From positions 62,001-126,000 of the forward strand of contig CAWJLW010000006.1 of NCBI GenBank assembly GCA_963843795.1: a stretch of DNA of 64,000 nt, given 5' to 3'. The DNA is from an uncultured bacterium (GTDB lineage Bacteria; Armatimonadota; Abditibacteriia; Abditibacteriales; Abditibacteriaceae). The translations under genes and the position numbers were made by a program. The notes under the pieces were generated by a model. The model did no database searches and was not told the DNA's origin. It worked only from the letters and a program-made list of their open reading frames with translations. Below are positions 1 to 64,000 of this stretch, piece by piece. Within the stretch, counting starts at the first letter, position 1; each line of letters opens with the position of its first letter.

Positions 1-6
1 TATCCG

Positions 7-405
7 ATGGCGAAGGAATTGGGCGTGGAGATTCAACTGCCCACAGTTTCGCCCCAGCCCTACACCGCACTGGCATTCGAGGGCTATCAGCACGCCAGAG
101 CCTGTGGACCGGAAATGGCCACGGCTTATAACGACCGCTTGTTGCCCGCGTTTTTTCAGGAAAATCAGGACATCGGCAACCTTGAAGTGCTAACGCAACT
201 GGCGCAAGAGGTTGGTCTAGAGGCGAGCGAATTTCGCTGGTCGCTGGAAGAGCATCGTTATCGCGCGGCTCACCAAGCGGCGTTGCGGCACGCCAACGAC
301 CTGGGCATTCACTCAGTCCCAACCTTTGTCATTGGCAACCAGATGTTGTCTGGTGTGCATCGCGCTCACACCTTGCGCCAAGCCATTCAAGCCGCTCAAC
401 AATAA
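7..405 (+). CDS. DsbA/FrnE-family oxidoreductase, C-terminal part (5' end probably outside window)
   Basis: FFQENQDIG..L..LA.EVGL and GIHSVPTFVIG..LSG motifs typical of the FrnE-like DsbA C-terminus. Confidence 0.75.
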   Translation: MAKELGVEIQLPTVSPQPYTALAFEGYQHARACGPEMATAYNDRLLPAFFQENQDIGNLEVLTQLAQEVGLEASEFRWSLEEHRYRAAHQAALRHANDLGIHSVPTFVIGNQMLSGVHRAHTLRQAIQAAQQ

Positions 406-590
406 ATCGAGCCGCTTAGACGCGCTCTCTCTCTCGCTTCTATACCTGGGACACCGCCAACTCTGCGGAAAACTCCACACGCAATTGGATGGAATAGGGG
501 TGTAAGGTCAATTCGACTCCTTGGTGAACCTCTTCAGGCCCTGAGTCTAATCTTAAATTGTTCCGATTTATGGGGAGCAGACCAGAACCC

Positions 591-2328
591 TTAAGGCGCT
601 AAGTACTTGATTTGAATAGTAACACCATAGACCTTCACTTGGTCTTTCATAGACTCATTAGTGTTTAATCCATTGATATACAAGTCAACGTAGTTGCCCG
701 CCAACGGATTAATAGTGCTTAACACCGCCGGGCTTTCGCTGCTCATCACCCCATTACCTGGTTCCGTTGGTGTGACAGCACCAACACGAGCTAAGTCGTT
801 CTTGCCGTCGCCAGTATAGCTTTCAAGATAAGGAGAAGGTTCTCCCAAGGTCACACTGGCGCCGTCATCATAACTGGAAACAAGCCCAATAACCCTATCT
901 CTTTGATCACGCTCATGGGCACACCGATGTTATATTTGTACCAGCGGTTCTGCTGTTCTCCGCCTGCCCATTACCAACTATGACCCCGTTAGCTGTGTAG
1001 GTATAATAGCTGTAAACGGCCAGCTCTAGACTGGCTATGTTGTTGCTGGTAGTACTTTCACCCGTCAGCACGACCGCTTCTGCGAAAAGCTTGTGCGTGC
1101 CGAATCCTGCGGTGTCCAAGTGATCTGCACTGTCTTCGAGACACCTGGCGCGAGCGCGTCGATCGTGGCTGTGCCGATGACGGAATCGCTATCGCGGAAG
1201 GTAACTGCATGATTAGTGGCCGTGGTGCTGCCAGAGTTGTTTGTCACAGTCGCATTTAGTACAACACTGTCTCCAACACCTGGAGTGGTAGGATTTGCAC
1301 TCAAGCTCTCAATAAGTAAGTCTGGAGCGACGGTAGTAGCAAACACCTGATCGGAGGGAGCACTCTCACCGGCGTTGTTCACCGCAGTAACTGTGTAGTG
1401 ATAGGTGGTGCTATCAGAGAGATCACGGTCTGTATAGGTGGTATCAACTACGTTCGTGGCAATGGGAGTCGGGTCTTGTGCACCTGCAGCAGTGCCACGA
1501 TAAATTTTGTAGCTGTTAGCACCTGAACTGGCCGTCCAATTGAGTTCGATGTTTCCCCGGCCTCCTAGAGCCGACGGGTTGGTGGGCGCGGCGGGTATTG
1601 CAGAATTCACTTTCTTGGACGAGACAGCAAAGTTATCCAGATAAGCCACGCCTTTTTCACTGTCTACGGTCGCCGGTTGCCCACGTAAGTTGCGATGTTA
1701 ATATTGGATAAGGCCCTAGCTGTGCCGTCACGAAAGCCTCGGTGCGCAGAAGCTTATTATCGGTTGAGACAGAGTAGTGCTGGTTAACAAAATCTATCTC
1801 CAGCGTGAAGTGATGATAAACACCACGGGACACGACCTTTCCTGTCGAGCGCAACTGACCAGTCCCGCTTTCAACGTAGAGGACCTCACCTGTGGCGGCA
1901 TCTACTGAAAAGGCGCCAATAAATTGGTTGCCATTGCGGGCCTCGATGCCAAAGGCTGGGCCGAAGGAGAATCCTGAAAGATTCACTCGCATATCAACAT
2001 CAACGTGGACCGCATTTAAGGCCTCTGTGGAAGTGAATGGTGTGGCGATCGACCAACGCGTGTTACCACTGGCGTTTGCCGCTCGTATCACTTGCAAAGA
2101 TTGCAGTCCGCCATTAGGGCTGTTGGTGGAAATCGTAGCGATGCTTTGACCAGCATCTTTTTGCCAACCATCCTGTCCTTCCAAGGCCACGACCGGAACG
2201 AATTGAGGGGCTTCAAAGCTTCCGCTGTTGTACAAATGATCGGCACGAACGACCGTGGCCGAACTCACGAGAAAAAGGCCAGTGAGCAGGATAGCGTCAC
2301 AAACTGATCTGAAATGTAAAGATTGCAT
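591..2328 (-). pseudogene. Fragmented secreted protein (signal peptide, beta-sandwich, FN3, CARDB); at least 3 frameshifts
   Basis: ORFs 1657-2328, 1065-1649, 913-1119 and 591-854 abut or overlap in shifting frames. FN3 (PAAPT..L.W....GA.SY.IYR...Y.VTAVN..GES) and CARDB (PDL.I.SL...P..GD.V...ATV.N) are recognisable. Confidence 0.65.
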
Positions 2329-2409
2329 AATTATTCTCTAGTCAAGAAATGGCTTTATCCTTGGAATGGAGCCATGGGGAGCTTCAACACCCATGGCTTA
2401 TGGATGCAT

Positions 2410-3880
2410 TTACGCCCTAGGGGGCTGTGACGTGTGTTTCGGGTCGGTCACCTTAACATCGGCCGCTAATGGAAGATCAAGTTCCTTAACACTTTGCGCG
2501 ACCAAGCGTGCCAATTGCTGGGCACCGAAGGCTTTGAAGTGGATGTAATCCGGATCATTGAAACACTCTTTCGCTTTTTCCGGTCCAATGGCGGTGAAGT
2601 AATCGATACTCATTTGGTTCAGATCACTCACGGAACACCAATTTCTTTTCCTAGCTCACGCATCGAATTCGGATAAGCTCCAACGCTGTTGTAAAATCGG
2701 CCCCATGGATCGCATGTGCGTTTGGTCTGTGAGGTCACGAAGACGGGAATAGCACCTTTGTCGCGGGCCGCTTTCACGTAAAGCCTAAGGTAGGCTTTGA
2801 ACGTAGTGGGGGGTCTAGTTTTGCGATTACTGGTGTTGCTTGCGGAATCATTGATGGCGAACATCACAAACAAGTAGTCGCCCGGACGAATGGCACGTTC
2901 GATGGCGTCTAAAGAAAGCTGCTCATAGAAGCTTTTGGAACTTGCTCCAGGCACGGCATAATTAGCAACTCTGACCCTATCGGTAAAATAATTTTTCAAT
3001 GGGTCGCCCCATCCTACTAAGACCGAATCCGGTCCATACGTTGAAACTGTAGAATCACCTGCCACGTAGATCGTGGTAGTTTTTCGGGCCTCCGCCTCAT
3101 AAACGCGGCGAATCGTGATAGCGCTCACCTGGCAGATTGAACCAATAAATTCCAAGCGTAGCCTTCCATCGGTGACATTGATGCGAAAACTGTCAGAACG
3201 GCTCTTGCCCGCCGGTGCATCAAGCCGCCACAATTCCAAGGCCCCCTCTGCCCGCACGGAAAGGCTGGTTTTGGTTATCGTGTCGCCAGCTGTAATTGTC
3301 ACCTCATACAAACCATTCTGCAGATCCGCATAGAAGGGAGTGCCATTTGGTAAGCAAAAATCTCGAATTAGGGGATCTGTGCCACCACGGTCGCGGGAGG
3401 AAACCTGGGATACATCGCCCCACCCAAAACTGCAGTTAAGGCCGTAAGCTGTTGACTCAAGTATCTGCTGATAACCCTCCGCCACAGGGCCAGGCCCTAA
3501 GTCGAATTTTAAATTGTCTGTGTCGCTGTAATTGTGGTAAGGCCCGGCAGGTTCTTGAGGCGCGGTGTAATACACTCGGGGACTACCCAGGCTATAAGTG
3601 TCAGCTTCCTCTGTCGTTACAACCGGTGCTTCCGATGTGATCGGCTCCGTAATCGTTTGGGTTCCTGTTGCTCTTGTATCACCAGCATAGATGACCGTTG
3701 GGTATTCAGGAACATCCGGGACGAAGTTCGACGGGTCGATAGTCCATGAAAGATCAGCGTGTTGTGGATCCGTGCATCCACAGTGGCAATTTCAACTACG
3801 GCCGGCCCGCCCAGAGTGATACTCAAAACCCCCAAAACACTTGCGGGAACGGCCATCTTGACGACTGTCGAAGTTTCATT
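2410..3880 (-). pseudogene. Rhamnogalacturonan acetylesterase-like SGNH/GDSL esterase with N-terminal beta-sandwich; frameshifted
   Basis: IYVAGDSTV, GWG, N.A.PGASS, GDYLFVMFAIND in 2628-3575. The catalytic DYIHF...GA is in the next frame (2410-2631); the N-terminus is split over 3575-3880. Confidence 0.75.
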
Positions 3881-4014
3881 TTGGAATTTTCCTTTCGAAT
3901 GTGTTTTGCTTGGTTGTTTCCGAATTGAAAGTTTTTGTCAATCGGAAGCTATAACTGCTCGGAGATAACAGAAACCCCTGTCGAACACTGATTTATAACT
4001 GTTAGAAGGTTTTA

Positions 4015-4028
4015 GTAAACCGGTTTAC
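4015..4028. promoter_or_regulatory. LacI-family-like operator palindrome GTAAACCGGTTTAC
   Basis: Perfect 14-bp palindrome resembling LacI/GalR sites, in AT-rich DNA upstream of the carbohydrate esterase. Confidence 0.5.
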
Positions 4029-4180
4029 GGATGCTCTATAAGATAGATAAGCACAAAAATTGAATTCTGAGAATAGATAAAATTTAATATAACTTATTAT
4101 TGGGAGTAATAGGTAGCAGACGCCTAGGGATTCGAGCGGTTAGCGCGATGGCTTCCTCTAACTGAGTGGCACGCGCTCTA

Positions 4181-4808
4181 GAGCGTGTTCTGCACTCAGA
4201 ATAGAGTGGCGACATTTTTAAGCATGAGGTAAGCCAAAGCCAAGAAGTGTAAGCCAGCTATGGTTTGTGGCAAGCGTTCACCGCCTGAGTCAAAGCCGCT
4301 GCCTGAGAACGATCCCCTTCATTGACCGGTGTGACATGCAAAGCCAACAAGTGTCCTAACGTATCTACGGCCAGATGAACTTTGCTGCCTTTTCTGCGCT
4401 TGGCTCCATCATAGCCAGCATGACCGGCGCTCTCGGGTGTTCGCTGCAAAATGCGCGAATCCAAGATTGCTGCTGTGGGCTTGGCGTTGCGGCCAGCATA
4501 CATGCGCAGCAACTCGCGCAGGTCAGGCACCATTGCCTCGAACACTCCGGATTTAAGCCAACGCCGGGTTTGCTGATACACCGCACTCCACGGTGGCGAA
4601 TCCTGTGGCATGTAGCGCCAAGGTGCGCTGCTCCTGACCAAATAGGGCAAAGCGTTGAGGACTTCGCGCAAATCATACTCGCGCTGAGGAGAATCGGGAT
4701 CAATCAAACTTAAGTAAGGTGCTACAAACGCCCATTCTTCCTCGCTCACATCACCGGGATGACCTTTACAGGCCATACCTCTGGTTTAACAAAGTGCAGA
4801 ACACGCTC
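4181..4808 (-). mobile_element. IS5-family element, internally deleted (transposase fragment 4258-4776)
   Basis: Terminal IRs GAGCGTGTTCTGCACT / AGTGCAGAACACGCTC in a CTAG context. IS5 motifs (EEW, WRY.P.D.PPW..VY, AILDS, GYDGAKRRKG.K.H.AVDTLG); only ~630 bp long. Confidence 0.85.
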
Positions 4809-6146
4809 TAGCCATATTGAAATTCGAGTTACGCAACTCTTTGTTATCATACTATGCGTGCAAAGTGAGCCGCACTGCGCACAGCTTCGATGTCATACGC
4901 TATTTCCATGGTATTTTCTGAGCGAAGCAGCGCCAATCTGGCGTGTCTCAACGCACTGCGTGCATTTCGGCATTCTCCAAAAGGGCGAGCGTCTCCAACG
5001 CTTTTTGTAACCGCATTGCGACTTCGACAGTGCCGGCTCCGTCCCGCGCTGTGCCCATGAAGGCGTCATCAAACATATCCTGCATCAGCAAACCCGGCAC
5101 CGCAACGCGATCAAAACGAACTTCGGTGCGACTCTGTCTTACTTTGGGAGGCCCAAAGTGCGAATAGCCGCACGAGAGTGCCAATGACATCAATTGCGGT
5201 TCCAGGATCATTCACAGCGGGCGAAAGCGCACGGCTGGAGATTTCGGACAGTGCAATCAGGCCAAAGCGTGGATCTTGATCGAAAGCCCGCGCATCACCA
5301 ATTTCAAAAGCACTGATAATAGATTTCTTGTCGGAGTCAGAGATTTCAGATGACGTATCCGCGCTGACATAAGCGATTGGTCGATTTGGTGTGCAAAAAG
5401 TGCCAGGCAGCGCAGAGACGCTAATGCGCAACTGGGATTTTTCAGCAGTCGATTGTAATGCCGCAACATTAATATGTTGCACATAACCGATCGAATCTGC
5501 AAAGATTCCTCGACTCTGGCTGTCAGGTGATTGCCATGCTGTGCCTCCCAAAAGGGGAGCCGACAGCCTTCGTTCAAATGCGGCTTTGGTGGCTTCTTCC
5601 ACTTTGTCAATCGTGGTTCCCAAACGCCCGAGTCGAGCAATGCTATCCACCCAGCGCACAAAGGACACGACCACTAAAACAAACATTAAGACCGTTAGTG
5701 CAAATAAGAAAAAACGTCCTGCCTTTTCATACAAGCCATTGGTCAAAGCCACCAGCGCAACGACGCTAAAAATGAAGCCGCCAATAAAAGTCGACAGCGC
5801 ATTCTGCGAAACATCATCGGCAATGACCAAAGAAAATGAGCGGGGAGTGGCTGAACTACTAGCTGATGCATAAGCCGACACCATGGAAGCCACAGCGAAT
5901 GTGGCAATGCCCAGCATGCTGGCAGCCACGATCTTGAGGAGGGATTCGATGGAATCTTTGGAAACATCCGGGACGAGATCACCTAGGCCATAGCCATCTG
6001 CCATGTGTGCCAAAAAAACGGCACCTATCGAATGTCAACGGCGGGAGTAAAATCCCCATAACGCCGGTTGAATAATCCCCACTTGAGGCGGGCACGGAGT
6101 GCCCGCCCAATGCTGGGCTACCCTTCTATTCAAGGAAGGTGGCCTA

Positions 6147-8358
<2,212 letters not shown>

Positions 8359-8507
8359 GGAATATTAGCCCGCCCTTGACACGAAAACAGACACACAAGA
8401 AGCGGCTTGATCCATAAGCGCTCGCCGATTCGTTCCAAGAGGAACTGCATTCGATCCAGCATAAATTTTTGTCCTTTTCTGTTGTCTGTTTGTAGAGACA
8501 GACTCCA

Positions 8508-8700
8508 CTAGTGTCCTAACTTGGTAGTAACCTTGGGTAGAGTGGTTTGAGTTTGCAGCGGGCATCCTGCACACCACAGTGCCATTCGACTTGAACCTTT
8601 GCCGCCTTGCATTGGTTTTGCCACTCTGCGACTTGCCCTTCCAATTTTTGCTGAGATTCCGTACGCTCCTTGAGAGATTGACGCGCCAGCATGAAGTTGC
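8508..8700 (-). mobile_element. IS630-family 3' remnant fused to the truncated IS3 orfB
   Basis: ARQSL..R......L...V.EW......V.W....DAR.KL..LYP resembles the IS630 C-terminus; ends at GGACACTAG. Confidence 0.6.
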
Positions 8701-8730
8701 TTCGATAACGCGGACAGGTTAGCTTAGGCT

Positions 8731-9854
8731 TCCTGTTATAGACCACTTCGATGTAGTCGAACAACATCGTTCTGGCTTGGGCTCTCGTGGCGGGAATGAG
8801 GTCGCCAAAGCATTCGGTCTTAAGCGTGGCCTCTGCCTGGGGGGCACCCGGATATTCCATCATGGCGTTGTCGTAACAGTTGCCACGTCGGCTCATGCTC
8901 TGCTGGGCGCCCTGCTGAGCCAGGAGCCTCTGACACACTCGACTCGCATACTGACTTCCGCGATCCGAATGGTAGACCAAACCGCTGGTAGGCCGTCGAT
9001 TCTCGAAAGCACGTCGGGCCGCACTCAGCACCACTTCGCTTTCCAGACTCGCTGAAGTCTGCCAGCCCACCAGACGGCGGCTGTAACAGTCGAGCGTGCC
9101 CGCCAGATAAAGCCAGCCTTCACGCGTCGCAATGTAAGTGATGTCGCTGACCCACTGCAGATTGACCGTTTTGGGTGCTGGTTTGTCTCGCAATAAGTTG
9201 GGTGCGACCGGCAAAGCATGCTCGCTGTTGGTAGTGCGCGGCTGACGACGCCTTTTATGCGCAGCCCTCAGTCCCTGTTCCTTCATCAAGCGGCGGACGC
9301 GGTTTTCTCCGCAGCAGATGCCTTGTTTACGCAGCGCATCCACCAGACGTGGACTGCTGTAGATCTGGCGGTTGGCTTGAAAGATCCTCTCTACCTGCGC
9401 GTCTAGCTGCCGATCCTGTTGGCGGCGCACTCACTCATTCTTGCGGAGATGATCATAGTAGCCGCTGCGTGAGACGCCCAGGATCTGGTATAGCTGCTTG
9501 ACGCTCACCGCCTCCTGCCCCGGCTCGCGACTTCTGGCATGGAGACGTTGAATCATCTCATACCTCGAACTTGACTCGTGACCAGACTGTCCTGCCCCAG
9601 ACCGTCCTCGGCGACCTGCGGCTTGTGTTTCTTCGGCTAAAGTCAATTGGCGCTTCCATTTCCGCAGATACATTACTGTGGATGCCCAGGGTGCGGGCCA
9701 GTTGCGAGGCGCTTTGTCCGCTCTCGGTCACCATACGCACCGCATCGCGTTTAAATTCGGCGCTGTATTGCTGGCGTTCGACTGTCATTTTCCTCCTCTC
9801 GTTTCTGAACAGTTTGACTCTTATCTCACTGTCCACTTTTTGAAGGGAAGTTCA
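8731..9854 (-). mobile_element. IS3-family element, degenerate and right-truncated
   Basis: IRL TGAACTTCCC...AAAGTGGACA at 9830-9854; orfA YSAEFKRDAV; orfB WVSDITY, HSDRGSQY, GNCYDNA; frameshifts and stops. Confidence 0.85.
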
Positions 9855-10161
9855 GGGGAAAGTTCAATCATCTACTCACAATTGGCATGCACTTGGGGAC
9901 AAGGTTATGGAACCAGCTGGGACATGGCCTCAGGGCAAACGCACTACAAGAGAGCCAGAGGTGTAGCAAGTATTTGTTGAAGCAGTTTTTGATCCCACGC
10001 AACGGCTTTTCGGATGGCTTTGAGTGAGAGTTTGCCTTGATTTTGGCGCAACAGATTGAGCGTAATGCGCCGCAAAAGTGCCAGATTATAAGGTGCGTGT
10101 TCACAGCGCGTTCGGCATTTGTCTTCGGCAAAAACCATCCGCCCAGATTCTATGGTTTTCG

Positions 10162-11157
10162 TCAAGGGCTGGATTCCTGCTGGGGCTGTTGATAGACCCG
10201 CTCCGGGTCGTAAGAACCACCATGAGTGACCAGTGACCAGCATAAGCGCGCCATCTTTCGAGCCACAGCACACAGTGCCGCCGTGGAAGACAGTCCCTTC
10301 TGCCGTTCCCGTTCGTAATGGGCCTTGAAAGGTGAGTTTTTGGCACGCAGTGAAGACTGTGCACACAGGAATAGCAGACGTCGTAACTCGGCATCACCTT
10401 GTTTGGTGAGTCCGTGATTGCCGCGCTTATAGCCAGACTGCTTCACCGTAATGTCCAGCCCACAGTACGCGACGAATGAGTCACTTCGAGGAAAAGAACG
10501 TCCAGCCAAACGCGAGGAGAGGGTTGCTGCTGTCACAGGGCCGATGCCTGGCACCTTTTGCAACTCGCTCACACAGGATAAAGGAACTACAACCGAAGCC
10601 GGTTCGGCAGATTGAGCTGCAGAGGAAGTCGAAAGCTTCTCGATCTCTCGCTCGAGTTGGCGTTGCTGAGTTTTGAGCGCATCAATGGCGGGTTGTAGTG
10701 CCGCGGTGGCGTGAGGTAAGGCCCGCGACTGAGCCTGGAGCTGTTGCAGTGAAAGCACCAAACCCTTGCGAGCCTTAAGAAGTTGATCGAGCCGTTCCAC
10801 CAGAGGAGATTTTATCGGATATGGCGGCAGTTCGTGGCACAAGGCATACAAGCCTAATCCAGCGCTGTCGAGACGGTCGCACTTGGCGCGGTTCTGGATG
10901 CTTTGCAAGAAGCGTTTGGCACGCCGTGGTTCAGCCAGACGAACATCTCTCTGGGCCGCACGGGCCTGTTTGACAACATCAGTGCTATAGGAGCCAGTCG
11001 GTTCCAGTGCCCAGATACAATCCGGTGCAGTGGCTTTAAGCAAACGAGAGATGCCTTGAGGTGTGTTGGCGTAGGTGCGGCTCCATAAGGGGCGACGTGT
11101 GGTGGGTTCGAGAAGTGTGCAGTGCAATGTGTCTTTACCGACATCAATACCAAGCAT
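10162..11157 (-). CDS. IS110 DEDD recombinase/transposase, apparently intact
   Basis: GIDVGK, ALEPTG, KCDRLDS (DEDD), VPGIGP, YCGL...KQSG; RBS GGAGGA before the ATG at 11157. Confidence 0.93.
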   Translation of the reverse strand: MLGIDVGKDTLHCTLLEPTTRRPLWSRTYANTPQGISRLLKATAPDCIWALEPTGSYSTDVVKQARAAQRDVRLAEPRRAKRFLQSIQNRAKCDRLDSAGLGLYALCHELPPYPIKSPLVERLDQLLKARKGLVLSLQQLQAQSRALPHATAALQPAIDALKTQQRQLEREIEKLSTSSAAQSAEPASVVVPLSCVSELQKVPGIGPVTAATLSSRLAGRSFPRSDSFVAYCGLDITVKQSGYKRGNHGLTKQGDAELRRLLFLCAQSSLRAKNSPFKAHYERERQKGLSSTAALCAVARKMARLCWSLVTHGGSYDPERVYQQPQQESSP

Positions 11158-11194
11158 GATAAATCCTCCCTGTGGCCACTCGTGGCCATTCACC

Positions 11195-11362
11195 TCCTAC
11201 ACCCTTGTGACGCATCGGCTGTTGCCAATAACGCTCTGGCTCAGCAGCATTCTTCATCGGTAGTGAGGCGCTGTGTCAGTGATCTGGGCGAGGCTGTCAC
11301 TCTGAAGAATCAAAAGCAGCAGGGGCACCCCGACTGTCCACAGTCAACCTCACCACCGACAC
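11195..11362 (-). ncRNA. Putative IS110 bridge RNA
   Basis: Folded by eye: outer stem GUCGGUGGUGAGG/CCUCACUACCGAU; internal loop with GGGGUGCCCCU and CGCCCAGA matching the target flanks; second loop with AGAAU and ACAAG matching the donor junction. Confidence 0.75.
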
Positions 11363-12435
11363 TTAAACCATACAAACGGGCACCCGAGAACCCAATGGCA
11401 CTGGTTTTCGATGCTCCAGTGCGCACGAATCGTCTCGGCTAAGTGAGGCGCATCCGCTGCCAGACTGCTCAGGTAAAACCAACGGCTTCGGCTCACCTTT
11501 CCTGCCTTTTGTCCTGCAGTCATCCGACGCACGCGGTCAACGCACACCACACTTTGCAATCCTGGCCAGTCCGACACAACTTTAGCGCTCAATCCCAACT
11601 CTTGCCAAGAGCGACTCGTGACACGGCGTTTTTCACAGCGACCGTGATTTTGCTCAACAACTGCGGCTCTCTTGAGCTCTGCTCCTTCCAGAGAATCTTC
11701 CTTGTCAAAGGCGTCTTTGATTTGGTTGTAGAGTATGCGATGATTGGCTTTGAGGCAGAACAGGTATTCGCCTTTTTGGTCATGAACGGTGCGTGCCACG
11801 TCCTTTTGGCAGTAGGCTGCATCGCCGGTCACTACAGCACCTTCCAAGTCTAAAAGCTCGAACAATGAACTCGCCAGTAGCTTTTCACCGCCTTGAGCCG
11901 GTAATCGCTCACAGCACAGGCTCAAACGCAACTCGCTGGCGAATACGCTCACCGTTGTCAATGCACACACATTGTTCTGATGCTGCCATGTTCCACGCGC
12001 GACTTTGCCATCAATACTCAAGTGGCGCAAAGCTCCAGGACTCTGCTCGTCAGGACATTGCCACTTCTGGAGCCAACCCCACAAACATTCTTCTAAAACT
12101 TCGGGTTCTAAGCGGGCAAACACACGCGTGAAAGTGTCATGGCTGGGAATACCCGAAGCTAAAACAAAGCTCATTTCACGCTGCAAAAACTCCTGACGTC
12201 GCTGTCCAAACAAGGCAAACTCGACAAAATCGTCTGCGCCACAGAGCATTGCGCACAGCGCAATGCCCAAAATGTCGCTGAGCAGGTGCTTGGTCAGTCC
12301 AGTCTGCCGACGCGGGTCAGGAACACGAGAAAAATATTCACTCCATACGTTCATCTCAAACAGTTTGACCTACCCAAAATGTAGTGCGTTTGCCCTGGGA
12401 CATGGCCTTTGCAAAAAGCCGCTTGCGTGTAGAGG

Positions 12436-12529
12436 GAACCGCTCTGGCCTTCGAACCGCTCTGGCCTTCGAACCGCTCTGGCCTTCGAACCGCTCTGGCT
12501 TTCGAACCGCTCTGGCCTTCGAATCGCTC
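12436..12529. repeat. 17-bp tandem repeat GAACCGCTCTGGCCTTC x5.5
   Basis: Five full copies (one with C>T) plus a partial copy, no spacers, directly upstream of the kinase. Confidence 0.95.
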
Positions 12530-12543
12530 GCGTGAAGGCAGGA

Positions 12544-15084
12544 ATGATCATGAACGAATCCTCCAACAACACAAACGAGCCCTCCAACAACACAAACGCC
12601 TTGCCGAATGGCGAGGCGCGGGACCTGCTGCGGAACTCGACCCTGCAACCCTCCAACTCGGTTTTCTCGCCTCAGCTCCGTGGCGAAGAAGAGCTTCTCA
12701 AGGCCAGGCAAGCCCTAGAGGTTCGGACCGAAAAACTGTTAAATTCGTTATCGCTGCTCACTGCCGCGCTTGAATCTACCGTTGATGGGATCGTCGCTTT
12801 GGACCTTTCTGGAAAGGTCATTGCCTGCAACACTAAGTTCACACTCATCTGGCAGTTTCCAGATGAAGTTGTGCAACGCCGGGACAGCCGAGAAATGATG
12901 GCCTACGCAGCGCAACAAACTGTAGACCCCGCAGCATTTCTCCAACTCATTGAGAAGCGGCAGGCTGAGCCAGAGGTCGAGTCTTTTGATGTTGTAGAGA
13001 TGAAGGATGGCCGCACTCTTGAACGGTATGGTTTTCCTCACCTGGTCAATCAGGAGTGCGTGGGATTGGTTGTTAGCTTCCGCGACATCACCGAGCGCAA
13101 GCAGGCCGGAGCGGCCTTACACCTCAGCGAGGAAAAGTATCGGCTACTGTGGGCGACGGCCGGGGACGCTTTCGTGCTTTTCGATCATGATAATGTCATC
13201 TTGGAAGCCAATGCCTCTCTGACTACGATTTTCGGCTATGCGCCGGAGGAAGTGATCGGTCGGGAACTCTCTCTGCTGCAACCGGAACGTCTGCGCGAGC
13301 AGCATCGCCGTGGGTTGCAACGCTATTTGGAAACCGGGCATCGCACACTTAACTGGCGCGCGACTGAGGCTCTGGGATTACATCGAGATGGACGTGAAAT
13401 CCCCATTGAGATCGCCTTTAACCATCTTCACCTGGAAGGGAAAGATTTGTTTGCCGGCTTTATCCGCGATATCACCGAGCGCAAACAGACAGAACAGGGG
13501 CTCGCGGTTTTTGAGGCCATTGTTGATTCCTCTCATGATGCCATTGTGAGTAAGACACTCCAGGGTATCATCACCAGTTGGAATCGGGGAGCCGAAAGAC
13601 TTTTCGGCTATTCATCTGCCGAAATCATTGGCAAGTCCGTCCTAACGCTCATTCCGCCCGACCGCGCCGCTGAAGAACCTCACATCCTTGCCAGGCAGGC
13701 ACGTGGAGAGCGAATTGATCATTTCGAAACGGTGCGCATCAGGAAGGATGGGCAACTCATTGATGTTTCCCTGACTCTCTCGCCCATCAGAGATAGGCAG
13801 GGAAACATCATCGGTGTTTCCAAGGTCGCACGCGACATCACTGCGCGCAAGCAAGCCGAACGGGAGCGCGAAGACCTCCTGGCGCGTGAGCAGAAAGCCC
13901 GCCAAGGAGCGGAAACGGCCAACCGTCTTAAAGATGAGTTTTTAGCCACCATGTCCCATGAGTTGCGCACACCATTGACCGCCATTCTGGGGTGGGCCAA
14001 CATGATCCGCAATGGCAAAGTGAGAACTGAAGATATAGAACATGGGCTTGAGGTCATTGAACGAAACGCCCAGGTCCAGACCCAGCTTGTAAATGACATC
14101 CTGGATGTTTCCAGCATCATCACTGGAAAGTTGAGGCTGAACGTGCGTCCGGTGGAGCTATTTTTAGTGATCGAGAGCGCAGTGGAGTCAGTGCTGCCTG
14201 CGGCGCAAGCCAAAGGAATTCGGCTGCAGCGCGTGTTAGATTCCGGCACCAGCGTGGTTGCAGGAGATGTCACTCGCTTGCAACAGGTCGTCTGGAATCT
14301 GCTGATGAACGCGATTAAATTTACGCCCAAAGAGGGACGGGTGCAAATTCGGTTGGAGCGTGTCAAGTCTCACATTGAGATCATTGTTGCCGATAGTGGC
14401 ATCGGCATCAACCCTGAGATTTTGCCTTACATTTTCGATCGCTTTCGACAGGCCGATCAGTCGTCTACGCGAAATTATGGAGGATTGGGACTGGGACTGG
14501 CCATTGTGCGGCACATCGTGGAAAGTCATGGAGGCACGGTTGAAGCCGATAGTCCGGGTGAAAATCAGGGAGCGATCTTCACGGTGAAGATGCCTCTGAT
14601 GGCGACGCGCTCCGATGAAGTTCTGTCTCATAAAGTCGAAAATCGCCTGAAGCCATCTGCCAGTGATCGTGATCACTTCGAATATCTCCCGAAACTGCAA
14701 TATGTCCATGTTCTGGTTGTCGATGATGAGGAAGATGCAAGACGCTTGGTAAGAACCGTTCTTGAAAGCTGTGCGGCCAGAGTGACAGTTGCTGCCAATG
14801 CCGCCGAAGCGTTATCGGCACTAAAATCTTTGCGGCCTGACGTTCTCATCAGTGACATTGGTATGCCAAATGAAGATGGTCATTCTTTGATTCGTAAAGT
14901 ACGAGCTCTGACTCCGGAGCAAGGGGGACAGACTCCTGCCGCTGCTCTAACCGCCTATGTTAGAGTGGAAGACCGCTTGCAGATACTACGCTCCGGCTTT
15001 CAAATTCACTTGCCCAAGCCAATCGAACCCGCTGAACTGGTGGCCGTTGTGGCTAATCTCGCGAACACAAAGCCCCTTGATTGA
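12544..15084 (+). CDS. Hybrid sensor histidine kinase/response regulator with 3 PAS domains
   Basis: PAS/PAC repeats (RDITERKQ), H-box MSHELRTPL, HATPase NAIKFT/DSGIG/GGLGLGL, REC VLVVDD..SDIGMP..KP. Confidence 0.95.
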   Translation: MIMNESSNNTNEPSNNTNALPNGEARDLLRNSTLQPSNSVFSPQLRGEEELLKARQALEVRTEKLLNSLSLLTAALESTVDGIVALDLSGKVIACNTKFTLIWQFPDEVVQRRDSREMMAYAAQQTVDPAAFLQLIEKRQAEPEVESFDVVEMKDGRTLERYGFPHLVNQECVGLVVSFRDITERKQAGAALHLSEEKYRLLWATAGDAFVLFDHDNVILEANASLTTIFGYAPEEVIGRELSLLQPERLREQHRRGLQRYLETGHRTLNWRATEALGLHRDGREIPIEIAFNHLHLEGKDLFAGFIRDITERKQTEQGLAVFEAIVDSSHDAIVSKTLQGIITSWNRGAERLFGYSSAEIIGKSVLTLIPPDRAAEEPHILARQARGERIDHFETVRIRKDGQLIDVSLTLSPIRDRQGNIIGVSKVARDITARKQAEREREDLLAREQKARQGAETANRLKDEFLATMSHELRTPLTAILGWANMIRNGKVRTEDIEHGLEVIERNAQVQTQLVNDILDVSSIITGKLRLNVRPVELFLVIESAVESVLPAAQAKGIRLQRVLDSGTSVVAGDVTRLQQVVWNLLMNAIKFTPKEGRVQIRLERVKSHIEIIVADSGIGINPEILPYIFDRFRQADQSSTRNYGGLGLGLAIVRHIVESHGGTVEADSPGENQGAIFTVKMPLMATRSDEVLSHKVENRLKPSASDRDHFEYLPKLQYVHVLVVDDEEDARRLVRTVLESCAARVTVAANAAEALSALKSLRPDVLISDIGMPNEDGHSLIRKVRALTPEQGGQTPAAALTAYVRVEDRLQILRSGFQIHLPKPIEPAELVAVVANLANTKPLD

Positions 15085-15369
15085 AACATGCCACGATCTT
15101 TTTCATTAGCAATTCAAGCACGCAATCCGATACTTTTCACCAACTAACTATGGCCGCTATCTTGTAACTGCAGCCGAGGTTTGTCGCCAGCATGGCATTT
15201 GCCACTACGCCTTTGACAAGTGGGAGATACAAGGGTACTTGGTCTGGCCGGATGAATGTTAGTGATGCGTTTCAGCTTAGATTTCTCAGTACAGATCGTA
15301 TCCGCAACACCTTTTTGCAACAACGCCGGATGATCTGCTACCCAAATTCATTTCACTTAGGTGTAGAGA

Positions 15370-18006
15370 CTATTTCGCTTGAAACTCCCATGTGGCGACA
15401 ACGCGGCGGCCATCGGGCCACAGGGCTTCTGCTTCAATCCAGTGGGCACCGGCCCCGCGTGGCGCAAACGAAAACTCTCGGCCCATGTGCGGCTCATGCT
15501 CGGAGGCTTCCCAAACGATTTGTGCTTGAGCCAAATCAAGTGACTTCACTTCCAATTTGGGATGCAGGATTGATCCAAGGCCAACGATTGGCGCAATTCC
15601 AATAATTTTGGCGGTTGCCGCACGCCACGGTTGTTTGGCCAGCGGGCTGCGCGCCATCAGCCATGCCAGAGTCGCCATTCCACGTGCTTGATTCACGATG
15701 ACAAATTCGGTTGAGGTGTTGAAGCTATCACCCCAGCGGTCGTAGAAAGGATAAGGATTGTCGTTGTCACCATCCAAAGGGAACGACAACAATCCCAACT
15801 CTTTCTTGTAAGGCTCAATATAGGCAAAGCCGGATTGAACTGCGCCCAATGGCAGGCCTGACGGCGGCAACTCCCGCCGGTCATTCATAGCATATTGATG
15901 CACGATTTCTCGCTGCCGCTTTGTGCCAGTGCCGGTCAGAAACGAAACGTTGTTCGGGTTTGAACCGGCCTCAAAGTTGAGATTGCCGATAATGATTTCA
16001 ACCCACTGCGAATCGGGTTTGATTTGGGCCGCCACTGCGATGTCGAAGGCTTCCGACATCGGGAAGTACCAACCGGCGACGCGAAAACGCTTACTTTCCA
16101 GTGGGAAACTGTGTTGATACGCATTGTCAAGCGCGTATTTTGCTTCGTCTTGTCCGCCTAAAAGTACTTGCTCTTCACACTTGCGCAAATGAAAGGCATC
16201 AAGCTTTTCTTTAGTGAGACGCCCGCTGCGTGCAGCAAAAGCGTAACTGCGAATGGCACAGCCATAACCTTCGAACAAGCGTTGCCAGCCCCAGCGCAAG
16301 GTTTCAGGACTGGCGGGATCAAAGTACTTGAGAACCTCTTGATGGGCCGCATCATCGCCAGTTGCGAGGAAGATTTCCGTCGCTGCCCAGGCCAATTCGT
16401 CATCGTGCATGAAGGTGTCGCCGTAGTGCGTGATCTTTTGATAAGCACCATCGCGGCCATGCTCAGCCAATGCGCGCTGTAAAAAAGACCAACCTTTACG
16501 CGCCTTTTCGAGGTAGGATGCCGCCTCAATAGGGAACTGCTTGCGGAACTGCGGTGAGGAAGCAGCTTGTGCCAGAGCCGCCGTTGCAGCGGCAGTGGCT
16601 GAGGTGGTTTTGGGGAAAACGATCTGCGGATCGCCTTGATCCGGTAGCACATTGTTCTCATACTCGCGTTCGCGCGGATAAACCAGAAAGTAAAATCCGC
16701 CATCGTCATCCTGCATCTTGGCCAGAAAGTCTGCTTCCCATTTCGCGATCTGCAAGATGTCGCTTTGGCCATCACCGCTTTCGGGCAAACCGAGATTATC
16801 TAACGCCGCCACACCCGCAAAAGAGTCGGCGGCGAAAATGAGGTGATGAATCAGCTGCGCGCTATTGATGGTGTATTTGCTGTAATCTCCAGCATCGTGG
16901 TGGCCACCGCTGACACTCACCTTGCCTTGATGCACAAACGGATATAGGCTCGACGCGGTATCTTTCAATTGTGGTGCAGTGTGGCGTGGGTTACTTTGAA
17001 AGTTACTCGACATTTCCGCCAGTCGCGCTTGCATTTTGGTGAATGAGGCTGTGGGAACATCTGCCGCTGCCACATGACACGCTGCGTGAGTAAAGCGCGA
17101 AAATGGCAAGGCGTTTTCGGCCCCACAGCGCTGATGGTAAAGTCCTAACGCATAAGTGCGGGCAAATGCCGTCGCAACTCCATCGTTAACAGCAAAGGGA
17201 AAAGAAGTGCCTAACCCTGGCACTTGCAGACGATACTGCCCGGCTACTTTGAAATCGCTGAAATCGGCTTCCCATACCCGCTGATAAGGCTTAATGGTGT
17301 AAGTATAGCCTTGGTCACGGCGCAGTGTGAGTCGTCCGGTGAAAACTATTTTGCCGCTGGCCTCATCCAGTAGTTGGAAACTTTGCGGAGCCGGAACTAT
17401 CATCTCGCCCATACTACCCAGATAGTAGCCGATAGTGGCTTTCTTGGGCAGTGATGGAACATAACCAACCTGATTCACATGAACAGCAGGACTCCATCTC
17501 GCGGCATCTAATGACGCTGCAAAGCGCATGGTTTGGGGCCATAAAGTACTTTGCACTTCGACTGTGGCGCCATCCGCCAGTGGCTGAGCTAATTGAAGAA
17601 CAAGCGCGTTGCTAATTCGCAAATCGCGCTTGGCTAACGGCGCATATAGAACACGACGTTTAAAGCCAATGGCGGCAACATCACAAGGCTTGCCGCCCTC
17701 AAGTACTTTCAACTCCTTCAATGCAGGCAGTCCCAGATGACCTTGTTCGTCAACCCAGTTCCACAGCGCGCTGTGCCCGCCTTCTGGCTGCGTTGTGATG
17801 AGGGTGAGTTCCAGAACAGTAGGGGAAAGAATTCTCAACCAGTGTGTGCCCACTTGGGGCATTGCCAGCGGATTACTGTCTCTTGAAAATACGCTCAATC
17901 CCACGGTGACCGGTGACTTGGTGACCCGTGACGCTGCAACCGGTAAAGCAGATGCTACGCCAAACACCAGAAAAATGATGCAAGATACAGAAGGCGTGTG
18001 TTTCAT
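15370..18006 (-). CDS. Glycoside hydrolase family 9 protein with CelD-type Ig domain, secreted
   Basis: Signal peptide, HVNQVGY.P...K.A, YHQRCG, GGHHDAGDYSKY. Confidence 0.85.
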   Translation of the reverse strand: MKHTPSVSCIIFLVFGVASALPVAASRVTKSPVTVGLSVFSRDSNPLAMPQVGTHWLRILSPTVLELTLITTQPEGGHSALWNWVDEQGHLGLPALKELKVLEGGKPCDVAAIGFKRRVLYAPLAKRDLRISNALVLQLAQPLADGATVEVQSTLWPQTMRFAASLDAARWSPAVHVNQVGYVPSLPKKATIGYYLGSMGEMIVPAPQSFQLLDEASGKIVFTGRLTLRRDQGYTYTIKPYQRVWEADFSDFKVAGQYRLQVPGLGTSFPFAVNDGVATAFARTYALGLYHQRCGAENALPFSRFTHAACHVAAADVPTASFTKMQARLAEMSSNFQSNPRHTAPQLKDTASSLYPFVHQGKVSVSGGHHDAGDYSKYTINSAQLIHHLIFAADSFAGVAALDNLGLPESGDGQSDILQIAKWEADFLAKMQDDDGGFYFLVYPREREYENNVLPDQGDPQIVFPKTTSATAAATAALAQAASSPQFRKQFPIEAASYLEKARKGWSFLQRALAEHGRDGAYQKITHYGDTFMHDDELAWAATEIFLATGDDAAHQEVLKYFDPASPETLRWGWQRLFEGYGCAIRSYAFAARSGRLTKEKLDAFHLRKCEEQVLLGGQDEAKYALDNAYQHSFPLESKRFRVAGWYFPMSEAFDIAVAAQIKPDSQWVEIIIGNLNFEAGSNPNNVSFLTGTGTKRQREIVHQYAMNDRRELPPSGLPLGAVQSGFAYIEPYKKELGLLSFPLDGDNDNPYPFYDRWGDSFNTSTEFVIVNQARGMATLAWLMARSPLAKQPWRAATAKIIGIAPIVGLGSILHPKLEVKSLDLAQAQIVWEASEHEPHMGREFSFAPRGAGAHWIEAEALWPDGRRVVATWEFQAK

Positions 18007-18292
18007 GGGAAGCCTCACACAAAGGAATGACGAAAGTATATGATTACGTTCAGCGTCAAGCCTCTGACTGACGCTGGCAGCGATTGTGAGAGAAGAACGT
18101 GATTTGTTTCAGGTAATCACTGGCTCGGGATCACAGAACGTCCCGAGAAAATTGATCATCTCGGGAGTACCTACGTGGGCTTGTCCCTGTTTGGTAGTGG
18201 GTAAGTTAAGCGTCAAATTTCAAGATTGTTCAAAGTTTACGTGACTTTGATACCTCAGGGCAGAATGCCGCCGCTGGCGATTGTAGTAACTT

Positions 18293-19611
18293 TGGAACTC
18301 ACCCGCAAAAGTGGACAGTTGAAAAAGAGAAACTGGAATCACAGGAGCCATTATGGGAGTTCAACACAAACCAAGCAAACGCAAACAACCCAGCAGCGAG
18401 TTCAAACGGGAGGCAGTCCGGCTGGTGACTGCAGGCGGTCTGAGCATCGCCCAGGCCGCACGCGGTCTCGGTCTGGACGACAACATCCGCCCATTGGGCA
18501 CCCAGCCACTGGAAGAAAGAAGCCCAGCAAAACGGCCAGAACGCTTTTCCCGGTCAAGGGCATCCCCAAGATGAAGAACTGTCTCGGCTACGGCGCGAGA
18601 ATGAAGTGCTTCGCCAAGAAAGGGAGATCCTAAAAAAAGCCATCAGCATCTTCTCGCAGCCGGGCCGGTAACCAAGGAGATGCGTTATCTGTTTATCCAG
18701 CAGCATCAAGGTCAGTTTCAGATGACTGTGCTGCTGCGCGTGGCAGGCGTAACTGGCAGTGCCTTTTATCAATGGCAAAAGCGGCCAATGAGCCAGCGTG
18801 CCCAGCACAAGAAGGAGTTGGTCACCCATATCCGTGCCCTTTTTCAGGAGAACAAAGGGCGCTATGGCAGCTCCCGCATCCATCGCGATTTGCAAGCGCA
18901 GGGAATCAAGTGCAGTCAAAAGCGTGTGGCTCAAATGATGAAGGAACACAATCTGGTGGTGCGCAGGGCTCGCCGGTTTGTGGCAACCACCGATTCTGGC
19001 CATGCTTTTCCCATTGCCCAGAACCTTCTGAACCGTGAGTATCAGGTCAAAGCAGTGGCAGGACTGAACCGAGCTTGAGATGGTGACATCACTTACGTTC
19101 CTACAGATCAGGGTTGGTTATATGTGCCGGTGATTCTGGACTTGAAAAACCGCAAGGTCATCGGGTGGAGCATGAGAGACAGCCTGGAACAGACGCTGGT
19201 GCATGAAGCGTTGAAGATGGCTTTGGGACAGCGGACATCACCAGAGCGGTGCCCAACGACGTTGCTTTTTCACAGTGACCGGAGCAGCCAATACGCGGCT
19301 CATGACTATCGGGAGCGGCTTCAGAAGTTTGGCATCGTGTGCAGCATGAGCCGCAGGGGCGGATACCGTTGGCGGATTGGGACAACGCGGTAGTCGAAAG
19401 CTTCTTCGCCACCCTCAAAAAAGAGGAGGTGCATCGGGAAAACCATCTGACTCAGGAACAGGCCAAAGCCAGCCTGTTCTGTTACATCGAAATCTTCTAC
19501 AATCGAAAGCGCAGACATTCACGGGCGCCCTTCGGGCAGGGGCTACATCAGCCCACACGAATACGAAAAAGCCATGCTTAACTAATTGTCCACATTTCAG
19601 GGGGAACTCCA
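18293..19611 (+). mobile_element. IS3-family element, full-length but inactivated
   Basis: IRs TGGAACTCACCCGCAAAAGTGGACA / TGTCCACATTTCAGGGGGAACTCCA; EFKREAV orfA, A-run near 18631, orfB with TGA at 19076 and three hairpin insertions. Confidence 0.9.
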
Positions 19612-19658
19612 CAATCATCCACAGCAGGCTTACGGCACTATTCGTAAAGAGGGGGAAG

Positions 19659-20575
19659 ATGAACAAAGCCAATGGATCTACTCAAATCATCACCATCGCG
19701 CACGACCGCATTCGCCCCGATCCCAACCAGCCGCGCCAGCACTTCGACCAGGCCGAGATCGCCGAACTGCGCCAAAGCATCCGCGAACACGGCTTGTTGC
19801 AACCGCTTCTGGTGCGCCACGAACCGTCGCGTTTCGATGGCTCTCCTTATCTAGTGGTGGCCGGCGAACGGCGCTGGCACGCCTGCGCGGGTGTGCTCGA
19901 TGACATTCCCTGCATCGTGCGCGATGCCACGCCCGAACAAGCCCAAGAACTCGCGCTCGTCGAAAACATCCAGCGCGCCAACCTGACGCCGATCGAAGAA
20001 GCGCGCGGTATCGCCAGCCTGATGGAAGCAAACGGACTGTCTCAAAACGCGACCGCCAAACGTCTGCACAAGCACGTCAACTGGGTGCGCAACCGTCTGG
20101 CCCTGCTCAAGATCGCCGCCGATGCTCAGGAAGTCGCCGCCGTCGCACCCGATAAGATGACCGCCCTGGTCGAGATCGATACCATTCGCGACGACAACGC
20201 GCTGCGCGGTGAACTGTTGGAGATGGCCGCCCGTGGCACCTCGCACAGCGCGATCATGGAGCGCATTGACGCCCACCGCGAAAAGCAACGCCCCGAAGCC
20301 GAATCGCGCCGCGCGCCCGACGAGCAAACCCAGCAACGCACAAACGAACAGGCGCGCAGCGGCAGCGGGCAGATGTCGCGCGGGCGCATGGTGACCGGCA
20401 CGCCCCACGACTAAGCGCGCCGGGAAATCGAAACCGCTCTGGCCGAATTGGAACGCCACGCCAAAACCCTCGCCGCTGGACGCCCAAAGCCGAGCGCAAG
20501 TACTTGCAGGAGCGCATCGAACCGCGCCTGACCAAACTGCGCCGCGATCTGATGAACGCTGGGCGTGGCGAGTAG
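19659..20575 (+). pseudogene. ParB/Spo0J-family protein with premature TAA (20412) and later frameshift
   Basis: PDPNQPR.HF, GLLQP, AGERRW, ALVENIQRANLTPIEEA, HTH; reading continues past the stop (ARREIETALAELERH). Confidence 0.75.
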
Positions 20576-20583
20576 GGCATAGC

Positions 20584-20625
20584 GAGATATATATGAGATG
20601 TATATGAGATGTATATGAGATGTAT
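20584..20625. repeat. 11-bp tandem repeat (TATATGAGATG) ~3.5 copies
   Basis: Directly visible; AT-rich, between the parB relic and the att site. Confidence 0.85.
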
Positions 20626-20824
20626 TTGGACGCCGGGCCTGAGAATGAAGGCGATCAAATGAAAACTACTGGATTTGATTGAAACTATGATTTCTTGAAC
20701 CTGACTATATTGACACTTTTCCGCGATGCTATGCGCGAAATAGGTCAACACACTTCTGAAAAAAGGGCTGATAAAAGCGGACGAATCCCTCGTAAAGTGA
20801 AGCGGGCGTGGAAGTTTTTCAATT

Positions 20825-20871
20825 TCACACTGATAATGTGGAGGTCCCTGGTTCGAGCCCAGGTGAGCGCA
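20825..20871 (+). other. 3' half of tRNA-Ile(GAT); putative att site at the island boundary
   Basis: Anticodon arm TCACA-CTGATAA-TGTGG, AGGTC, T-arm CCTGG-TTCGAGC-CCAGG and acceptor 3' strand; no 5' half or D-arm upstream. Confidence 0.8.
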
Positions 20872-20875
20872 GACG

Positions 20876-20909
20876 AAAAGCCGCGCCTTCAATTGAAGGC
20901 ACGGCTTTT
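20876..20909. terminator. Intrinsic terminator after the tRNA fragment
   Basis: AAAAGCCGCGCCTTCAATTGAAGGCACGGCTTTT. Confidence 0.8.
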
Positions 20910-21071
20910 GAGTTTTATCTGGAAACAATTATGCCAACGGAATTACGCGAAAGAATTTGTCTGCGATTTACACGCGCGTTACCGTTAAAGCTACAAGCTG
21001 TAGGAATTGTGGCCTGATTGAAATGGCCTTCGCTGTCGAACGCGCACACATTTTTCTCCTATGCGTTTTCG

Positions 21072-21425
21072 CTATACGCGCTTGACAGTGACTTGAACTT
21101 CTGTGCCGTAACCGCGACTCAGCACCGGATAGCTTTGGGTGGAGACGAAGTCGCCGATTGTAATATCGCCGAATTGGGAAGTGGCGATATGAACGCGCAC
21201 CGAGTACGAGCTGCGTTCGTCGAGTTTGTCGGCTGGGATTTCCATCTCGAACGGGAGTGACTCGCCCCGATGCAAGGAAACTCCGTGGCGAATGTATTCG
21301 CCAACCACCAACGACGGCGCGTCCGCGCGCGAGACGTTTTCCACAAAAACCATAACCGTGACAGGTTTCGTAGGCACGTTTTCCTGTGGTAGCACAATTT
21401 GCCCTCGCACAATTTTTGTTTCCAT
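21072..21425 (-). CDS. YbaY/YscW-like domain protein (no lipoprotein signal)
   Basis: V.VENVSRADAPS..V......PF.......D.R..YSVR.HI....GD....Q.YPVL. Confidence 0.75.
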   Translation of the reverse strand: METKIVRGQIVLPQENVPTKPVTVMVFVENVSRADAPSLVVGEYIRHGVSLHRGESLPFEMEIPADKLDERSSYSVRVHIATSQFGDITIGDFVSTQSYPVLSRGYGTEVQVTVKRV

Positions 21426-21441
21426 GTCGTTTTTTTTGTGG

Positions 21442-22395
21442 TTAAGATTGGTCGAATTGGACGAGCAATTCTGCCATCGCTGCGGTGATGGGTTGTGCGG
21501 TACGTTCTTCGACAAACAGCCATTCGCCCGCCGGGTTGACTTCCAAAAATACTTCGCGTCCGTCATGGGTACGACGAAAATCAACCGCGCCGTAAACGAG
21601 ACCCAGGGCGCGCATGAAATTCAGCAGTTTTTCTTGCGTTCCCTGCAGCAGTGTAGTGGGCGCGAATCGCGCGCCCACCATGTCCATACGATAATCGACG
21701 CCATAACCGTCGGGTGCGGCGCAAATCGCGGCGGCAAAGATCTGCTCGCCCACGACTGTGACGCGCAAATCGGCTGCGGCGGGAATATACTCCTGAAAAA
21801 TCACTGGCGCTAAGCGCACGCTGTCCAGTAGCTCTAATTCTTCAGGCTTCACCAGTCGGGTTTCGCGCCAGCATTGTTCTGAAGCGAGAAAGGTTTTGTA
21901 AATCGTGGGCGCGTCGCCGGATTCCGCAATAAAACGGCGCGCGGTGTCAGGATCGTTAGTGATGACGGTGCGCGGAATTATCAGGCCGGCTTTCGCGGCC
22001 ATCGCCAATTGATAAGGCTTGTGGTGCGCGGTTTCGTCGCGTTCGGGCGGGTTGATCCAACGCAGCTCGAGCGCGCTCCACAACCCCGAAATCGCCTCAT
22101 GGCATTCAGCATAAGTAAAGGCAGTGACTTGGCTGTCCAAGCCATCGTGCAGCGTATAAGGTTGAGGTCGTCGCCACCAGCCAGCGCGACAACGAGTTAA
22201 ATCAATGCGCTGGCCGTCGGCGCAAAATTCGAGCTGCGGCTGATGGTTTTCAAAGCGCTGAGAAATCGAGGCGCTTGCTGGAAACTTGGCCGTGTCGAGC
22301 AGAGCCACCGGATGCTGCAAGCGTTCCAACTGCCGCAGCACTCCAGTCGCGTGTTCATCGTCGGCGTGAGAGACGATTAGAATCACAGAATTCAC
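21442..22395 (-). CDS. MvdC/MvdD-like ATP-grasp ligase (graspetide synthetase/RimK-like)
   Basis: D.HA..V, WWRRP, W.NPP.......KP.QL, P.T.ITNDP, IFQEYI, DLRVTVVG, YGAVD, FLEVNPAGEW; GTG start overlaps the upstream TGA. Confidence 0.9.
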   Translation of the reverse strand: MNSVILIVSHADDEHATGVLRQLERLQHPVALLDTAKFPASASISQRFENHQPQLEFCADGQRIDLTRCRAGWWRRPQPYTLHDGLDSQVTAFTYAECHEAISGLWSALELRWINPPERDETAHHKPYQLAMAAKAGLIIPRTVITNDPDTARRFIAESGDAPTIYKTFLASEQCWRETRLVKPEELELLDSVRLAPVIFQEYIPAAADLRVTVVGEQIFAAAICAAPDGYGVDYRMDMVGARFAPTTLLQGTQEKLLNFMRALGLVYGAVDFRRTHDGREVFLEVNPAGEWLFVEERTAQPITAAMAELLVQFDQS

Positions 22396-23738
22396 ACTCC
22401 GCCATTAATGTCCGACATCGCTTGTTCGTAGGCCGCTGCCGCTTGGTCGCGCGCCTCCTGCAAACGACTAATGTCGGCGTGAGACTGCGAAACGGTGGCA
22501 TTGGTCCTGGCAATGGCCGCATCCAAATCGAGAACCTGCTGACCAAGTTGCGTCAAATAATCGGCTACATCGGCTTCGCTTTGGGCATCACCGCTCGTCA
22601 TCGCGGCCGCGATGTCGCCCGATGATACCAACGAAGCGTGATGCGGAGTGGCCAGACTGAACGGTCGCAGCGTGCCGGGATTGATGCCGGGATTTATCAC
22701 TGGCCCCGGCCCCGGAATGTTAATCGGATCGCCCACGGGCTTGGTGTGAATGTCATCGACAATTTTTTTGAAGCGATTGTCGTCGCGGAATTTCTTGAAC
22801 GGTCTGCGGTCGTCGATAATTTTCTTAAAGCCACCATCAGCCCAAGGTTGCTTGGCATAACAGCCCGGATACATGGCGCGCACCGCCGCAATATCGCCCG
22901 CTGAAAGCGCCGTCCGCTGGCCGATAGTCGCACTGGCATTGGTTGGCACGATGGTGTCATTGCCATTTTTGGAAAAGGCAGTGCGCGGGTAGTGCATAAT
23001 CGAGCCATAATCGTAAGCTCCCAAATCGTCCCCATCAGTGATATGCTGATTGAACTGCGCTGCCATGCCGCTTTGGATATTTTCCCAGTGGATGGTAACA
23101 AATAAGTCACGATCTTCGCGGCTTTGTTCGTGCCACAAGCCAACCGTGTGACCGATTTCGTGTATCGCGTTGCCCGTTGAGCAGCCGGTGCCCAGACTAA
23201 TCAATTGTTGGCCGCCCTGCATCCCCACCAGTGACCAGCAGCCACCGGAATCGGTGAAGCGCACATAATTGGGATACTGAGCAGCGTTGGCCGATGTGCG
23301 CAGCGGAAAGCGGAACGCGGTATGCGATTCCCAGTGCGCAATCGCATCCGTGACGCGCCCTTTGTTGGGCAGCGCCGGGTCAATTTCGTAGGGAATCTGG
23401 CAGTTGGGCCAACGAAATTGGCTGCCCGTAATACCGACACCCATCGCTCGATCTGGTTCTACAGCAACCGCATCGCGCGCGGCATCCATAGTCTGTTGCA
23501 CATCTTCTACGCGCCCCAAGCAAATATCGCCCTCGACAATTGCCAGACCGTCTACCTCGTAATACACCACGGATTTGCTATCGAAGTTCGTTCCAGAAAT
23601 GACCGCCGTGCCCATTTTTGGGCCACCACGCATCTCCGGTGAGTCCATCGCTGCCTGGCCTTCCGCATTGCGACCGGAAGCGCCTGTCTCTGAAGCATTC
23701 TCGGCTTCGTCCTCTCTACTTTCCGAATTATCTAACAT
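22392..23738 (-). CDS. Astacin (M12A) zinc metallopeptidase with C-terminal KxxxDD repeats, PFSLATPHH motif and coiled coil
   Basis: EGDI prodomain, HEIGHTVGLWHEQSREDRD, YDYGSIMHY Met-turn, GQR..LS.GD; RBS GGAGGA before 23738. Confidence 0.9.
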   Translation of the reverse strand: MLDNSESREDEAENASETGASGRNAEGQAAMDSPEMRGGPKMGTAVISGTNFDSKSVVYYEVDGLAIVEGDICLGRVEDVQQTMDAARDAVAVEPDRAMGVGITGSQFRWPNCQIPYEIDPALPNKGRVTDAIAHWESHTAFRFPLRTSANAAQYPNYVRFTDSGGCWSLVGMQGGQQLISLGTGCSTGNAIHEIGHTVGLWHEQSREDRDLFVTIHWENIQSGMAAQFNQHITDGDDLGAYDYGSIMHYPRTAFSKNGNDTIVPTNASATIGQRTALSAGDIAAVRAMYPGCYAKQPWADGGFKKIIDDRRPFKKFRDDNRFKKIVDDIHTKPVGDPINIPGPGPVINPGINPGTLRPFSLATPHHASLVSSGDIAAAMTSGDAQSEADVADYLTQLGQQVLDLDAAIARTNATVSQSHADISRLQEARDQAAAAYEQAMSDINGGV

Positions 23739-23890
23739 TGTCAATTCCTCCCCAGCTAGCTTAATCGTTGGGCTGAGCTTGGCATCATCTTAATGTTGAT
23801 AATAGCACAGATTAGAAAGTTTTTGGAAGAAATTTTGAAATACTTTGCAGCCTTAATTAGGGCATGTCATTTTCTTCGGGAATCAGCGTT

Positions 23891-24613
23891 TTACGATTTG
23901 GCGGCTTCTGCCAGCACCACCCGAAAATTCTGTCCAACGCGGCCTAGAGCGAACGCATCGTATTTGGTGGCAGAACGCGGCGAAACGCCGGTCACGGTTT
24001 TATAAACGCTGCGGCCCACCATGAAGCGAATCGTCATTGGTACGGGCGGCAGATAAACGGCGCGAATCTGACCATATTTCAGGCGTGTGGCCAGACGATA
24101 AGTGCGACCGGTTTGCGTGAGGCCAAAAACATCAAACGGTGGTGCGCCCGGTGAAAGATGAAACAAGGTCAGGCGCGCGCTATCGCTTTGAATGCCGCCG
24201 CTCGAATCACTGAAAGCCAAGAGTTTGGGTTCGCCTTTTACGCCATATGGCCCGACTGTGTAATAGCTGCCGCCGCGCAGCGTGCGTGCGCGCGACAATA
24301 GGGTGCGTTCGGGCTGGTTGGGCTCTGCATTCGTCACGATGCTGAAGCTGTGATAACCGGCGGGCAGCGCGATGTATTTGGACAGCGAACCGAAATCGGC
24401 GTCGTTGAATTTTTTCTGTCCATCGACATAAACATCGACTTTAGGGCCGCGCGGCATTGCATGCAACAAGCGCACGTACGATTGAGTTTCGGTCGCCATG
24501 CGTTGCGCTTGTGCGGGTGCATTAAACGAGCGCGCGACAGTGAAGGTTAGCGCGCCCAGCCCACAAAATAAGCCCTGCAAGTACTTGCGGCGCATTTGAA
24601 ACGTTGAATTCAT
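23891..24613 (-). CDS. DUF4397 domain secreted protein
   Basis: Signal peptide; duplicated VRLLHA.P.GP.VDVY / LFHLSPGAP.FDV modules. Confidence 0.8.
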   Translation of the reverse strand: MNSTFQMRRKYLQGLFCGLGALTFTVARSFNAPAQAQRMATETQSYVRLLHAMPRGPKVDVYVDGQKKFNDADFGSLSKYIALPAGYHSFSIVTNAEPNQPERTLLSRARTLRGGSYYTVGPYGVKGEPKLLAFSDSSGGIQSDSARLTLFHLSPGAPPFDVFGLTQTGRTYRLATRLKYGQIRAVYLPPVPMTIRFMVGRSVYKTVTGVSPRSATKYDAFALGRVGQNFRVVLAEAAKS

Positions 24614-24760
24614 GGATTCTCCTTGAAATTTTGTGTCGAAAATGAATTTCGACGTTGAACAGGGCGCGCAAATCGCGCACCTTTGCGCGTTTGGAGTTTT
24701 CAATAGAAGAGCTTTTGGTTTGGCAGAAAGCAAATATCCATGACATAGAGGGAGATCAGG

Positions 24761-25840
24761 ATGAGCGAATGGAACGGTTTGGGCGGTAATTTGGGCAATT
24801 TGTCGCGTCTGTCGAATGCGCAGTCGCGTTCGATTACGGCAGAAAATTTCGATGGCAAAAAAGGACAGGGCGCGCGTGCCACAGAAGGCACCGGTCTAGG
24901 GCCATCGGGCGATTTAGGCGTAGGCTGGAAAATTTCGCCTTCGATCATCATTGAAGCTGGCGAAACGCGCGAAATCGCGCTCATCGAAGGTCCGGGCGTT
25001 TTACAGCACTGGTGGCTGACAGCGTCGCAACCGTGGCGCAATTGCATTCTGCGCGTGTTTTGGGACGACGAAGAAATGCCGAGCGTGGAATGCCCGTTAG
25101 GCGATTTTTTTGCCTGTGGTTGGGGCGAATACGCGCCTTTGAAGAGCGCGCCGGTGTGCGTTAATCCGGGCAGCGCGTTCAACTGTTATTGGCCGATGCC
25201 ATTTCGCAAAAAATGTCGCGTCACGATTGAAAATCGCGGCCTAGACAAAATGGTTTTGTATTACCAAATCGACTACGCGCTCACGCAGGTGCCCGATGAT
25301 GAAGCTTATTTTCACGCGCAGTTTCGCCGCGTGAATCCGCTGCCGTATAAAGATGTAGTGACGATTGTTGATAATGTGCGCGGGCGCGGCCATTACGTTG
25401 GGACTTATCTGGCGTGGGGCGTCAACAATAGCGGCTGGTGGGGCGAGGGCGAAATCAAGTTTTATCTTGACGGCGACGAGTTTCCAACGATTTGCGGCAC
25501 TGGAACTGAAGATTATTTCGGCGGTTCGTATAACTTCGAGAACCAGAAAACTCATCAATACGAAGAATACACCACACCGTATTGTGGCCTCTCGCAAGTT
25601 TTGCGGCCCGATGGTTTGTATCGCTCGCAGACGCGATTTGGTATGTATCGTTGGCACATTCTCGACCCCGTGCGCTTTGAAAATGATTTGCGCGTCACAA
25701 TTCAAGCGTTGGGCTGGCGCAGTGGCGGCAAGTACTTGCCACTGCAAGACGACATCAGTAGCGTGGCATTTTGGTATCAAACTGCGCCGCACGCACCGTT
25801 TCCCGCTTTACCAGACAGAGAATTTCTGGAAATCATTTAA
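24761..25840 (+). CDS. DUF2961 / GH172-like glycoside hydrolase
   Basis: SITAEN..G.KG.G, PSVECPLGDFF, WWGEGE.KFY.DG, GTGTEDYF, YRWH..DP. Confidence 0.88.
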   Translation: MSEWNGLGGNLGNLSRLSNAQSRSITAENFDGKKGQGARATEGTGLGPSGDLGVGWKISPSIIIEAGETREIALIEGPGVLQHWWLTASQPWRNCILRVFWDDEEMPSVECPLGDFFACGWGEYAPLKSAPVCVNPGSAFNCYWPMPFRKKCRVTIENRGLDKMVLYYQIDYALTQVPDDEAYFHAQFRRVNPLPYKDVVTIVDNVRGRGHYVGTYLAWGVNNSGWWGEGEIKFYLDGDEFPTICGTGTEDYFGGSYNFENQKTHQYEEYTTPYCGLSQVLRPDGLYRSQTRFGMYRWHILDPVRFENDLRVTIQALGWRSGGKYLPLQDDISSVAFWYQTAPHAPFPALPDREFLEII

Positions 25841-25869
25841 AAACACGCCTTGGTAAACTGCGCTGCCTT

Positions 25870-26628
25870 ATGGCAAGACGTTTTTCTCATTCGCGTACGC
25901 AGCGCCCTCTATGGCTGGTCATCGTCATCGCGATTGGCGGTTGGGTATACAAAAATTATGTGCAGCCTCACTCGACCGCTAATCGCAGCGAACTTCCTTC
26001 CACGAAATCCGGCTCCAACTCGGGTTCAACTTCCAGTTCCAAGCCCGCGCGCACGCCCATTGGTGGCGGCACAGCGCAGGCGCAAGGTGGCGTACTTTTT
26101 CGGGATCATGTGATCAAGGTAACAGATGGCGATACGGTGAAGTTGGCCGCTCAAGGTTCGGTTCGATTGATCGGCGTCGATTGCCCGGAAAAAGCGCAAC
26201 CGGGCGGCCAACAAGCGACCGAGTTTGCGACCAAATATTTGCTCGATCAAGATGTCGAAGTCGAATTGTGTGCCAAGCAGCCGACCGACCGTTATGGGCG
26301 TGGGCTGGGCATGATTTACGTGCGTCGCAACGGACAGCGCATTTTGTTCAACGCCGAACTGGTGCGCCAGGGTTATGCGCGCGTTTATTCGCTGCGGCCC
26401 TGCACGGTCGATGAAGCGCAGTGGAACGGTTATTACGAAGAAGCGCGCAGCAACAATCGTGGCTTGTTTCGCACCTTAGGCAATGTGCCCGATGCCGCCG
26501 CTTATCGCAAAAAGAAACGCTCTTCGCTTTTACCTCATGAATGGCCGCTCGGATTTCGTGGTACAGAATTGACGTTCAATTTCGAGTGGGAAAAGCACGC
26601 TGCAAGTACTTGCGGGCTGGGCGCGTAA
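25870..26628 (+). CDS. Thermonuclease (SNase) family protein, membrane-anchored
   Basis: V.DGDT, VRLIGVDCPE, DRYGR.L, N.ELVRQGYA. Confidence 0.88.
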   Translation: MARRFSHSRTQRPLWLVIVIAIGGWVYKNYVQPHSTANRSELPSTKSGSNSGSTSSSKPARTPIGGGTAQAQGGVLFRDHVIKVTDGDTVKLAAQGSVRLIGVDCPEKAQPGGQQATEFATKYLLDQDVEVELCAKQPTDRYGRGLGMIYVRRNGQRILFNAELVRQGYARVYSLRPCTVDEAQWNGYYEEARSNNRGLFRTLGNVPDAAAYRKKKRSSLLPHEWPLGFRGTELTFNFEWEKHAASTCGLGA

Positions 26629-26726
26629 TAAAATTGCCGAATTTTGCCACATCGTGAAAAGGCGAACCTCAAACGATTCCGCGTCGTCACTTGCGCGTTT
26701 ATCAAAATCCACATTTCAATCAATAG

Positions 26727-27776
26727 GTGAAACTGAATATGAAGCACAAAATTGTGGCATACAGCGCTCTTTCGCTGGCCCTCCTGTCTCCGCTGAGCCA
26801 TGCTCAAAACCAAACTAAAACCGCAGCTAAACCTGCCGCCAAGCCCGCTGACAAGCCGCTGGCCGTCTTGCCCAAAGGCCCGGCGGGCGTGGCGGCGATG
26901 GTGAATGGCGAGCGCATTCCTGCTGCTGATGTTGAGCGTCGTGTGGCGCGCTATCGCACTGCAGATAAAGCTCTCCAATCCGATTCGCCCGAAGCTAAAC
27001 AAGCCCTTCAAAACATTCGCGACACGGTTATCGACGAAATGATCAAGTGGAGTTTGCTGGTGCAGGAAGCCAAAAAACAAAAAATTGTGCCAACTCCGGC
27101 CAAAGTTGATGAAGCCATTGCACAGTTCAAAAAGAACTTTAAAGATGATGGCGATATGAAAGCGCAACTGGCCAAAGAAGGCAAGAAGCCCGACGATATT
27201 CGCCAGTTGCTGGTGGAAGGTATGCAAGTCGACGAACTTCAAAACCGCTGGATGGCCGATGCCAGCGTGACTGAAGCCGAAATTGCCAAATTTTATCGCG
27301 ATAACATCAACCAATTTGCGGTGCCCGAAGGCGTGAGTGCGCGCCACATTTTGTTGGCTTTTGGCCCCAATCCGACCGCGGCCGATAAAGAAGCGTTGAA
27401 AAAACGTGCCGATGAACTGCTCAAGCAAGCGAAAGCCAAAGGCGCCGATTTCGCCGAATTGGCGCAGAAAAATTCCGACGACAAAGGCAGCGCAACACGC
27501 GGCGGCGATTTAGGACCATTTCCGCGCGGAGTCATGGACAAATCGTTCGAAGATGCCGCGTTTGGTGCCAAAGAAGGCGAAATTGTCGGGCCAATCGAAA
27601 CCGTTTACGGTTATCACATCATCAAAGTCGAAAACAAAATTCCTCCGCGCACTTTGCCACTGGCCGATTCGCGCGAAGAAATTCGTCCCTTTTTGCTGGA
27701 ACAGAAGCGTCAACAACTGCTCGAAGCCAAAATGAAAGCCGTTATTGCCGCTGCAAAAATCCAAAAATACGCCTAA
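26727..27776 (+). CDS. PpiC-type peptidyl-prolyl isomerase (PrsA/SurA-like)
   Basis: Signal peptide, A.VNGE.I, ARHIL, FAELA...SDD..S...GGDLG, YGYHIIK. Confidence 0.9.
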   Translation: MKLNMKHKIVAYSALSLALLSPLSHAQNQTKTAAKPAAKPADKPLAVLPKGPAGVAAMVNGERIPAADVERRVARYRTADKALQSDSPEAKQALQNIRDTVIDEMIKWSLLVQEAKKQKIVPTPAKVDEAIAQFKKNFKDDGDMKAQLAKEGKKPDDIRQLLVEGMQVDELQNRWMADASVTEAEIAKFYRDNINQFAVPEGVSARHILLAFGPNPTAADKEALKKRADELLKQAKAKGADFAELAQKNSDDKGSATRGGDLGPFPRGVMDKSFEDAAFGAKEGEIVGPIETVYGYHIIKVENKIPPRTLPLADSREEIRPFLLEQKRQQLLEAKMKAVIAAAKIQKYA

Positions 27777-27785
27777 AAATTCCGA

Positions 27786-27821
27786 AAAAAGCGCTCTGCA
27801 AGTACTTGCAGAGCGCTTTTT
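27786..27821. terminator. Bidirectional terminator built on the host palindrome
   Basis: Perfect 36-bp palindrome AAAAAGCGCTC-TGCAAGTACTTGCA-GAGCGCTTTTT between convergent genes. Confidence 0.8.
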
Positions 27822-27900
27822 GAATTTAAATTCGACCTGTGAAACGCAGAAGCCCCGCTGCAAGTACTTGCAGCGGGACTTTTTGGTTTGAAATTGGAAA

Positions 27901-29088
27901 TTAATCCGCAGGTTTGGTCAGTGCTGCGAGTTGTGCTTTGAGTTCTTCAATGTCGCGCTCCATTTTACGCAACGTGCGCACGTTGTCGGGTAGCTTGCGC
28001 GCGGAGGCTTCACGTTTCATGAATTCGCGCTGAGGAATGGCGGGCGTTCCCATCACGAAGCTCGCTGGTTCGACATCGGACATAATGCCTGCTTTGGCGC
28101 CCAGAACCGCACCTTTGCCAATCGTTACATGATCGGCCAAACCGGCCTGACCGGCCATCACCACGTTATCTTCTACAATCACGCTGCCGCTGAGGCCGAC
28201 CTGGCCGCACAAAATGCAGTTGCGCCCGATTTGAACGTTGTGAGCAATCTGCACCAAGTTGTCGATTTTGGTGCCTGCGCCAATACGCGTGGCGCCCATT
28301 GTTGCGCGGTCGATGCAAACATTGGCACCAATTTCCACGTCGTCTTCAATGAGCACAGTTCCGACTTGCGGCATTTTGTAATGTTGGTCGCCGTCCATCA
28401 CATAACCGAAGCCATCGCCGCCGATAACCGTGCCGGAATGAATGCGCACGCGACGACCGATGTGAACGTGGTGATTAATAACGACTGTCGGGTATAAAAT
28501 CGACGCATCGCCGATCTGCGCGCCATCACCAATAACGACGTGCGGATACAAGACTGCACCGTCGCCGATATGCGCGAAATGGCCGACATAGCAGAACTCG
28601 CGAATTGTCACGCCTTCGCCAATATGCGCGCCGGGTTCGATAATCGCCGAAGGATGAATGCCAGCTTCGGGCATTGTCAGCGGCGACAAGCGTTCCATCA
28701 CTTTGGCAAAAGCCAAACGTGGATTGCCAGTGAGTACGACCGGTTTGCCGCGCCGTGCCTGACGACGCACAGCAGGCGCGAGAGCGACTGGTGCGATCAG
28801 AGCAGCCGCATTCGATTCCAGCGCGGCAGGCAGCAAGCGTTCCTGATCGACGAAGGAAATCATGCCAGGGCCGGTCGAATCAAGACCGGCGACACCGGTG
28901 ATAAGCGTCTTGGCGTCGCCGACGAATTCGGCGTCGAGAAGACGAGCGATTTCAGCGAGCGTCAGGGCACGCATCGGAGGCGCGTTAGCGGTGAGTTCGT
29001 CGCGCACCGATTGAACGTCGTGCGCCGAAATTTTGGGTGAAGCGGCTTTGTTGTGGCCGTTGGTAGATGAAGGGGATGAAAGAGCCAT
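27901..29088 (-). CDS. lpxD: UDP-3-O-(3-hydroxyacyl)glucosamine N-acyltransferase
   Basis: NPRLAFA, hexapeptide repeats, IGGDGFGY, IDRA, KIDNLVQIAHN. Confidence 0.95.
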   Translation of the reverse strand: MALSSPSSTNGHNKAASPKISAHDVQSVRDELTANAPPMRALTLAEIARLLDAEFVGDAKTLITGVAGLDSTGPGMISFVDQERLLPAALESNAAALIAPVALAPAVRRQARRGKPVVLTGNPRLAFAKVMERLSPLTMPEAGIHPSAIIEPGAHIGEGVTIREFCYVGHFAHIGDGAVLYPHVVIGDGAQIGDASILYPTVVINHHVHIGRRVRIHSGTVIGGDGFGYVMDGDQHYKMPQVGTVLIEDDVEIGANVCIDRATMGATRIGAGTKIDNLVQIAHNVQIGRNCILCGQVGLSGSVIVEDNVVMAGQAGLADHVTIGKGAVLGAKAGIMSDVEPASFVMGTPAIPQREFMKREASARKLPDNVRTLRKMERDIEELKAQLAALTKPAD

Positions 29089-29361
29089 GAACGCGAACTC
29101 CTCGACGAGAAATAACTGGTGCGGCGACTAAAAATGCGATGAAAGTGTGATGACTGTCAATGCGGTAAACAAAAGTCGAGGCAATGAAATGCGTATAAAC
29201 GGCACTAATATATCAAACGCACCCGAATGATGAAAGCGCATTATTTATATCAGTCTTGATTATATGCGCCTTCTGTTTGCCATAGCTACAACAAATAGGG
29301 GTGCAAAATGAATCACGGTGCCGCCGATTGAGATTTTTTCGGCGGCCCAGCCTGCGTTTTG

Positions 29362-30798
29362 TCAATGATTTTTGGGTTTGTTCCCGACGGAATTCACCGT
29401 CTGGCTTCGCTGCCAGGCCCCATCGCGTCGTGCCGAAATTCGTGACCATTGGCGAGCGTCATTGCGCGCCAGAGTTTTTAAGACTTCGTTTTGCTGCGTA
29501 AGCTTTTCCGCTCTCTCGTTCGTTTTAGTAGCGCGGTCAAGATTGGTTTTCAGAACAGCGCGCGGCCCGTTTACGGCGACCGATGTTGCGCTGTTGCTGA
29601 TCTTGACTTCACCGACCCCGAACGACGCACTTAAATTGTTTTGAGTTCGTTTTAAATTATTTATTGGTCCATTCAACCCCGCGAGTGTGGCGTTCCCATT
29701 GTCCGCAGGACGTGCTGGTAGAACAATGCCAAGGCGCGCATCGGCAGCGGTGAAATCTTGTGTAATTAAAGCGAGCGCATCCTTTTGTGCTTGGTCGCGC
29801 AATTCCTGATCGCGCTGGCTTTGTACACCCAAAGTTTTTTGCAGTTCCTCGCGCTTGGTGGCTTCGAGTTGAATGGGCAAATCTTCGCGCAAACGTTTCA
29901 AGGCGCTGCGCCGCGTCAACTCTTGTTCGCGCAGGGCAGCCCGAATCGCGATGTCGCGCCGCACGCGTTCTTGGTTGGAACTGTTTTCTTGAGCGGCAGT
30001 TTTATCCAGTGCGGGTAATAAATCCAAACGCAAATTGCTCAGGGCCAACGCTTGCAGCTCCGAAGGCAGATATGGTTCCAATGCTTCGGGATTGAGACGG
30101 CGCGCCAGCGCGATGTCATCTTGCAGCGCCGCTTCCAGCGACCGCGCGATATTAGTGCGCGCCTTGTCCTGCGCGTTCAACGATTGTAAAAGCACATTTT
30201 CGACAGCGTTGCGTTCGCGCCTTGCGATCTGATTTTGCAACGCGGGCAAACTTTGCGCAAACGCCGTGCGCGAATCCAATGCGCCCAAGCGCCAACGCAA
30301 CAATGCATCGCCACTTCTACTACTGTCCGACACATTTATGACGTTGCGATTGGTGGCGCGCGCGCCAGTATTGAAAGCGCTCAAACGTAGCGCACTGACA
30401 TCGCCTATGCGAACTGAGCTGCTTTGGTTGGCAGCAATTTGGAAAATGTTGGTGGCGGGAACGCGGAATCGCTGCGGGGCATCGCCGCTGAGCTCGTTGG
30501 CCAGTTGCCAAGCCGGATGCGAAGCCGGGCGCGTGGCGTTGCGATTATCGAAAACGCGTGGCGAGGGCACAATCGGCAACTTTGCACGGGGCTTGGTATT
30601 GTAGCGACTCCACGCTTCGGAAATCCACTCGCCAAATGAAGGAACGCTCAATTCGCCACCGGCTTTTTTCGCTGAATTCCCTTTTTCGCCCGACACCGCA
30701 CAACCCGCCGAGAGCAGCGCAGAGAGGGCAACGCCGCTCATCGCCAACTGATGCCGAGCGATTGGACGCTGAAAACGAAAATGGGGGGAAAAGCGCAT
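29362..30798 (-). CDS. Hypothetical coiled-coil lipoprotein
   Basis: Lipobox-like LSAGC; long helical ORF co-oriented with skp and lpxD. Confidence 0.6.
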   Translation of the reverse strand: MRFSPHFRFQRPIARHQLAMSGVALSALLSAGCAVSGEKGNSAKKAGGELSVPSFGEWISEAWSRYNTKPRAKLPIVPSPRVFDNRNATRPASHPAWQLANELSGDAPQRFRVPATNIFQIAANQSSSVRIGDVSALRLSAFNTGARATNRNVINVSDSSRSGDALLRWRLGALDSRTAFAQSLPALQNQIARRERNAVENVLLQSLNAQDKARTNIARSLEAALQDDIALARRLNPEALEPYLPSELQALALSNLRLDLLPALDKTAAQENSSNQERVRRDIAIRAALREQELTRRSALKRLREDLPIQLEATKREELQKTLGVQSQRDQELRDQAQKDALALITQDFTAADARLGIVLPARPADNGNATLAGLNGPINNLKRTQNNLSASFGVGEVKISNSATSVAVNGPRAVLKTNLDRATKTNERAEKLTQQNEVLKTLARNDARQWSRISARRDGAWQRSQTVNSVGNKPKNH

Positions 30799-30904
30799 GA
30801 TTTAGGCGAAATCAATACAAAAATACCTGCAAGTACTTGCGGGTCATTGGGACAGTGCAAGTACTTGCAGGTGGCAAAAGGTCGTTCAAAATTCGCTTCT
30901 GATT

Positions 30905-31522
30905 TCAGCCTTTGTTCAATGCGGCAAGAACATCAGCGGTAATATCAACAGTTGGCGCGCTCCAGATCACGGCGCGTTTGCGCCACACCAGAGTCAGTTT
31001 TTTGTCGCTCGCCACGCGCTCTATGACGCTGTTGGCGTGGTCGGTATTTTCCGTATCGATGCGTTCTTGCTTTTGTTTGATCTGATTATAAAGCGTGTCT
31101 TGCAGCGCTGAAAGCGAGAGCGCGTTGGAGCCGGTGATATTGTTCAATTCTTCCAAACGCTTGTTATCGGCTTCGCTACGATTATTTTTACCGATCAATC
31201 CGATCAGTTCAGCGCGCTTGGCAACGCCGCTTTTGACCAAATTGTCCAATTCGGTTTCTTCCGCCGCGTTGCGATTTTCTTTGGCGACCAGAACATCGAA
31301 ACGCTTCAATTCTTCATCGCGCAAAAGTTCGCGCGCTTCGAGCTGGCTATCCAGCTTTTGTGCTTGTGTATCCAAGGCGACAATCGCTTCGCGATATTTG
31401 GTGTAGCCCTGCGCCAACTTGTCTTCATCGACTACGCCAATACTAATTTTTTGCGCCTGCGCGCTCGACACAAAGCTGGTCGAAAGCAGAAGGCAAGCGC
31501 ACAAAAGAAAAAGTTTTTTCAT
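30905..31522 (-). CDS. OmpH/Skp-like periplasmic chaperone
   Basis: Signal peptide, IGVVD, coiled coil, VA..KKL.LV, DIT.DVL..LN. Confidence 0.8.
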   Translation of the reverse strand: MKKLFLLCACLLLSTSFVSSAQAQKISIGVVDEDKLAQGYTKYREAIVALDTQAQKLDSQLEARELLRDEELKRFDVLVAKENRNAAEETELDNLVKSGVAKRAELIGLIGKNNRSEADNKRLEELNNITGSNALSLSALQDTLYNQIKQKQERIDTENTDHANSVIERVASDKKLTLVWRKRAVIWSAPTVDITADVLAALNKG

Positions 31523-31567
31523 AAATTCTCCATTACAGAGTTCTCCGTTGCGATGCTCTGGTAGTGC

Positions 31568-32260
31568 TTAGGCTTTGTTCAAGCGGCTGATGACTTCGTC
31601 GGTAATTTCAACCGTTGAAGAATTCCACGCTACAGCCTGTTTACCGACAACAACAACCAGTTTCTTTTCTTTGGCTACATCTTCAACGACTTTGATAATT
31701 TGAGCGCGATACTGCTCTTCGGTATCCGTTTCCTGCTTGGTGACCGCCTGATCGACCTGATCTAAAACTTGCTGAAAAGTGGTCGCGGTGCGCTGGGTTT
31801 CATCCTGAATGTCTTTGATGGTTTTGTTTTCTTCATCGGTGCGCGTCACTTTGCCCAGCAGCGCGTTATAATCGGTGCGCCGCTTGGTGCCACTGGCGAC
31901 CAATTTTCCCAGTTCGGTGGTTTCGGCGGGCGTTAAAGTTGCTTTCACGATCAGCTCATCGAAGCGCTTGGTATCGGCTTCGTTCATGAACACGCGCGCG
32001 TCCAACTGAGTGCGCAAAACATCTTTGCGCTTGTCGATGGCTTCGAGCGCATCTTTCAATTTAGTGAAGCTGTCGTTAATTTTCACGCCATCAACAACGC
32101 CAATTGTCGGCGCGTCCTGCGCGTAAGCAACATTTAGCAGCGGTGCGGGTGCGAACGAAGGCACGGTCACGGGCGCTGCGCCCAAAAGCAGCAGGCCACC
32201 CAGAGTTTTCAATACAATCGAATTTTTCATCTTAAAATCACGCGCTCTTCTCGCGCGCAT
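31568..32260 (-). CDS. OmpH/Skp-like periplasmic chaperone (paralog)
   Basis: IGVVD...VAKEKKL.VV...EITDEVISRLN. Confidence 0.8.
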   Translation of the reverse strand: MRARRARDFKMKNSIVLKTLGGLLLLGAAPVTVPSFAPAPLLNVAYAQDAPTIGVVDGVKINDSFTKLKDALEAIDKRKDVLRTQLDARVFMNEADTKRFDELIVKATLTPAETTELGKLVASGTKRRTDYNALLGKVTRTDEENKTIKDIQDETQRTATTFQQVLDQVDQAVTKQETDTEEQYRAQIIKVVEDVAKEKKLVVVVGKQAVAWNSSTVEITDEVISRLNKA

Positions 32261-32462
32261 CTCTCCTTAAGGAATCTCTCAACATTTTAACAATCTATGC
32301 ACGCTGCAAGTACTTGCGCAGCTTCTTGAAGGCGCGTGGCCGAGCCTGATTGGACGATTCAAAGCCGCAAAGTTCACTGCAAATTCAAAAAAAGCAGGGC
32401 CGGAAAAGTTTCCGGCCCTGCAAGTACTTGCACCGCACATTTTTGACTGCGATCAATTGCAA

Positions 32463-33611
32463 TTAATAGCGCGGAGTTTCGGGATCGACGTTGGTTGACC
32501 ACGCATCAATGCCGCCCGCCAAATTCTGCAATTTAGAAAAGCCCATTTTTTGCAAAAAGCCAATCGCGCGCGCGCTGCGCATTCCGTGATGACAATAAAC
32601 CACGATGTCGTCGCTTGAATCTAATTCATTGACGCGCGACACGATGTCATCCAAAGGAATGTGCTTGGCACCCGGCAAGCGGTTGATTTCCCATTCTTCA
32701 GGCGTGCGCACGTCCAACAACGTCACTTTGGCTTTGTTGTCCAGCTTTTCTTTCAATTGCTTGGACGTAATTGAAGCCATCGGCTCGCGCGCTTCGCCAT
32801 CTTCGTTTTGGGGCGCGATGCCACAGAAGTACTGATAATCTTGCAATTCGGTGATCGTCGGGTTGGCACTGCACACCGGGCAACTGGGGTCTTTGCGGAT
32901 TTTTAGCTCGCGGAATTTCATTTCTAGAGCGTCGTAAAGCATTAAACGCCCAATCAACGGGCGACCTTTGCCCATGATGATTTTAATGGCTTCGGTGGCT
33001 TGAATCACACCAACCACACCCGGCAAGATGCCCAACACGCCGCCCTCGGCGCAACTGGGAACCATGCCCGGCGGCGGCGGCTCGGGATACAGGCAACGAT
33101 AGCACGGGCCTTCGGGCGCGCCAAAAACTGTGGCTTGCCCATCGAAACGGAAAATCGAACCGTACACATTCAACTTGCCATGAAACACGCAAGCGTCGTT
33201 TACCATGTAGCGCGTTTCAAAGTTATCGGTTCCATCAACCACGATGTCGTGGTTTTTAATCAATTCCTCGACATTATCGTTGGTCAGGCTATCGACGATG
33301 GCATTGACTTTGACATTCGGGTTGATTTCGTGAATGCGCGCTTTAGCCGATTCAGCTTTGGGCACGCCCACTCCTTCGGTTGAATGGATGATCTGGCGCT
33401 GCAAATTCGATAAATCGACCACGTCCGGGTCGATAATCGTCATTTCACCGACTCCCGAAGCCGCCAGATATAAAGCCGATGGCGAACCTAAACCACCCGC
33501 GCCCACTAGCAAAATCTTGGACGCGATAAGTTTTTCCTGTCCTTCCACGCCCACTTCGGGCATGATGAGATGACGCCCGTAGCGCATCACCTGCTCGTTG
33601 GTCATTTTCAT
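32463..33611 (-). CDS. moeB: MoeB/MoeZ adenylyltransferase-sulfurtransferase (ThiF + rhodanese)
   Basis: RYGRH, GAGGLG, SNLQRQ, CYRC, SCAEGGVLG, rhodanese CHHGMRS. Confidence 0.93.
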   Translation of the reverse strand: MKMTNEQVMRYGRHLIMPEVGVEGQEKLIASKILLVGAGGLGSPSALYLAASGVGEMTIIDPDVVDLSNLQRQIIHSTEGVGVPKAESAKARIHEINPNVKVNAIVDSLTNDNVEELIKNHDIVVDGTDNFETRYMVNDACVFHGKLNVYGSIFRFDGQATVFGAPEGPCYRCLYPEPPPPGMVPSCAEGGVLGILPGVVGVIQATEAIKIIMGKGRPLIGRLMLYDALEMKFRELKIRKDPSCPVCSANPTITELQDYQYFCGIAPQNEDGEAREPMASITSKQLKEKLDNKAKVTLLDVRTPEEWEINRLPGAKHIPLDDIVSRVNELDSSDDIVVYCHHGMRSARAIGFLQKMGFSKLQNLAGGIDAWSTNVDPETPRY

Positions 33612-33834
33612 TTTTTATTCCCTCGCAAAACCAAAACGCCGCGCCACACGCGCAGACATTTCGTTTTGTCTACCTTTCGCATAGGATTTAATTGAAAACG
33701 CAGTTTAGCGGTTTCGCGTTCCACGACAAGCGACCCACGCAGGGAGCTTGCGGAAATTCACAAACACAAAAACGGGACGCTTCGCAGCGCCCCGTCATTT
33801 AAGTAGCTTCCCAGCAACTTCATTTTGTCAGTTA

Positions 33835-33999
33835 TCAATTAAACGGCAGGCCGTTATTAGTCGTGCCATATAAGTTGGTACTCATACGGCGACCAAAAAA
33901 GGTCATGGCGCTGATAATGACAACAGCCAGCAAAGCTATTATCAAGCCGTATTCGACCAGGGTTTGGCCATCTTCATCGGCCCAAAATTGTTGAAACAT
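33835..33999 (-). CDS. flp: Flp/Fap type IVb pilin (copy 1, divergent; not in ORF track)
   Basis: MFQQFWADEDG|QTLVEYGLIIALLAVVIISAMTFFG, 54 aa; RBS GGAGG. Confidence 0.92.
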   Translation of the reverse strand: MFQQFWADEDGQTLVEYGLIIALLAVVIISAMTFFGRRMSTNLYGTTNNGLPFN

Positions 34000-34382
34000 T
34001 TTTCACCTCCCGCCCGTTACGGCTCGGAATTTGGGTGCGGCATTTCTGCCTTTTCTGTCTCGGCGCTTTAAAGCGCGCGTAATGCAAAATGAACGAGCTT
34101 GTCAGAGATAAATTCTCTATTGGCAACATCTACTATAACATCTATTATAAGGAATAATCCGTGCTACTAACGCCAGTGCAGCTTCATGCTACATTTTGGC
34201 CATTTTGCGAACTCTTTATATTCCCCCGAAATTTTCACTGACTCAAAACGATTTTCGGAAGAATAAGATGGAAAGCCAGCGGTAGCTGTGAATTATTGCT
34301 TAGGCTTAGCAAAACACCGCTCGAAGAATAAATCTGCGAGCGGTGTTTTACGATTTGTGTGACGAGCGCTGCAGCGCTTAAT

Positions 34383-34541
34383 TTAGGCAGCCAGACCGTT
34401 GCTGGCGCTGTTGAAGGTGTTGGAGATGCGGCGACCCATCACAGTCAAAACAGCGATCACGACAAGGGCGATCAGCGAAATCAGCAAACCATACTCAACC
34501 AAAGTCTGTCCGTCTTCTTCCTGCAAAAAATTCTGAATCAT
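34383..34541 (-). CDS. flp: Flp pilin (copy 2)
   Basis: MIQNFLQEEDG|QTLVEYGLLISLIALVVIAVLTVMGRRISNTFNSASNGLAA, 52 aa. Confidence 0.93.
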   Translation of the reverse strand: MIQNFLQEEDGQTLVEYGLLISLIALVVIAVLTVMGRRISNTFNSASNGLAA

Positions 34542-34761
34542 TGTTGTGTGCCTCCCGGCGATTTATTCGGTGCGGCGCGTTTCCGCTGTGCACTCTAAAA
34601 GGTGACCTGAACGAACGCAAGTTCGCTCATCTGCTCGACATTTTTCCGATTTTTTAGCTTGCTTTTAAAGTCTCTGAGAGAACTCGGGCTCTCCCTAGCA
34701 TTCGCTCAGAAACTTTAAGGCACTTCGGAACAATTTTCGTGTGTGACATTTGTGTTCAGGC

Positions 34762-34920
34762 TTAGGCAGCTAAGCCGTTGCTGGCGGTGTTGAAGGTGTT
34801 GGAGATGCGGCGACCCATCACAGTCAAAACAGCGATCACGACCAACGCGATCAGCGAAATCAGCAAACCGTATTCCACCAAAGTCTGTCCGTCTTCTTCC
34901 TGCAAAAAATTCTGAATCAT
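34762..34920 (-). CDS. flp: Flp pilin (copy 3)
   Basis: Same as copy 2 except ...FNTASNGLAA; RBS GAGGTG. Confidence 0.93.
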   Translation of the reverse strand: MIQNFLQEEDGQTLVEYGLLISLIALVVIAVLTVMGRRISNTFNTASNGLAA

Positions 34921-35138
34921 TACGTTTCACCTCACTTATTTTTAGAAAATCGAAGTCGCTCAGTTTTGTTCCTCTCGGAATCTTCTCTCGACTACGTTGT
35001 TAGCTTTTTACCATGTCGCAGCGCTTTTCACACATAAAGTGCTTCATTTGGAGAAAATATTTTTTTATTTTCAAATTTTCTTTGTTTGCAGCGCAACGCT
35101 TTTCATGTTGCAACTAAATGGCCACTGAGCGAAAAGAA

Positions 35139-36941
35139 TTATTTTTTTGTGATTTGTAGATCGCTTGGTGCCGTGAGGAGCACGAAATTTGAGGTTTTGA
35201 GTTCGGTGCGCCAGTGCGCGGCTTGCAAGCGTTTGATGAGCAGTTGCTGGCTGTGCGGGTCGAGCAGCGCGCACGAAAATCCACGCGCTGCAAGTACTTG
35301 CGGGGCGTCGGTTGCGCCCGCGCTGAGACGCGCATAATCTTCCCAGAATTCCGAGGGATACAATTCAACGCGCGGATCGGCCATCGGGCGCAATTCAGTG
35401 GCCATTGCCCACATTATGTAAGAACCAAATCCCATGTCGTGCCACACGCGCCCGCTGGTTCGATGCGCGCGCAACCATTGCACGGCCTCGACCGGTGTGC
35501 TGCGATCCATCAATAACGGCGCATCGCCCGCGAAACCGCGTGGGAAATTTTCGGACGGCGTGGGAGCAAAACGCGCGCGAAACTCTGGTGGCCAGTCGAA
35601 TTGCGCCTTAAATTGGGGCAGCGCTAAAATTAAAGAAGCGCATAAAATTAGCGCTAAGATCGCGTTGAAAATTTGTGCGCCTTTGCTAACGGCGACGTGT
35701 GATTGCGTTGATCGGATATGAATTGCGGCTCGCTCTGCTGTAAATGTTGCTGTGTATAGAGCGCTCCACAGCGGCGCGAAAAATAAGCCGAACCACAGAA
35801 TTGCGCGCTTATCTCGCAGTGCCATTATCAGGAGAGCCAGCGCAATCAACAGTTCGCTACCGCGTACACCCCAGCGATTTAAAATCTGTCGATCCAATTC
35901 ATGCATTTGTTGTGTCAATTCATCCTGCAAGTACTTGCCCTGCACTTTGTGTCGCGTCAGGTTGCCGTAGATGACGAGCAGCAGAACACAAATCGGCGCG
36001 ATGCCAAAAATCAGACTATTCCATTCCGCAAGCGACCAATCCGGTGCCTGCCATTCTTGAATATATTTCTGTCCGGTCTGATTAGTCGCGAGATCGCGCA
36101 CATAAAGATAGATGCCTGGCCCGCGTAAATTCACGCAAGCCGCCAGCGCAACTGCGCCTACAATTCCCCAGATGGCGCGCGCATTAAGCGCGCTACCCAG
36201 CCAAACCCAATTGGCTCTGGACACCAAAAGCCGTGTGACGAGTTCGCCGCTGGCCAGAATGCCGAGCAAAATCAGTCCGGTGAAAAACGCACCATGCAAA
36301 TTCACCCAAATCGCCATCAAAACGCTCAAGCCAATTAACCAGCGCCCGCGCGAGACGCGCGTGAGAAACGGCCACTCAAAAATAAACAGCGTCCAGATTC
36401 CAAAAAATGGCAGCGAGAACATTTGCGGACGCGTATCGAAGTTGTTACAGCTCATCAAAAATGCCCACATCGCGCCGCCACAAACGATGCGCGCTGCGCG
36501 CGTGCCATCGATATGCGGTGCGATGCGCCCCACTCGTCGCAAACTGGCGATTAGCAAAATGCACCAGGTCGCGCCTAGCAACAGGGCGCGCGCGATGGTC
36601 ACGCCTGATAATCCCCACGCGCGCAAAATTTGAAATAACAGCCAGTCGGAAAGCCAACTCTGGAAAAAATAGGGCGTTTGTGGCGTCACCCACGGCGGAC
36701 TATCAGAAAACGTGTTGATGTTTGGAATGTGGCCGAGCGCGACGATTTCGCGTCCGGCGCGCGCATGATACCAAAGGTCATTCGGCCCCATCGGCAGCAA
36801 TAGCGCATACCAAACCACACATAGCGGCACGAAAAGCCACCACAAAAGATCAATGCGCCCCCACCAGTGAATTTCTGTCTGAGCCGCAGTGGGCTGGGAC
36901 GAAGCCGCCCGGTCTTTTTTATCGAAATGCGAATCGTTCAT
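35139..36941 (-). CDS. Polytopic membrane protein, GT-C-like putative glycosyltransferase
   Basis: ~11-13 TM segments; DLWYH...G, RPQMFS, WVNLHG, EW, DPRVELY motifs. Confidence 0.65.
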   Translation of the reverse strand: MNDSHFDKKDRAASSQPTAAQTEIHWWGRIDLLWWLFVPLCVVWYALLLPMGPNDLWYHARAGREIVALGHIPNINTFSDSPPWVTPQTPYFFQSWLSDWLLFQILRAWGLSGVTIARALLLGATWCILLIASLRRVGRIAPHIDGTRAARIVCGGAMWAFLMSCNNFDTRPQMFSLPFFGIWTLFIFEWPFLTRVSRGRWLIGLSVLMAIWVNLHGAFFTGLILLGILASGELVTRLLVSRANWVWLGSALNARAIWGIVGAVALAACVNLRGPGIYLYVRDLATNQTGQKYIQEWQAPDWSLAEWNSLIFGIAPICVLLLVIYGNLTRHKVQGKYLQDELTQQMHELDRQILNRWGVRGSELLIALALLIMALRDKRAILWFGLFFAPLWSALYTATFTAERAAIHIRSTQSHVAVSKGAQIFNAILALILCASLILALPQFKAQFDWPPEFRARFAPTPSENFPRGFAGDAPLLMDRSTPVEAVQWLRAHRTSGRVWHDMGFGSYIMWAMATELRPMADPRVELYPSEFWEDYARLSAGATDAPQVLAARGFSCALLDPHSQQLLIKRLQAAHWRTELKTSNFVLLTAPSDLQITKK

Positions 36942-37023
36942 AGCACCTGAAATTTGTCGTTTTGACCTCGCAAGTACTTGCAAGGCGTTCTAAGCGTGCC
37001 ATAAAAGCCCGGTACGTGACACA

Positions 37024-37056
37024 AAAAAACCCGCTTCCAAATGGAAGCGGGTTTTT
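37024..37056 (-). terminator. Intrinsic terminator after flp copy 4
   Basis: AAAAAACCCGCTTCCA-AA-TGGAAGCGGGTTTTT. Confidence 0.8.
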
Positions 37057-37068
37057 CTTCGCTCTTTC

Positions 37069-37227
37069 TTAGGCAGCTAAGCCGTTGCTAGCGGTGTTGA
37101 AGGTGTTGGAGATGCGGCGACCCATCACAGTCAAAACAGCGATCACGACAAGGGCGATCAGCGAAATCAGCAAACCATACTCAACCAAAGTCTGTCCGTC
37201 TTCTTCCTGCAAAAAATTCTGAATCAT
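37069..37227 (-). CDS. flp: Flp pilin (copy 4)
   Basis: Protein identical to copy 3; leader identical to that of copy 2. Confidence 0.93.
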   Translation of the reverse strand: MIQNFLQEEDGQTLVEYGLLISLIALVVIAVLTVMGRRISNTFNTASNGLAA

Positions 37228-37339
37228 TGTTGTGTGCCTCCCGGCGATTTATTCGGTGCGGCGCGTTTCCGCTGTGCACTCTAAAATTGTGAACGTAGGG
37301 AACTTGCTTTAGCTCGCTCGTCCGTTCTGGTTCTCATGT

Positions 37340-37355
37340 TGCAAACAAGTTGCCA
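37340..37355 (-). promoter_or_regulatory. Putative sigma-54 -24/-12 promoter for flp copy 4
   Basis: TGGCAACTTGTTTGCA on the minus strand (GG-N10-GC). Confidence 0.55.
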
Positions 37356-37475
37356 GTGAAGAAATTCTGGAAAATTTTTTTTGAAGTCGATTTGCTGGAT
37401 GCGCTGACGTTTCCTCTGAGCACATGTCATATCTGTTAAACCTTGAATGCTTAAGAATTAAAATAGTCAAAAATT

Positions 37476-38936
37476 ATGTTCGATTCAACACAAGCTGTAT
37501 TAGAAGCACCGCAGATTGAAACCAAAGACCATGCTCGCACTGTCGGTTTGGTGTCGCTGGGCTGTGCCAAGAATTTGGTCGATAGCGAAGTTATGCTTGG
37601 CTTATTGCAGGGCGCGGGCTATCAAGTCACGACCGATGCCAGTACTGCCGATGCGGTGATCGTCAATACCTGCGGTTTTTTGGGTGCGGCGGTCGAGGAA
37701 AGCCTGCAATCTCTGAGCGAAATGGCGCTTTTGAAGCGTGAAGGCAATTGCCGCGCTCTAGTGGCGGCGGGCTGTTTGCCGCAGCGCGACGCGCAACTGA
37801 TTAAAATGCGCGTGCCCGAAGTCGATGCCATTGTCGGAACCGGCGATTTCATGAACATTGTTCAAACGCTCGACCGCGCTTTTGCCGAAAAAACTGTCGA
37901 AAACGAAGTGCCAACTGTTCCCAGCGGCCTGATTTCCCTCAGCCAGCTGGCGGGTGGTCTCAGCGTGACGCCGCGCGAACAGCACACTTACGTTTACGAC
38001 CACACCACGCCGCGTTTGCGCGCTACGCCGCCGTGGACGGCGTATCTGAAAATCGCCGAAGGCTGCGATCACACGTGTTCGTTTTGCATTATTCCGCAAC
38101 TGCGCGGCCCATTTCGCTCGCGCCCGATTGAATCCATCGTGACCGAAGCGCGCCAACTGGCCGCGTCAGGCGCGCGCGAAGTTGTTTTAATTGCGCAGGA
38201 TTCGACGCGCTACGGCCACGATTTATACAATAAATGGGCGTTGGGCGAGCTGTTACAAGCGCTTTCAGAAATCGAAGAATTGCAGTGGATTCGCGTTTTA
38301 TACGCGTATCCGTCGCAAGTCGATGACACTTTCATCGAAGCTCTGTGCACTGCGCCTCGCGTGGCGCGTTACTTGGATATTCCGTTACAACACGCCGACC
38401 GCACGGTTTTGGCGCGCATGAGACGCGGCGGCCATGCCGAAAGTTACGCGCGTTTACTGGATCGATTCCGGGCACAATGCCCGGAAATCTCGATTCGCAC
38501 CAGCTTCATTGTTGGCTTTCCCGGCGAAACAGATGAACAGTTTCAAACTCTGTGCGATTTCGTGAAAGAACAGCGCTTCGACCGCATCGGCGTTTTCAAG
38601 TATTCCGACGAAAAAGAAGCGCTTTCTTTCGGTTTGGACGAGCGCGTGCCCGAAGCCGTGAAAGAAGAACGCTATCACATTCTGCAATCATTGCAGCAGA
38701 AAATTTCGTTGCAAAATAATCGCGAATTCATCGGTCGAACCTTAGATGTGCTTCTGGAAAGTGTAGAAAATGGCAAAATGATCGGTCGTTCGTACCGCGA
38801 CGCGCCTGATATCGATGGCAACGTGGCCGTGAAAATGACGCCGCGCCAGATGCGTAAATTTGTTCCCGGCGATGTAGTGAAAGTGAAAATCAGCGGCGCG
38901 GGCGCTTATGATTTGAGCGGCAAAGTTATCGATTGA
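37476..38936 (+). CDS. rimO: Ribosomal protein S12 methylthiotransferase
   Basis: SLGCAKNLVDSE, VNTCGF, YLKIAEGCDHTCSFCIIP, TRAM end DAPDIDG. Confidence 0.95.
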   Translation: MFDSTQAVLEAPQIETKDHARTVGLVSLGCAKNLVDSEVMLGLLQGAGYQVTTDASTADAVIVNTCGFLGAAVEESLQSLSEMALLKREGNCRALVAAGCLPQRDAQLIKMRVPEVDAIVGTGDFMNIVQTLDRAFAEKTVENEVPTVPSGLISLSQLAGGLSVTPREQHTYVYDHTTPRLRATPPWTAYLKIAEGCDHTCSFCIIPQLRGPFRSRPIESIVTEARQLAASGAREVVLIAQDSTRYGHDLYNKWALGELLQALSEIEELQWIRVLYAYPSQVDDTFIEALCTAPRVARYLDIPLQHADRTVLARMRRGGHAESYARLLDRFRAQCPEISIRTSFIVGFPGETDEQFQTLCDFVKEQRFDRIGVFKYSDEKEALSFGLDERVPEAVKEERYHILQSLQQKISLQNNREFIGRTLDVLLESVENGKMIGRSYRDAPDIDGNVAVKMTPRQMRKFVPGDVVKVKISGAGAYDLSGKVID

Positions 38937-39013
38937 ATTAGTGAATCCAGAAAAAGCTCCTGCAAGTACTTGCAGGAGCTTTTTGCGTTCTGCGGCTCGT
39001 TAAACTACATGCA

Positions 39014-40564
39014 ATGAGCGAAATCGCTATTGCCTCCAATTCCACCAAGACCGAACGCGAAACCTTATCGGCCCAAGACCGCGAAATCGATATTCTCATT
39101 CGTGCGCGCTATCCGATGATTTATCTCGTGTCCTACGAAGAAACCCGCGTCGAGGATGCCCTCAGACGCATCGTCGATGGCAAAAAACCGGTTCACATCT
39201 GGTCGGCCACCGAACCATTTGTTGGCGCGGGCACGCGCAACAGCGATCCGTATGCGCGTGTGCCTTTGGATGGTTTGTCGCAAGCCATTGAAGCTTTGAA
39301 CATCATTTATCGCAAAGTGCGCGAAGAAGGCGTGCGCGCAATTTGGGTGCTGCGCGATTTTGAACCGTTTCTCGACCAACCGGTGATTGTGCGCCGTTTG
39401 CGCGACTTGGCGTTTGCGCTCAAACGCTCGTATTCGACTTTGATTTTTCTGTCGCCGGTTTTGCACGTTCCCGAAGCTCTCGATAAAGATGTCGTGGTTT
39501 TAGATTACGACCTGCCGACCGCACCCGAATTAGACGAAATCCTGAGCACTCTTTTAGATTCGCTACCACCAACCACACGCCCACAGTTGCCGCAAATTTT
39601 GCGCGAAGCCCTGGTACAGGCGGCGCGCGGATTGACTGCCGATGAAGCGGCCAACGTGTTTGCTAAAGCTCTGGTCGCTTCCGATGGACGCACGCTGGAA
39701 GTTTCGGTCGTTCTGGCGGAAAAGAAGCAGATTATCCGTAAATCGCGCGCGCTGGAATTTAGCGAAGCGCAGACTTCTCTTGATGGCGTCGGTGGTCACG
39801 AATATCTCAAAGCGTGGCTGCGCACGCGCGGCGCGGCGTTTTCTACGCGTGCGCGCGATTACGGCCTGCCGATGCCGCGCGGTGTATTATTGTTGGGCGT
39901 GCCGGGTTGTGGCAAATCTTTAACGGCCAAAGCCATTGGCGATGCGTGGCAATTGCCACTTTTGCGCTTTGATGTGTCGAGCGTATTCGGGAAATATGTC
40001 GGCGAAAGCGAAGGCAATCTCAGGCGCGCGCTGCAAGCCGCCGAAGCGGTCGCGCCGTGTGTTTTGTGGATTGACGAACTGGAAAAAGCCTTTTCTGGCG
40101 CGCGCGGCGATGATGGCGGCACGACGCTCAGAATTTTGGGCACGTTTTTGAGTTGGCTGCAAGACAAGAAATCGCCAGTTTTTGTCGTGGCGACGGCGAA
40201 TTCGGTCGAACTTTTGCCACCGGAATTGCTGCGGCGCGGGCGCTTAGACGAAATTTTCTTTGTCGATTTGCCCGAAGAAAATGAGCGCGAAGAAATTTTT
40301 CGTATTCATTTGAACAAGCGCGGGCGCGCGGCGGAAAATTTCGACCTGCAAGTACTTGCCGCGCGCTCGGAAGGCTTTTCGGGCGCGGAAATCGAGCAGG
40401 CAATTATTTCTTCGTTGTATGATGCGTTTGAAAACGGGCGCGACATTATGGACGCGGATATTTTGCAGACTTTGCAAACCCTAGTGCCGCTTTCGCGCAC
40501 GATGAGCGAAGATATTTCGCGGTTGCGCGAATGGGCCGCAACACGCGCGCGTCCGGCTTCGTAA
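39014..40564 (+). CDS. Ycf46-like AAA+ ATPase
   Basis: IRARYP.IY...EE.R, GVPGCGKS, WIDELEK, RRGRLDEIFF. Confidence 0.9.
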   Translation: MSEIAIASNSTKTERETLSAQDREIDILIRARYPMIYLVSYEETRVEDALRRIVDGKKPVHIWSATEPFVGAGTRNSDPYARVPLDGLSQAIEALNIIYRKVREEGVRAIWVLRDFEPFLDQPVIVRRLRDLAFALKRSYSTLIFLSPVLHVPEALDKDVVVLDYDLPTAPELDEILSTLLDSLPPTTRPQLPQILREALVQAARGLTADEAANVFAKALVASDGRTLEVSVVLAEKKQIIRKSRALEFSEAQTSLDGVGGHEYLKAWLRTRGAAFSTRARDYGLPMPRGVLLLGVPGCGKSLTAKAIGDAWQLPLLRFDVSSVFGKYVGESEGNLRRALQAAEAVAPCVLWIDELEKAFSGARGDDGGTTLRILGTFLSWLQDKKSPVFVVATANSVELLPPELLRRGRLDEIFFVDLPEENEREEIFRIHLNKRGRAAENFDLQVLAARSEGFSGAEIEQAIISSLYDAFENGRDIMDADILQTLQTLVPLSRTMSEDISRLREWAATRARPAS

Positions 40565-40604
40565 GTTTTGCTCGAAATAACGCGCTGCAAGTCCTTGCAG
40601 CGCG

Positions 40605-42068
40605 TTATTTCGCTGCTTTCGGAGCTGCGCGTTTTGGCGTGTATTTGCCAGTTGGCAAATCGTCTTCGCTGCGAATATTCCACTTCAGCAATTCTTCTGT
40701 CATTTGCAAGCGCGTGTCGCGGTGCGCGGGATCGTCGTATAAATCATTGAGTTCCGCAGGATCGGCTTCGACGTCGTAAAGTTCGCCGTGTCCGGTGTGG
40801 TCGAACAGCAATTTCCAGCGATTCATGCGCACCATTTTCAATTTGCCGCTTTGCGTCACGCTATTAAGTTCATCGAAGCTAGGCCCATCGTAATCAAAAT
40901 GCAAAGGCGGGCGCTCGTCTTCGTCATAAAATTCGCCGCCAAAACCGAGTTCGGAAATTATCGAGCGAAAATCGTCCGGCAAGTACTTGCCGCCGCTCAA
41001 CATCGGCCACAGGCTGCGGCCTTGCACGCCATAAGGAATTTCGCTGCCGGTCATTTCACACAACGTCGGCAGAATGTCGATGAGCGAGACAAACTCATCG
41101 CGCACCGCGCCGTTTTGCACGTTCGGCCCGGCGAACAAAAGCGGCACACGTACCAAACACTCTGGCAGACCGACGCCTTTGCGCTGCAAACCGTAATCGC
41201 CCGCGTAATCACCGTGATCGCTGGTGAAAATAAACAGCGTGTCGTCACCCAAATTCAAAGCTTTCAAATGCTGGACAAAGCGCTGGATTTGATCATCGAT
41301 CAAGCGCATCATTCCGCAATAATTGGCGCGATAACGTCGCCAATCTTCGCGATAGCCGGGCCGTTTTTCTTCGGTCAAGTGCTGCATCCAACGCCATTTC
41401 GGGCCTTTGCGAGCGCCATCTTGGGCCGTAGCAACCGGCGCGGGCAGGGTTTGTTCGTCGAAAAGCGAAAAATATGGTTCCGGCACTTGATAGGGATTGT
41501 GAGGTTCGGGAAACGAGAGCCACAAAAAGAACGGTTTTTCCTCGTCGCGCGCCTCGACCATTTCAATCGCATCGCGCACGATGCGATAGGGAAGCTGGCA
41601 TTCGAGCGGAAACGGTGTCGCGTGATCGGCCACGCCATGATCGAGATCGTGCAGCCAAGAATCGAACGCGGTTTCTTCGTCGTTTTTGTGATTGGTGAGC
41701 GCGCCGGTGTGCATATATTCGGTGGCTTTATCGAAATCGGCGGGCGCGCGATACGAATGGTTTTTGCCCGCCAAAAATAGCGCGTAATTTTGCGCGCGCA
41801 GAATGTCGAGCAGATCGTCGCCGCGCACGATATTGGCGAGTCCGCCATTTTCACGCACGCGCGTAGCTTGGGAAAATCGCCCGCTCAACAGTGCACAACG
41901 CGCCGGACCGCACGTCGGGTTGGGCGTGTAAGCGCGCGAAAAACGGGTGCCGCGCGCGCCCAGCGCATCGACAAATGGCATCGTATCGAGCGCGAAATTT
42001 TCGCTCGCCAAGAAATCGGCGCGCTGCTGATCGGTCATAATCAGCACGATATTGGAATGTTGAGACAT
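40605..42068 (-). CDS. Sulfatase (FGly-type)
   Basis: NIVLIMTDQQR, CGPAR (CxPxR), PH.P, SDHG. Confidence 0.92.
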   Translation of the reverse strand: MSQHSNIVLIMTDQQRADFLASENFALDTMPFVDALGARGTRFSRAYTPNPTCGPARCALLSGRFSQATRVRENGGLANIVRGDDLLDILRAQNYALFLAGKNHSYRAPADFDKATEYMHTGALTNHKNDEETAFDSWLHDLDHGVADHATPFPLECQLPYRIVRDAIEMVEARDEEKPFFLWLSFPEPHNPYQVPEPYFSLFDEQTLPAPVATAQDGARKGPKWRWMQHLTEEKRPGYREDWRRYRANYCGMMRLIDDQIQRFVQHLKALNLGDDTLFIFTSDHGDYAGDYGLQRKGVGLPECLVRVPLLFAGPNVQNGAVRDEFVSLIDILPTLCEMTGSEIPYGVQGRSLWPMLSGGKYLPDDFRSIISELGFGGEFYDEDERPPLHFDYDGPSFDELNSVTQSGKLKMVRMNRWKLLFDHTGHGELYDVEADPAELNDLYDDPAHRDTRLQMTEELLKWNIRSEDDLPTGKYTPKRAAPKAAK

Positions 42069-42443
42069 AGAAAACGTGGCAAATCTCAGAAAATCTCGAA
42101 ACTGCTGCGGCGATTGCGATTTTACCCGTTTTCTCTACTCAAACGCAAAAAGCGCGCTGCAAGTACTTGCAGCGCGCTTTAGATGGCGAAAATCAGCAAA
42201 GTCAGCGCGGCGATTAAAAAAGCAAGGATGCTTTCGACGCGCGATTGAGGCAGAAATGAAAGCGTATGGCGAAACATGGCGTCTCCCTGTGAAACCTTGA
42301 ACGATACTGTGTTCGACAAAAAAAGGTTAACGTTGGCAGATTACCAAAAGATTAATGAGACGTAAAACTCTTGTTATGTTTGCATCTCATTCATCTTTTC
42401 GCGCGGAAAATTCTTTGTTGCAAGTACTTGCCAGCGTATGTGT

Positions 42444-43322
42444 TCAAGGTTTAAGACGCTTGAGTTGAGATTGCAGCGCGCGTTTGTAAGTCGGGCGCGC
42501 GATCAGATAAAGCGGGACGCCCAGCAGCCCCAAAGCTAAGGTCACGAAAAACCAGCCCTGCGCGTCCCAATCGGCAAAGCCATCGACTAATCCACGCCGA
42601 ACGCCCAACGCGCGCGCATCGACGAGAACTACAAGTGCTGCGGCTAAGGTCGCCAACAACGCCAGCCCAAAAAATTGGTGCGTGAAGAACAATAGCAACG
42701 GCGGCAGAACCGAAACCGGTAAGAATAGACTGGCCAAGACACCGATGAAGAACACCCTGAAAATCGTTCGCTGCGGAGAAATTTCGGGTTTGGCCGGTGG
42801 CAACGACGAATAAGCCGTGTGCACTGCGGGCGCATAACCCGTGCTGGGATACGCCGTGTTGGGATAAGGCGCGTGGCTCGTCACCATCGGCACGCTGTAA
42901 CCCGGAACTGGCGCGGCGTTGTAGGTGGGCGGCGCAGGCGGCGGCGCGAAGCTCGAATCGACTGGCGGTTGATAAGTTTGGAAAGTCGGCGCTGGAGTTT
43001 GGGGTGGCGTAAAAATATTGGTCGGGGAATGGCTTGGCACCACGATAAGTTTGAGATGCGGGCCGCGCCTTTCGACGGTCACATCCATCGCGCCGCTGGC
43101 GCAATTGTAAGAAAGGCTCCATTCGCCTTGTGCGTGCAGCTGATTGATCTGCGTCATTGGCACAATTTCCTGCAACATCGCGCGCAGCAGATGCGCGGGC
43201 ACCATCGCACCGCTGGCCAGCTGGCCAGCGAAATTCAACTGCGCGGGCTGATCAGAACTCAAAATCAGCGCATCAGCGCGCCGTGCCACCATCGCTGAGA
43301 TCAATTCATCAATTTGTGCCAT
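42444..43322 (-). CDS. Membrane protein with PilT-N-like N-terminus, Pro-rich linker and C-terminal TM segments
   Basis: MAQIDELI.AM.ARRADALIL; paralog of 44760-45485. Confidence 0.6.
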   Translation of the reverse strand: MAQIDELISAMVARRADALILSSDQPAQLNFAGQLASGAMVPAHLLRAMLQEIVPMTQINQLHAQGEWSLSYNCASGAMDVTVERRGPHLKLIVVPSHSPTNIFTPPQTPAPTFQTYQPPVDSSFAPPPAPPTYNAAPVPGYSVPMVTSHAPYPNTAYPSTGYAPAVHTAYSSLPPAKPEISPQRTIFRVFFIGVLASLFLPVSVLPPLLLFFTHQFFGLALLATLAAALVVLVDARALGVRRGLVDGFADWDAQGWFFVTLALGLLGVPLYLIARPTYKRALQSQLKRLKP

Positions 43323-43428
43323 AACTGCGCTCCGATTTTGTGCGTCATTTTCTTCTCTGGTGGCAGCCAAATCATTGCAAGTACTTGCACCGCCAAAAGG
43401 AACTTTTACCTTTTATGACACAGCCGCT

Positions 43429-44694
43429 TCACGGCAGGTTCACATTGGTGAATTCAAAGGGAATGATGAGTTCGCGCCAATCGGAAGTGATGGGCAGAAT
43501 GAGTTTGGTGGGTTCGCCGTTGCGGTCGTCTGCGTCGCCGTTGCGGCTGGGATAAAAAACGCAGGTAAAAGTAGTGATACGCGTTCCTTCGTTGCCTTCT
43601 TGATTCATGCTTGAACTTCGCATTTGCAAGTCGCGGCCAGCGTCATCAACCAGACGCGGTTGTTTTTGAAAATCGTTACCCATCCAAATTTGCTTACCCG
43701 TCGATAACTTTGTGCGTTGCTGACCGGGCGTGCCGTTTTGCGAAATAATCAGAACCACGCGATAGTCATCGCCATCGCGTGTCACGTCTTGCAATTCCAA
43801 ACGCGTGGTGGTTTCGCCTGTGGTGATAATTTTCTCGACATTTTTGGCTTTCAATATGTCCGGCACTTCCCATGTTTCAGATACAAACGCGACCGCACCA
43901 TGAAATGTGCCGCGCAAGCGTTTCAACGTTCCACCGTGCGTATCGCGCGCTTTCAACTGCATGTTCATGTCGATGGGAATACCGTTGCTGTAAATATCGC
44001 TATCACTGGTGGGCAAAAGCGACTGGTTTTTATCGTCGAGTGCTTCAGTTAAATGCACTGCCATACCGTTGTTTTGCCACTGCAATTTCGGATCGGCCAT
44101 CAGCGTGCAATTAAGATAAAGAGATTCGTTACGCGATTCATTGGTTTTGCCTTGACCCACGTAGCGGCTGTAGCTGGCGCTACTCAGATTAAAAATAGCT
44201 GCCTCTGAAACCGAGGCCACTCCGCCGCTTTGCTCGCCCCACGGCGTGAAGGTGATGCTACTTCCGCCATAATTTTGCAGACCGATATCCAGCTTGTCCG
44301 CGATGTCGCGCGCCACTTTCCAGAACGGCTGTTTTTCATAATCGGCGGTGAGCGTTTTCTTGTTTTGTTGTTCCAGATAAGTTCGATTTTGAATGTTAAC
44401 GGGAACTGGTGATTGTTTGCCCAGCGCGTCGATGACTTCGACAATCGGCATTTCTTTGGCGTGCAAAGTCACCAGAGTTGGCCCACCAATCTGTTTTTGT
44501 AACTCGTTCCACGTCACCAGCGGCAAGGCTTCGGGTTCTTGTGCATTTTTGATTTCAGTGGCTGTTTTGGGCGGATCGGGCGGTTGCGCCCGACCCGTCA
44601 AAACTGAAATCGTTAAAGCCGAAGTTGTCAAAATCGACATCAAATACAGGCTCTGTAAGGCGGATAAAGTCAAACGGCGCGAAAATGTCTTCAT
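43429..44694 (-). CDS. Hypothetical secreted protein
   Basis: 421-aa ORF with signal peptide. Confidence 0.7.
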   Translation of the reverse strand: MKTFSRRLTLSALQSLYLMSILTTSALTISVLTGRAQPPDPPKTATEIKNAQEPEALPLVTWNELQKQIGGPTLVTLHAKEMPIVEVIDALGKQSPVPVNIQNRTYLEQQNKKTLTADYEKQPFWKVARDIADKLDIGLQNYGGSSITFTPWGEQSGGVASVSEAAIFNLSSASYSRYVGQGKTNESRNESLYLNCTLMADPKLQWQNNGMAVHLTEALDDKNQSLLPTSDSDIYSNGIPIDMNMQLKARDTHGGTLKRLRGTFHGAVAFVSETWEVPDILKAKNVEKIITTGETTTRLELQDVTRDGDDYRVVLIISQNGTPGQQRTKLSTGKQIWMGNDFQKQPRLVDDAGRDLQMRSSSMNQEGNEGTRITTFTCVFYPSRNGDADDRNGEPTKLILPITSDWRELIIPFEFTNVNLP

Positions 44695-44759
44695 AAGTTT
44701 TCACCCTTCCCATTCGAATGCGGCGACTTCAAGCGGCAAGTACTTGCGGAGCACATTTT

Positions 44760-45485
44760 TCACGGTGGCGGCACGCGCGCCGGTGGCAGCACGCTTTTGT
44801 AAACCGGACGCGCCACCAGATAAGCGGGAATGCCGATAAAATTGAGAACCATACACAGCAAAAACCATTGCCACGGGTCGAGATCGGCCCAGCCATCGAC
44901 CAAGCCTTTGCGCACGCCCAGAGAACTGGCATCAGCCAGAATACCGACCGCAGCCAAAAGGAAAAACGCCCACGGCAGCGAGGTTCCCAGCAACGCCGTC
45001 AAAATGCGCAATCCGATGGCGTAGGCAAAAATCGCGCAAATTAGGGACACCGCACCAATACGGGGTTTTTGAACGGAATTGTTTTGAGTTGAATTGGCGC
45101 CCGTCGCACCTGATTTCGACAAATCGGGCGCTCTGTATGGTGCGTAATAAGCATCGATAGGCGAAAATTGAGGTGATTGCGAAGAACTGGTTTGATGTGG
45201 CGTGATAGCGAGCGAAATGTGCGTGTCGCGTCTGGTGACTTGCACGCGTACAAAACCGCTGCTGCACAAGTGCACAAATTCAAATTTATTGGGTTTGACG
45301 CGTGGGAGTTTTTGATCGTCGGGCAAGATTTCATCCAACATATTGCGCAACAACGCTGCAGGCACAACAGCACCTTTGGCCAACCTGCCGCCAAAATTCA
45401 ATTGCGCCGATTCGTCGGAAATTAAAATCAGCGCATCGGCCCGACGCGCCATCATCGCTGCGATGAGTTCATCAATCTGTGCCAT
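44760..45485 (-). CDS. Membrane protein, paralog of 42444-43322
   Basis: Shared N-terminus and DA..LGVR.GLVDG.AD.D...WF.......G.P.YL.ARP.YK. Confidence 0.65.
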   Translation of the reverse strand: MAQIDELIAAMMARRADALILISDESAQLNFGGRLAKGAVVPAALLRNMLDEILPDDQKLPRVKPNKFEFVHLCSSGFVRVQVTRRDTHISLAITPHQTSSSQSPQFSPIDAYYAPYRAPDLSKSGATGANSTQNNSVQKPRIGAVSLICAIFAYAIGLRILTALLGTSLPWAFFLLAAVGILADASSLGVRKGLVDGWADLDPWQWFLLCMVLNFIGIPAYLVARPVYKSVLPPARVPPP

Positions 45486-45602
45486 GAGTGCTTCGCCTGC
45501 CTTTGATAGCGCGCCGCAAGTATCTAGAGCAAGTACTTGCTGTGCCCAATTCGCCCCTTAGTTTAAGGCAAAGTCAGGCTTTCAATGCGAAGAACACAAC
45601 AA

Positions 45603-46454
45603 TTACAAAGCGTGCCACGAATCGATATCGTAATCGAGCGCTTCAAAGTCGCGCGCGTAAATGTGCTGTACGGTTTGCGCAATTTCGGGCGTGAAAACTT
45701 CATCTTTCACCTTGCGACTTTGATTGCGCGGCTGTGCAAGAGCTGCGCGCGCCCAACTTTCCTCGACACCAATGCGCGTTAAAATTTGCGTGGTGCCGCT
45801 TTGGAATTCGCTTTCCATCTTCCAAATTTGCGCGTAGCGAATGCGATCCATGAAAAGCGTGCAGAATTGCTCGTCCCAGTGATGATTGCGCGTGCCAGTG
45901 CGCTGAGAGGCCACGAAATCGACAAAAGTCGCAAATGGAATCGCGCTGTCGTTCGCGCCGCCGGCCAGATGATTTCGGCGCGCGAAACGGCGCAACTGGC
46001 TCAATTCGCTGCGACCCGTAAAAACGCGCCGAATGCTGGGCGGATAACCATCTTCATGCCCAAACGCCAATTTATCGACCCAGGCCGACTTTAAACGCGC
46101 ATATGGATTGCGCACGAAACAATAGAAATCGAATTTTTCCGGTTGCGCGAAAACGTGAAAATAATCGCGCAAAGGAGAGTACGGAAACTGCCGCGCCTTA
46201 CGAAACAATTTGTAACGTCCATCCGAAGCATCATTGCGCCCTAACAGTTCACAGTAAGCGCGTCGCATTACATGACGGAACGTCGTTGTGCCGACTTTGG
46301 GGCTGAGCACAACCACAACACGATGCTCGCGCGCGATAAAAACCTTGAACGGGCTGAACTGGCGACGTGCCATCGTGCGCAACGCGTTGGGAAAACCCAT
46401 GAACTGAGCCGAAGCGCGCTGGAGTTGAATGTTGGTTCGAGTAGAAGTCGGCAT
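45603..46454 (-). CDS. Sulfotransferase family 2 protein
   Basis: PKVGTTT (5'-PSB) and FVRNPYARLKSAW (3'-PB); Y..DF..L.Y. Confidence 0.85.
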   Translation of the reverse strand: MPTSTRTNIQLQRASAQFMGFPNALRTMARRQFSPFKVFIAREHRVVVVLSPKVGTTTFRHVMRRAYCELLGRNDASDGRYKLFRKARQFPYSPLRDYFHVFAQPEKFDFYCFVRNPYARLKSAWVDKLAFGHEDGYPPSIRRVFTGRSELSQLRRFARRNHLAGGANDSAIPFATFVDFVASQRTGTRNHHWDEQFCTLFMDRIRYAQIWKMESEFQSGTTQILTRIGVEESWARAALAQPRNQSRKVKDEVFTPEIAQTVQHIYARDFEALDYDIDSWHAL

Positions 46455-46607
46455 AATAATTTTTCAATAAATAAAACGCATTTTGTCTAAAGTTAAAATT
46501 GTATTTTTATCGAGCGCTGCTCGGCGAAATTCGCGCCTGCTTTTGCTTGGAGATGAAAGAGGTTTGATAGCAAAACGCCCTGCAAGTACTTGCAGGGCGT
46601 TTTAGAA

Positions 46608-47381
46608 TTACACGGTGTAAAATTCGGCGATAAGTTCGATGTTTTTGGCGTGCTTCCAATCGACAAAGCGCCACCAATCGTTCATATCAGCAGGCGGCGG
46701 AATTTCTCTCACGATTTCTTCCGTCGATTGGCCCGCTTTCACTAAGGGCGGCACCCGCTCCAGCATTTCGTTAAGATAGCTTTCAAAGCGGCGAATGTGG
46801 TCGAGCGTGCAAGTCGGACCGTGGCCGCAAATAACGGTTTGGGCGTCGTAAGACAAAATTTCGCGCAAAATTTCGCGCAGGCGTTCGATTTTTTCGGGCG
46901 TGGGCTGACACGGAATTAAGCCCCAGCCGAACAAATCGGCGATGTGCAGAACTTGAGCGTGTGGGAAATACAAAATCGTGTCCCACGGCGTGTGTGTGCC
47001 GCCCATCCAGCGCATCAAAATGCTTTTGTCGTCTTGCCCGCGCAAAGCGGCGCGGTCGTCATACCAGATATCGGGTCGTTTGGGATCGAGATCAGCGGCT
47101 TCGGCGCACGATTTATGAGCGATACAAATCGCGCCTTCTTCGCGCCATTGTGCGTTGCACGCGATATGATCGGCGTCCCAATGTGTTGTGACAATGTATT
47201 TGAGTTCTTTGCCGGTAGTTTTTTGAATCAGTTCGCGCACCACGTCGGCTTGTTCTGGGTCTTCCAGTGCGTCGATGACAACGGCGAATTCGCCTAAATC
47301 GCACCAGCTAATGTTATCGACCGCGACGCGGATCCACACTCCGGGCGCGAGCTCTTTCACTTCATTTTCGATGAATTCCAT
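46608..47381 (-). CDS. MBL-fold metallo-hydrolase
   Basis: THWDADH (variant HxHxDH), HT..D, ICGHG. Confidence 0.8.
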   Translation of the reverse strand: MEFIENEVKELAPGVWIRVAVDNISWCDLGEFAVVIDALEDPEQADVVRELIQKTTGKELKYIVTTHWDADHIACNAQWREEGAICIAHKSCAEAADLDPKRPDIWYDDRAALRGQDDKSILMRWMGGTHTPWDTILYFPHAQVLHIADLFGWGLIPCQPTPEKIERLREILREILSYDAQTVICGHGPTCTLDHIRRFESYLNEMLERVPPLVKAGQSTEEIVREIPPPADMNDWWRFVDWKHAKNIELIAEFYTV

Positions 47382-47446
47382 GGCGCCCAGTTTAACCCCA
47401 AAAACTCTGGCGGCAAAATGAATCTCGCTTCAAATCTTCCCCGAAA

Positions 47447-48439
47447 TTAATTTGCAGACGAGCTAATCGCGAGCGCTGCTGCCATGCTGTCCGACAGATC
47501 GTCACCGAATTTTTGCTCGGCTTTGGCTTTGGCCGCTTCTTGTTTTTTGCGAGCGTCGCGCTTGGCGTTGGCGGCGAAAATGCCGAGATGATGAACGGAA
47601 AAGTCGTCTTCAGCACCGATCTCGATCACGGTTGTCGTGATTTGTGCGAGTGGGAACTGACGCATACATCCATCGCGTGCCAGCCCTTCAAAAGTGCCGC
47701 GTGCCATTGCCGCTTCGCCGATGCAACCGGCCACGACGGGCGCAAATCCTGCGCTGCAAGTACTTGCGATAAGCGCGGCGCGTTCGCTATTGGTCACGAC
47801 CAGAAAATCGTCGCCGCCGATGTGTCCGGCTAAATCGGGCAACTGGTCTTCTGTGGCTGGGTCGTGCAAGGCGACGCTTTGTGCCACTAACCTTCCGGTA
47901 TTTTCAATCACGCAATCGGCGTGAGAAAAGCCGAAATGATCGGCGAAAGGTTTGAAATGATCCAAATCGATATAAAGGATGGCAAAATTCTGACCGCGCC
48001 GCGCCTCGATGGCTTGAGCAATAGCGTGGCCGCCGGGCAACCCGCTGGAAGGATTGCGGTCGCTTTCGCGCTGCACCAAACGCAGCAGCGAGGCGACGCG
48101 GATAATGAGTTCTTGGGGTAGAAAGGGTTTACCAATGTAATCGTCGGCTCCGGCTTCAAAGCCGGAAATTTTACTGTCGATGTCGCTTTGCGCGGTGACC
48201 ATCAGAATTGGAATGCGCGCGGTAAACGGATTGGCTTTCACCTGACGGCACACTTCAAGACCCGACAAACCGGGCATTTGCAGATCGAGCACCAGTAGAT
48301 CGGGCGCATCTTGCGCGATAAATTCGAGCGCCTCGCTACCATTGCCACAAGCGCTGACTGTGTAGCCCGCGTTGCTCAGAATTTTTTGCAGCAAAAATCG
48401 AATCGAATCATCATCATCAACGCACAAAATCGTTGCCAT
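47447..48439 (-). CDS. Response regulator with GGDEF domain
   Basis: REC (LCVDDD, LDLQMP, GKP) plus DLDHFK..D..G and HIGGDDF. Confidence 0.88.
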   Translation of the reverse strand: MATILCVDDDDSIRFLLQKILSNAGYTVSACGNGSEALEFIAQDAPDLLVLDLQMPGLSGLEVCRQVKANPFTARIPILMVTAQSDIDSKISGFEAGADDYIGKPFLPQELIIRVASLLRLVQRESDRNPSSGLPGGHAIAQAIEARRGQNFAILYIDLDHFKPFADHFGFSHADCVIENTGRLVAQSVALHDPATEDQLPDLAGHIGGDDFLVVTNSERAALIASTCSAGFAPVVAGCIGEAAMARGTFEGLARDGCMRQFPLAQITTTVIEIGAEDDFSVHHLGIFAANAKRDARKKQEAAKAKAEQKFGDDLSDSMAAALAISSSAN

Positions 48440-48508
48440 AAGTTATCGTCAAAAATTAGAAGAATTGGAAATTGACTTTCAAATTGCTGCGAGTCAATTT
48501 CCTGAGCG

Positions 48509-49669
48509 CTATTCCACGCTCAAACTTCCACCTTTGTTTCCATTGTTTTGGCCATCGGCACTGCCGCCATAAACCTGCAAAGTTTTCCCCTGCGCGCGGA
48601 TGCGCGATTCTTCGACCGCATCTTTCATGTTAATCGGCACAGTGACGATGTGATCGTTGCCGTCGCTGATATAGCGCGCGCTTTTATCGCGATCGAAAAA
48701 CGCCATCCAATATTCCAGCGTGCCGGGCTGTTTGGCCTGCTTGGTGTCGGGCTTCACGCGTTCGAGTTCGTAACGGTCGAAAACTGCGAACTGTCCGCCT
48801 TGTGTCCATTTTTTATCGGCGCGTGTTACGGGCGACAAATTCGGACGCCACGCGGCCAAAAACACAGCTTTATGAAGATAAGAGATATCGCCTTCTTTTC
48901 CGCTTTGCAAGTACTTGCGAGCTTCTTTATCGCGCGGCAATTTGCCGTAAGGCAGCGCGAAAGTCTTCATGGTCGCGTCGGGCGAAATTTGCTTGATATC
49001 TTTGTTGGCGGTTGCCAATTCCCACTGCAGCTTTTTCCCATCAAAACTGCGCAAATTGGAATGTGTCGAAGTATGGTTGGCGATTTCGTAGCCTTTGCTT
49101 GCCAGATAAGCGAACTTATCGGCCACGCTTTCGGCCTGACCGAAAGGTTCGCCGTTGCTCCCTTCTTTGGGCAGAACGAAAAACGTCGCTTTTGTCGGCC
49201 AATCGGGATACTTTTTATTGAACGATTCCATAATGCCAACCGCGCAATTCGGGTCGATATGCGGTTTGCCATCGCTGCCCTGAATGATGTTGAACTGTGA
49301 AGGCAAAGCGTCATCGAACGTTAAGACGACGGGTGTTTTGCCAGCGGGCACTTTCATGTCGTTGGTCACCATTTCCAGTGCGGTCACCGGATAATAACCT
49401 TTGGCGTGCAACTGTTCCAAATCGCGGCGAAAAGTGTCGGGTTGGCGATTCAAATCGGCGTCGGCTTCTTTGGCCTCCACGCGATGATACATCACTGTCA
49501 TAATCGCACCAGCTTCGTTGGGTTTAAATTTTTCGATGTCGCTTTGCGAAACCCGGTCGGGCGTCGGTGTCGGTTTTGGCGCTTGCGCAACCGGTGCTTC
49601 TTTTTTGCAACCGCTCACAAATAGCAGCGGCAAGGCGATAAGCGGAACGAAATGGCGTGATGAAAACAT
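48509..49669 (-). CDS. Polysaccharide deacetylase family lipoprotein
   Basis: Lipobox VSGC; MYH, LTFDD, ATFF, NHT.TH, ALPYG. Confidence 0.85.
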   Translation of the reverse strand: MFSSRHFVPLIALPLLFVSGCKKEAPVAQAPKPTPTPDRVSQSDIEKFKPNEAGAIMTVMYHRVEAKEADADLNRQPDTFRRDLEQLHAKGYYPVTALEMVTNDMKVPAGKTPVVLTFDDALPSQFNIIQGSDGKPHIDPNCAVGIMESFNKKYPDWPTKATFFVLPKEGSNGEPFGQAESVADKFAYLASKGYEIANHTSTHSNLRSFDGKKLQWELATANKDIKQISPDATMKTFALPYGKLPRDKEARKYLQSGKEGDISYLHKAVFLAAWRPNLSPVTRADKKWTQGGQFAVFDRYELERVKPDTKQAKQPGTLEYWMAFFDRDKSARYISDGNDHIVTVPINMKDAVEESRIRAQGKTLQVYGGSADGQNNGNKGGSLSVE

Positions 49670-50057
49670 GGTTTCTCCTGCAACGAATGCGAACGGTAAC
49701 TGCGGAAATTAATGCAATGAATGATGCGATGTGTCGCAAGTACTTGCGGCAAGTACTGCGGCAAGTACTTGCAGTGTGCCATAGCACGCCAAGAAGACAA
49801 AATAGCGCGCCACGTGTTCGCCAAATAAGAAATGGAAACGCGAAAAAAGTGAAAGATTGCCAGCGTCTGCCAGCCCTATTGCATTACCGGTGATTGATCC
49901 TATCCGCTAATCCAACAGCGGCGCGATTTCTGGTAACTCACTATACATACATTACAAGCAAAGTACAGTGTGAAATATTTCATAGAGTGTGCTGTAATGA
50001 ACCAATAGAGCGCTGCAAGTACTTGCAGCGCTCTATGAGGAAGCGAATGTGGTTGGT

Positions 50058-51356
50058 TTAGCGTTCTTTCCACAAGCTGCGGCGATGGCGCGCCCACACG
50101 CCAAAAGTGAAAAGTGCAGCGCTGAGGGCGCACGCTGCAACGGCGTGGCGTGGGCCGATAAGGCTCGCCAATTGACCGACGAAAATTGCGCCCAGTGGTG
50201 CGGTGCCAATGAGTGCCAGCGAATAAACCGAGAAAACGCGCCCGCGCAATTCGTCGGGACACAAGGTTTGTACGAAAGTGTTGGCGGTCATCAAAAATGT
50301 CAATAGAAACCAGCCCGCTGCGATGAGCGCGACACACGCCCAGAACAAGCCGGGCGAAAGCGCGAAGCCGACCACGCTGAGACAAAAGCCAAACGCGCCC
50401 AATAGTAAACGCTTGCCGCGATGGCGCATTTGTCCGGCGGCGGCCAGCGCGACCGCTGCGACCAGAGCGCCCAGCCCGTTGCAAGTCATTAAAGTGGCGA
50501 AACCGCGCGCGTCGCTGTGAAAAACGTCTTTGGCGAACATCGGCAGTAGCGTTCCGAAGGACATGGTGGTGAGGGAAACGAAAGCGACCAGAATTGTTGT
50601 GGCGCGCAAAACCGGATGCGACATCACGTAAAGCCAGCCATCGCGTGCGTCGTGCAAAACGCTACTCATCGTGGCTTTTTCGGTTTCGGCCTGATGGGGA
50701 GGCAATTTTTGCAAACCTAGTGCGGCCAGCATAGCGACGAACGAAAACGCATTGGCCCAGAAACACGCGGCCAACCCCAACACACGCAAGAGCAAACCGC
50801 CGACGGCTGGTCCTGCAACGCGCGCGGCGTTAAAAGCTGACGAGTTGAGAGCGATGGCGTTGGGAATATCGACTGGCTCGACCATTTCGCGGTTGAACGA
50901 TTGGCGAATCGGAATATCAAAAGCGTTCACAATGCCCGTGCAGGCTGCCAGAACCATGACGTGCCAGACTTGAACGTGACCGGCACCGACTAGAATCGCC
51001 AGCAAAATCGCGATTAAGGCCGCGCCGCCGTTGGTGATAATCAGGGCGCGCCGTTTATCGACGCGGTCGGCCAAAACGCCCGCGTATAAAGTGAGCAGCA
51101 AAATCGGCAAGGTCCCGCACGCTGTGACGAGCGATAAGTTGGTTGCGGCTTGACTTGGATCTAGAGTAATCGAACGCACCAGCCAGCCTTGAGCGGTCTG
51201 CTGCGCGAATGTGCCGACGTTCGATAATAAATTGCCGCCCCAAAATAAGCGAAAGTTCGGATAACGCAAAGCGGCGAAACGCAGCGGCGTGGCCTGTGGA
51301 GCGGGACGCGACGATGCGGGGGCAGGCGATTGTGAAGGAGAAAGTCGTGAAGACAT
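50058..51356 (-). CDS. MFS transporter
   Basis: GVLADRVDKRR motif A; 12 TM segments. Confidence 0.92.
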   Translation of the reverse strand: MSSRLSPSQSPAPASSRPAPQATPLRFAALRYPNFRLFWGGNLLSNVGTFAQQTAQGWLVRSITLDPSQAATNLSLVTACGTLPILLLTLYAGVLADRVDKRRALIITNGGAALIAILLAILVGAGHVQVWHVMVLAACTGIVNAFDIPIRQSFNREMVEPVDIPNAIALNSSAFNAARVAGPAVGGLLLRVLGLAACFWANAFSFVAMLAALGLQKLPPHQAETEKATMSSVLHDARDGWLYVMSHPVLRATTILVAFVSLTTMSFGTLLPMFAKDVFHSDARGFATLMTCNGLGALVAAVALAAAGQMRHRGKRLLLGAFGFCLSVVGFALSPGLFWACVALIAAGWFLLTFLMTANTFVQTLCPDELRGRVFSVYSLALIGTAPLGAIFVGQLASLIGPRHAVAACALSAALFTFGVWARHRRSLWKER

Positions 51357-51713
51357 AACAGATGGCGCTGTAATTATTTATAGCAAGACGATGCGGCGTA
51401 GATTAAAAATCAGGACTATTCTTAATGTGTCATTGATAGCGACAACGCTTGTCTCGCTCTACAAAACTAGCCTAACGCTTGCTGTTGACTCGCGAGTACT
51501 TGCTGCATTATTCGGTGACGCGTGCGTTTATGCCGATGAAGCGTAACAGGTTATTTATGGTAAACGCTAATGATGCGCGGCGAACTTCGGTTCCGGCTTC
51601 GCGTCGCACCCAATTCCCATTTTTGGTGTGTTGAATTCGATTCAATGGACGTTTGGGGTTGGTCGGCGTGTTGCGCGCCTTTGGTAATTTAAGTTCGGTC
51701 AATAGTTTGTATC

Positions 51714-53528
51714 ATGTTCGTTTTTCGTTTTTTCAAAAATCAATTCAGTTTTCGTGCCTTTTTTCTCCTGCAAGTACTTGCCACGCTGTTTCTGACGTTT
51801 GCGCCCGCAGTTTCTGCTCAAGACCTTGCCACCACACCAGAGTATGTCGCACCACCGGCACCGGTCGAGCCGCCGCGTGCGCAGGCGTATGTCGTGGTGA
51901 AACCGGGAGCTATTGTTTCGTATGGTAACACGATGGTGCCGCTGCAATTTTTGGCGACCGGTCTGGGCGCTTCGGTCGGTAAGCTGAACGATTTTTATCG
52001 CATCGCTTATTTCGGTCACGTCATCGACGTTTATCCTCATCAGCAGTCCGCGCGCTTCGATGATCAAAACGTCGAACTGCCGATTGCGCCGCAGAATTTC
52101 AACAAGGAGTTTTATATTCCGTGGACGCCCATCGCCAAACAATTGGGCGTGAAATGGAGCCAGGTCAAGCCGCAAAATCCGGTCGCCGGCCAAACCAAAA
52201 TGCTGCTGCAATACTCCGCAGCCTACATTGAAGATGTACATTCGAGCGTGTCGCGTGAAACTGTGCGGATCGTGATGACTTTGTCCAACCCGACGCGCGT
52301 GGTGGCTGCACAGGGAAAGTTGGACGCACGTTTCGCCCTCGCCGCCGCACGTCGAGACGGTATTCCCAGCGTGCAAACCATTCATGATTATCTCATCAAA
52401 CGCACCGTATTAACGTCCGGCAACTGGCAGGCGGACTTTGCCGTGCGCATCAATTATGCGGCTCCGGTGCAATGGTTCACTCTGGGCAGTCCGAGCCGCT
52501 TAGTGATTGATGTGCAGCGTTTGTTTGAAGACCAAGATTCCAGCCCGATTGGTGGCGGTTTGAAACTGACGTCGATTCGGCGCGGCATCGGCGACGGACC
52601 AGTGCAGATGTATGTGGCACGCGTCGATCCGCGCGATGGTTGGCGCATCAAAGTTGCGCCCGGTGGCTATTCTGTCTTGCAACGCAAACGTCCCAGCCGC
52701 ATCGCCCAGCAAAACAAAGCGCTTTTGGCGGTCAATGGCGGTTTCTTCGCTTACGATGGCGCGGCAGTGGGCGCAGTTTTGAGCAATGGCGAATGGATTC
52801 GTTTGCCGTGGGGTGGCCGCACTGCAGTTGGTTTTCGCAAAGATGGCAGCGCGCGCATCGACACTTTACAGGCGCAGGCGCGCGTGGTTTTGGGCAATGG
52901 TGAAACCATTCGTGTGCGCGAACTCAACGGCTGGCCCGATAAAGGTCGCGTTACAGTTTTGACTTCGCGCTTTGGCAAATATTACAAATTGAAGCCGGGC
53001 GAAATGGCCTTGGAAGTTTCGAAAAATGTCATCGTCTCGCGACCCGGCGGCGGTGGCGTGAACATTCCCGCCGATGGGTTCACGGTTGTCGCAAGTGGCG
53101 GTGGTCGTCCGCCTTTGGAACGCGCGATGCGCGGCACGAGCGCGCAATTGAAAGTCGATTTAACCGGATGGAACGGCATTGTTTCGGCTTTGGGTGGTGG
53201 CCCGCGCCTGGTTGATAACGGGCAAGTTTCGGTAACGGACGAAAACTTCCGCTCCGATGTGCGAGTTGGGCGCGGCCCGCGCACAGCGTTTGGCATCGAC
53301 AAGCAAGGCCGCTACATCATCTGCGTCGTTGATGGCCGCCAGCCCAGCCACTCGATTGGCTTAACGCTGACAGAACTCGCTTATACAATGCAAAAACTGG
53401 GTGCTGTTGATGCGATGAATTTGGACGGTGGCGGCTCGACTGCGCTCGCCGTGCGCTCGCGCGTCGTCAATCGCCCGTCCGATGGTAGTGAACGCGCCGT
53501 TTCCAACGCCCTTCTCGTGATGCGATAG
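51714..53528 (+). CDS. Phosphodiester glycosidase (NAGPA/DUF2233) family protein
   Basis: AVNGGFF, GGGPRLV, PRTA.G, VDGR, AMNLDGGGS. Confidence 0.9.
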   Translation: MFVFRFFKNQFSFRAFFLLQVLATLFLTFAPAVSAQDLATTPEYVAPPAPVEPPRAQAYVVVKPGAIVSYGNTMVPLQFLATGLGASVGKLNDFYRIAYFGHVIDVYPHQQSARFDDQNVELPIAPQNFNKEFYIPWTPIAKQLGVKWSQVKPQNPVAGQTKMLLQYSAAYIEDVHSSVSRETVRIVMTLSNPTRVVAAQGKLDARFALAAARRDGIPSVQTIHDYLIKRTVLTSGNWQADFAVRINYAAPVQWFTLGSPSRLVIDVQRLFEDQDSSPIGGGLKLTSIRRGIGDGPVQMYVARVDPRDGWRIKVAPGGYSVLQRKRPSRIAQQNKALLAVNGGFFAYDGAAVGAVLSNGEWIRLPWGGRTAVGFRKDGSARIDTLQAQARVVLGNGETIRVRELNGWPDKGRVTVLTSRFGKYYKLKPGEMALEVSKNVIVSRPGGGGVNIPADGFTVVASGGGRPPLERAMRGTSAQLKVDLTGWNGIVSALGGGPRLVDNGQVSVTDENFRSDVRVGRGPRTAFGIDKQGRYIICVVDGRQPSHSIGLTLTELAYTMQKLGAVDAMNLDGGGSTALAVRSRVVNRPSDGSERAVSNALLVMR

Positions 53529-53545
53529 AAATTCGATTTCGTTTT

Positions 53546-53647
53546 GTAGGGCGCGGGTCTCTGACCCGTCCTTTTGGAATTCACACACGTGCTGCCAATG
53601 CGCGCAACTGACGCCCAACAAGGGCGGGTCAGAGACCCGCGCCCTAC
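53546..53647. repeat. REPIN-like inverted pair of GTAG-type REPs
   Basis: GTAGGGCGCGGGTCTCTGACCCGTCCTT ... AAGGGCGGGTCAGAGACCCGCGCCCTAC. Confidence 0.75.
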
Positions 53648-53778
53648 GTCATCTTTCACTTTACGCCAAACGCCTGCTGCAAGTACTTGCAGTGGGCTTT
53701 TGCATTTTGGAAATTTTTTGACAGAAAAGAAAAAGTCGCTTACGATAATTGCAACACGGAATTTAAAATGAAAATTTA

Positions 53779-54138
53779 ATGGTGCAAAAGTTTTGCAAGA
53801 CGTTGGCAGTCACGGCTTTATTTCTGGTTCATGGTTGCGGCGGCGCGACCCCGTCACCATACATCGGCAGTTGGCAAGTCGTCAGTATTCAGACCAAGCG
53901 AGGCCCTATTAAACCGACTACGAACGCTGTGTGGACTTTTAAGAAAGATAACACTTCTTTTATAAGTGGTCAGCAGGGTACTTGGAAAGAAGAAAACGGT
54001 GTGTTGTCCATCACGACTCCTAAGATCACATACAGCTTCACGACCAAGCTAAATAACAATCAACTCGTTTTGACGCCGAAAGCCGATTTTGCTGGCGGTC
54101 AAATCGGGCCAATCACGCTCCAAAAAATTGGTGAGTAA
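53779..54138 (+). CDS. Lipocalin-like lipoprotein
   Basis: Lipobox VHGC; IGSW, GTW beta-barrel motifs. Confidence 0.7.
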   Translation: MVQKFCKTLAVTALFLVHGCGGATPSPYIGSWQVVSIQTKRGPIKPTTNAVWTFKKDNTSFISGQQGTWKEENGVLSITTPKITYSFTTKLNNNQLVLTPKADFAGGQIGPITLQKIGE

Positions 54139-54329
54139 TTTGTTGACGACTGCAAACGCAACAGCTATTTGAATAAACAGCCCGCGAACAATTCTATCGT
54201 TCGCGGGCTTTTGTGTTTTGAATAGGCTGCAGTTACTTGCAATATAAAAAACGCTTATAAGCAAATCTTCGGACACTCGGCGTCCGTTTTGCTTCCATAT
54301 AAAACTAAATCTGTTTTCAGGAAGTTTTT

Positions 54330-55406
54330 ATGTCCAATTTACTTTTTACGCCGCTTCAAGTCGGCGCTTTAAAAATTCCCAACCGTGTCATTATGGCGCC
54401 GCTCACCCGCTGCCGCGCCGATGCCGGACGCGTTCCGAGTGCCGAAGCCGTCGAATATTATCGCCAGCGTGCGAGCGCTGGTCTGATTCTGACTGAAGCG
54501 ACGAGTGTTGATGCGATGGGTGTTGGTTATCCCGATACGCCCGGAATCTGGTCGGATGCGCAAGTCGATGGCTGGCGCAAAGTGACGCAGGCGGTTCACG
54601 AGGCGGGCGGGCGCATCATGCTGCAATTGTGGCACGTCGGGCGCATTTCCGACCCGCTTTATCTCGATGGCGCTCTGCCGGTCGCGCCGAGCGCGATTCG
54701 TCCCGAAGGCACGGTTTCGCTCATTCGTCCCAAGAAAGAATTTGTCACGCCGCGCGCGCTGGAAACAAGCGAAATTCCCGGCATTGTTGCGGCCTATCGT
54801 TTGGGCGCGGAAAATTCCAAAGCGGCGGGCTTTGATGGCGTCGAAATTCATGGCGCCAATGGTTATCTGCTCGACCAGTTTCTGCAAACTTCGACTAATC
54901 ATCGCACCGATGAATACGGTGGCAGCTTGGAAAATCGCGCGCGTTTGCCATTGGAAGTGACCGATGCGATTTTGGAAGTGTGGGAAGCGGGGCGCGTCGG
55001 TTATCATGTCGCGCCTAAGGGCGATTCGCATGATATGGGCGACAACAATTTGCACGAAACTTTCACCCACCTGGCACGCGAACTAGGCGAGCGTGAACTC
55101 GCGTTCATTTTCGCCCGCGAAAGTCGCCAGGCACCATTTCTTGCACCAGAAATTAAACAGGCATTTGGTGGAGTAACGATTGCGAATCAGGAATTCACTA
55201 AAGACGAAGCTGAACAGTTGCTGCAAAGCGGTGCTGCAGACGCAATTTCGTGGGGCAAATTGTTCATCGCCAATCCCGATTTGCCGCTGCGTTTGGAGCG
55301 CAACGCACCGCTTAACGAGCCCAATCCCGACACGTTTTATCAATACGAATCCGATAAATCCGAAGGCTACACCGATTATCCCGCGTTAGAATTAAGCGCT
55401 GTTTAG
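54330..55406 (+). CDS. Old yellow enzyme alkene reductase (NemA-like)
   Basis: MAPLTR, QLWHVGR, EIHGANGYL.DQF, FIANPDL. Confidence 0.93.
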   Translation: MSNLLFTPLQVGALKIPNRVIMAPLTRCRADAGRVPSAEAVEYYRQRASAGLILTEATSVDAMGVGYPDTPGIWSDAQVDGWRKVTQAVHEAGGRIMLQLWHVGRISDPLYLDGALPVAPSAIRPEGTVSLIRPKKEFVTPRALETSEIPGIVAAYRLGAENSKAAGFDGVEIHGANGYLLDQFLQTSTNHRTDEYGGSLENRARLPLEVTDAILEVWEAGRVGYHVAPKGDSHDMGDNNLHETFTHLARELGERELAFIFARESRQAPFLAPEIKQAFGGVTIANQEFTKDEAEQLLQSGAADAISWGKLFIANPDLPLRLERNAPLNEPNPDTFYQYESDKSEGYTDYPALELSAV

Positions 55407-55429
55407 CAGTAAACATTAAGGAAGAAATT

Positions 55430-56443
55430 ATGAGTAAAGTGAAAGCATTGGCCGCCGCGTCCAAGGGCGCGAAGCTAGAACCGTTCGAGTTTGAAATGCC
55501 GGAACTGGGCGCGGAAGAAGTCGAGATTGATGTTGAATATTGCGGCATTTGCCACAGCGATTTGTCGATGTGGCAAAACGATTGGGGCATGACGCAGTTT
55601 CCATTCGTGCCAGGCCATGAAGTTATCGGTACGGTTTCCAAAGTTGGTTCAGCGGCCAAAAAATTGAAAGTCGGTGATCGCGTTGGCGTCGGCTGGATTT
55701 CGAGTTCCTGCATGGCGTGCAAGCAATGTCTCAGCGGCCACCAAAATCTGTGCACCAATCAGGAAGGTATGATTGTCGGGCGTTACGGCGGTTTCGCGCA
55801 GAAAACACGAGCGCATTGGGCTTGGGCCATTCCACTTCCTGAAGAACTCGATGCGGCCAAATTCGGCCCGATGTTTTGTGGTGGCATCACGGTTTTTCAG
55901 CCGATTGTAATCGGCGACGTGAAACCGACTGACAAAGTCGCGGTGATTGGAATCGGTGGACTGGGCCACATGGCATTGCAATTTTTGGCGAGTTGGGGCT
56001 GTGAAGTGACAGCGTTTACCTCCAGCGAATCGAAAGTGGCAGAAGCTAAAAAACTTGGCGCACATGATACAATTGATTCGACCGATCCCGAAGCCATTCA
56101 AGCCGCTCAAGGCCGCTTCGATTTTATTCTTTCAACTGTGAATGTTTCACTCGATTGGGAAGCGATCTTGGGTGCATTGGCACCAGAAGGTCGCTTGCAT
56201 TTCGTAGGCGCGGCTTTGGAGCCGGTTCCGGTTCCCGCCATGATGCTGATCGGTGGCGAAAAGTCGATTGCAGGTAGCCCGACTGGACCGCCCGCGACGA
56301 CAGCGACCATGCTCGATTTCTGTGCGCGTCATGATATTGCGCCCATTACGGAAGAATTTCCGATGAGCCAGGCCAACGAAGCGTTTCAACATTTGGAAGA
56401 AGGCAAAGCGCGCTATCGAATTGTTTTGAAACAAGATTTATAA
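55430..56443 (+). CDS. Zn-dependent NAD(P)H aldehyde reductase/alcohol dehydrogenase (Ahr-like)
   Basis: CGICHSD, GHE, CxxCxxC, GIGGLG, ARYRIVL. Confidence 0.93.
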   Translation: MSKVKALAAASKGAKLEPFEFEMPELGAEEVEIDVEYCGICHSDLSMWQNDWGMTQFPFVPGHEVIGTVSKVGSAAKKLKVGDRVGVGWISSSCMACKQCLSGHQNLCTNQEGMIVGRYGGFAQKTRAHWAWAIPLPEELDAAKFGPMFCGGITVFQPIVIGDVKPTDKVAVIGIGGLGHMALQFLASWGCEVTAFTSSESKVAEAKKLGAHDTIDSTDPEAIQAAQGRFDFILSTVNVSLDWEAILGALAPEGRLHFVGAALEPVPVPAMMLIGGEKSIAGSPTGPPATTATMLDFCARHDIAPITEEFPMSQANEAFQHLEEGKARYRIVLKQDL

Positions 56444-56509
56444 AGCCATTCTCGTAACGAAAAAGCGCGTGGCAAGTACTTGCCACGCGCTTTTTCGTCT
56501 CAGTTACAA

Positions 56510-56737
56510 TCAAGCCGATTCGCTATCTTCATTGATTGCAATATCATCCAAATTTGGCGACATCGTGCCGCGCCGATGCGAGAAATCTTCAATGCCAGTC
56601 GCTATATTCTGAGAATCATCTATCACAAATTCACCCGGATTTGCGATTTCGGGCGCAATTTCGGGCTGAACTTCGTGGTTTCTGGCTTCCAGTATTTTCC
56701 CACTTATCAATTTGCCGACGCGATTGAATAAAGACAT
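56510..56737 (-). CDS. Small hypothetical protein
   Basis: 75-aa ORF flanked by two palindrome hairpins; no recognisable motif. Confidence 0.35.
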   Translation of the reverse strand: MSLFNRVGKLISGKILEARNHEVQPEIAPEIANPGEFVIDDSQNIATGIEDFSHRRGTMSPNLDDIAINEDSESA

Positions 56738-56842
56738 AAAGCTTGGTTTAACCCGATTTGGTTCATGTTCCAAGACGAAAAACGTGCCCTGCAAGTCCTT
56801 GCAGGGCACGTTTCATCTCAATTATTTGTAACACGCGCAATT

Positions 56843-57877
56843 TTACTTGCCAGCCAAAATGTCATCAATCTTTTGCAGTTCTTCATCGGCAAAATTGGTT
56901 TGCTGTGCGGCCTGCAAATTCTCGGTGATTTGAGAGGGGCGACTGGCGCCAATCAATGCGCTGGTCACAGCTTCATCGCGCAAAACCCACGACAGCGCCA
57001 TTTGTGCCAATGTCTGACCACGTTCTTTGGCCACTTCGTTCAGCGCTTTCACTTTGGCAATCGTTTCGGGTTTGATGGCATCGGCGTTCAATGCTCCGGC
57101 TTTGCTGGTAACGCGCGAATCTTCCGGCACGCCCTGCAAGTACTTGCCGGTTAAAAGTCCTTGTGCCAGCGGGCAAAACGCGATCACGCCCATGCCGACT
57201 TCGCGCGTGACGGGCAGCAAATCGTTTTCGACGCCGCGATTCATCATGTGGTAATTCGGCTGGTGAATAATCGGCTTGATGAAACCTTCGCGCTCGCAAA
57301 CTTCAATTACCTGTCGCGTGCGCGCGCCGCTGTAACTGGAAATACCGACATATAACGCTTTGCCCGAACGAACAATTGAATCGAGTGCACCCAAAGATTC
57401 TTCCAGCGGCGTGTTCTCGTCGGGGCGATGATGATAGAAAATATCGACGTAATCCAATTGCAAACGCTTCAAAGATTGGTCGAGCGAAGAAATCAAATAT
57501 TTACGCGAACCCCATTCGCCATACGGGCCGGGCCACATATAATAACCGGCTTTGCTCGAAATGATCAATTCGTCGCGGTGGTTGGCGAAATCTTCTTTGA
57601 GAATGCGCCCGACGCGCGTTTCCGCCGCGCCCGGAGGCGGGCCGTAATTGTTGGCCAAATCGAAATGCGTGATGCCACCATCAAAGGCTGTGAACAGCAT
57701 CTGGCGACAATTTTCGTGAAAATCGTCCTCGTTGGTCAAATGCTGCGCGTCGGTGCCAGCGCCACCGAAATTGTGCCAGCAGCCAATTGAAATCGCTGGC
57801 AATTTAAGTCCGCTCTTGCCGCAATTACGGTACTTCATTTCTTTGTAACGATCTTCACTCGGCGAATATTCACTCAT
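56843..57877 (-). CDS. Aldo/keto reductase, L-glyceraldehyde-3-phosphate reductase-like
   Basis: SGLKLP..S.G.WHNFG, FDLANNYGPPPG, WPGPYGEWGSRKY. Confidence 0.92.
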   Translation of the reverse strand: MSEYSPSEDRYKEMKYRNCGKSGLKLPAISIGCWHNFGGAGTDAQHLTNEDDFHENCRQMLFTAFDGGITHFDLANNYGPPPGAAETRVGRILKEDFANHRDELIISSKAGYYMWPGPYGEWGSRKYLISSLDQSLKRLQLDYVDIFYHHRPDENTPLEESLGALDSIVRSGKALYVGISSYSGARTRQVIEVCEREGFIKPIIHQPNYHMMNRGVENDLLPVTREVGMGVIAFCPLAQGLLTGKYLQGVPEDSRVTSKAGALNADAIKPETIAKVKALNEVAKERGQTLAQMALSWVLRDEAVTSALIGASRPSQITENLQAAQQTNFADEELQKIDDILAGK

Positions 57878-57902
57878 TCTCTATCCTTTTGTGTAATCTG
57901 AC

Positions 57903-58772
57903 TTAAGCAAACAACGGCTCCATAGCGCGCGTTTCGTGCATCTCTGCCATTTCTTCGTCACTGGGCGCATCGACATTTTCCGCTGCTGCTTCCAACACTA
58001 GCGGCAAAACGTGAATATCGCCGACAGTGTTGAGAAAAACGTTGTCATGCGCTAAAAGCCAATGCACTGAACGACGAATATCATCGGGGTTTTGCAATGG
58101 TTCGTACCACGTCGCGGTTTGCGGGGAACTGTCATTTTTCGGGCGCCGACAAATCGACTTGATGGTTTGCATCGCCACGTTGCGCTCACGACAAATCTCA
58201 CGTAGCGCGTTGAAATCAGCCGCGTATTCTTCGTTTTGCTTCATGCTAAAATTCCAAGGCAGCAAAACCGCATCGAAATCGAAGCGCGCCAGGCTTTGCT
58301 GGTGGCGTTTGGCGACTTCCAAACCGTGGCCCGTTACGCCGATAAAGCGCACCAAACCTTCATCGCGCGCTTCGATAAGCGCCGCCAATGCGCCTTTTTC
58401 GCCCGCTTCATCGCCCATTGCGGTTCGCCATTCATTTTCATCGACGAGATTGTGCAATTGAATAAGGTCGATTTGTGAAATTTGCAAACGTTCCAGCGAA
58501 CGCCGAATTTCATCACGCGCTTTTTCATAAGTGCGCTCGCCGGTTTTGGTGGCGAGAAAAAAATCGTCGCGCCGCGTTTGCAACCACGGACCAATGCGAT
58601 CTTCGGCAGCGCCATAACTCGCGGCAGTGTCGATGTGATTGACACCATAGCGCAGTAACAATTCGAGCGTGTCGTCAGCTTGTTCCTGCGTGACGCCACC
58701 AAGTGCAGCTGCGCCAAAAAGCGTGCGCGTGCTGTTGTGTCCGGTGCGACCAAAGGGAATTTTGTCAATCAT
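57903..58772 (-). CDS. Aldo/keto reductase
   Basis: DTAASYG, FLATK, DLIQLH, IGVTGH. Confidence 0.9.
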
Positions 58773-58832
58773 GAGAATCCTTTTGAAAAGTTGCCATATT
58801 GGGAGCATGGCAATTACTTGCCATGCCCGATT

Positions 58833-60649
58833 TTAATCGGTGACGCGCAAAATCGAGAGAAACGCTTCTTGGGGAATTTCCACGCTGCCGACTTGTTTCA
58901 TGCGCTTTTTGCCTTCTTTTTGCTTTTCGAGCAGCTTGCGCTTGCGCGAAATGTCGCCGCCGTAGCATTTGGCCAACACGTCTTTGCGCATCGCGCTCAA
59001 ACTTTCGCTGGCCACGATTTTCGAGCCGACGGCGGCTTGAATGCGAATCTGGAACATTTGGCGATTGAGCATTTCTTTCAAGCGTTCGCACATGCCTTTG
59101 CCACGCGTGTGCGCCTGATCGCGGTGACAGATGAAACTCAGCGCATCGACGATTTCGCCGTTGAGCAGAATATCGACTTTGGACAAAGCTGAAGTCTGAA
59201 AACCAGCCAGTTCATAATCCATCGAAGCGTAGCCGCGCGTGCGGCTTTTGAGATGATCGAAAAAGTCCATAATCATTTCCGAAAGTGGCAGCGCGTAATT
59301 GATCGTCACGCGTCCGCCACTGCTGGAAAATTCCATGCTTTTATGGACGCCGCGCCGACTGGTGCACAGTTCCAAAACCGGCCCCACGTATTCTTTGGGC
59401 ACCAGAATCGTGCAATCGGCCATCGGTTCTTCGATGTGGTCAATTTCCTGCGGCGTCGGCATTTTCGCCGGATTATCGATTTCTTCGACTCGTCCATCGG
59501 TGCGCGTCACGCGATAAACCACGCTGGGCGCGGTCGCAATCAGATTCAAACCATATTCGCGCTCGAGGCGTTCCTGCACAATGTCCATGTGCAGCAAGCC
59601 CAGAAAGCCGCAGCGAAAACCAAAGCCCAGCGCCGGGCTGGAATCGGGCGTGTAGCTGAGGCTGGAATCGTTCAATCGCAGTTTGTCCAAAGCGTCGCGT
59701 AAATCGGGAAAATCGTTGCTATCGATCGGGATACAAGTCCGCAGAACACCATCGGTTTGGGTTCGCGGTAGCCGGGCAGAATTTCGGCTGCGGGATGCGC
59801 GAAATCGGTCACGGTATCGCCGATTTTTACGTCAATCACGTCTTTGATGCCCGCGATAATGTAGCCGCTTTCTCCGGTGCGCAGTTCTTTGGCTGGCGTC
59901 ATTTTGGGACGAAAAACGCCGAGTTCGGTGATTTCAAACTTCGATTCGCCCGACATCAATTTCACCGTCTGCCCGCTGCGCAACACGCCGTCCATCACGC
60001 GCACATAAACGATAATGCCGCGATAAGCATCGTAGCTGGAATCGAAAATCAAGGCTTTGAGTGGCGCGTTGGCATCGCCGTTGGGCGCGGGCACGCGCTC
60101 GATGATGGCTTCCAAAATATCTTGCACGCCGATGCCGCTTTTGCCGCTGGCCAGCAAAACTTCCTCGCGCGGCAAGCCGACGATTTCTTCGACTTCTTCC
60201 ATCACGCGTTCCGGATCGGAGTTGGGCAAGTCGATTTTATTCAAAACCGGAATGATGGTAAGGTCGCTGAGAATCGCCAGATGCGCATTGGCGACCGTTT
60301 GCGCTTCGACGCCCTGACTGGCATCGACGATGAGAAGAGCGCCTTCACACGCCGCGAGCGCACGCGAAACTTCGTATGCGAAATCGACGTGGCCAGGCGT
60401 GTCGATGAGGTTGAGAATGTATTGTTGACCGTCGCGCGCCGTGTAATCGAGGCGCACGGCGCTGGCTTTGATAGTGATACCGCGCTCGCGCTCCAAGTCC
60501 ATCGAGTCGAGCATCTGGTCTTTCATGTCGCGCGTGGCGACCGTATTAGTCATCTGCAACATGCGGTCGGCAAGTGTGCTTTTGCCGTGGTCGATGTGCG
60601 CGATGATGGAAAAATTGCGAATGTGGCTCTGGCCGTCTTGATTGTTCAC
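58833..60649 (-). CDS. lepA: Elongation factor 4 (frameshift near 59730, probably a sequencing indel)
   Basis: [30 protein letters not shown]-terminal [25 protein letters not shown]. Confidence 0.95.
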
Positions 60650-60708
60650 GCTCTAATTTTATCACGCGCGAACAAATAACGCCCTGCAAGTACTTGCAGG
60701 GCGTTATT

Positions 60709-61156
60709 TTACTTCGATTCCGGTCGTAACTTCACGACCAGCGCATTCTCAGCATCGTAACGCGCTAAGGGAGTTTTGGCTGGGCCGCGCAAAACCGAAC
60801 CATCCAAAGCAAAGCGCGAGCGGTGGCAGGGACAGAAAAATTCTTTGTCCTTGGCCAGATATTCGACTTCGCAATCTTTGTGCGTACAAATCGCTGATAA
60901 TGCCACGAACGAATTCTCGTCGATGCGTGCAACAATTAATTTGCCTCGCGGCGAATCGACGATTTCCGAGCCACCAATTTTGTTCAATTCCTTGCTCATT
61001 TTGAACGACAGCACCAAATCATCGGCGCTTGCTGTCGTTCGTTTTCGTATCTTTGGTAGCGGCTTTGGCCAGTTGCGACACCGACAGCGCGACGCCGCCG
61101 GTCGCTGCGATTTTCAACAAGCCGCGCCGTGTAGTTGTTTCAGGAGATTGAGACAT
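60709..61156 (-). CDS. Rieske [2Fe-2S] protein with Tat signal (1-nt frameshift near 61040)
   Basis: CTH..C and CPCH.S motifs; the upstream frame gives MSQSPETTTRRGLL; span is 3n+1. Confidence 0.8.
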
Positions 61157-61194
61157 AATTGCATAAGCGCTGCGGTTACTTGCTGCGCGAAAAA

Positions 61195-61935
61195 TCAAAA
61201 TTCGTATTCAAAATTGACTCGAACCTGCGGCCCGTTGATGTTACGTTTGTTGATGGCGAAGGCGTAACCCGCCGTAACCCACACATCATCGCTCAAGTTC
61301 ACTGAAGCCACTGGCCCAGCGTTAATAGTTCCTCGCGACAGGTTATGAATTAGTTCGCCGCCGCCGCGCAAACCTTTCTGATTCAAATCGCGCGCGTAGC
61401 CGATGGAATAAGCGTTGTCAAATTCGGCACCGCTTTCCAAGGCGCGTTCGCTGATGAGATTGAACGATAAATTCGATCCGTCGCTGCCGTAGCGTGATAG
61501 GATAATTTTACCTTCGAGTTCGCTTTCACCACCGCGCTCACGCGCGTATTCGAGATATAAGCCGGGCAAAAAACGGTCGCGCTTATAGTTGCCTAATTGA
61601 TAACGTGCTTCCAATTTTAACTCGTGGTATTTATAAGATTCGCCGCGTTCGCGCTCGAAAACCAAATACGGTGCGACGGTCAGGCGGTCACTGACGCCAT
61701 ATTCGAGTTCAAATTGTTGCACGAACTGATTATCAACTGCGCTGTAAGTGTTCTTTATCTCAAATTCTCTTTCGCCTTTTTGCGCTTGGCGCCATTCGTA
61801 GGTGAAAGGGAAATCGCGGCGGTCGGCGCGCGCCGTCTCGGTTGTAGCGGCAAGCGACAATCCAGCGGCGAAAGCGACAGCCAGCGCGCGCGAAAAATGT
61901 GGGTGCAAGTACTTGCACGTAATTTGATGCGACAT
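61195..61935 (-). CDS. Putative outer-membrane beta-barrel protein
   Basis: Signal peptide, alternating beta strands, C-terminal ..FEYEF. Confidence 0.65.
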   Translation of the reverse strand: MSHQITCKYLHPHFSRALAVAFAAGLSLAATTETARADRRDFPFTYEWRQAQKGEREFEIKNTYSAVDNQFVQQFELEYGVSDRLTVAPYLVFERERGESYKYHELKLEARYQLGNYKRDRFLPGLYLEYARERGGESELEGKIILSRYGSDGSNLSFNLISERALESGAEFDNAYSIGYARDLNQKGLRGGGELIHNLSRGTINAGPVASVNLSDDVWVTAGYAFAINKRNINGPQVRVNFEYEF

Positions 61936-62248
61936 GAAACCTCAAACGCGACGGGCGAATTTAGAACCACCGCCGCGCATTGAAAGCTTGCACCTTGCGC
62001 AGATACACTGTTTTTGTAGTCGTTTTCGTGCTATGAACACTGTGCTCTGCGCGATGGCGGCGCGGAAACGTGATTCGCGTTTCCGTACGAAGCCCCGACG
62101 TTAGCGCGTCGGGGCTTTGCTTTCCAATTATTCATATCCGAGTATTTAACTCGGAATTGACATAGAATTTGTACCACGCCACGCTAAATACTTCAAGGCT
62201 ATCGTATTTACTGAGCACAAAATTTTTCGCAATAACTTCAAATCGCGC

Positions 62249-63016
62249 TCAAATCTTGCGGCATCGAAGCGCGATATTATATGATAACTTGCCGAAATTG
62301 AGATCGAAATCGCGCGCGCGCAACGTTCTCAGAAGTCGATAATCTTGCCAGTAAGAACGCGCGCTACCGAACGCATCAATCAAATTTTCCACGCCATATA
62401 ACAGCGGATACGCCAGCAGACCGCCGTAATAGGTTTCTTCAATTTCCCAGCTTTTGCCTAACAGAGCACACAACTGCCCTTGTGTGTAATGACGATGAAC
62501 GTCGTAACGGAATTTCTCGTAGAATTTGCCGCCACCGGGCTTGGGAATTTTCAAGCGCCGTACCAGATCGAACGCGCGATTGGTGACGTTATCGGGATCG
62601 AGTCCGGCGAATAAACCACTGTGCGGCGTTGAAAGAATGAGAGTGCCGCCGCTGCGCGTGACACGGGCGATTTCTTTGAGCGTAGCGCGGTCGTCGCGTG
62701 TGTGTTCCAAAACTTCGGTGCACATTACTGCGCCAAAACTTTCATCGGCAAAAGGCAGGGTTTCGCCGGTCGTGGCGACGAATTCGACGTGCGGAAATTC
62801 GTTTTTGGCCCAGTGTAAATTCTTCAAGTTGCGGTCGATGCCGACGGCGAATCGCCGGTTTTCTTGCGAATCCAAAGCGGCTTTTTTGGCGAGCCATTGG
62901 GTATAAATTCCGTTGCCGCAGCCAACATCGAGAATCGGGCCGCTTTCGGGCAGCCAATTGTATAAAAGTTCGTAGCGATCCATCAGCGAATCGCGATAAG
63001 TCACAGGTGTGGACAT
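62249..63016 (-). CDS. Class I SAM-dependent methyltransferase
   Basis: ILDVGCGNG, LPF.D.SF, EVLEH, GG.L..STP. Confidence 0.9.
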   Translation of the reverse strand: MSTPVTYRDSLMDRYELLYNWLPESGPILDVGCGNGIYTQWLAKKAALDSQENRRFAVGIDRNLKNLHWAKNEFPHVEFVATTGETLPFADESFGAVMCTEVLEHTRDDRATLKEIARVTRSGGTLILSTPHSGLFAGLDPDNVTNRAFDLVRRLKIPKPGGGKFYEKFRYDVHRHYTQGQLCALLGKSWEIEETYYGGLLAYPLLYGVENLIDAFGSARSYWQDYRLLRTLRARDFDLNFGKLSYNIALRCRKI

Positions 63017-63129
63017 AAGAAATTGGGGTGCAAGTACTTGCAGCGAAAATCGGGAGGAAAAGTTGGAAACAGTTACGACAACGCCGCGCTTTCCATAGAA
63101 AGCGCGGCGTTAGATTTTGTTGCGAAAAG

Positions 63130-63972
63130 TTACGGTGTGGTGAGAGGTTCGATGCACGAATCTTTGGTCATATCGCGTGTCGTGCCATCGAAGAAACCGG
63201 TGAGCGCGTTGCCTTTGGGCGAACCAAACGCCACATCGTGGAAGCGAATCGGGCCGGTCAGGCTCGATTTGTTGGCTTGGCCTTGAGTCGAGGTATTAAC
63301 GGGAAACGAATCCGGCGGAAGTGCTTTAGCGTGACCATCGGCGAACAAAAAGTTGGGACCGCCGTGATTGGCCGTCGCCGTATCGGTCGATGCAGTTTGT
63401 GCTGAAGCCCAGAAAAAGCCATCGTTGAGTGCTTCGTTTTCATCGACCAAAAGCACGATGCTGGACGGTTCTTTGACGCGCGCGCCATTAATGCCGCCCA
63501 CCGCGCAGTTCATCGAATAGGAAAGATGCTTGTCTTCGCCATATTCGGCAGAGGGGCAAATATAAACTTCGGCGTTGCGCGTGTAGGGCGCGATACCGCC
63601 TGCGCCGGTATTGGCAACATTGGGCGATTTCCAGCCGCCCTCATCATTACCGGGCGCGACAATATCGGCCAGAGGCTGATTGTTTGTGCCAGTCACCCAA
63701 TGACCGCTAGGCAATCCCCAGCCCTGATAATTGCCTGGAAACGGATAATAATCGCCGGAATCTTTCGTGTATTGCTGAAACGCCAATCCAAGCTGCTTCA
63801 TGTTCGACTGACAAGCGGTGCGTCGTCCGGCTTCGCGCGCATTGCGAAAAACAGGAAACAAAATTGCTGCTAAGATGCCAATAATGGCGATGACGACCAA
63901 GATTTCGACCAGAGTAAAGCCAGCACGACGCTGCGTTTTGTGGCGGGAAACAACAGGAAATGGACGTATCAT
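63130..63972 (-). CDS. Prepilin-type N-terminal / DUF1559 protein with H-X9-DG-like motif
   Basis: [43 protein letters not shown]. Confidence 0.9.
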
Positions 63973-64000
63973 GAGAATTCTCCTTGAACAACTAACGGCA

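What the first reader, a model, noticed from the sequence alone, without database searches (positions are those of the whole stretch)
8831..19539. Tiny GC hairpin 'stamps' (CGGGTGCCC-N3-GGGCRG) appear to overwrite conserved codons of IS transposases at five sites
Seen: related 17-24 nt segments, in either orientation. (1) 8831-8854, TATCCGGGTGCCCCCCAGGCAGAG on the minus strand, IS3 orfB, reading DNAMME-YPGAPQAE-ATLK. (2) 18485-18503, revcomp GGGTGCCCAATGGGCGGAT, IS3 orfA. (3) 19360-19377, CGGATACCGTTGGCGGAT, in SRRG..WDNA. (4) 19522-19539, CGGGCGCCCTTCGGGCAG, in RHS..GY. (5) ISAs1 at HWVL|..FAED, GGGTGCCCGTTGGGCGGAT once the IS110 is removed. Knowledge: family consensus at these positions is approximately ESFW/F, GNCWDN, HSALGY and VLD. 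Inference: 3-9 nt seem replaced, with no target duplication, mostly out of frame. I saw none in the 43 kb of host genes. This could be an unrecognised ultra-short mobile element, excision scars, or a templated editing/defence process that disables transposases.
Basis: partly seen in the sequence, partly recalled or inferred. Interest (0 to 1): 0.88.

Follow-up and report, generated by a model that had tools for sequence, protein, structure and literature searches.

The report
Tiny hairpin stamps overwriting repeated DNA
A hairpin only 18 to 20 bases long has repeatedly written itself over about five bases at fixed spots in jumping genes and other repeated DNA of several bacterial groups, an RNA-guided jumping gene uses it as a landing site, and how so small a piece of DNA moves is not known.

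Summary
All five segments are real. They belong to one 18-20-nt unit, CGGGYRCCC-N3-GGGYRG(N). It overwrites about 5 nt without target duplication: empty alleles of sites 3 and 5 exist in public soil contigs, and 22 of 29 empty/filled pairs lose 4-6 nt.

In this genome the unit sits only in IS elements. In relatives it reaches 274 copies, in many repeat families, attC sites, tRNA arrays, Calx-beta repeats and several transposase families. It recurs at the same codon and orientation in divergent IS3 and ISAs1 copies. It is also high-copy in Chloroflexota.

The IS110 at site 5 is a passenger: its predicted bridge RNA spells the stamp, and 10 of 10 sister copies in G016 sit in pre-existing stamp variants. 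No mobilising gene was found.

Best reading: an SDR-like ultra-small mobile repeat copied by flank-guided single-strand overwriting; the enzymology is inferred. Anti-transposase defence is poorly supported. This scan has noted similar inserts of other sequence (20-52 nt) in other genomes before.

The parts
8831..8854 (-). Stamp 1 in IS3a orfB at the DNAMME-SF(W) motif; core 8833-8850; net +15, in frame
   Evidence: (empty homologues L310, L333)
8516..9852 (-). IS3-family element a (orfA 9558-9836, orfB 8516-9430); left inverted repeat near 9830-9855, right end not fixed
10138..10144 (-). Stamp 5, right half (7 nt)
10145..11376 (-). IS110-family element inserted in the loop of stamp 5: body 10147-11374, core dinucleotides 10145-10146 and 11375-11376, short subterminal inverted repeats, transposase ORF 10162-11193
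11195..11374 (-). Predicted bridge RNA in the IS110 left end: target guides at 11322-11331 and 11283-11290 (match the stamp), donor guides at 11247-11255 and 11204-11210 (match the element's ends). Inferred from position and covariation, not tested
   Evidence: layout from PMC11208160 passages
11377..11386 (-). Stamp 5, left half (10 nt). With the core and the right half it makes a 19-nt unit replacing 5 nt at HWVL-D of the ISAs1 transposase
   Evidence: (X4 contig joins 10137 to 11387 with 5 other letters; X2 similar)
11387..12327 (-). ISAs1-family transposase gene, 5' part (continues below 10137)
18485..18503 (-). Stamp 2 in IS3b orfA, antisense to the gene; 19 nt for about 6, net +13
19361..19376 (+). 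Stamp 3 at SRRG-NC-WDN of IS3b orfB; degenerate 16-nt copy for 5 nt, net +11
   Evidence: (X1 record 7 lacks 11 nt here)
19522..19539 (+). Stamp 4 at RHS-xL-GY of IS3b orfB; 18 nt for 5, net +13
   Evidence: (X1 record 8 carries it, 0 gaps)
18293..19610 (+). IS3-family element b (decayed), carrying stamps 2-4

Best explanation
The stamp is an independent, ultra-small mobile hairpin repeat of 18-20 nt (5' foot CGGG(Y), 4-5-bp G/C stem, 3-nt pyrimidine-rich loop, 1-2 subfamily-specific end bases), akin to the cyanobacterial SDRs.

SHOWN: it overwrites about 5 nt with no duplication; it sits almost only in multi-copy or dispensable DNA; at a given homologous site its position and orientation are fixed; stamped repeats are then amplified with their host repeat; an IS110 lineage has been aimed at the stamp.

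INFERRED (about 0.35 on its own): it spreads by single-strand 'micro-homing'. A hairpin-binding ssDNA nuclease or strand-transferase acting in trans (Y1-HUH/RAYT-like or Ssn-like) frees the hairpin strand from an occupied site. Roughly 5-8 nt of similarity on each side pairs it to a related site, and the 4-6 nt between are replaced. New kinds of site arise rarely, by chance microhomology. Frameshifting copies in needed genes are purged, which leaves IS genes, repeats, spare tRNAs and in-frame cases.
For: Empty/filled pairs: (22 of 29 pairs lose 4-6 nt, net +13 to +16; several rows share a host family). Recurrence at homologous codons in divergent hosts: RHS site in G000 twice, G014 and G023; HSD.GS in G001 and G023; SQR in G001 and G017; SRKG in G000 and G018 plus two metagenome IS3s; ISAs1 HWVL-D in G000 and G005 at 40% protein identity. 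Seventeen family events give 10 coincident pairs: P = 1e-5 for 250 possible places, 0.023 for only 30. Orientation was the same at every repeat of a site. No shared target motif over 127 flank types. The same end-base subfamilies appear in unrelated hosts. The foot-plus-hairpin anatomy resembles Y1-HUH substrates (PMC6006769 passages). Host repeats include SRM-type motifs of the kind cut by Ssn nucleases (PMC11893778 passages). Independence from the IS110: its clade was not found with this query in stamp-rich G007, G008, G009, G011 and G019, and in none of 33 other stamp-bearing genomes was it seen in a stamp.
Against: No mobiliser was found. No stamp lies in any of 30 Y1 and 30 GIY-YIG loci. 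Y1 counts do not track stamp counts: G021 has 31 Y1 matches and 0 stamps, G019 has 1 weak match and 76 stamps. G000's only Y1 gene is broken and has its own GTAG REP. The stem is shorter than canonical REP stems and there is no GTAG foot. No co-conversion of flanks is visible at the SRKG site. Stamps at one site are not always the same subtype (RHS, HSD). A 4-6-nt replacement is not a described outcome of HUH strand transfer (own knowledge). The site tally was made by eye, and one of the 10 pairs (ESF) is doubtful. The window's left guide fits its target only with a 1-nt bulge.
Confidence: 0.5

Rival explanations
1. RNA-templated writing: transcripts of stamped sites, or a small RNA carrying the hairpin between two pairing arms, serve as template for a reverse transcriptase or repair polymerase at a nick, and the displaced 4-6 nt flap is removed.
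For: It explains replacement without duplication, fixed orientation and multi-copy targets equally well. 17 of 22 transposase sites are sense to the gene (p = 0.017). The hairpin is more stable as RNA than as DNA. I recall, unverified, that an RNA-mediated route was proposed for SDRs.
Against: The bias vanishes when Calx-beta and tRNA sites are added (17 of 27, p = 0.25). G000's single RT looks retron-like by my reading and has no stamp in the 2 kb shown. No guide array was seen among the listed positions.
Confidence: 0.2
2. Scar of a larger, retargetable element (guide-RNA recombinase or group II-like intron) that inserts at conserved multi-copy sites, deletes about 5 nt, and later loses its body, leaving its two ends.
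For: The target list (REPs, attC, conserved IS3 codons) is the typical list for guided elements. ISEc21 targets codons around the second D of IS3 transposases (PMC11187229 passage), and the HSD.GS site lies in that region.
Against: Among 52 left-half matches not followed by a normal right half in five stamp-rich genomes, no recurring large cargo appeared (that pattern misses about a quarter of cases). The only cargo seen anywhere is the IS110, which enters pre-existing variants. More than 100 flank types would each need their own guide. A 10-nt-loop variant extends the stem, as expected of a folded unit.
Confidence: 0.15
3. Host defence or editing system that stamps conserved transposase codons to inactivate them.
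For: In G000 every recognised copy lies in an IS, and 4 of the 5 window copies shift the frame. Several transposase families are hit at conserved motifs.
Against: Most copies in relatives are in non-coding repeats. tRNA arrays, attC sites and in-frame Calx-beta repeats are hit. Site 1 is in frame. Only 10 of 39 IS3 loci examined carry a stamp. IS-rich G021 has none. The stamp creates a target for another IS.
Confidence: 0.08
4. The stamp-targeting IS110 writes its own landing pads, or the stamps are its ends left after excision.
For: The stamp is about as long as the bridge-RNA target footprint, and the left guide in G016 matches 11 of 11 nt.
Against: Identical G016 copies have three different right flanks (6, 3 and 1 of 10). 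The window's copy crosses over 2 nt further along, with a right guide shifted to match. Sister elements with other guides sit in plain repeats with no stamp. The stamp extends about 3 nt beyond the G016 guide. IS110 excision is described as scarless (PMC11208160 passage). Stamp-rich Chloroflexota show no such element.
Confidence: 0.05
5. Chance matches or assembly artefact.
For: Sites 1 and 3 deviate from the consensus, partly by shortened base runs, which may be sequencing errors. No raw reads were available (contigs only).
Against: statistics; reversed-pattern controls of 0-2 against up to 274 matches; an independent public contig carries stamp 4; a near-complete one-contig genome has 41 copies; the IS110 guide covaries with the site.
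Confidence: 0.02

Closest known systems
Small dispersed repeats (SDR1-8) of Nostocaceae (Elhai et al. 2008, Genome Res 18:1484). Paper not held; seen only through citing passages in PMC4390886, PMC5861425 and PMC3116915, earlier scan notes, and recall
   Same: Oligonucleotide-sized, structured, dispersed, apparently mobile; SDR5 inserts at a precise position in a repeated motif; found inside other repeats and nested (recalled); mechanism unknown.
   Different: Shorter (18-20 nt against a recalled 21-27); overwrites about 5 nt; recurs at conserved transposase codons; spans several phyla, whereas SDRs were not found outside Nostocaceae among HIP1-rich cyanobacteria; is itself the target of an IS110.
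REP/REPIN with RAYT (TnpA-REP) and SRM/NTS with Ssn nucleases (PMC6006769, PMC3733652, PMC3116915, PMC11893778; passages read)
   Same: Short GC hairpin with a 5' foot, high copy number, target of IS110 elements, some intragenic copies.
   Different: No GTAG/GTGG/CGTC tag; stem 4-5 bp against 7-20; does not flank a Y1 or GIY-YIG gene; lies inside REP and SRM repeats rather than being one; replaces target bases.
IS110 bridge-RNA elements that target repeats or conserved IS codons: IS621 (PMC11208160, passages), ISEc21 (PMC11187229, passages), ISPpu10 (10.64898/2026.03.19.712850, abstract only)
   Same: The element at site 5 has the DEDD and SG domains, an upstream non-coding end, a CT core, and target and donor guides. 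ISPpu10 likewise uses a target with a stem-loop.
   Different: Its target is itself a mobile micro-repeat present in many unrelated host contexts, and two relatives read it in registers 2 nt apart.
GC clusters of yeast mitochondria (GC42; PMC4478555, passages)
   Same: Tiny GC-rich palindromes that move, merge and shuffle; mechanism unresolved.
   Different: GC clusters are about 42 nt with AG/ACT target duplications; stamps are half that size and delete target bases.

Membership tests
SDR (Elhai 2008) | Dispersed multi-copy unit well under 100 nt with evidence of mobility (empty and filled alleles) | tested here: met
SDR (Elhai 2008) | Embedded in other repeats or mobile elements, nested copies (recalled) | tested here: met
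SDR (Elhai 2008) | Length 21-27 nt (recalled) | tested here: not met
   18-20 nt gained in 21 of 22 clean pairs
SDR (Elhai 2008) | Occurrence in Nostocaceae | tested here: not met
SDR (Elhai 2008) | Sequence or structure identity with one of SDR1-8 | not testable with these tools
   paper not held
REP/RAYT | GTAG/GTGG (or CGTC) tetranucleotide 0-2 nt before a 7-20-bp stem | tested here: not met
   foot CGGG(Y), stem 4-5 bp; criterion from PMC6006769
REP/RAYT | Copies flank a Y1 transposase gene | tested here: not met
   0 of 30 Y1 loci; stamps seen only inside two tnpA genes; 30 of about 146 listed matches examined
SRM/Ssn | Copies flank a small GIY-YIG gene | tested here: not met
   0 of 30 GIY-YIG loci
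MITE | 70-300 bp, terminal inverted repeats of 15-30 bp, target duplication | tested here: not met
   18-20 nt, no duplication; size and TIR criteria from PMC3733652
IS110 with bridge RNA (element at site 5) | PF01548 plus PF02371 transposase, non-coding end, short core at both junctions | tested here: met
IS110 with bridge RNA (element at site 5) | Target guides that covary with the insertion site | tested here: met
   4 elements aligned against their flanks; the window's left guide needs a 1-nt bulge
IS110 with bridge RNA (element at site 5) | RNA expressed, bound and directing recombination | not testable with these tools
   no RNA holder listed

The most novel reading that the evidence does not exclude
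Bacteria carry an undescribed oligonucleotide-scale 'overwrite' pathway. A hairpin under 20 nt is copied between loosely related sites using only a few bases of similarity on each side, replacing about 5 nt without duplication. It has colonised most kinds of repeated DNA across phyla and become abundant enough that an RNA-guided IS110 evolved, in two registers, to use it as a portable landing pad. The other micro-inserts noted by this scan would be further cargoes of the same pathway.
Probability: 0.35. Interest if true: 0.92.

Novelty: new variant of a known kind. Interest (0 to 1): 0.73.

Why it matters
How elements under 30 nt move has been open since the SDRs were described. This family makes it testable: the unit, its end bases, the number of bases lost, the recurrent sites and matched empty alleles are defined, and stamp-rich and stamp-free sister genomes exist for gene hunting. 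A short-homology overwrite reaction would be new recombination chemistry with possible use in precise editing. The family also shows layered parasitism (repeat or IS, then stamp, then IS110). It means some frameshifted transposases and odd peptide inserts in metagenome assemblies are real events, not errors.

Tried and rejected
- Shared target motif: none over 127 flank types.
- Mobiliser gene between stamp pairs: 20 intervals held ordinary host genes, judged from ORF starts by eye, not by a family scan.
- Y1 and GIY-YIG association: negative. G000's RT and RAYT show no stamp nearby.
- Other cargo after the left half: none recurring among 52 matches.
- IS110 relatives in viral contigs: none confirmed.
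- Other IS110 clades of the family insert mostly in attC-like sites, at positions different from the attC stamps.
- Strand preference from folding energy: the two strands differ by at most 0.4 kcal/mol as DNA; uninformative.
- Rfam, window 8000-21000: 0 matches.
- No RNA holder listed; only contigs could be laid.
- Ribosomal bypassing: rejected, because net +13/+14 is not restored by a 15-nt hop and most copies are non-coding.
- Circle-junction origin of the loop: rejected, because loops are nearly all TTT or TCT (103 of 127), not variable host bases.
- Two of four metagenome matches were chance.
- Motif matches in AlaRS, NUDIX and PriA frames (L254, L232, L188) may be chance in GC-rich DNA and were not counted.
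- Literature searches returned no description of this unit; the library lacks most subscription papers, including Elhai 2008. Supplements of PMC3733652 (REP lists) were not opened and could hold a related repeat.
Full report
1. The observation. All five segments are present at the stated coordinates, inside two IS3-family elements and one ISAs1-family gene, the last further split by an IS110. The pattern GGGYRCCC-N3-GGGYRG gives 3 window hits at up to 1 mismatch against 0.26 expected. In G000, 4 of 4 strict hits lie in IS regions covering 0.95% of the genome. Two of these are outside the window: C6:38472, at the same RHS codons as site 4 but in a distant IS407-like element, and C9:35875. The pattern was derived from the copies, so only those two are independent. 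Window 1-21000 holds 1 copy of the genome's 2,567-copy 12-nt palindrome against 33 in 21001-64000. The stamped ISs therefore lie in an acquired island and may have been stamped in an earlier host (inference).

2. What is replaced. Public soil contigs give empty alleles of the window's own elements (4 runs, 1 study, contigs only). X4 joins 10137 to 11387 with 5 other letters, so 5 nt were replaced by a 19-nt stamp, into which the IS110 then inserted; X2 shows a similar allele. X1 record 7 lacks 11 nt at site 3, and X1 record 8 carries stamp 4 without gaps. Family homologues give net +15, +13, +11, +13 and +14 for sites 1-5. In relatives, empty and filled forms of one repeat coexist: 6 filled of 54 in G018 and 10 of 77 in G007; 25 to 39 nt in G015 and G019, in both orientations in G019; 29 to 43 nt in G016. 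A systematic search found an empty counterpart for 29 of 328 anchor types. Twenty-two lose 4-6 nt (7, 13 and 2 rows) for a net +13 to +16. I dropped 4 tandem-unit rows and 3 with diverged flanks, and several rows share a host family. No duplication is seen.

3. Distribution. 23 of 27 family genomes match the pattern, with up to 274 copies, while the reversed pattern gives 0-2. A stricter pattern hits 15 of 23 family genomes and 4 of 227 others in the phylum. The window's family is probably Abditibacteriaceae (inference). Of 33 genomes chosen for having a hit, 11 hold 52-128 copies, all labelled Chloroflexota. Two of these 11 (G270, G274) are unpublished, as are G275 and G283. The IS630 hit (L224), the IS256 hit (L247), pair row L266, dropped row L239 and IS110 locus L538 rest on unpublished genomes.

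4. Hosts. Of 358 distinct sites, 101 passed a filter for non-repeat flanks, and many of those are still repeats by eye. Hosts include REP-like and SRM-type hairpins, short tandem repeats, attC sites, tRNA genes in tRNA arrays and Calx-beta repeats, in frame. Transposases hit are IS3, ISAs1, IS200, IS110, IS5, IS630 and Tn3 types by Pfam, and IS1 and IS256 by eye. Ten of 30 IS3 loci carry a stamp, three of them G000's own, and 0 of 9 further loci do. Sites recur: RHS four times, and HSD.GS, SQR, SRKG and (doubtfully) ESF twice each. Seventeen events give 10 coincident pairs, P = 1e-5, 9e-4 or 0.023 for 250, 60 or 30 possible places (tally by eye). The ISAs1 site recurs in G005 at 40% protein identity. 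A metagenome pattern open to both orientations found two more IS3s stamped at SRKG, both sense. Orientation was constant at each recurring site; overall 17 of 22 transposase sites are sense (p = 0.017) and 17 of 27 with Calx-beta and tRNA sites (p = 0.25). No common target motif appears.

5. The IS110. All 10 copies of a 61%-identical relative in G016 sit in stamps, in four host contexts, with three different right flanks. The stamp is therefore a pre-existing target, not the element's end. Aligning four non-coding left ends shows two variable segments in a conserved frame. They match the stamp in the window, G016 and G014, and match a plain repeat in G003, whose element sits in that repeat. 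The window's element crosses over 2 nt further along the loop and its right guide is shifted accordingly; its left guide needs a 1-nt bulge. The layout follows IS621 (PMC11208160, passages). The clade was not found with this query in five stamp-rich family genomes (three are fragmented), and its two relatives among the 33 other genomes sit in plain repeats (L538 right end only). One X1 contig joins the IS110 right end to the right half of stamp 3 (side 36 nt, depth 6), as expected for a second insertion or an inversion; it is a single contig at 85% likeness.

6. How it most likely works. Shown: a defined 18-20-nt unit, about 5 nt overwritten, multi-copy targets, fixed position and orientation per site, later amplification with the host repeat, and capture as an IS110 target. 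Inferred: recurrence at conserved positions without a shared motif is most simply explained if the flanks of an occupied site guide the next insertion. Replacement without duplication points to a strand swap or templated patch rather than cut-and-paste. The foot-plus-hairpin form resembles Y1-HUH substrates (PMC6006769), and many host repeats are of the kind cut as single strands by Ssn nucleases (PMC11893778), so I favour a single-strand DNA route. Against this, no Y1 or GIY-YIG gene is associated, no co-conversion is seen, and subtypes differ at some shared sites. I put about 0.8 on 'independent mobile micro-repeat' and about 0.35 on the specific enzymology. Rivals: RNA-templated writing 0.2, scar of a larger guided element 0.15, defence 0.08, made by the IS110 0.05, artefact 0.02.

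7. Comparison with what is known. It works like the SDRs of Nostocaceae, a lead taken from an earlier scan note (e1-7599260). The paper was not held, so I rely on citing passages and recall. It fails the recalled size range and the host range, so I do not file it as an SDR. It fails the REP/RAYT, SRM/Ssn and MITE tests. IS110 targeting of repeats and of conserved IS3 codons is known (ISPpu10 abstract). Searches found no description of this unit. Earlier scan notes describe similar inserts of other sequence, 20-52 nt and mostly replacing 1-3 bases, in Opitutales, Acidobacteria and others; none matched this sequence. They are unchecked notes, not support.

8. Verdict. A real feature and a new, smaller, cross-phylum variant of a poorly understood kind, with a defined overwrite rule and a guided IS riding on it. 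Interest 0.73.

Noticed in passing
G000 whole genome; window 1-21000 against 21001-64000: A 12-nt perfect palindrome occurs 2,567 times in G000, HIP1- or uptake-sequence-like. It is nearly absent from the first 21 kb of the window (1 copy against 33), which marks that stretch as an acquired island.
   Followed up: partly
window 20815-20875: A tRNA-like 3' fragment by eye at the island's edge, next to a ParB-domain ORF (19377-20414); ARAGORN called no tRNA in the window. Possibly an attachment site.
   Followed up: no
G000:C6 about 38560-38640 (outside the window): A truncated left end, about 60 nt, of a second stamp-targeting IS110, still joined to a stamp left half, antisense in an IS407-like orfB near the ESF codons.
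   Followed up: partly
window 10144 and 19371 (run X1): One contig joins the IS110 right end to the right half of stamp 3: a second insertion or an inversion between the two stamps in a related strain.
   Followed up: no
G016 repeat family; G017: Other short hairpin modules replace a few bases at a neighbouring position of the same REP-like repeat, one closely resembling the stamp with a purine loop; G017 has a stamp variant with a 10-nt loop. This suggests a wider set of micro-inserts.
   Followed up: no
G000:C4 46400-50400 and 79500-82000: Two other IS110 elements inserted in attC-like sites, suggesting an integron-like cassette array.
   Followed up: no
G000:C6 751650-752450 and 796300-797900: A RAYT-like Y1 gene with an internal stop, flanked by its own GTAG REP doublets; and a 522-aa reverse transcriptase ORF that looks retron-like by eye.
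   Followed up: partly
L203 245-350; L438 303-380: Stamps sit antisense near the D-arm/anticodon-stem junction of tRNA genes inside dense tRNA arrays in two family genomes.
   Followed up: partly
window 12436-12529, 12553-12598, 20584-20625: Short tandem repeats (17-nt x5.5, 21-nt x2.2, 11-nt x3.8) near the ISAs1 end, the start of a PAS histidine kinase gene and the island edge.
   Followed up: no
L518-L527: Several broken IS200 tnpA copies in relatives carry short tandem duplications of 10-20 nt (up to about 8 copies in L527) rather than stamps.
   Followed up: no

Follow-up and report, generated by a model that had tools for sequence, protein, structure and literature searches.

An IS110-group insertion sequence with a predicted bridge RNA that probably targets a hairpin repeat inside an ISAs1-type element

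Introduction

How did an IS110-group insertion sequence come to lie within a small hairpin repeat that itself interrupts the transposase gene of an ISAs1-type element? The question is raised by a 64,000-nucleotide stretch of DNA (the window) from an uncultured bacterium of the family Abditibacteriaceae. An earlier sequence-only reading had proposed that the element homes to the repeat by means of a bridge RNA encoded in its own non-coding region. According to the available text of the reports on such systems, REP targeting, hairpin targets, long right guides and natural reprogramming have already been published. A literature search, covering articles without their supplements, found nothing on the 15-mer of this repeat, on IS110 in Abditibacteriota or on bulged bridge-RNA target loops.

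Results

An IS110-group element nested in an ISAs1-type transposase gene

The element spans 1,228 bp between two cores (10147..11374, minus strand, as are all features below unless noted), its ends being set by the identity of end motifs in relatives; the interval first proposed, 10137..11386, takes in flanking sequence. It carries a gene for a 331-aa recombinase (10162..11157) preceded by GGAGG (11169-11165). The protein has the N-terminal DEDD RuvC-like domain (PF01548) and the C-terminal domain with a catalytic serine (PF02371) that characterize the IS110 family, with Pfam scores of 67.6 and 77.8 bits, above cut-offs, and its DEDD/Ser active site is intact (D5, E52, D94, D97 and S241). Among PDB sequences it matches ISCro4 (9t56, E 6.6e-17) and IS621 (8wt6, E 1.1e-14), and its best protein relatives are metagenome proteins of at most 81% identity.

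At the left junction GGGTGCCCG (11385-11377) is followed by TT (11376-11375) and by TGTATGG from 11374; at the right junction CCATAGAAT (10155-10147) is followed by CT (10146-10145) and GGGCGGAT (10144-10137). The left half of the target repeat, consisting of the arm GGGTGCCC, a G and the target core TT, thus occupies 11375..11385, and the donor core CT with the right half of the repeat (GGGCGG) occupies 10138..10146. All junctions, stems and guide strings listed in the sequence-only reading were located on the minus strand where it had placed them. Insertion is about a short core, with no terminal inverted repeats and no longer target duplication, as in the IS110 family. A long left end (217 bp), a short right end (15 bp after the stop codon) and the subterminal repeat CCATA/TATGG about the junction place the element in the IS110 group, as opposed to IS1111. 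The cores at the two ends are CT in relatives, TT and CT in the window, and AT and CT in one further locus (L101). It is an IS110-group insertion sequence, probably of the IS621 type. One full copy is present in the 4.3-Mb assembly (G000). Other IS110 matches in this assembly are a remnant on contig C9 and two distant IS110s on contig C4; the remnant (C9:83975-84151) derives from a second element of the same clade, with 58-66% identity, one stop codon and its ends lost.

The host is an ISAs1-type element (9931..12397; PF13808 and PF01609) with 18-bp inverted repeats (9931-9948 and 12380-12397) and an 11-bp direct repeat outside them. Its transposase gene is split by the hairpin repeat together with the IS110 element. 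A soil contig from sequencing run X2 crosses from 10137 to 11390 with eight other letters and carries an intact ISAs1 transposase motif, with neither the repeat nor the IS110 element. This uninterrupted allele shows that both are insertions and that the nesting is real, as had been proposed. The repeat adds a net 14 nt to the ISAs1 gene. That the repeat preceded the IS110 element is suggested by the targeting seen in relatives (below); no ISAs1 allele with the repeat and without the IS110 element was seen in the four sequencing runs compared. The ISAs1-type element closes a dense cluster of insertion sequences (4258-12397) that includes an IS5-type fragment, an IS21-type pair (6099-8358), an IS3-type element and the IS110 element, and just outside its end lie about five tandem copies of a 17-bp unit (12437-12530).

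The intact ISAs1 allele lacks the two halves of the repeat, which border the element in the window; one could suppose from this that the IS110 clade itself wrote the repeat or left it behind as a scar, and that it was not a prior target. This we regard as highly improbable, and rejected it, because the repeat is abundant in genomes without a recombinase match: 84 copies in G013 (93% complete), 181 in G011 (85%), 86 in G019 (77%) and 57 in G008 (93%). Relatives with other guides, moreover, sit in other repeats.

A predicted bridge RNA in the left end

The bridge RNA is predicted at 11200..11360 from a 21-sequence alignment, pair counts and folds, with a start that would lie about 7 nt behind the -10 box described below. 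Its parts are an outer stem (11360-11348 with 11268-11256), a stem of CAGT (11336-11333) with ACTG (11280-11277), and two GCTG...CAGC modules (11320-11293 and 11245-11218). The putative left target guide, GGGGTGCCCCT (11321..11331), contains the 8 nt GGGTGCCC that form the 5' arm of the repeat. The putative right target guide, CGCCCAG (11284..11290), is the complement of the core CT plus GGGCG, and is followed at the handshake position by AT (11283-11282), which complements the last two donor bases before the core; the handshake rule is taken from the available text of PMC11208158. The candidate left donor guide is AAGAATGC (11247..11254), in which the first core position is G in the window and one other sequence and C in 19 of 21 aligned sequences. 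The candidate right donor guide is TCACAAG (11204..11210), of which ACAAG complements the core plus TGT. No Rfam match was found up to an E value of 1 within 9800-12600.

To estimate chance levels, the 187-nt left end was shuffled 20,000 times with its dinucleotides preserved. The 8-nt left-target match arose in 72 shuffles, the 7-nt right match in 294 and both together in one. The donor strings alone are at chance level (AGAAT in 2,603 and ACAAG in 3,604 of the 20,000), and the donor guides therefore rest on their conserved position in relatives. They do sit at conserved places, and the donor is invariant within the clade, so that no covariation is seen. The second GCUG...CAGC module with donor-like flanks, as first described, is accordingly in place and conserved in position, although its flanking strings would not by themselves be distinguishable from chance.

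RNA folding, suggested earlier as a check, gave a divided result. The target module folds better than 200 of 200 shuffles (z -3.89), while the donor module (z -0.61; 52 of 200) and the whole 191 nt (z -1.57; 15 of 200) do not. The stems that were said to enclose an internal loop were located, but in the minimum-energy fold of the naked RNA this loop is partly shut by five guide-guide pairs. The two target guides pair over five bases because the arm of the repeat is nearly self-complementary, and an open target loop would, on this predicted fold, need protein. The motif CCGATG precedes both donor guides (11260-11255 and 11218-11213) and is invariant in 21 of 21 aligned RNAs, the first copy having been part of the search pattern that found the aligned relatives. 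It could read the CCAT/ATGG subterminal repeat with a bulge, in the manner of the discontiguous donor pairing of IS621.

Guides covary with targets across relatives

About 40 relatives (58-62% protein identity) share the RNA scaffold and donor ends of the window element and carry six other guide sets. A donor-loop pattern search gave 15 loci in genome contigs and 24 in metagenomes, and a recombinase protein match was found in 17 of 41 related genomes, with close matches (56-82%) in G003, G005, G014, G016 and G017. Judging from the genome-contig loci for which a taxon is given, the hosts of the relatives probably belong to the Abditibacteriaceae/Abditibacteriales. A genome-contig search for related loci returned 183 pattern matches, none of them confirmed; viral contigs gave 22 and 39 pattern matches, none with a recombinase; and the window-type right-junction pattern occurred among 401 genomes of the phylum only in G000 and in one match without a recombinase, with no further copy of this guide type.

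The left end T[GA]TAT, the donor guides and, where present, the right end CCATAGAAT-CT are common to all relatives. The target guides fall into types A (GGGTGCC-CT-CTGGG), B (CC(G/A)GCCC-CT-CTCCC), C (CGACCGC-CT-ACAGC), D (ATGCCC- or GCGCCC-CT-ACAGG), E (GCAGCGC-core-TGTTA) and F (CGACGCC-CT-(A/G)CGCT). Guides could be parsed in 43 of 44 loci, the left part being lost in the remaining one (L081). With the better of two RNA registers, the left guide matches at least 6 of 8 positions in 36 of 37 loci with a readable left flank (L102 fails), a count that leaves out the window, three loci with right-end/left-end junctions and two without a left end. For the right guide, 22 of the 23 loci that have a right flank reach 6 of 7 positions or more, the exception being L094. 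Since 10 copies come from one genome and 5 from another, and some records were entered twice, the loci cannot count as independent, and the six types were treated as the independent units: with one representative per type the score was 73 of 78, against a permutation mean of 39.5, and it was reached by 1 of 720 permutations. The alignment shows that target guides change while donor ends and donor guides stay constant. Guide positions thus covary with targets at the level of the clade, as the sequence-only reading would have it.

The scaffold was assessed in the 21-sequence alignment. Paired positions account for 96.0% of 479 cells, compared with 22-58% in slid controls, and two-sided changes occur in 6 of 23 scaffold pairs, a level found in 4 of 500 shuffles; these are pair counts only, drawn from the sequences that defined the structure, and related sequences can exceed shuffles without structure. 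The compensatory changes lie in the target module, whereas the donor-loop stem GCTG/CAGC never varies and is uninformative on structure. Guide-target covariation across six types and the compensatory scaffold pairs argue for bridge-RNA logic.

In a tree of 34 proteins, 24 of which carry a target label, target type changes at least eight times, and type A needs two or three changes. The window protein groups with metagenome proteins and not with type A at any supported branch, with bootstrap values that had not settled. Locus L059 (G014) has type A guides on a recombinase nested among type C elements (support 98/93), which points to independent retargeting to the same repeat or to exchange of the RNA region. 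In loci of type C (L082, L087, L089, L100, L103 and L061) and type E (L096 and L101) the RNA lies upstream of the gene and the targets are attC-like, resembling integron attC sites in the general form of the sequence; a crude attC box test found both boxes in none of 5 loci tried.

The target is a dispersed hairpin repeat

The repeat is a 15-bp hairpin, GGGTGCCC-NNN-GGGC, and resembles the small dispersed repeats of cyanobacteria. The pattern GGGYGCCC-NNN-GGGC has 1,131 matches in 24 of 27 family genomes, with up to 302 in one, and the reversed pattern has 17, which shows that the repeat is a real family. Loops of 1 or 2 nt gave 33 matches each in the 27 genomes and none in G000, and a repeat with such a loop was rejected as the true target on the strength of the 1,131 matches with 3-nt loops.

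Among relatives with the same left guide, 10 of 10 element copies in G016 sit in this repeat; of the ends retrieved from G005, all 10 right ends and all 5 left ends do so. In both genomes the hairpin repeat sits inside other palindromic repeats. Homing to the repeat, as first proposed, therefore holds for these relatives; for the window element itself it is represented by one full and one partial site.

In G000 the repeat is rare, with four exact matches and one near match besides the occupied site. Of these six, five lie within C6:38-82 kb in transposase remnants, and none has the common TCT loop. A degenerate copy is found in an IS3-type transposase frame (8834..8849), and two of the copies, which like the others in the assembly are empty, lie at 18488..18503 (loop AAT), in an IS3-type remnant that we take from its motif to be orfA, and at 19523..19538 (plus strand, loop TTC), at the end of an IS3-type orfB remnant. 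Nearly all copies in G000 lie within IS3 and ISAs1 transposase genes in a single IS-rich stretch (including C6:38472), and each copy replaces a few bases for a net gain of about 13 to 15 nt.

The left target guide is offset from the crossover

In type A elements the crossover is at the first CT of the repeat, and in the window element it is two bases further right. Its right guide has moved by the same two bases and matches the junction at 7 of 7 positions. Its left guide is identical to that of type A, and matches at 3 of 8 positions in register, 7 of 8 at a 1-nt and 8 of 8 at a 2-nt upstream offset. In 36 of 37 relatives the two guides overlap on the core of one contiguous target; in the window they do not, the in-register match of the left guide being worse than in all 37, and such an offset was found in none of 42 parsed relatives. 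The sequence-only reading had ascribed the imperfect match around the core to TT versus CT. That difference is present, but it is not the whole of the matter, as the left guide is also offset by 1-2 nt. A top-strand cut 3' of a mismatched core would be expected to leave TT at one end and CT at the other, and L101 likewise shows a mismatched core, with AT. For IS621, the available text of PMC11208158 reports that TT, AT and GT cores support recombination and that top strands are cut 3' of the core.

A contig from run X3 has the right end of the element, 56 nt without a difference, joined through CT-GGGC to an unrelated flank (right guide 6 of 7); this flank, the one side of the site that is covered, shows GGGC and no sure repeat. 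The second insertion site, examined as the sequence-only reading had suggested, thus shows a right-guide match only, while the relatives follow their guides. In run X5 a relative about 93% alike is shorter by 2 nt at its left junction. Three soil runs from a single study contain near-identical copies, among which at least one other flank is represented.

A plausible account, which we hold with limited confidence, is that the guide is half retuned or drifting: the right guide has slipped by 2 nt, the left lags behind, the right guide directed an imperfect insertion that was tolerated at this site, and the element works poorly. The available text on IS621 off-targets indicates that insertions are tolerated. 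The right-guide match at the X3 site, the single copy and the donor-guide mismatch fit this account, and with at least eight changes of target type on the tree in-between states are expected. A perfect 8-nt match just left of the crossover is unlikely by chance, however (72 of 20,000), and the near-identical copies in three soil runs, at least one with another flank, also speak against it.

A second account is more doubtful. The two target guides could be deliberately out of step and spaced apart on the DNA, reading the arms of the hairpin and skipping 1-2 variable loop bases, which would be bulged or taken up in a longer cut stagger. The invariant 5' arm would then be held by the left guide, and the 3' arm together with the last loop base by the right guide, which would let the element accept copies of the repeat whatever their loop. 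If the RNA is read in the shifted register of type D and one DNA base is bulged, a full match to the common form of the repeat is obtained, which corresponds to the variable position (N) in the target form first proposed. Right guide and crossover are shifted by 2 nt relative to relatives in the same repeat while the left guide is not, and at the X3 site the right register is unchanged. Read as one contiguous target, the guides specify a sequence that is no repeat (33 + 33 versus 1,131 matches), G000 has no copy with the common TCT loop, and the shorter X5 junction is what a staggered crossover resolved on the other strand would give. Against this, there is one full site only, an ordinary register would account for the X5 junction as well, none of 42 parsed relatives shares the offset, and a single copy is hardly what one would expect of a guide suited to broad use.

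An in-register insertion into a target shorter by 2 nt, with 2 nt gained later at the left junction by mutation or assembly error, is improbable. Removing 2 nt does put both guides in register, and the four runs compared gave no independent sequence across the left junction of the window; yet the present flanks rebuild the repeat with a standard 3-nt loop, and the shorter form is not a repeat family.

A putative promoter across the circle junction

A -10 box (TATGGT, 11367..11372) and a -35 box (TTGACG, 10160..10165, overlapping the stop codon) were computed for opposite ends of the element. Joined with a 17-bp spacer they resemble a sigma70 promoter that would form only across a circle junction, as the available text of PMC11208160 describes for IS621. 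Right-end/left-end junctions are found in 3 of 24 metagenome loci of relatives (L085, L088 and L090), where the right end runs directly into the left end and represents an excised circle, tandem copies or a collapsed repeat. No such junction is among the joints listed for the window element in the four DNA sequencing runs.

Discussion

We consider an IS621-type bridge RNA that targets the hairpin repeat to be the probable explanation of this locus as a whole. Excision would join the right end to the left end across the CT core, and the joined ends would build a promoter from which a two-loop bridge RNA is made. The donor loop would read the element's own junction and the target loop the repeat, which would already have been in place in the ISAs1 gene (net +14 nt). 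The recombinase would have cut the top strand of the target after the last loop base, with a core of TT here and CT in the commonest form of the repeat, so that the left junction kept the TT of the target and the right junction received the CT of the donor. We infer RNA production, the activity of this copy and the order of repeat and IS110 insertion, as well as the strand mechanics, which are carried over from IS621. Several points weigh against this explanation: the left guide matches 3 of 8 positions in register and one full site is known, the element has a single copy and other repeat copies in the genome are empty, its left donor guide carries G at a position that is C in 19 of 21 sequences, the relatives' loci lack independence and the donor-loop stem is invariant.

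The likeness to IS621, as far as the available text of PMC11208160 and PMC11208158 and the structure 8wt6 go, extends to a DEDD plus Ser241 recombinase, a long left and a short right end, the CT core, an ATA/TAT subterminal repeat, a putative circle-junction promoter, a target loop before the donor loop, a same-sense left guide and a complementary right guide, AU at the handshake position of the target loop, and insertion into a dispersed palindromic repeat. Unlike IS621, the window element has a distant protein (E 1.1e-14), another repeat and a left guide 1-2 nt off the crossover; no separate 5' stem-loop was seen in its RNA, where the target loop lies inside a long outer stem; and its right guide has 7 nt, described in the accessible text as a known long form. 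Judged from sequence, the element would work like IS621 save for the contiguous overlap of the two guides on the core. The 'discontiguous' pairing of Durrant et al. (PMC11208160) concerns, in the text available, the donor guide.

ISCro4 (PDB 9t56) and ISPpu10 (bioRxiv 10.64898/2026.03.19.712850) belong, like the window element, to the IS110 group, and for ISPpu10 the insertion site is a CT core in a REP target that has a stem-loop. In contrast to what the available text gives for these two, the window element crosses over within the hairpin loop, and its guides read the two arms. The seekRNA systems ISEc21, ISEc11/ISXne4, ISKpn4 and ISPa11 (PMC11187229) also have an RNA from the non-coding region that matches both target strands, natural reprogramming between related elements, and REP and attC targets. 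In the accessible part of that report, however, the attC- and REP-targeting examples are IS1111-type with the RNA downstream, whereas in the window clade it lies upstream, and seven guide sets occur on one donor end.

The clade offers a natural set in which one donor end and one RNA scaffold serve seven target sites, with recombinases about 60% alike. Three hairpin repeats and attC-like sites are among these targets, and one repeat is used in two registers. Such a set would help in working out the rules that guides follow and could supply compact recombinases. Should the offset prove functional, the spacing of targets in bridge systems would be more flexible than in the IS621 model, which bears on off-target prediction and design. 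If loop bases are indeed skipped, the contiguous-target rule of IS621 would be broken by a recombinase with wildcard positions beside the core, and should a longer stagger be the means, one event would yield products of two kinds, whose junctions differ in position by 2 nt. For the biology of these genomes, a 15-bp repeat that lands in transposase genes itself serves as a landing site.
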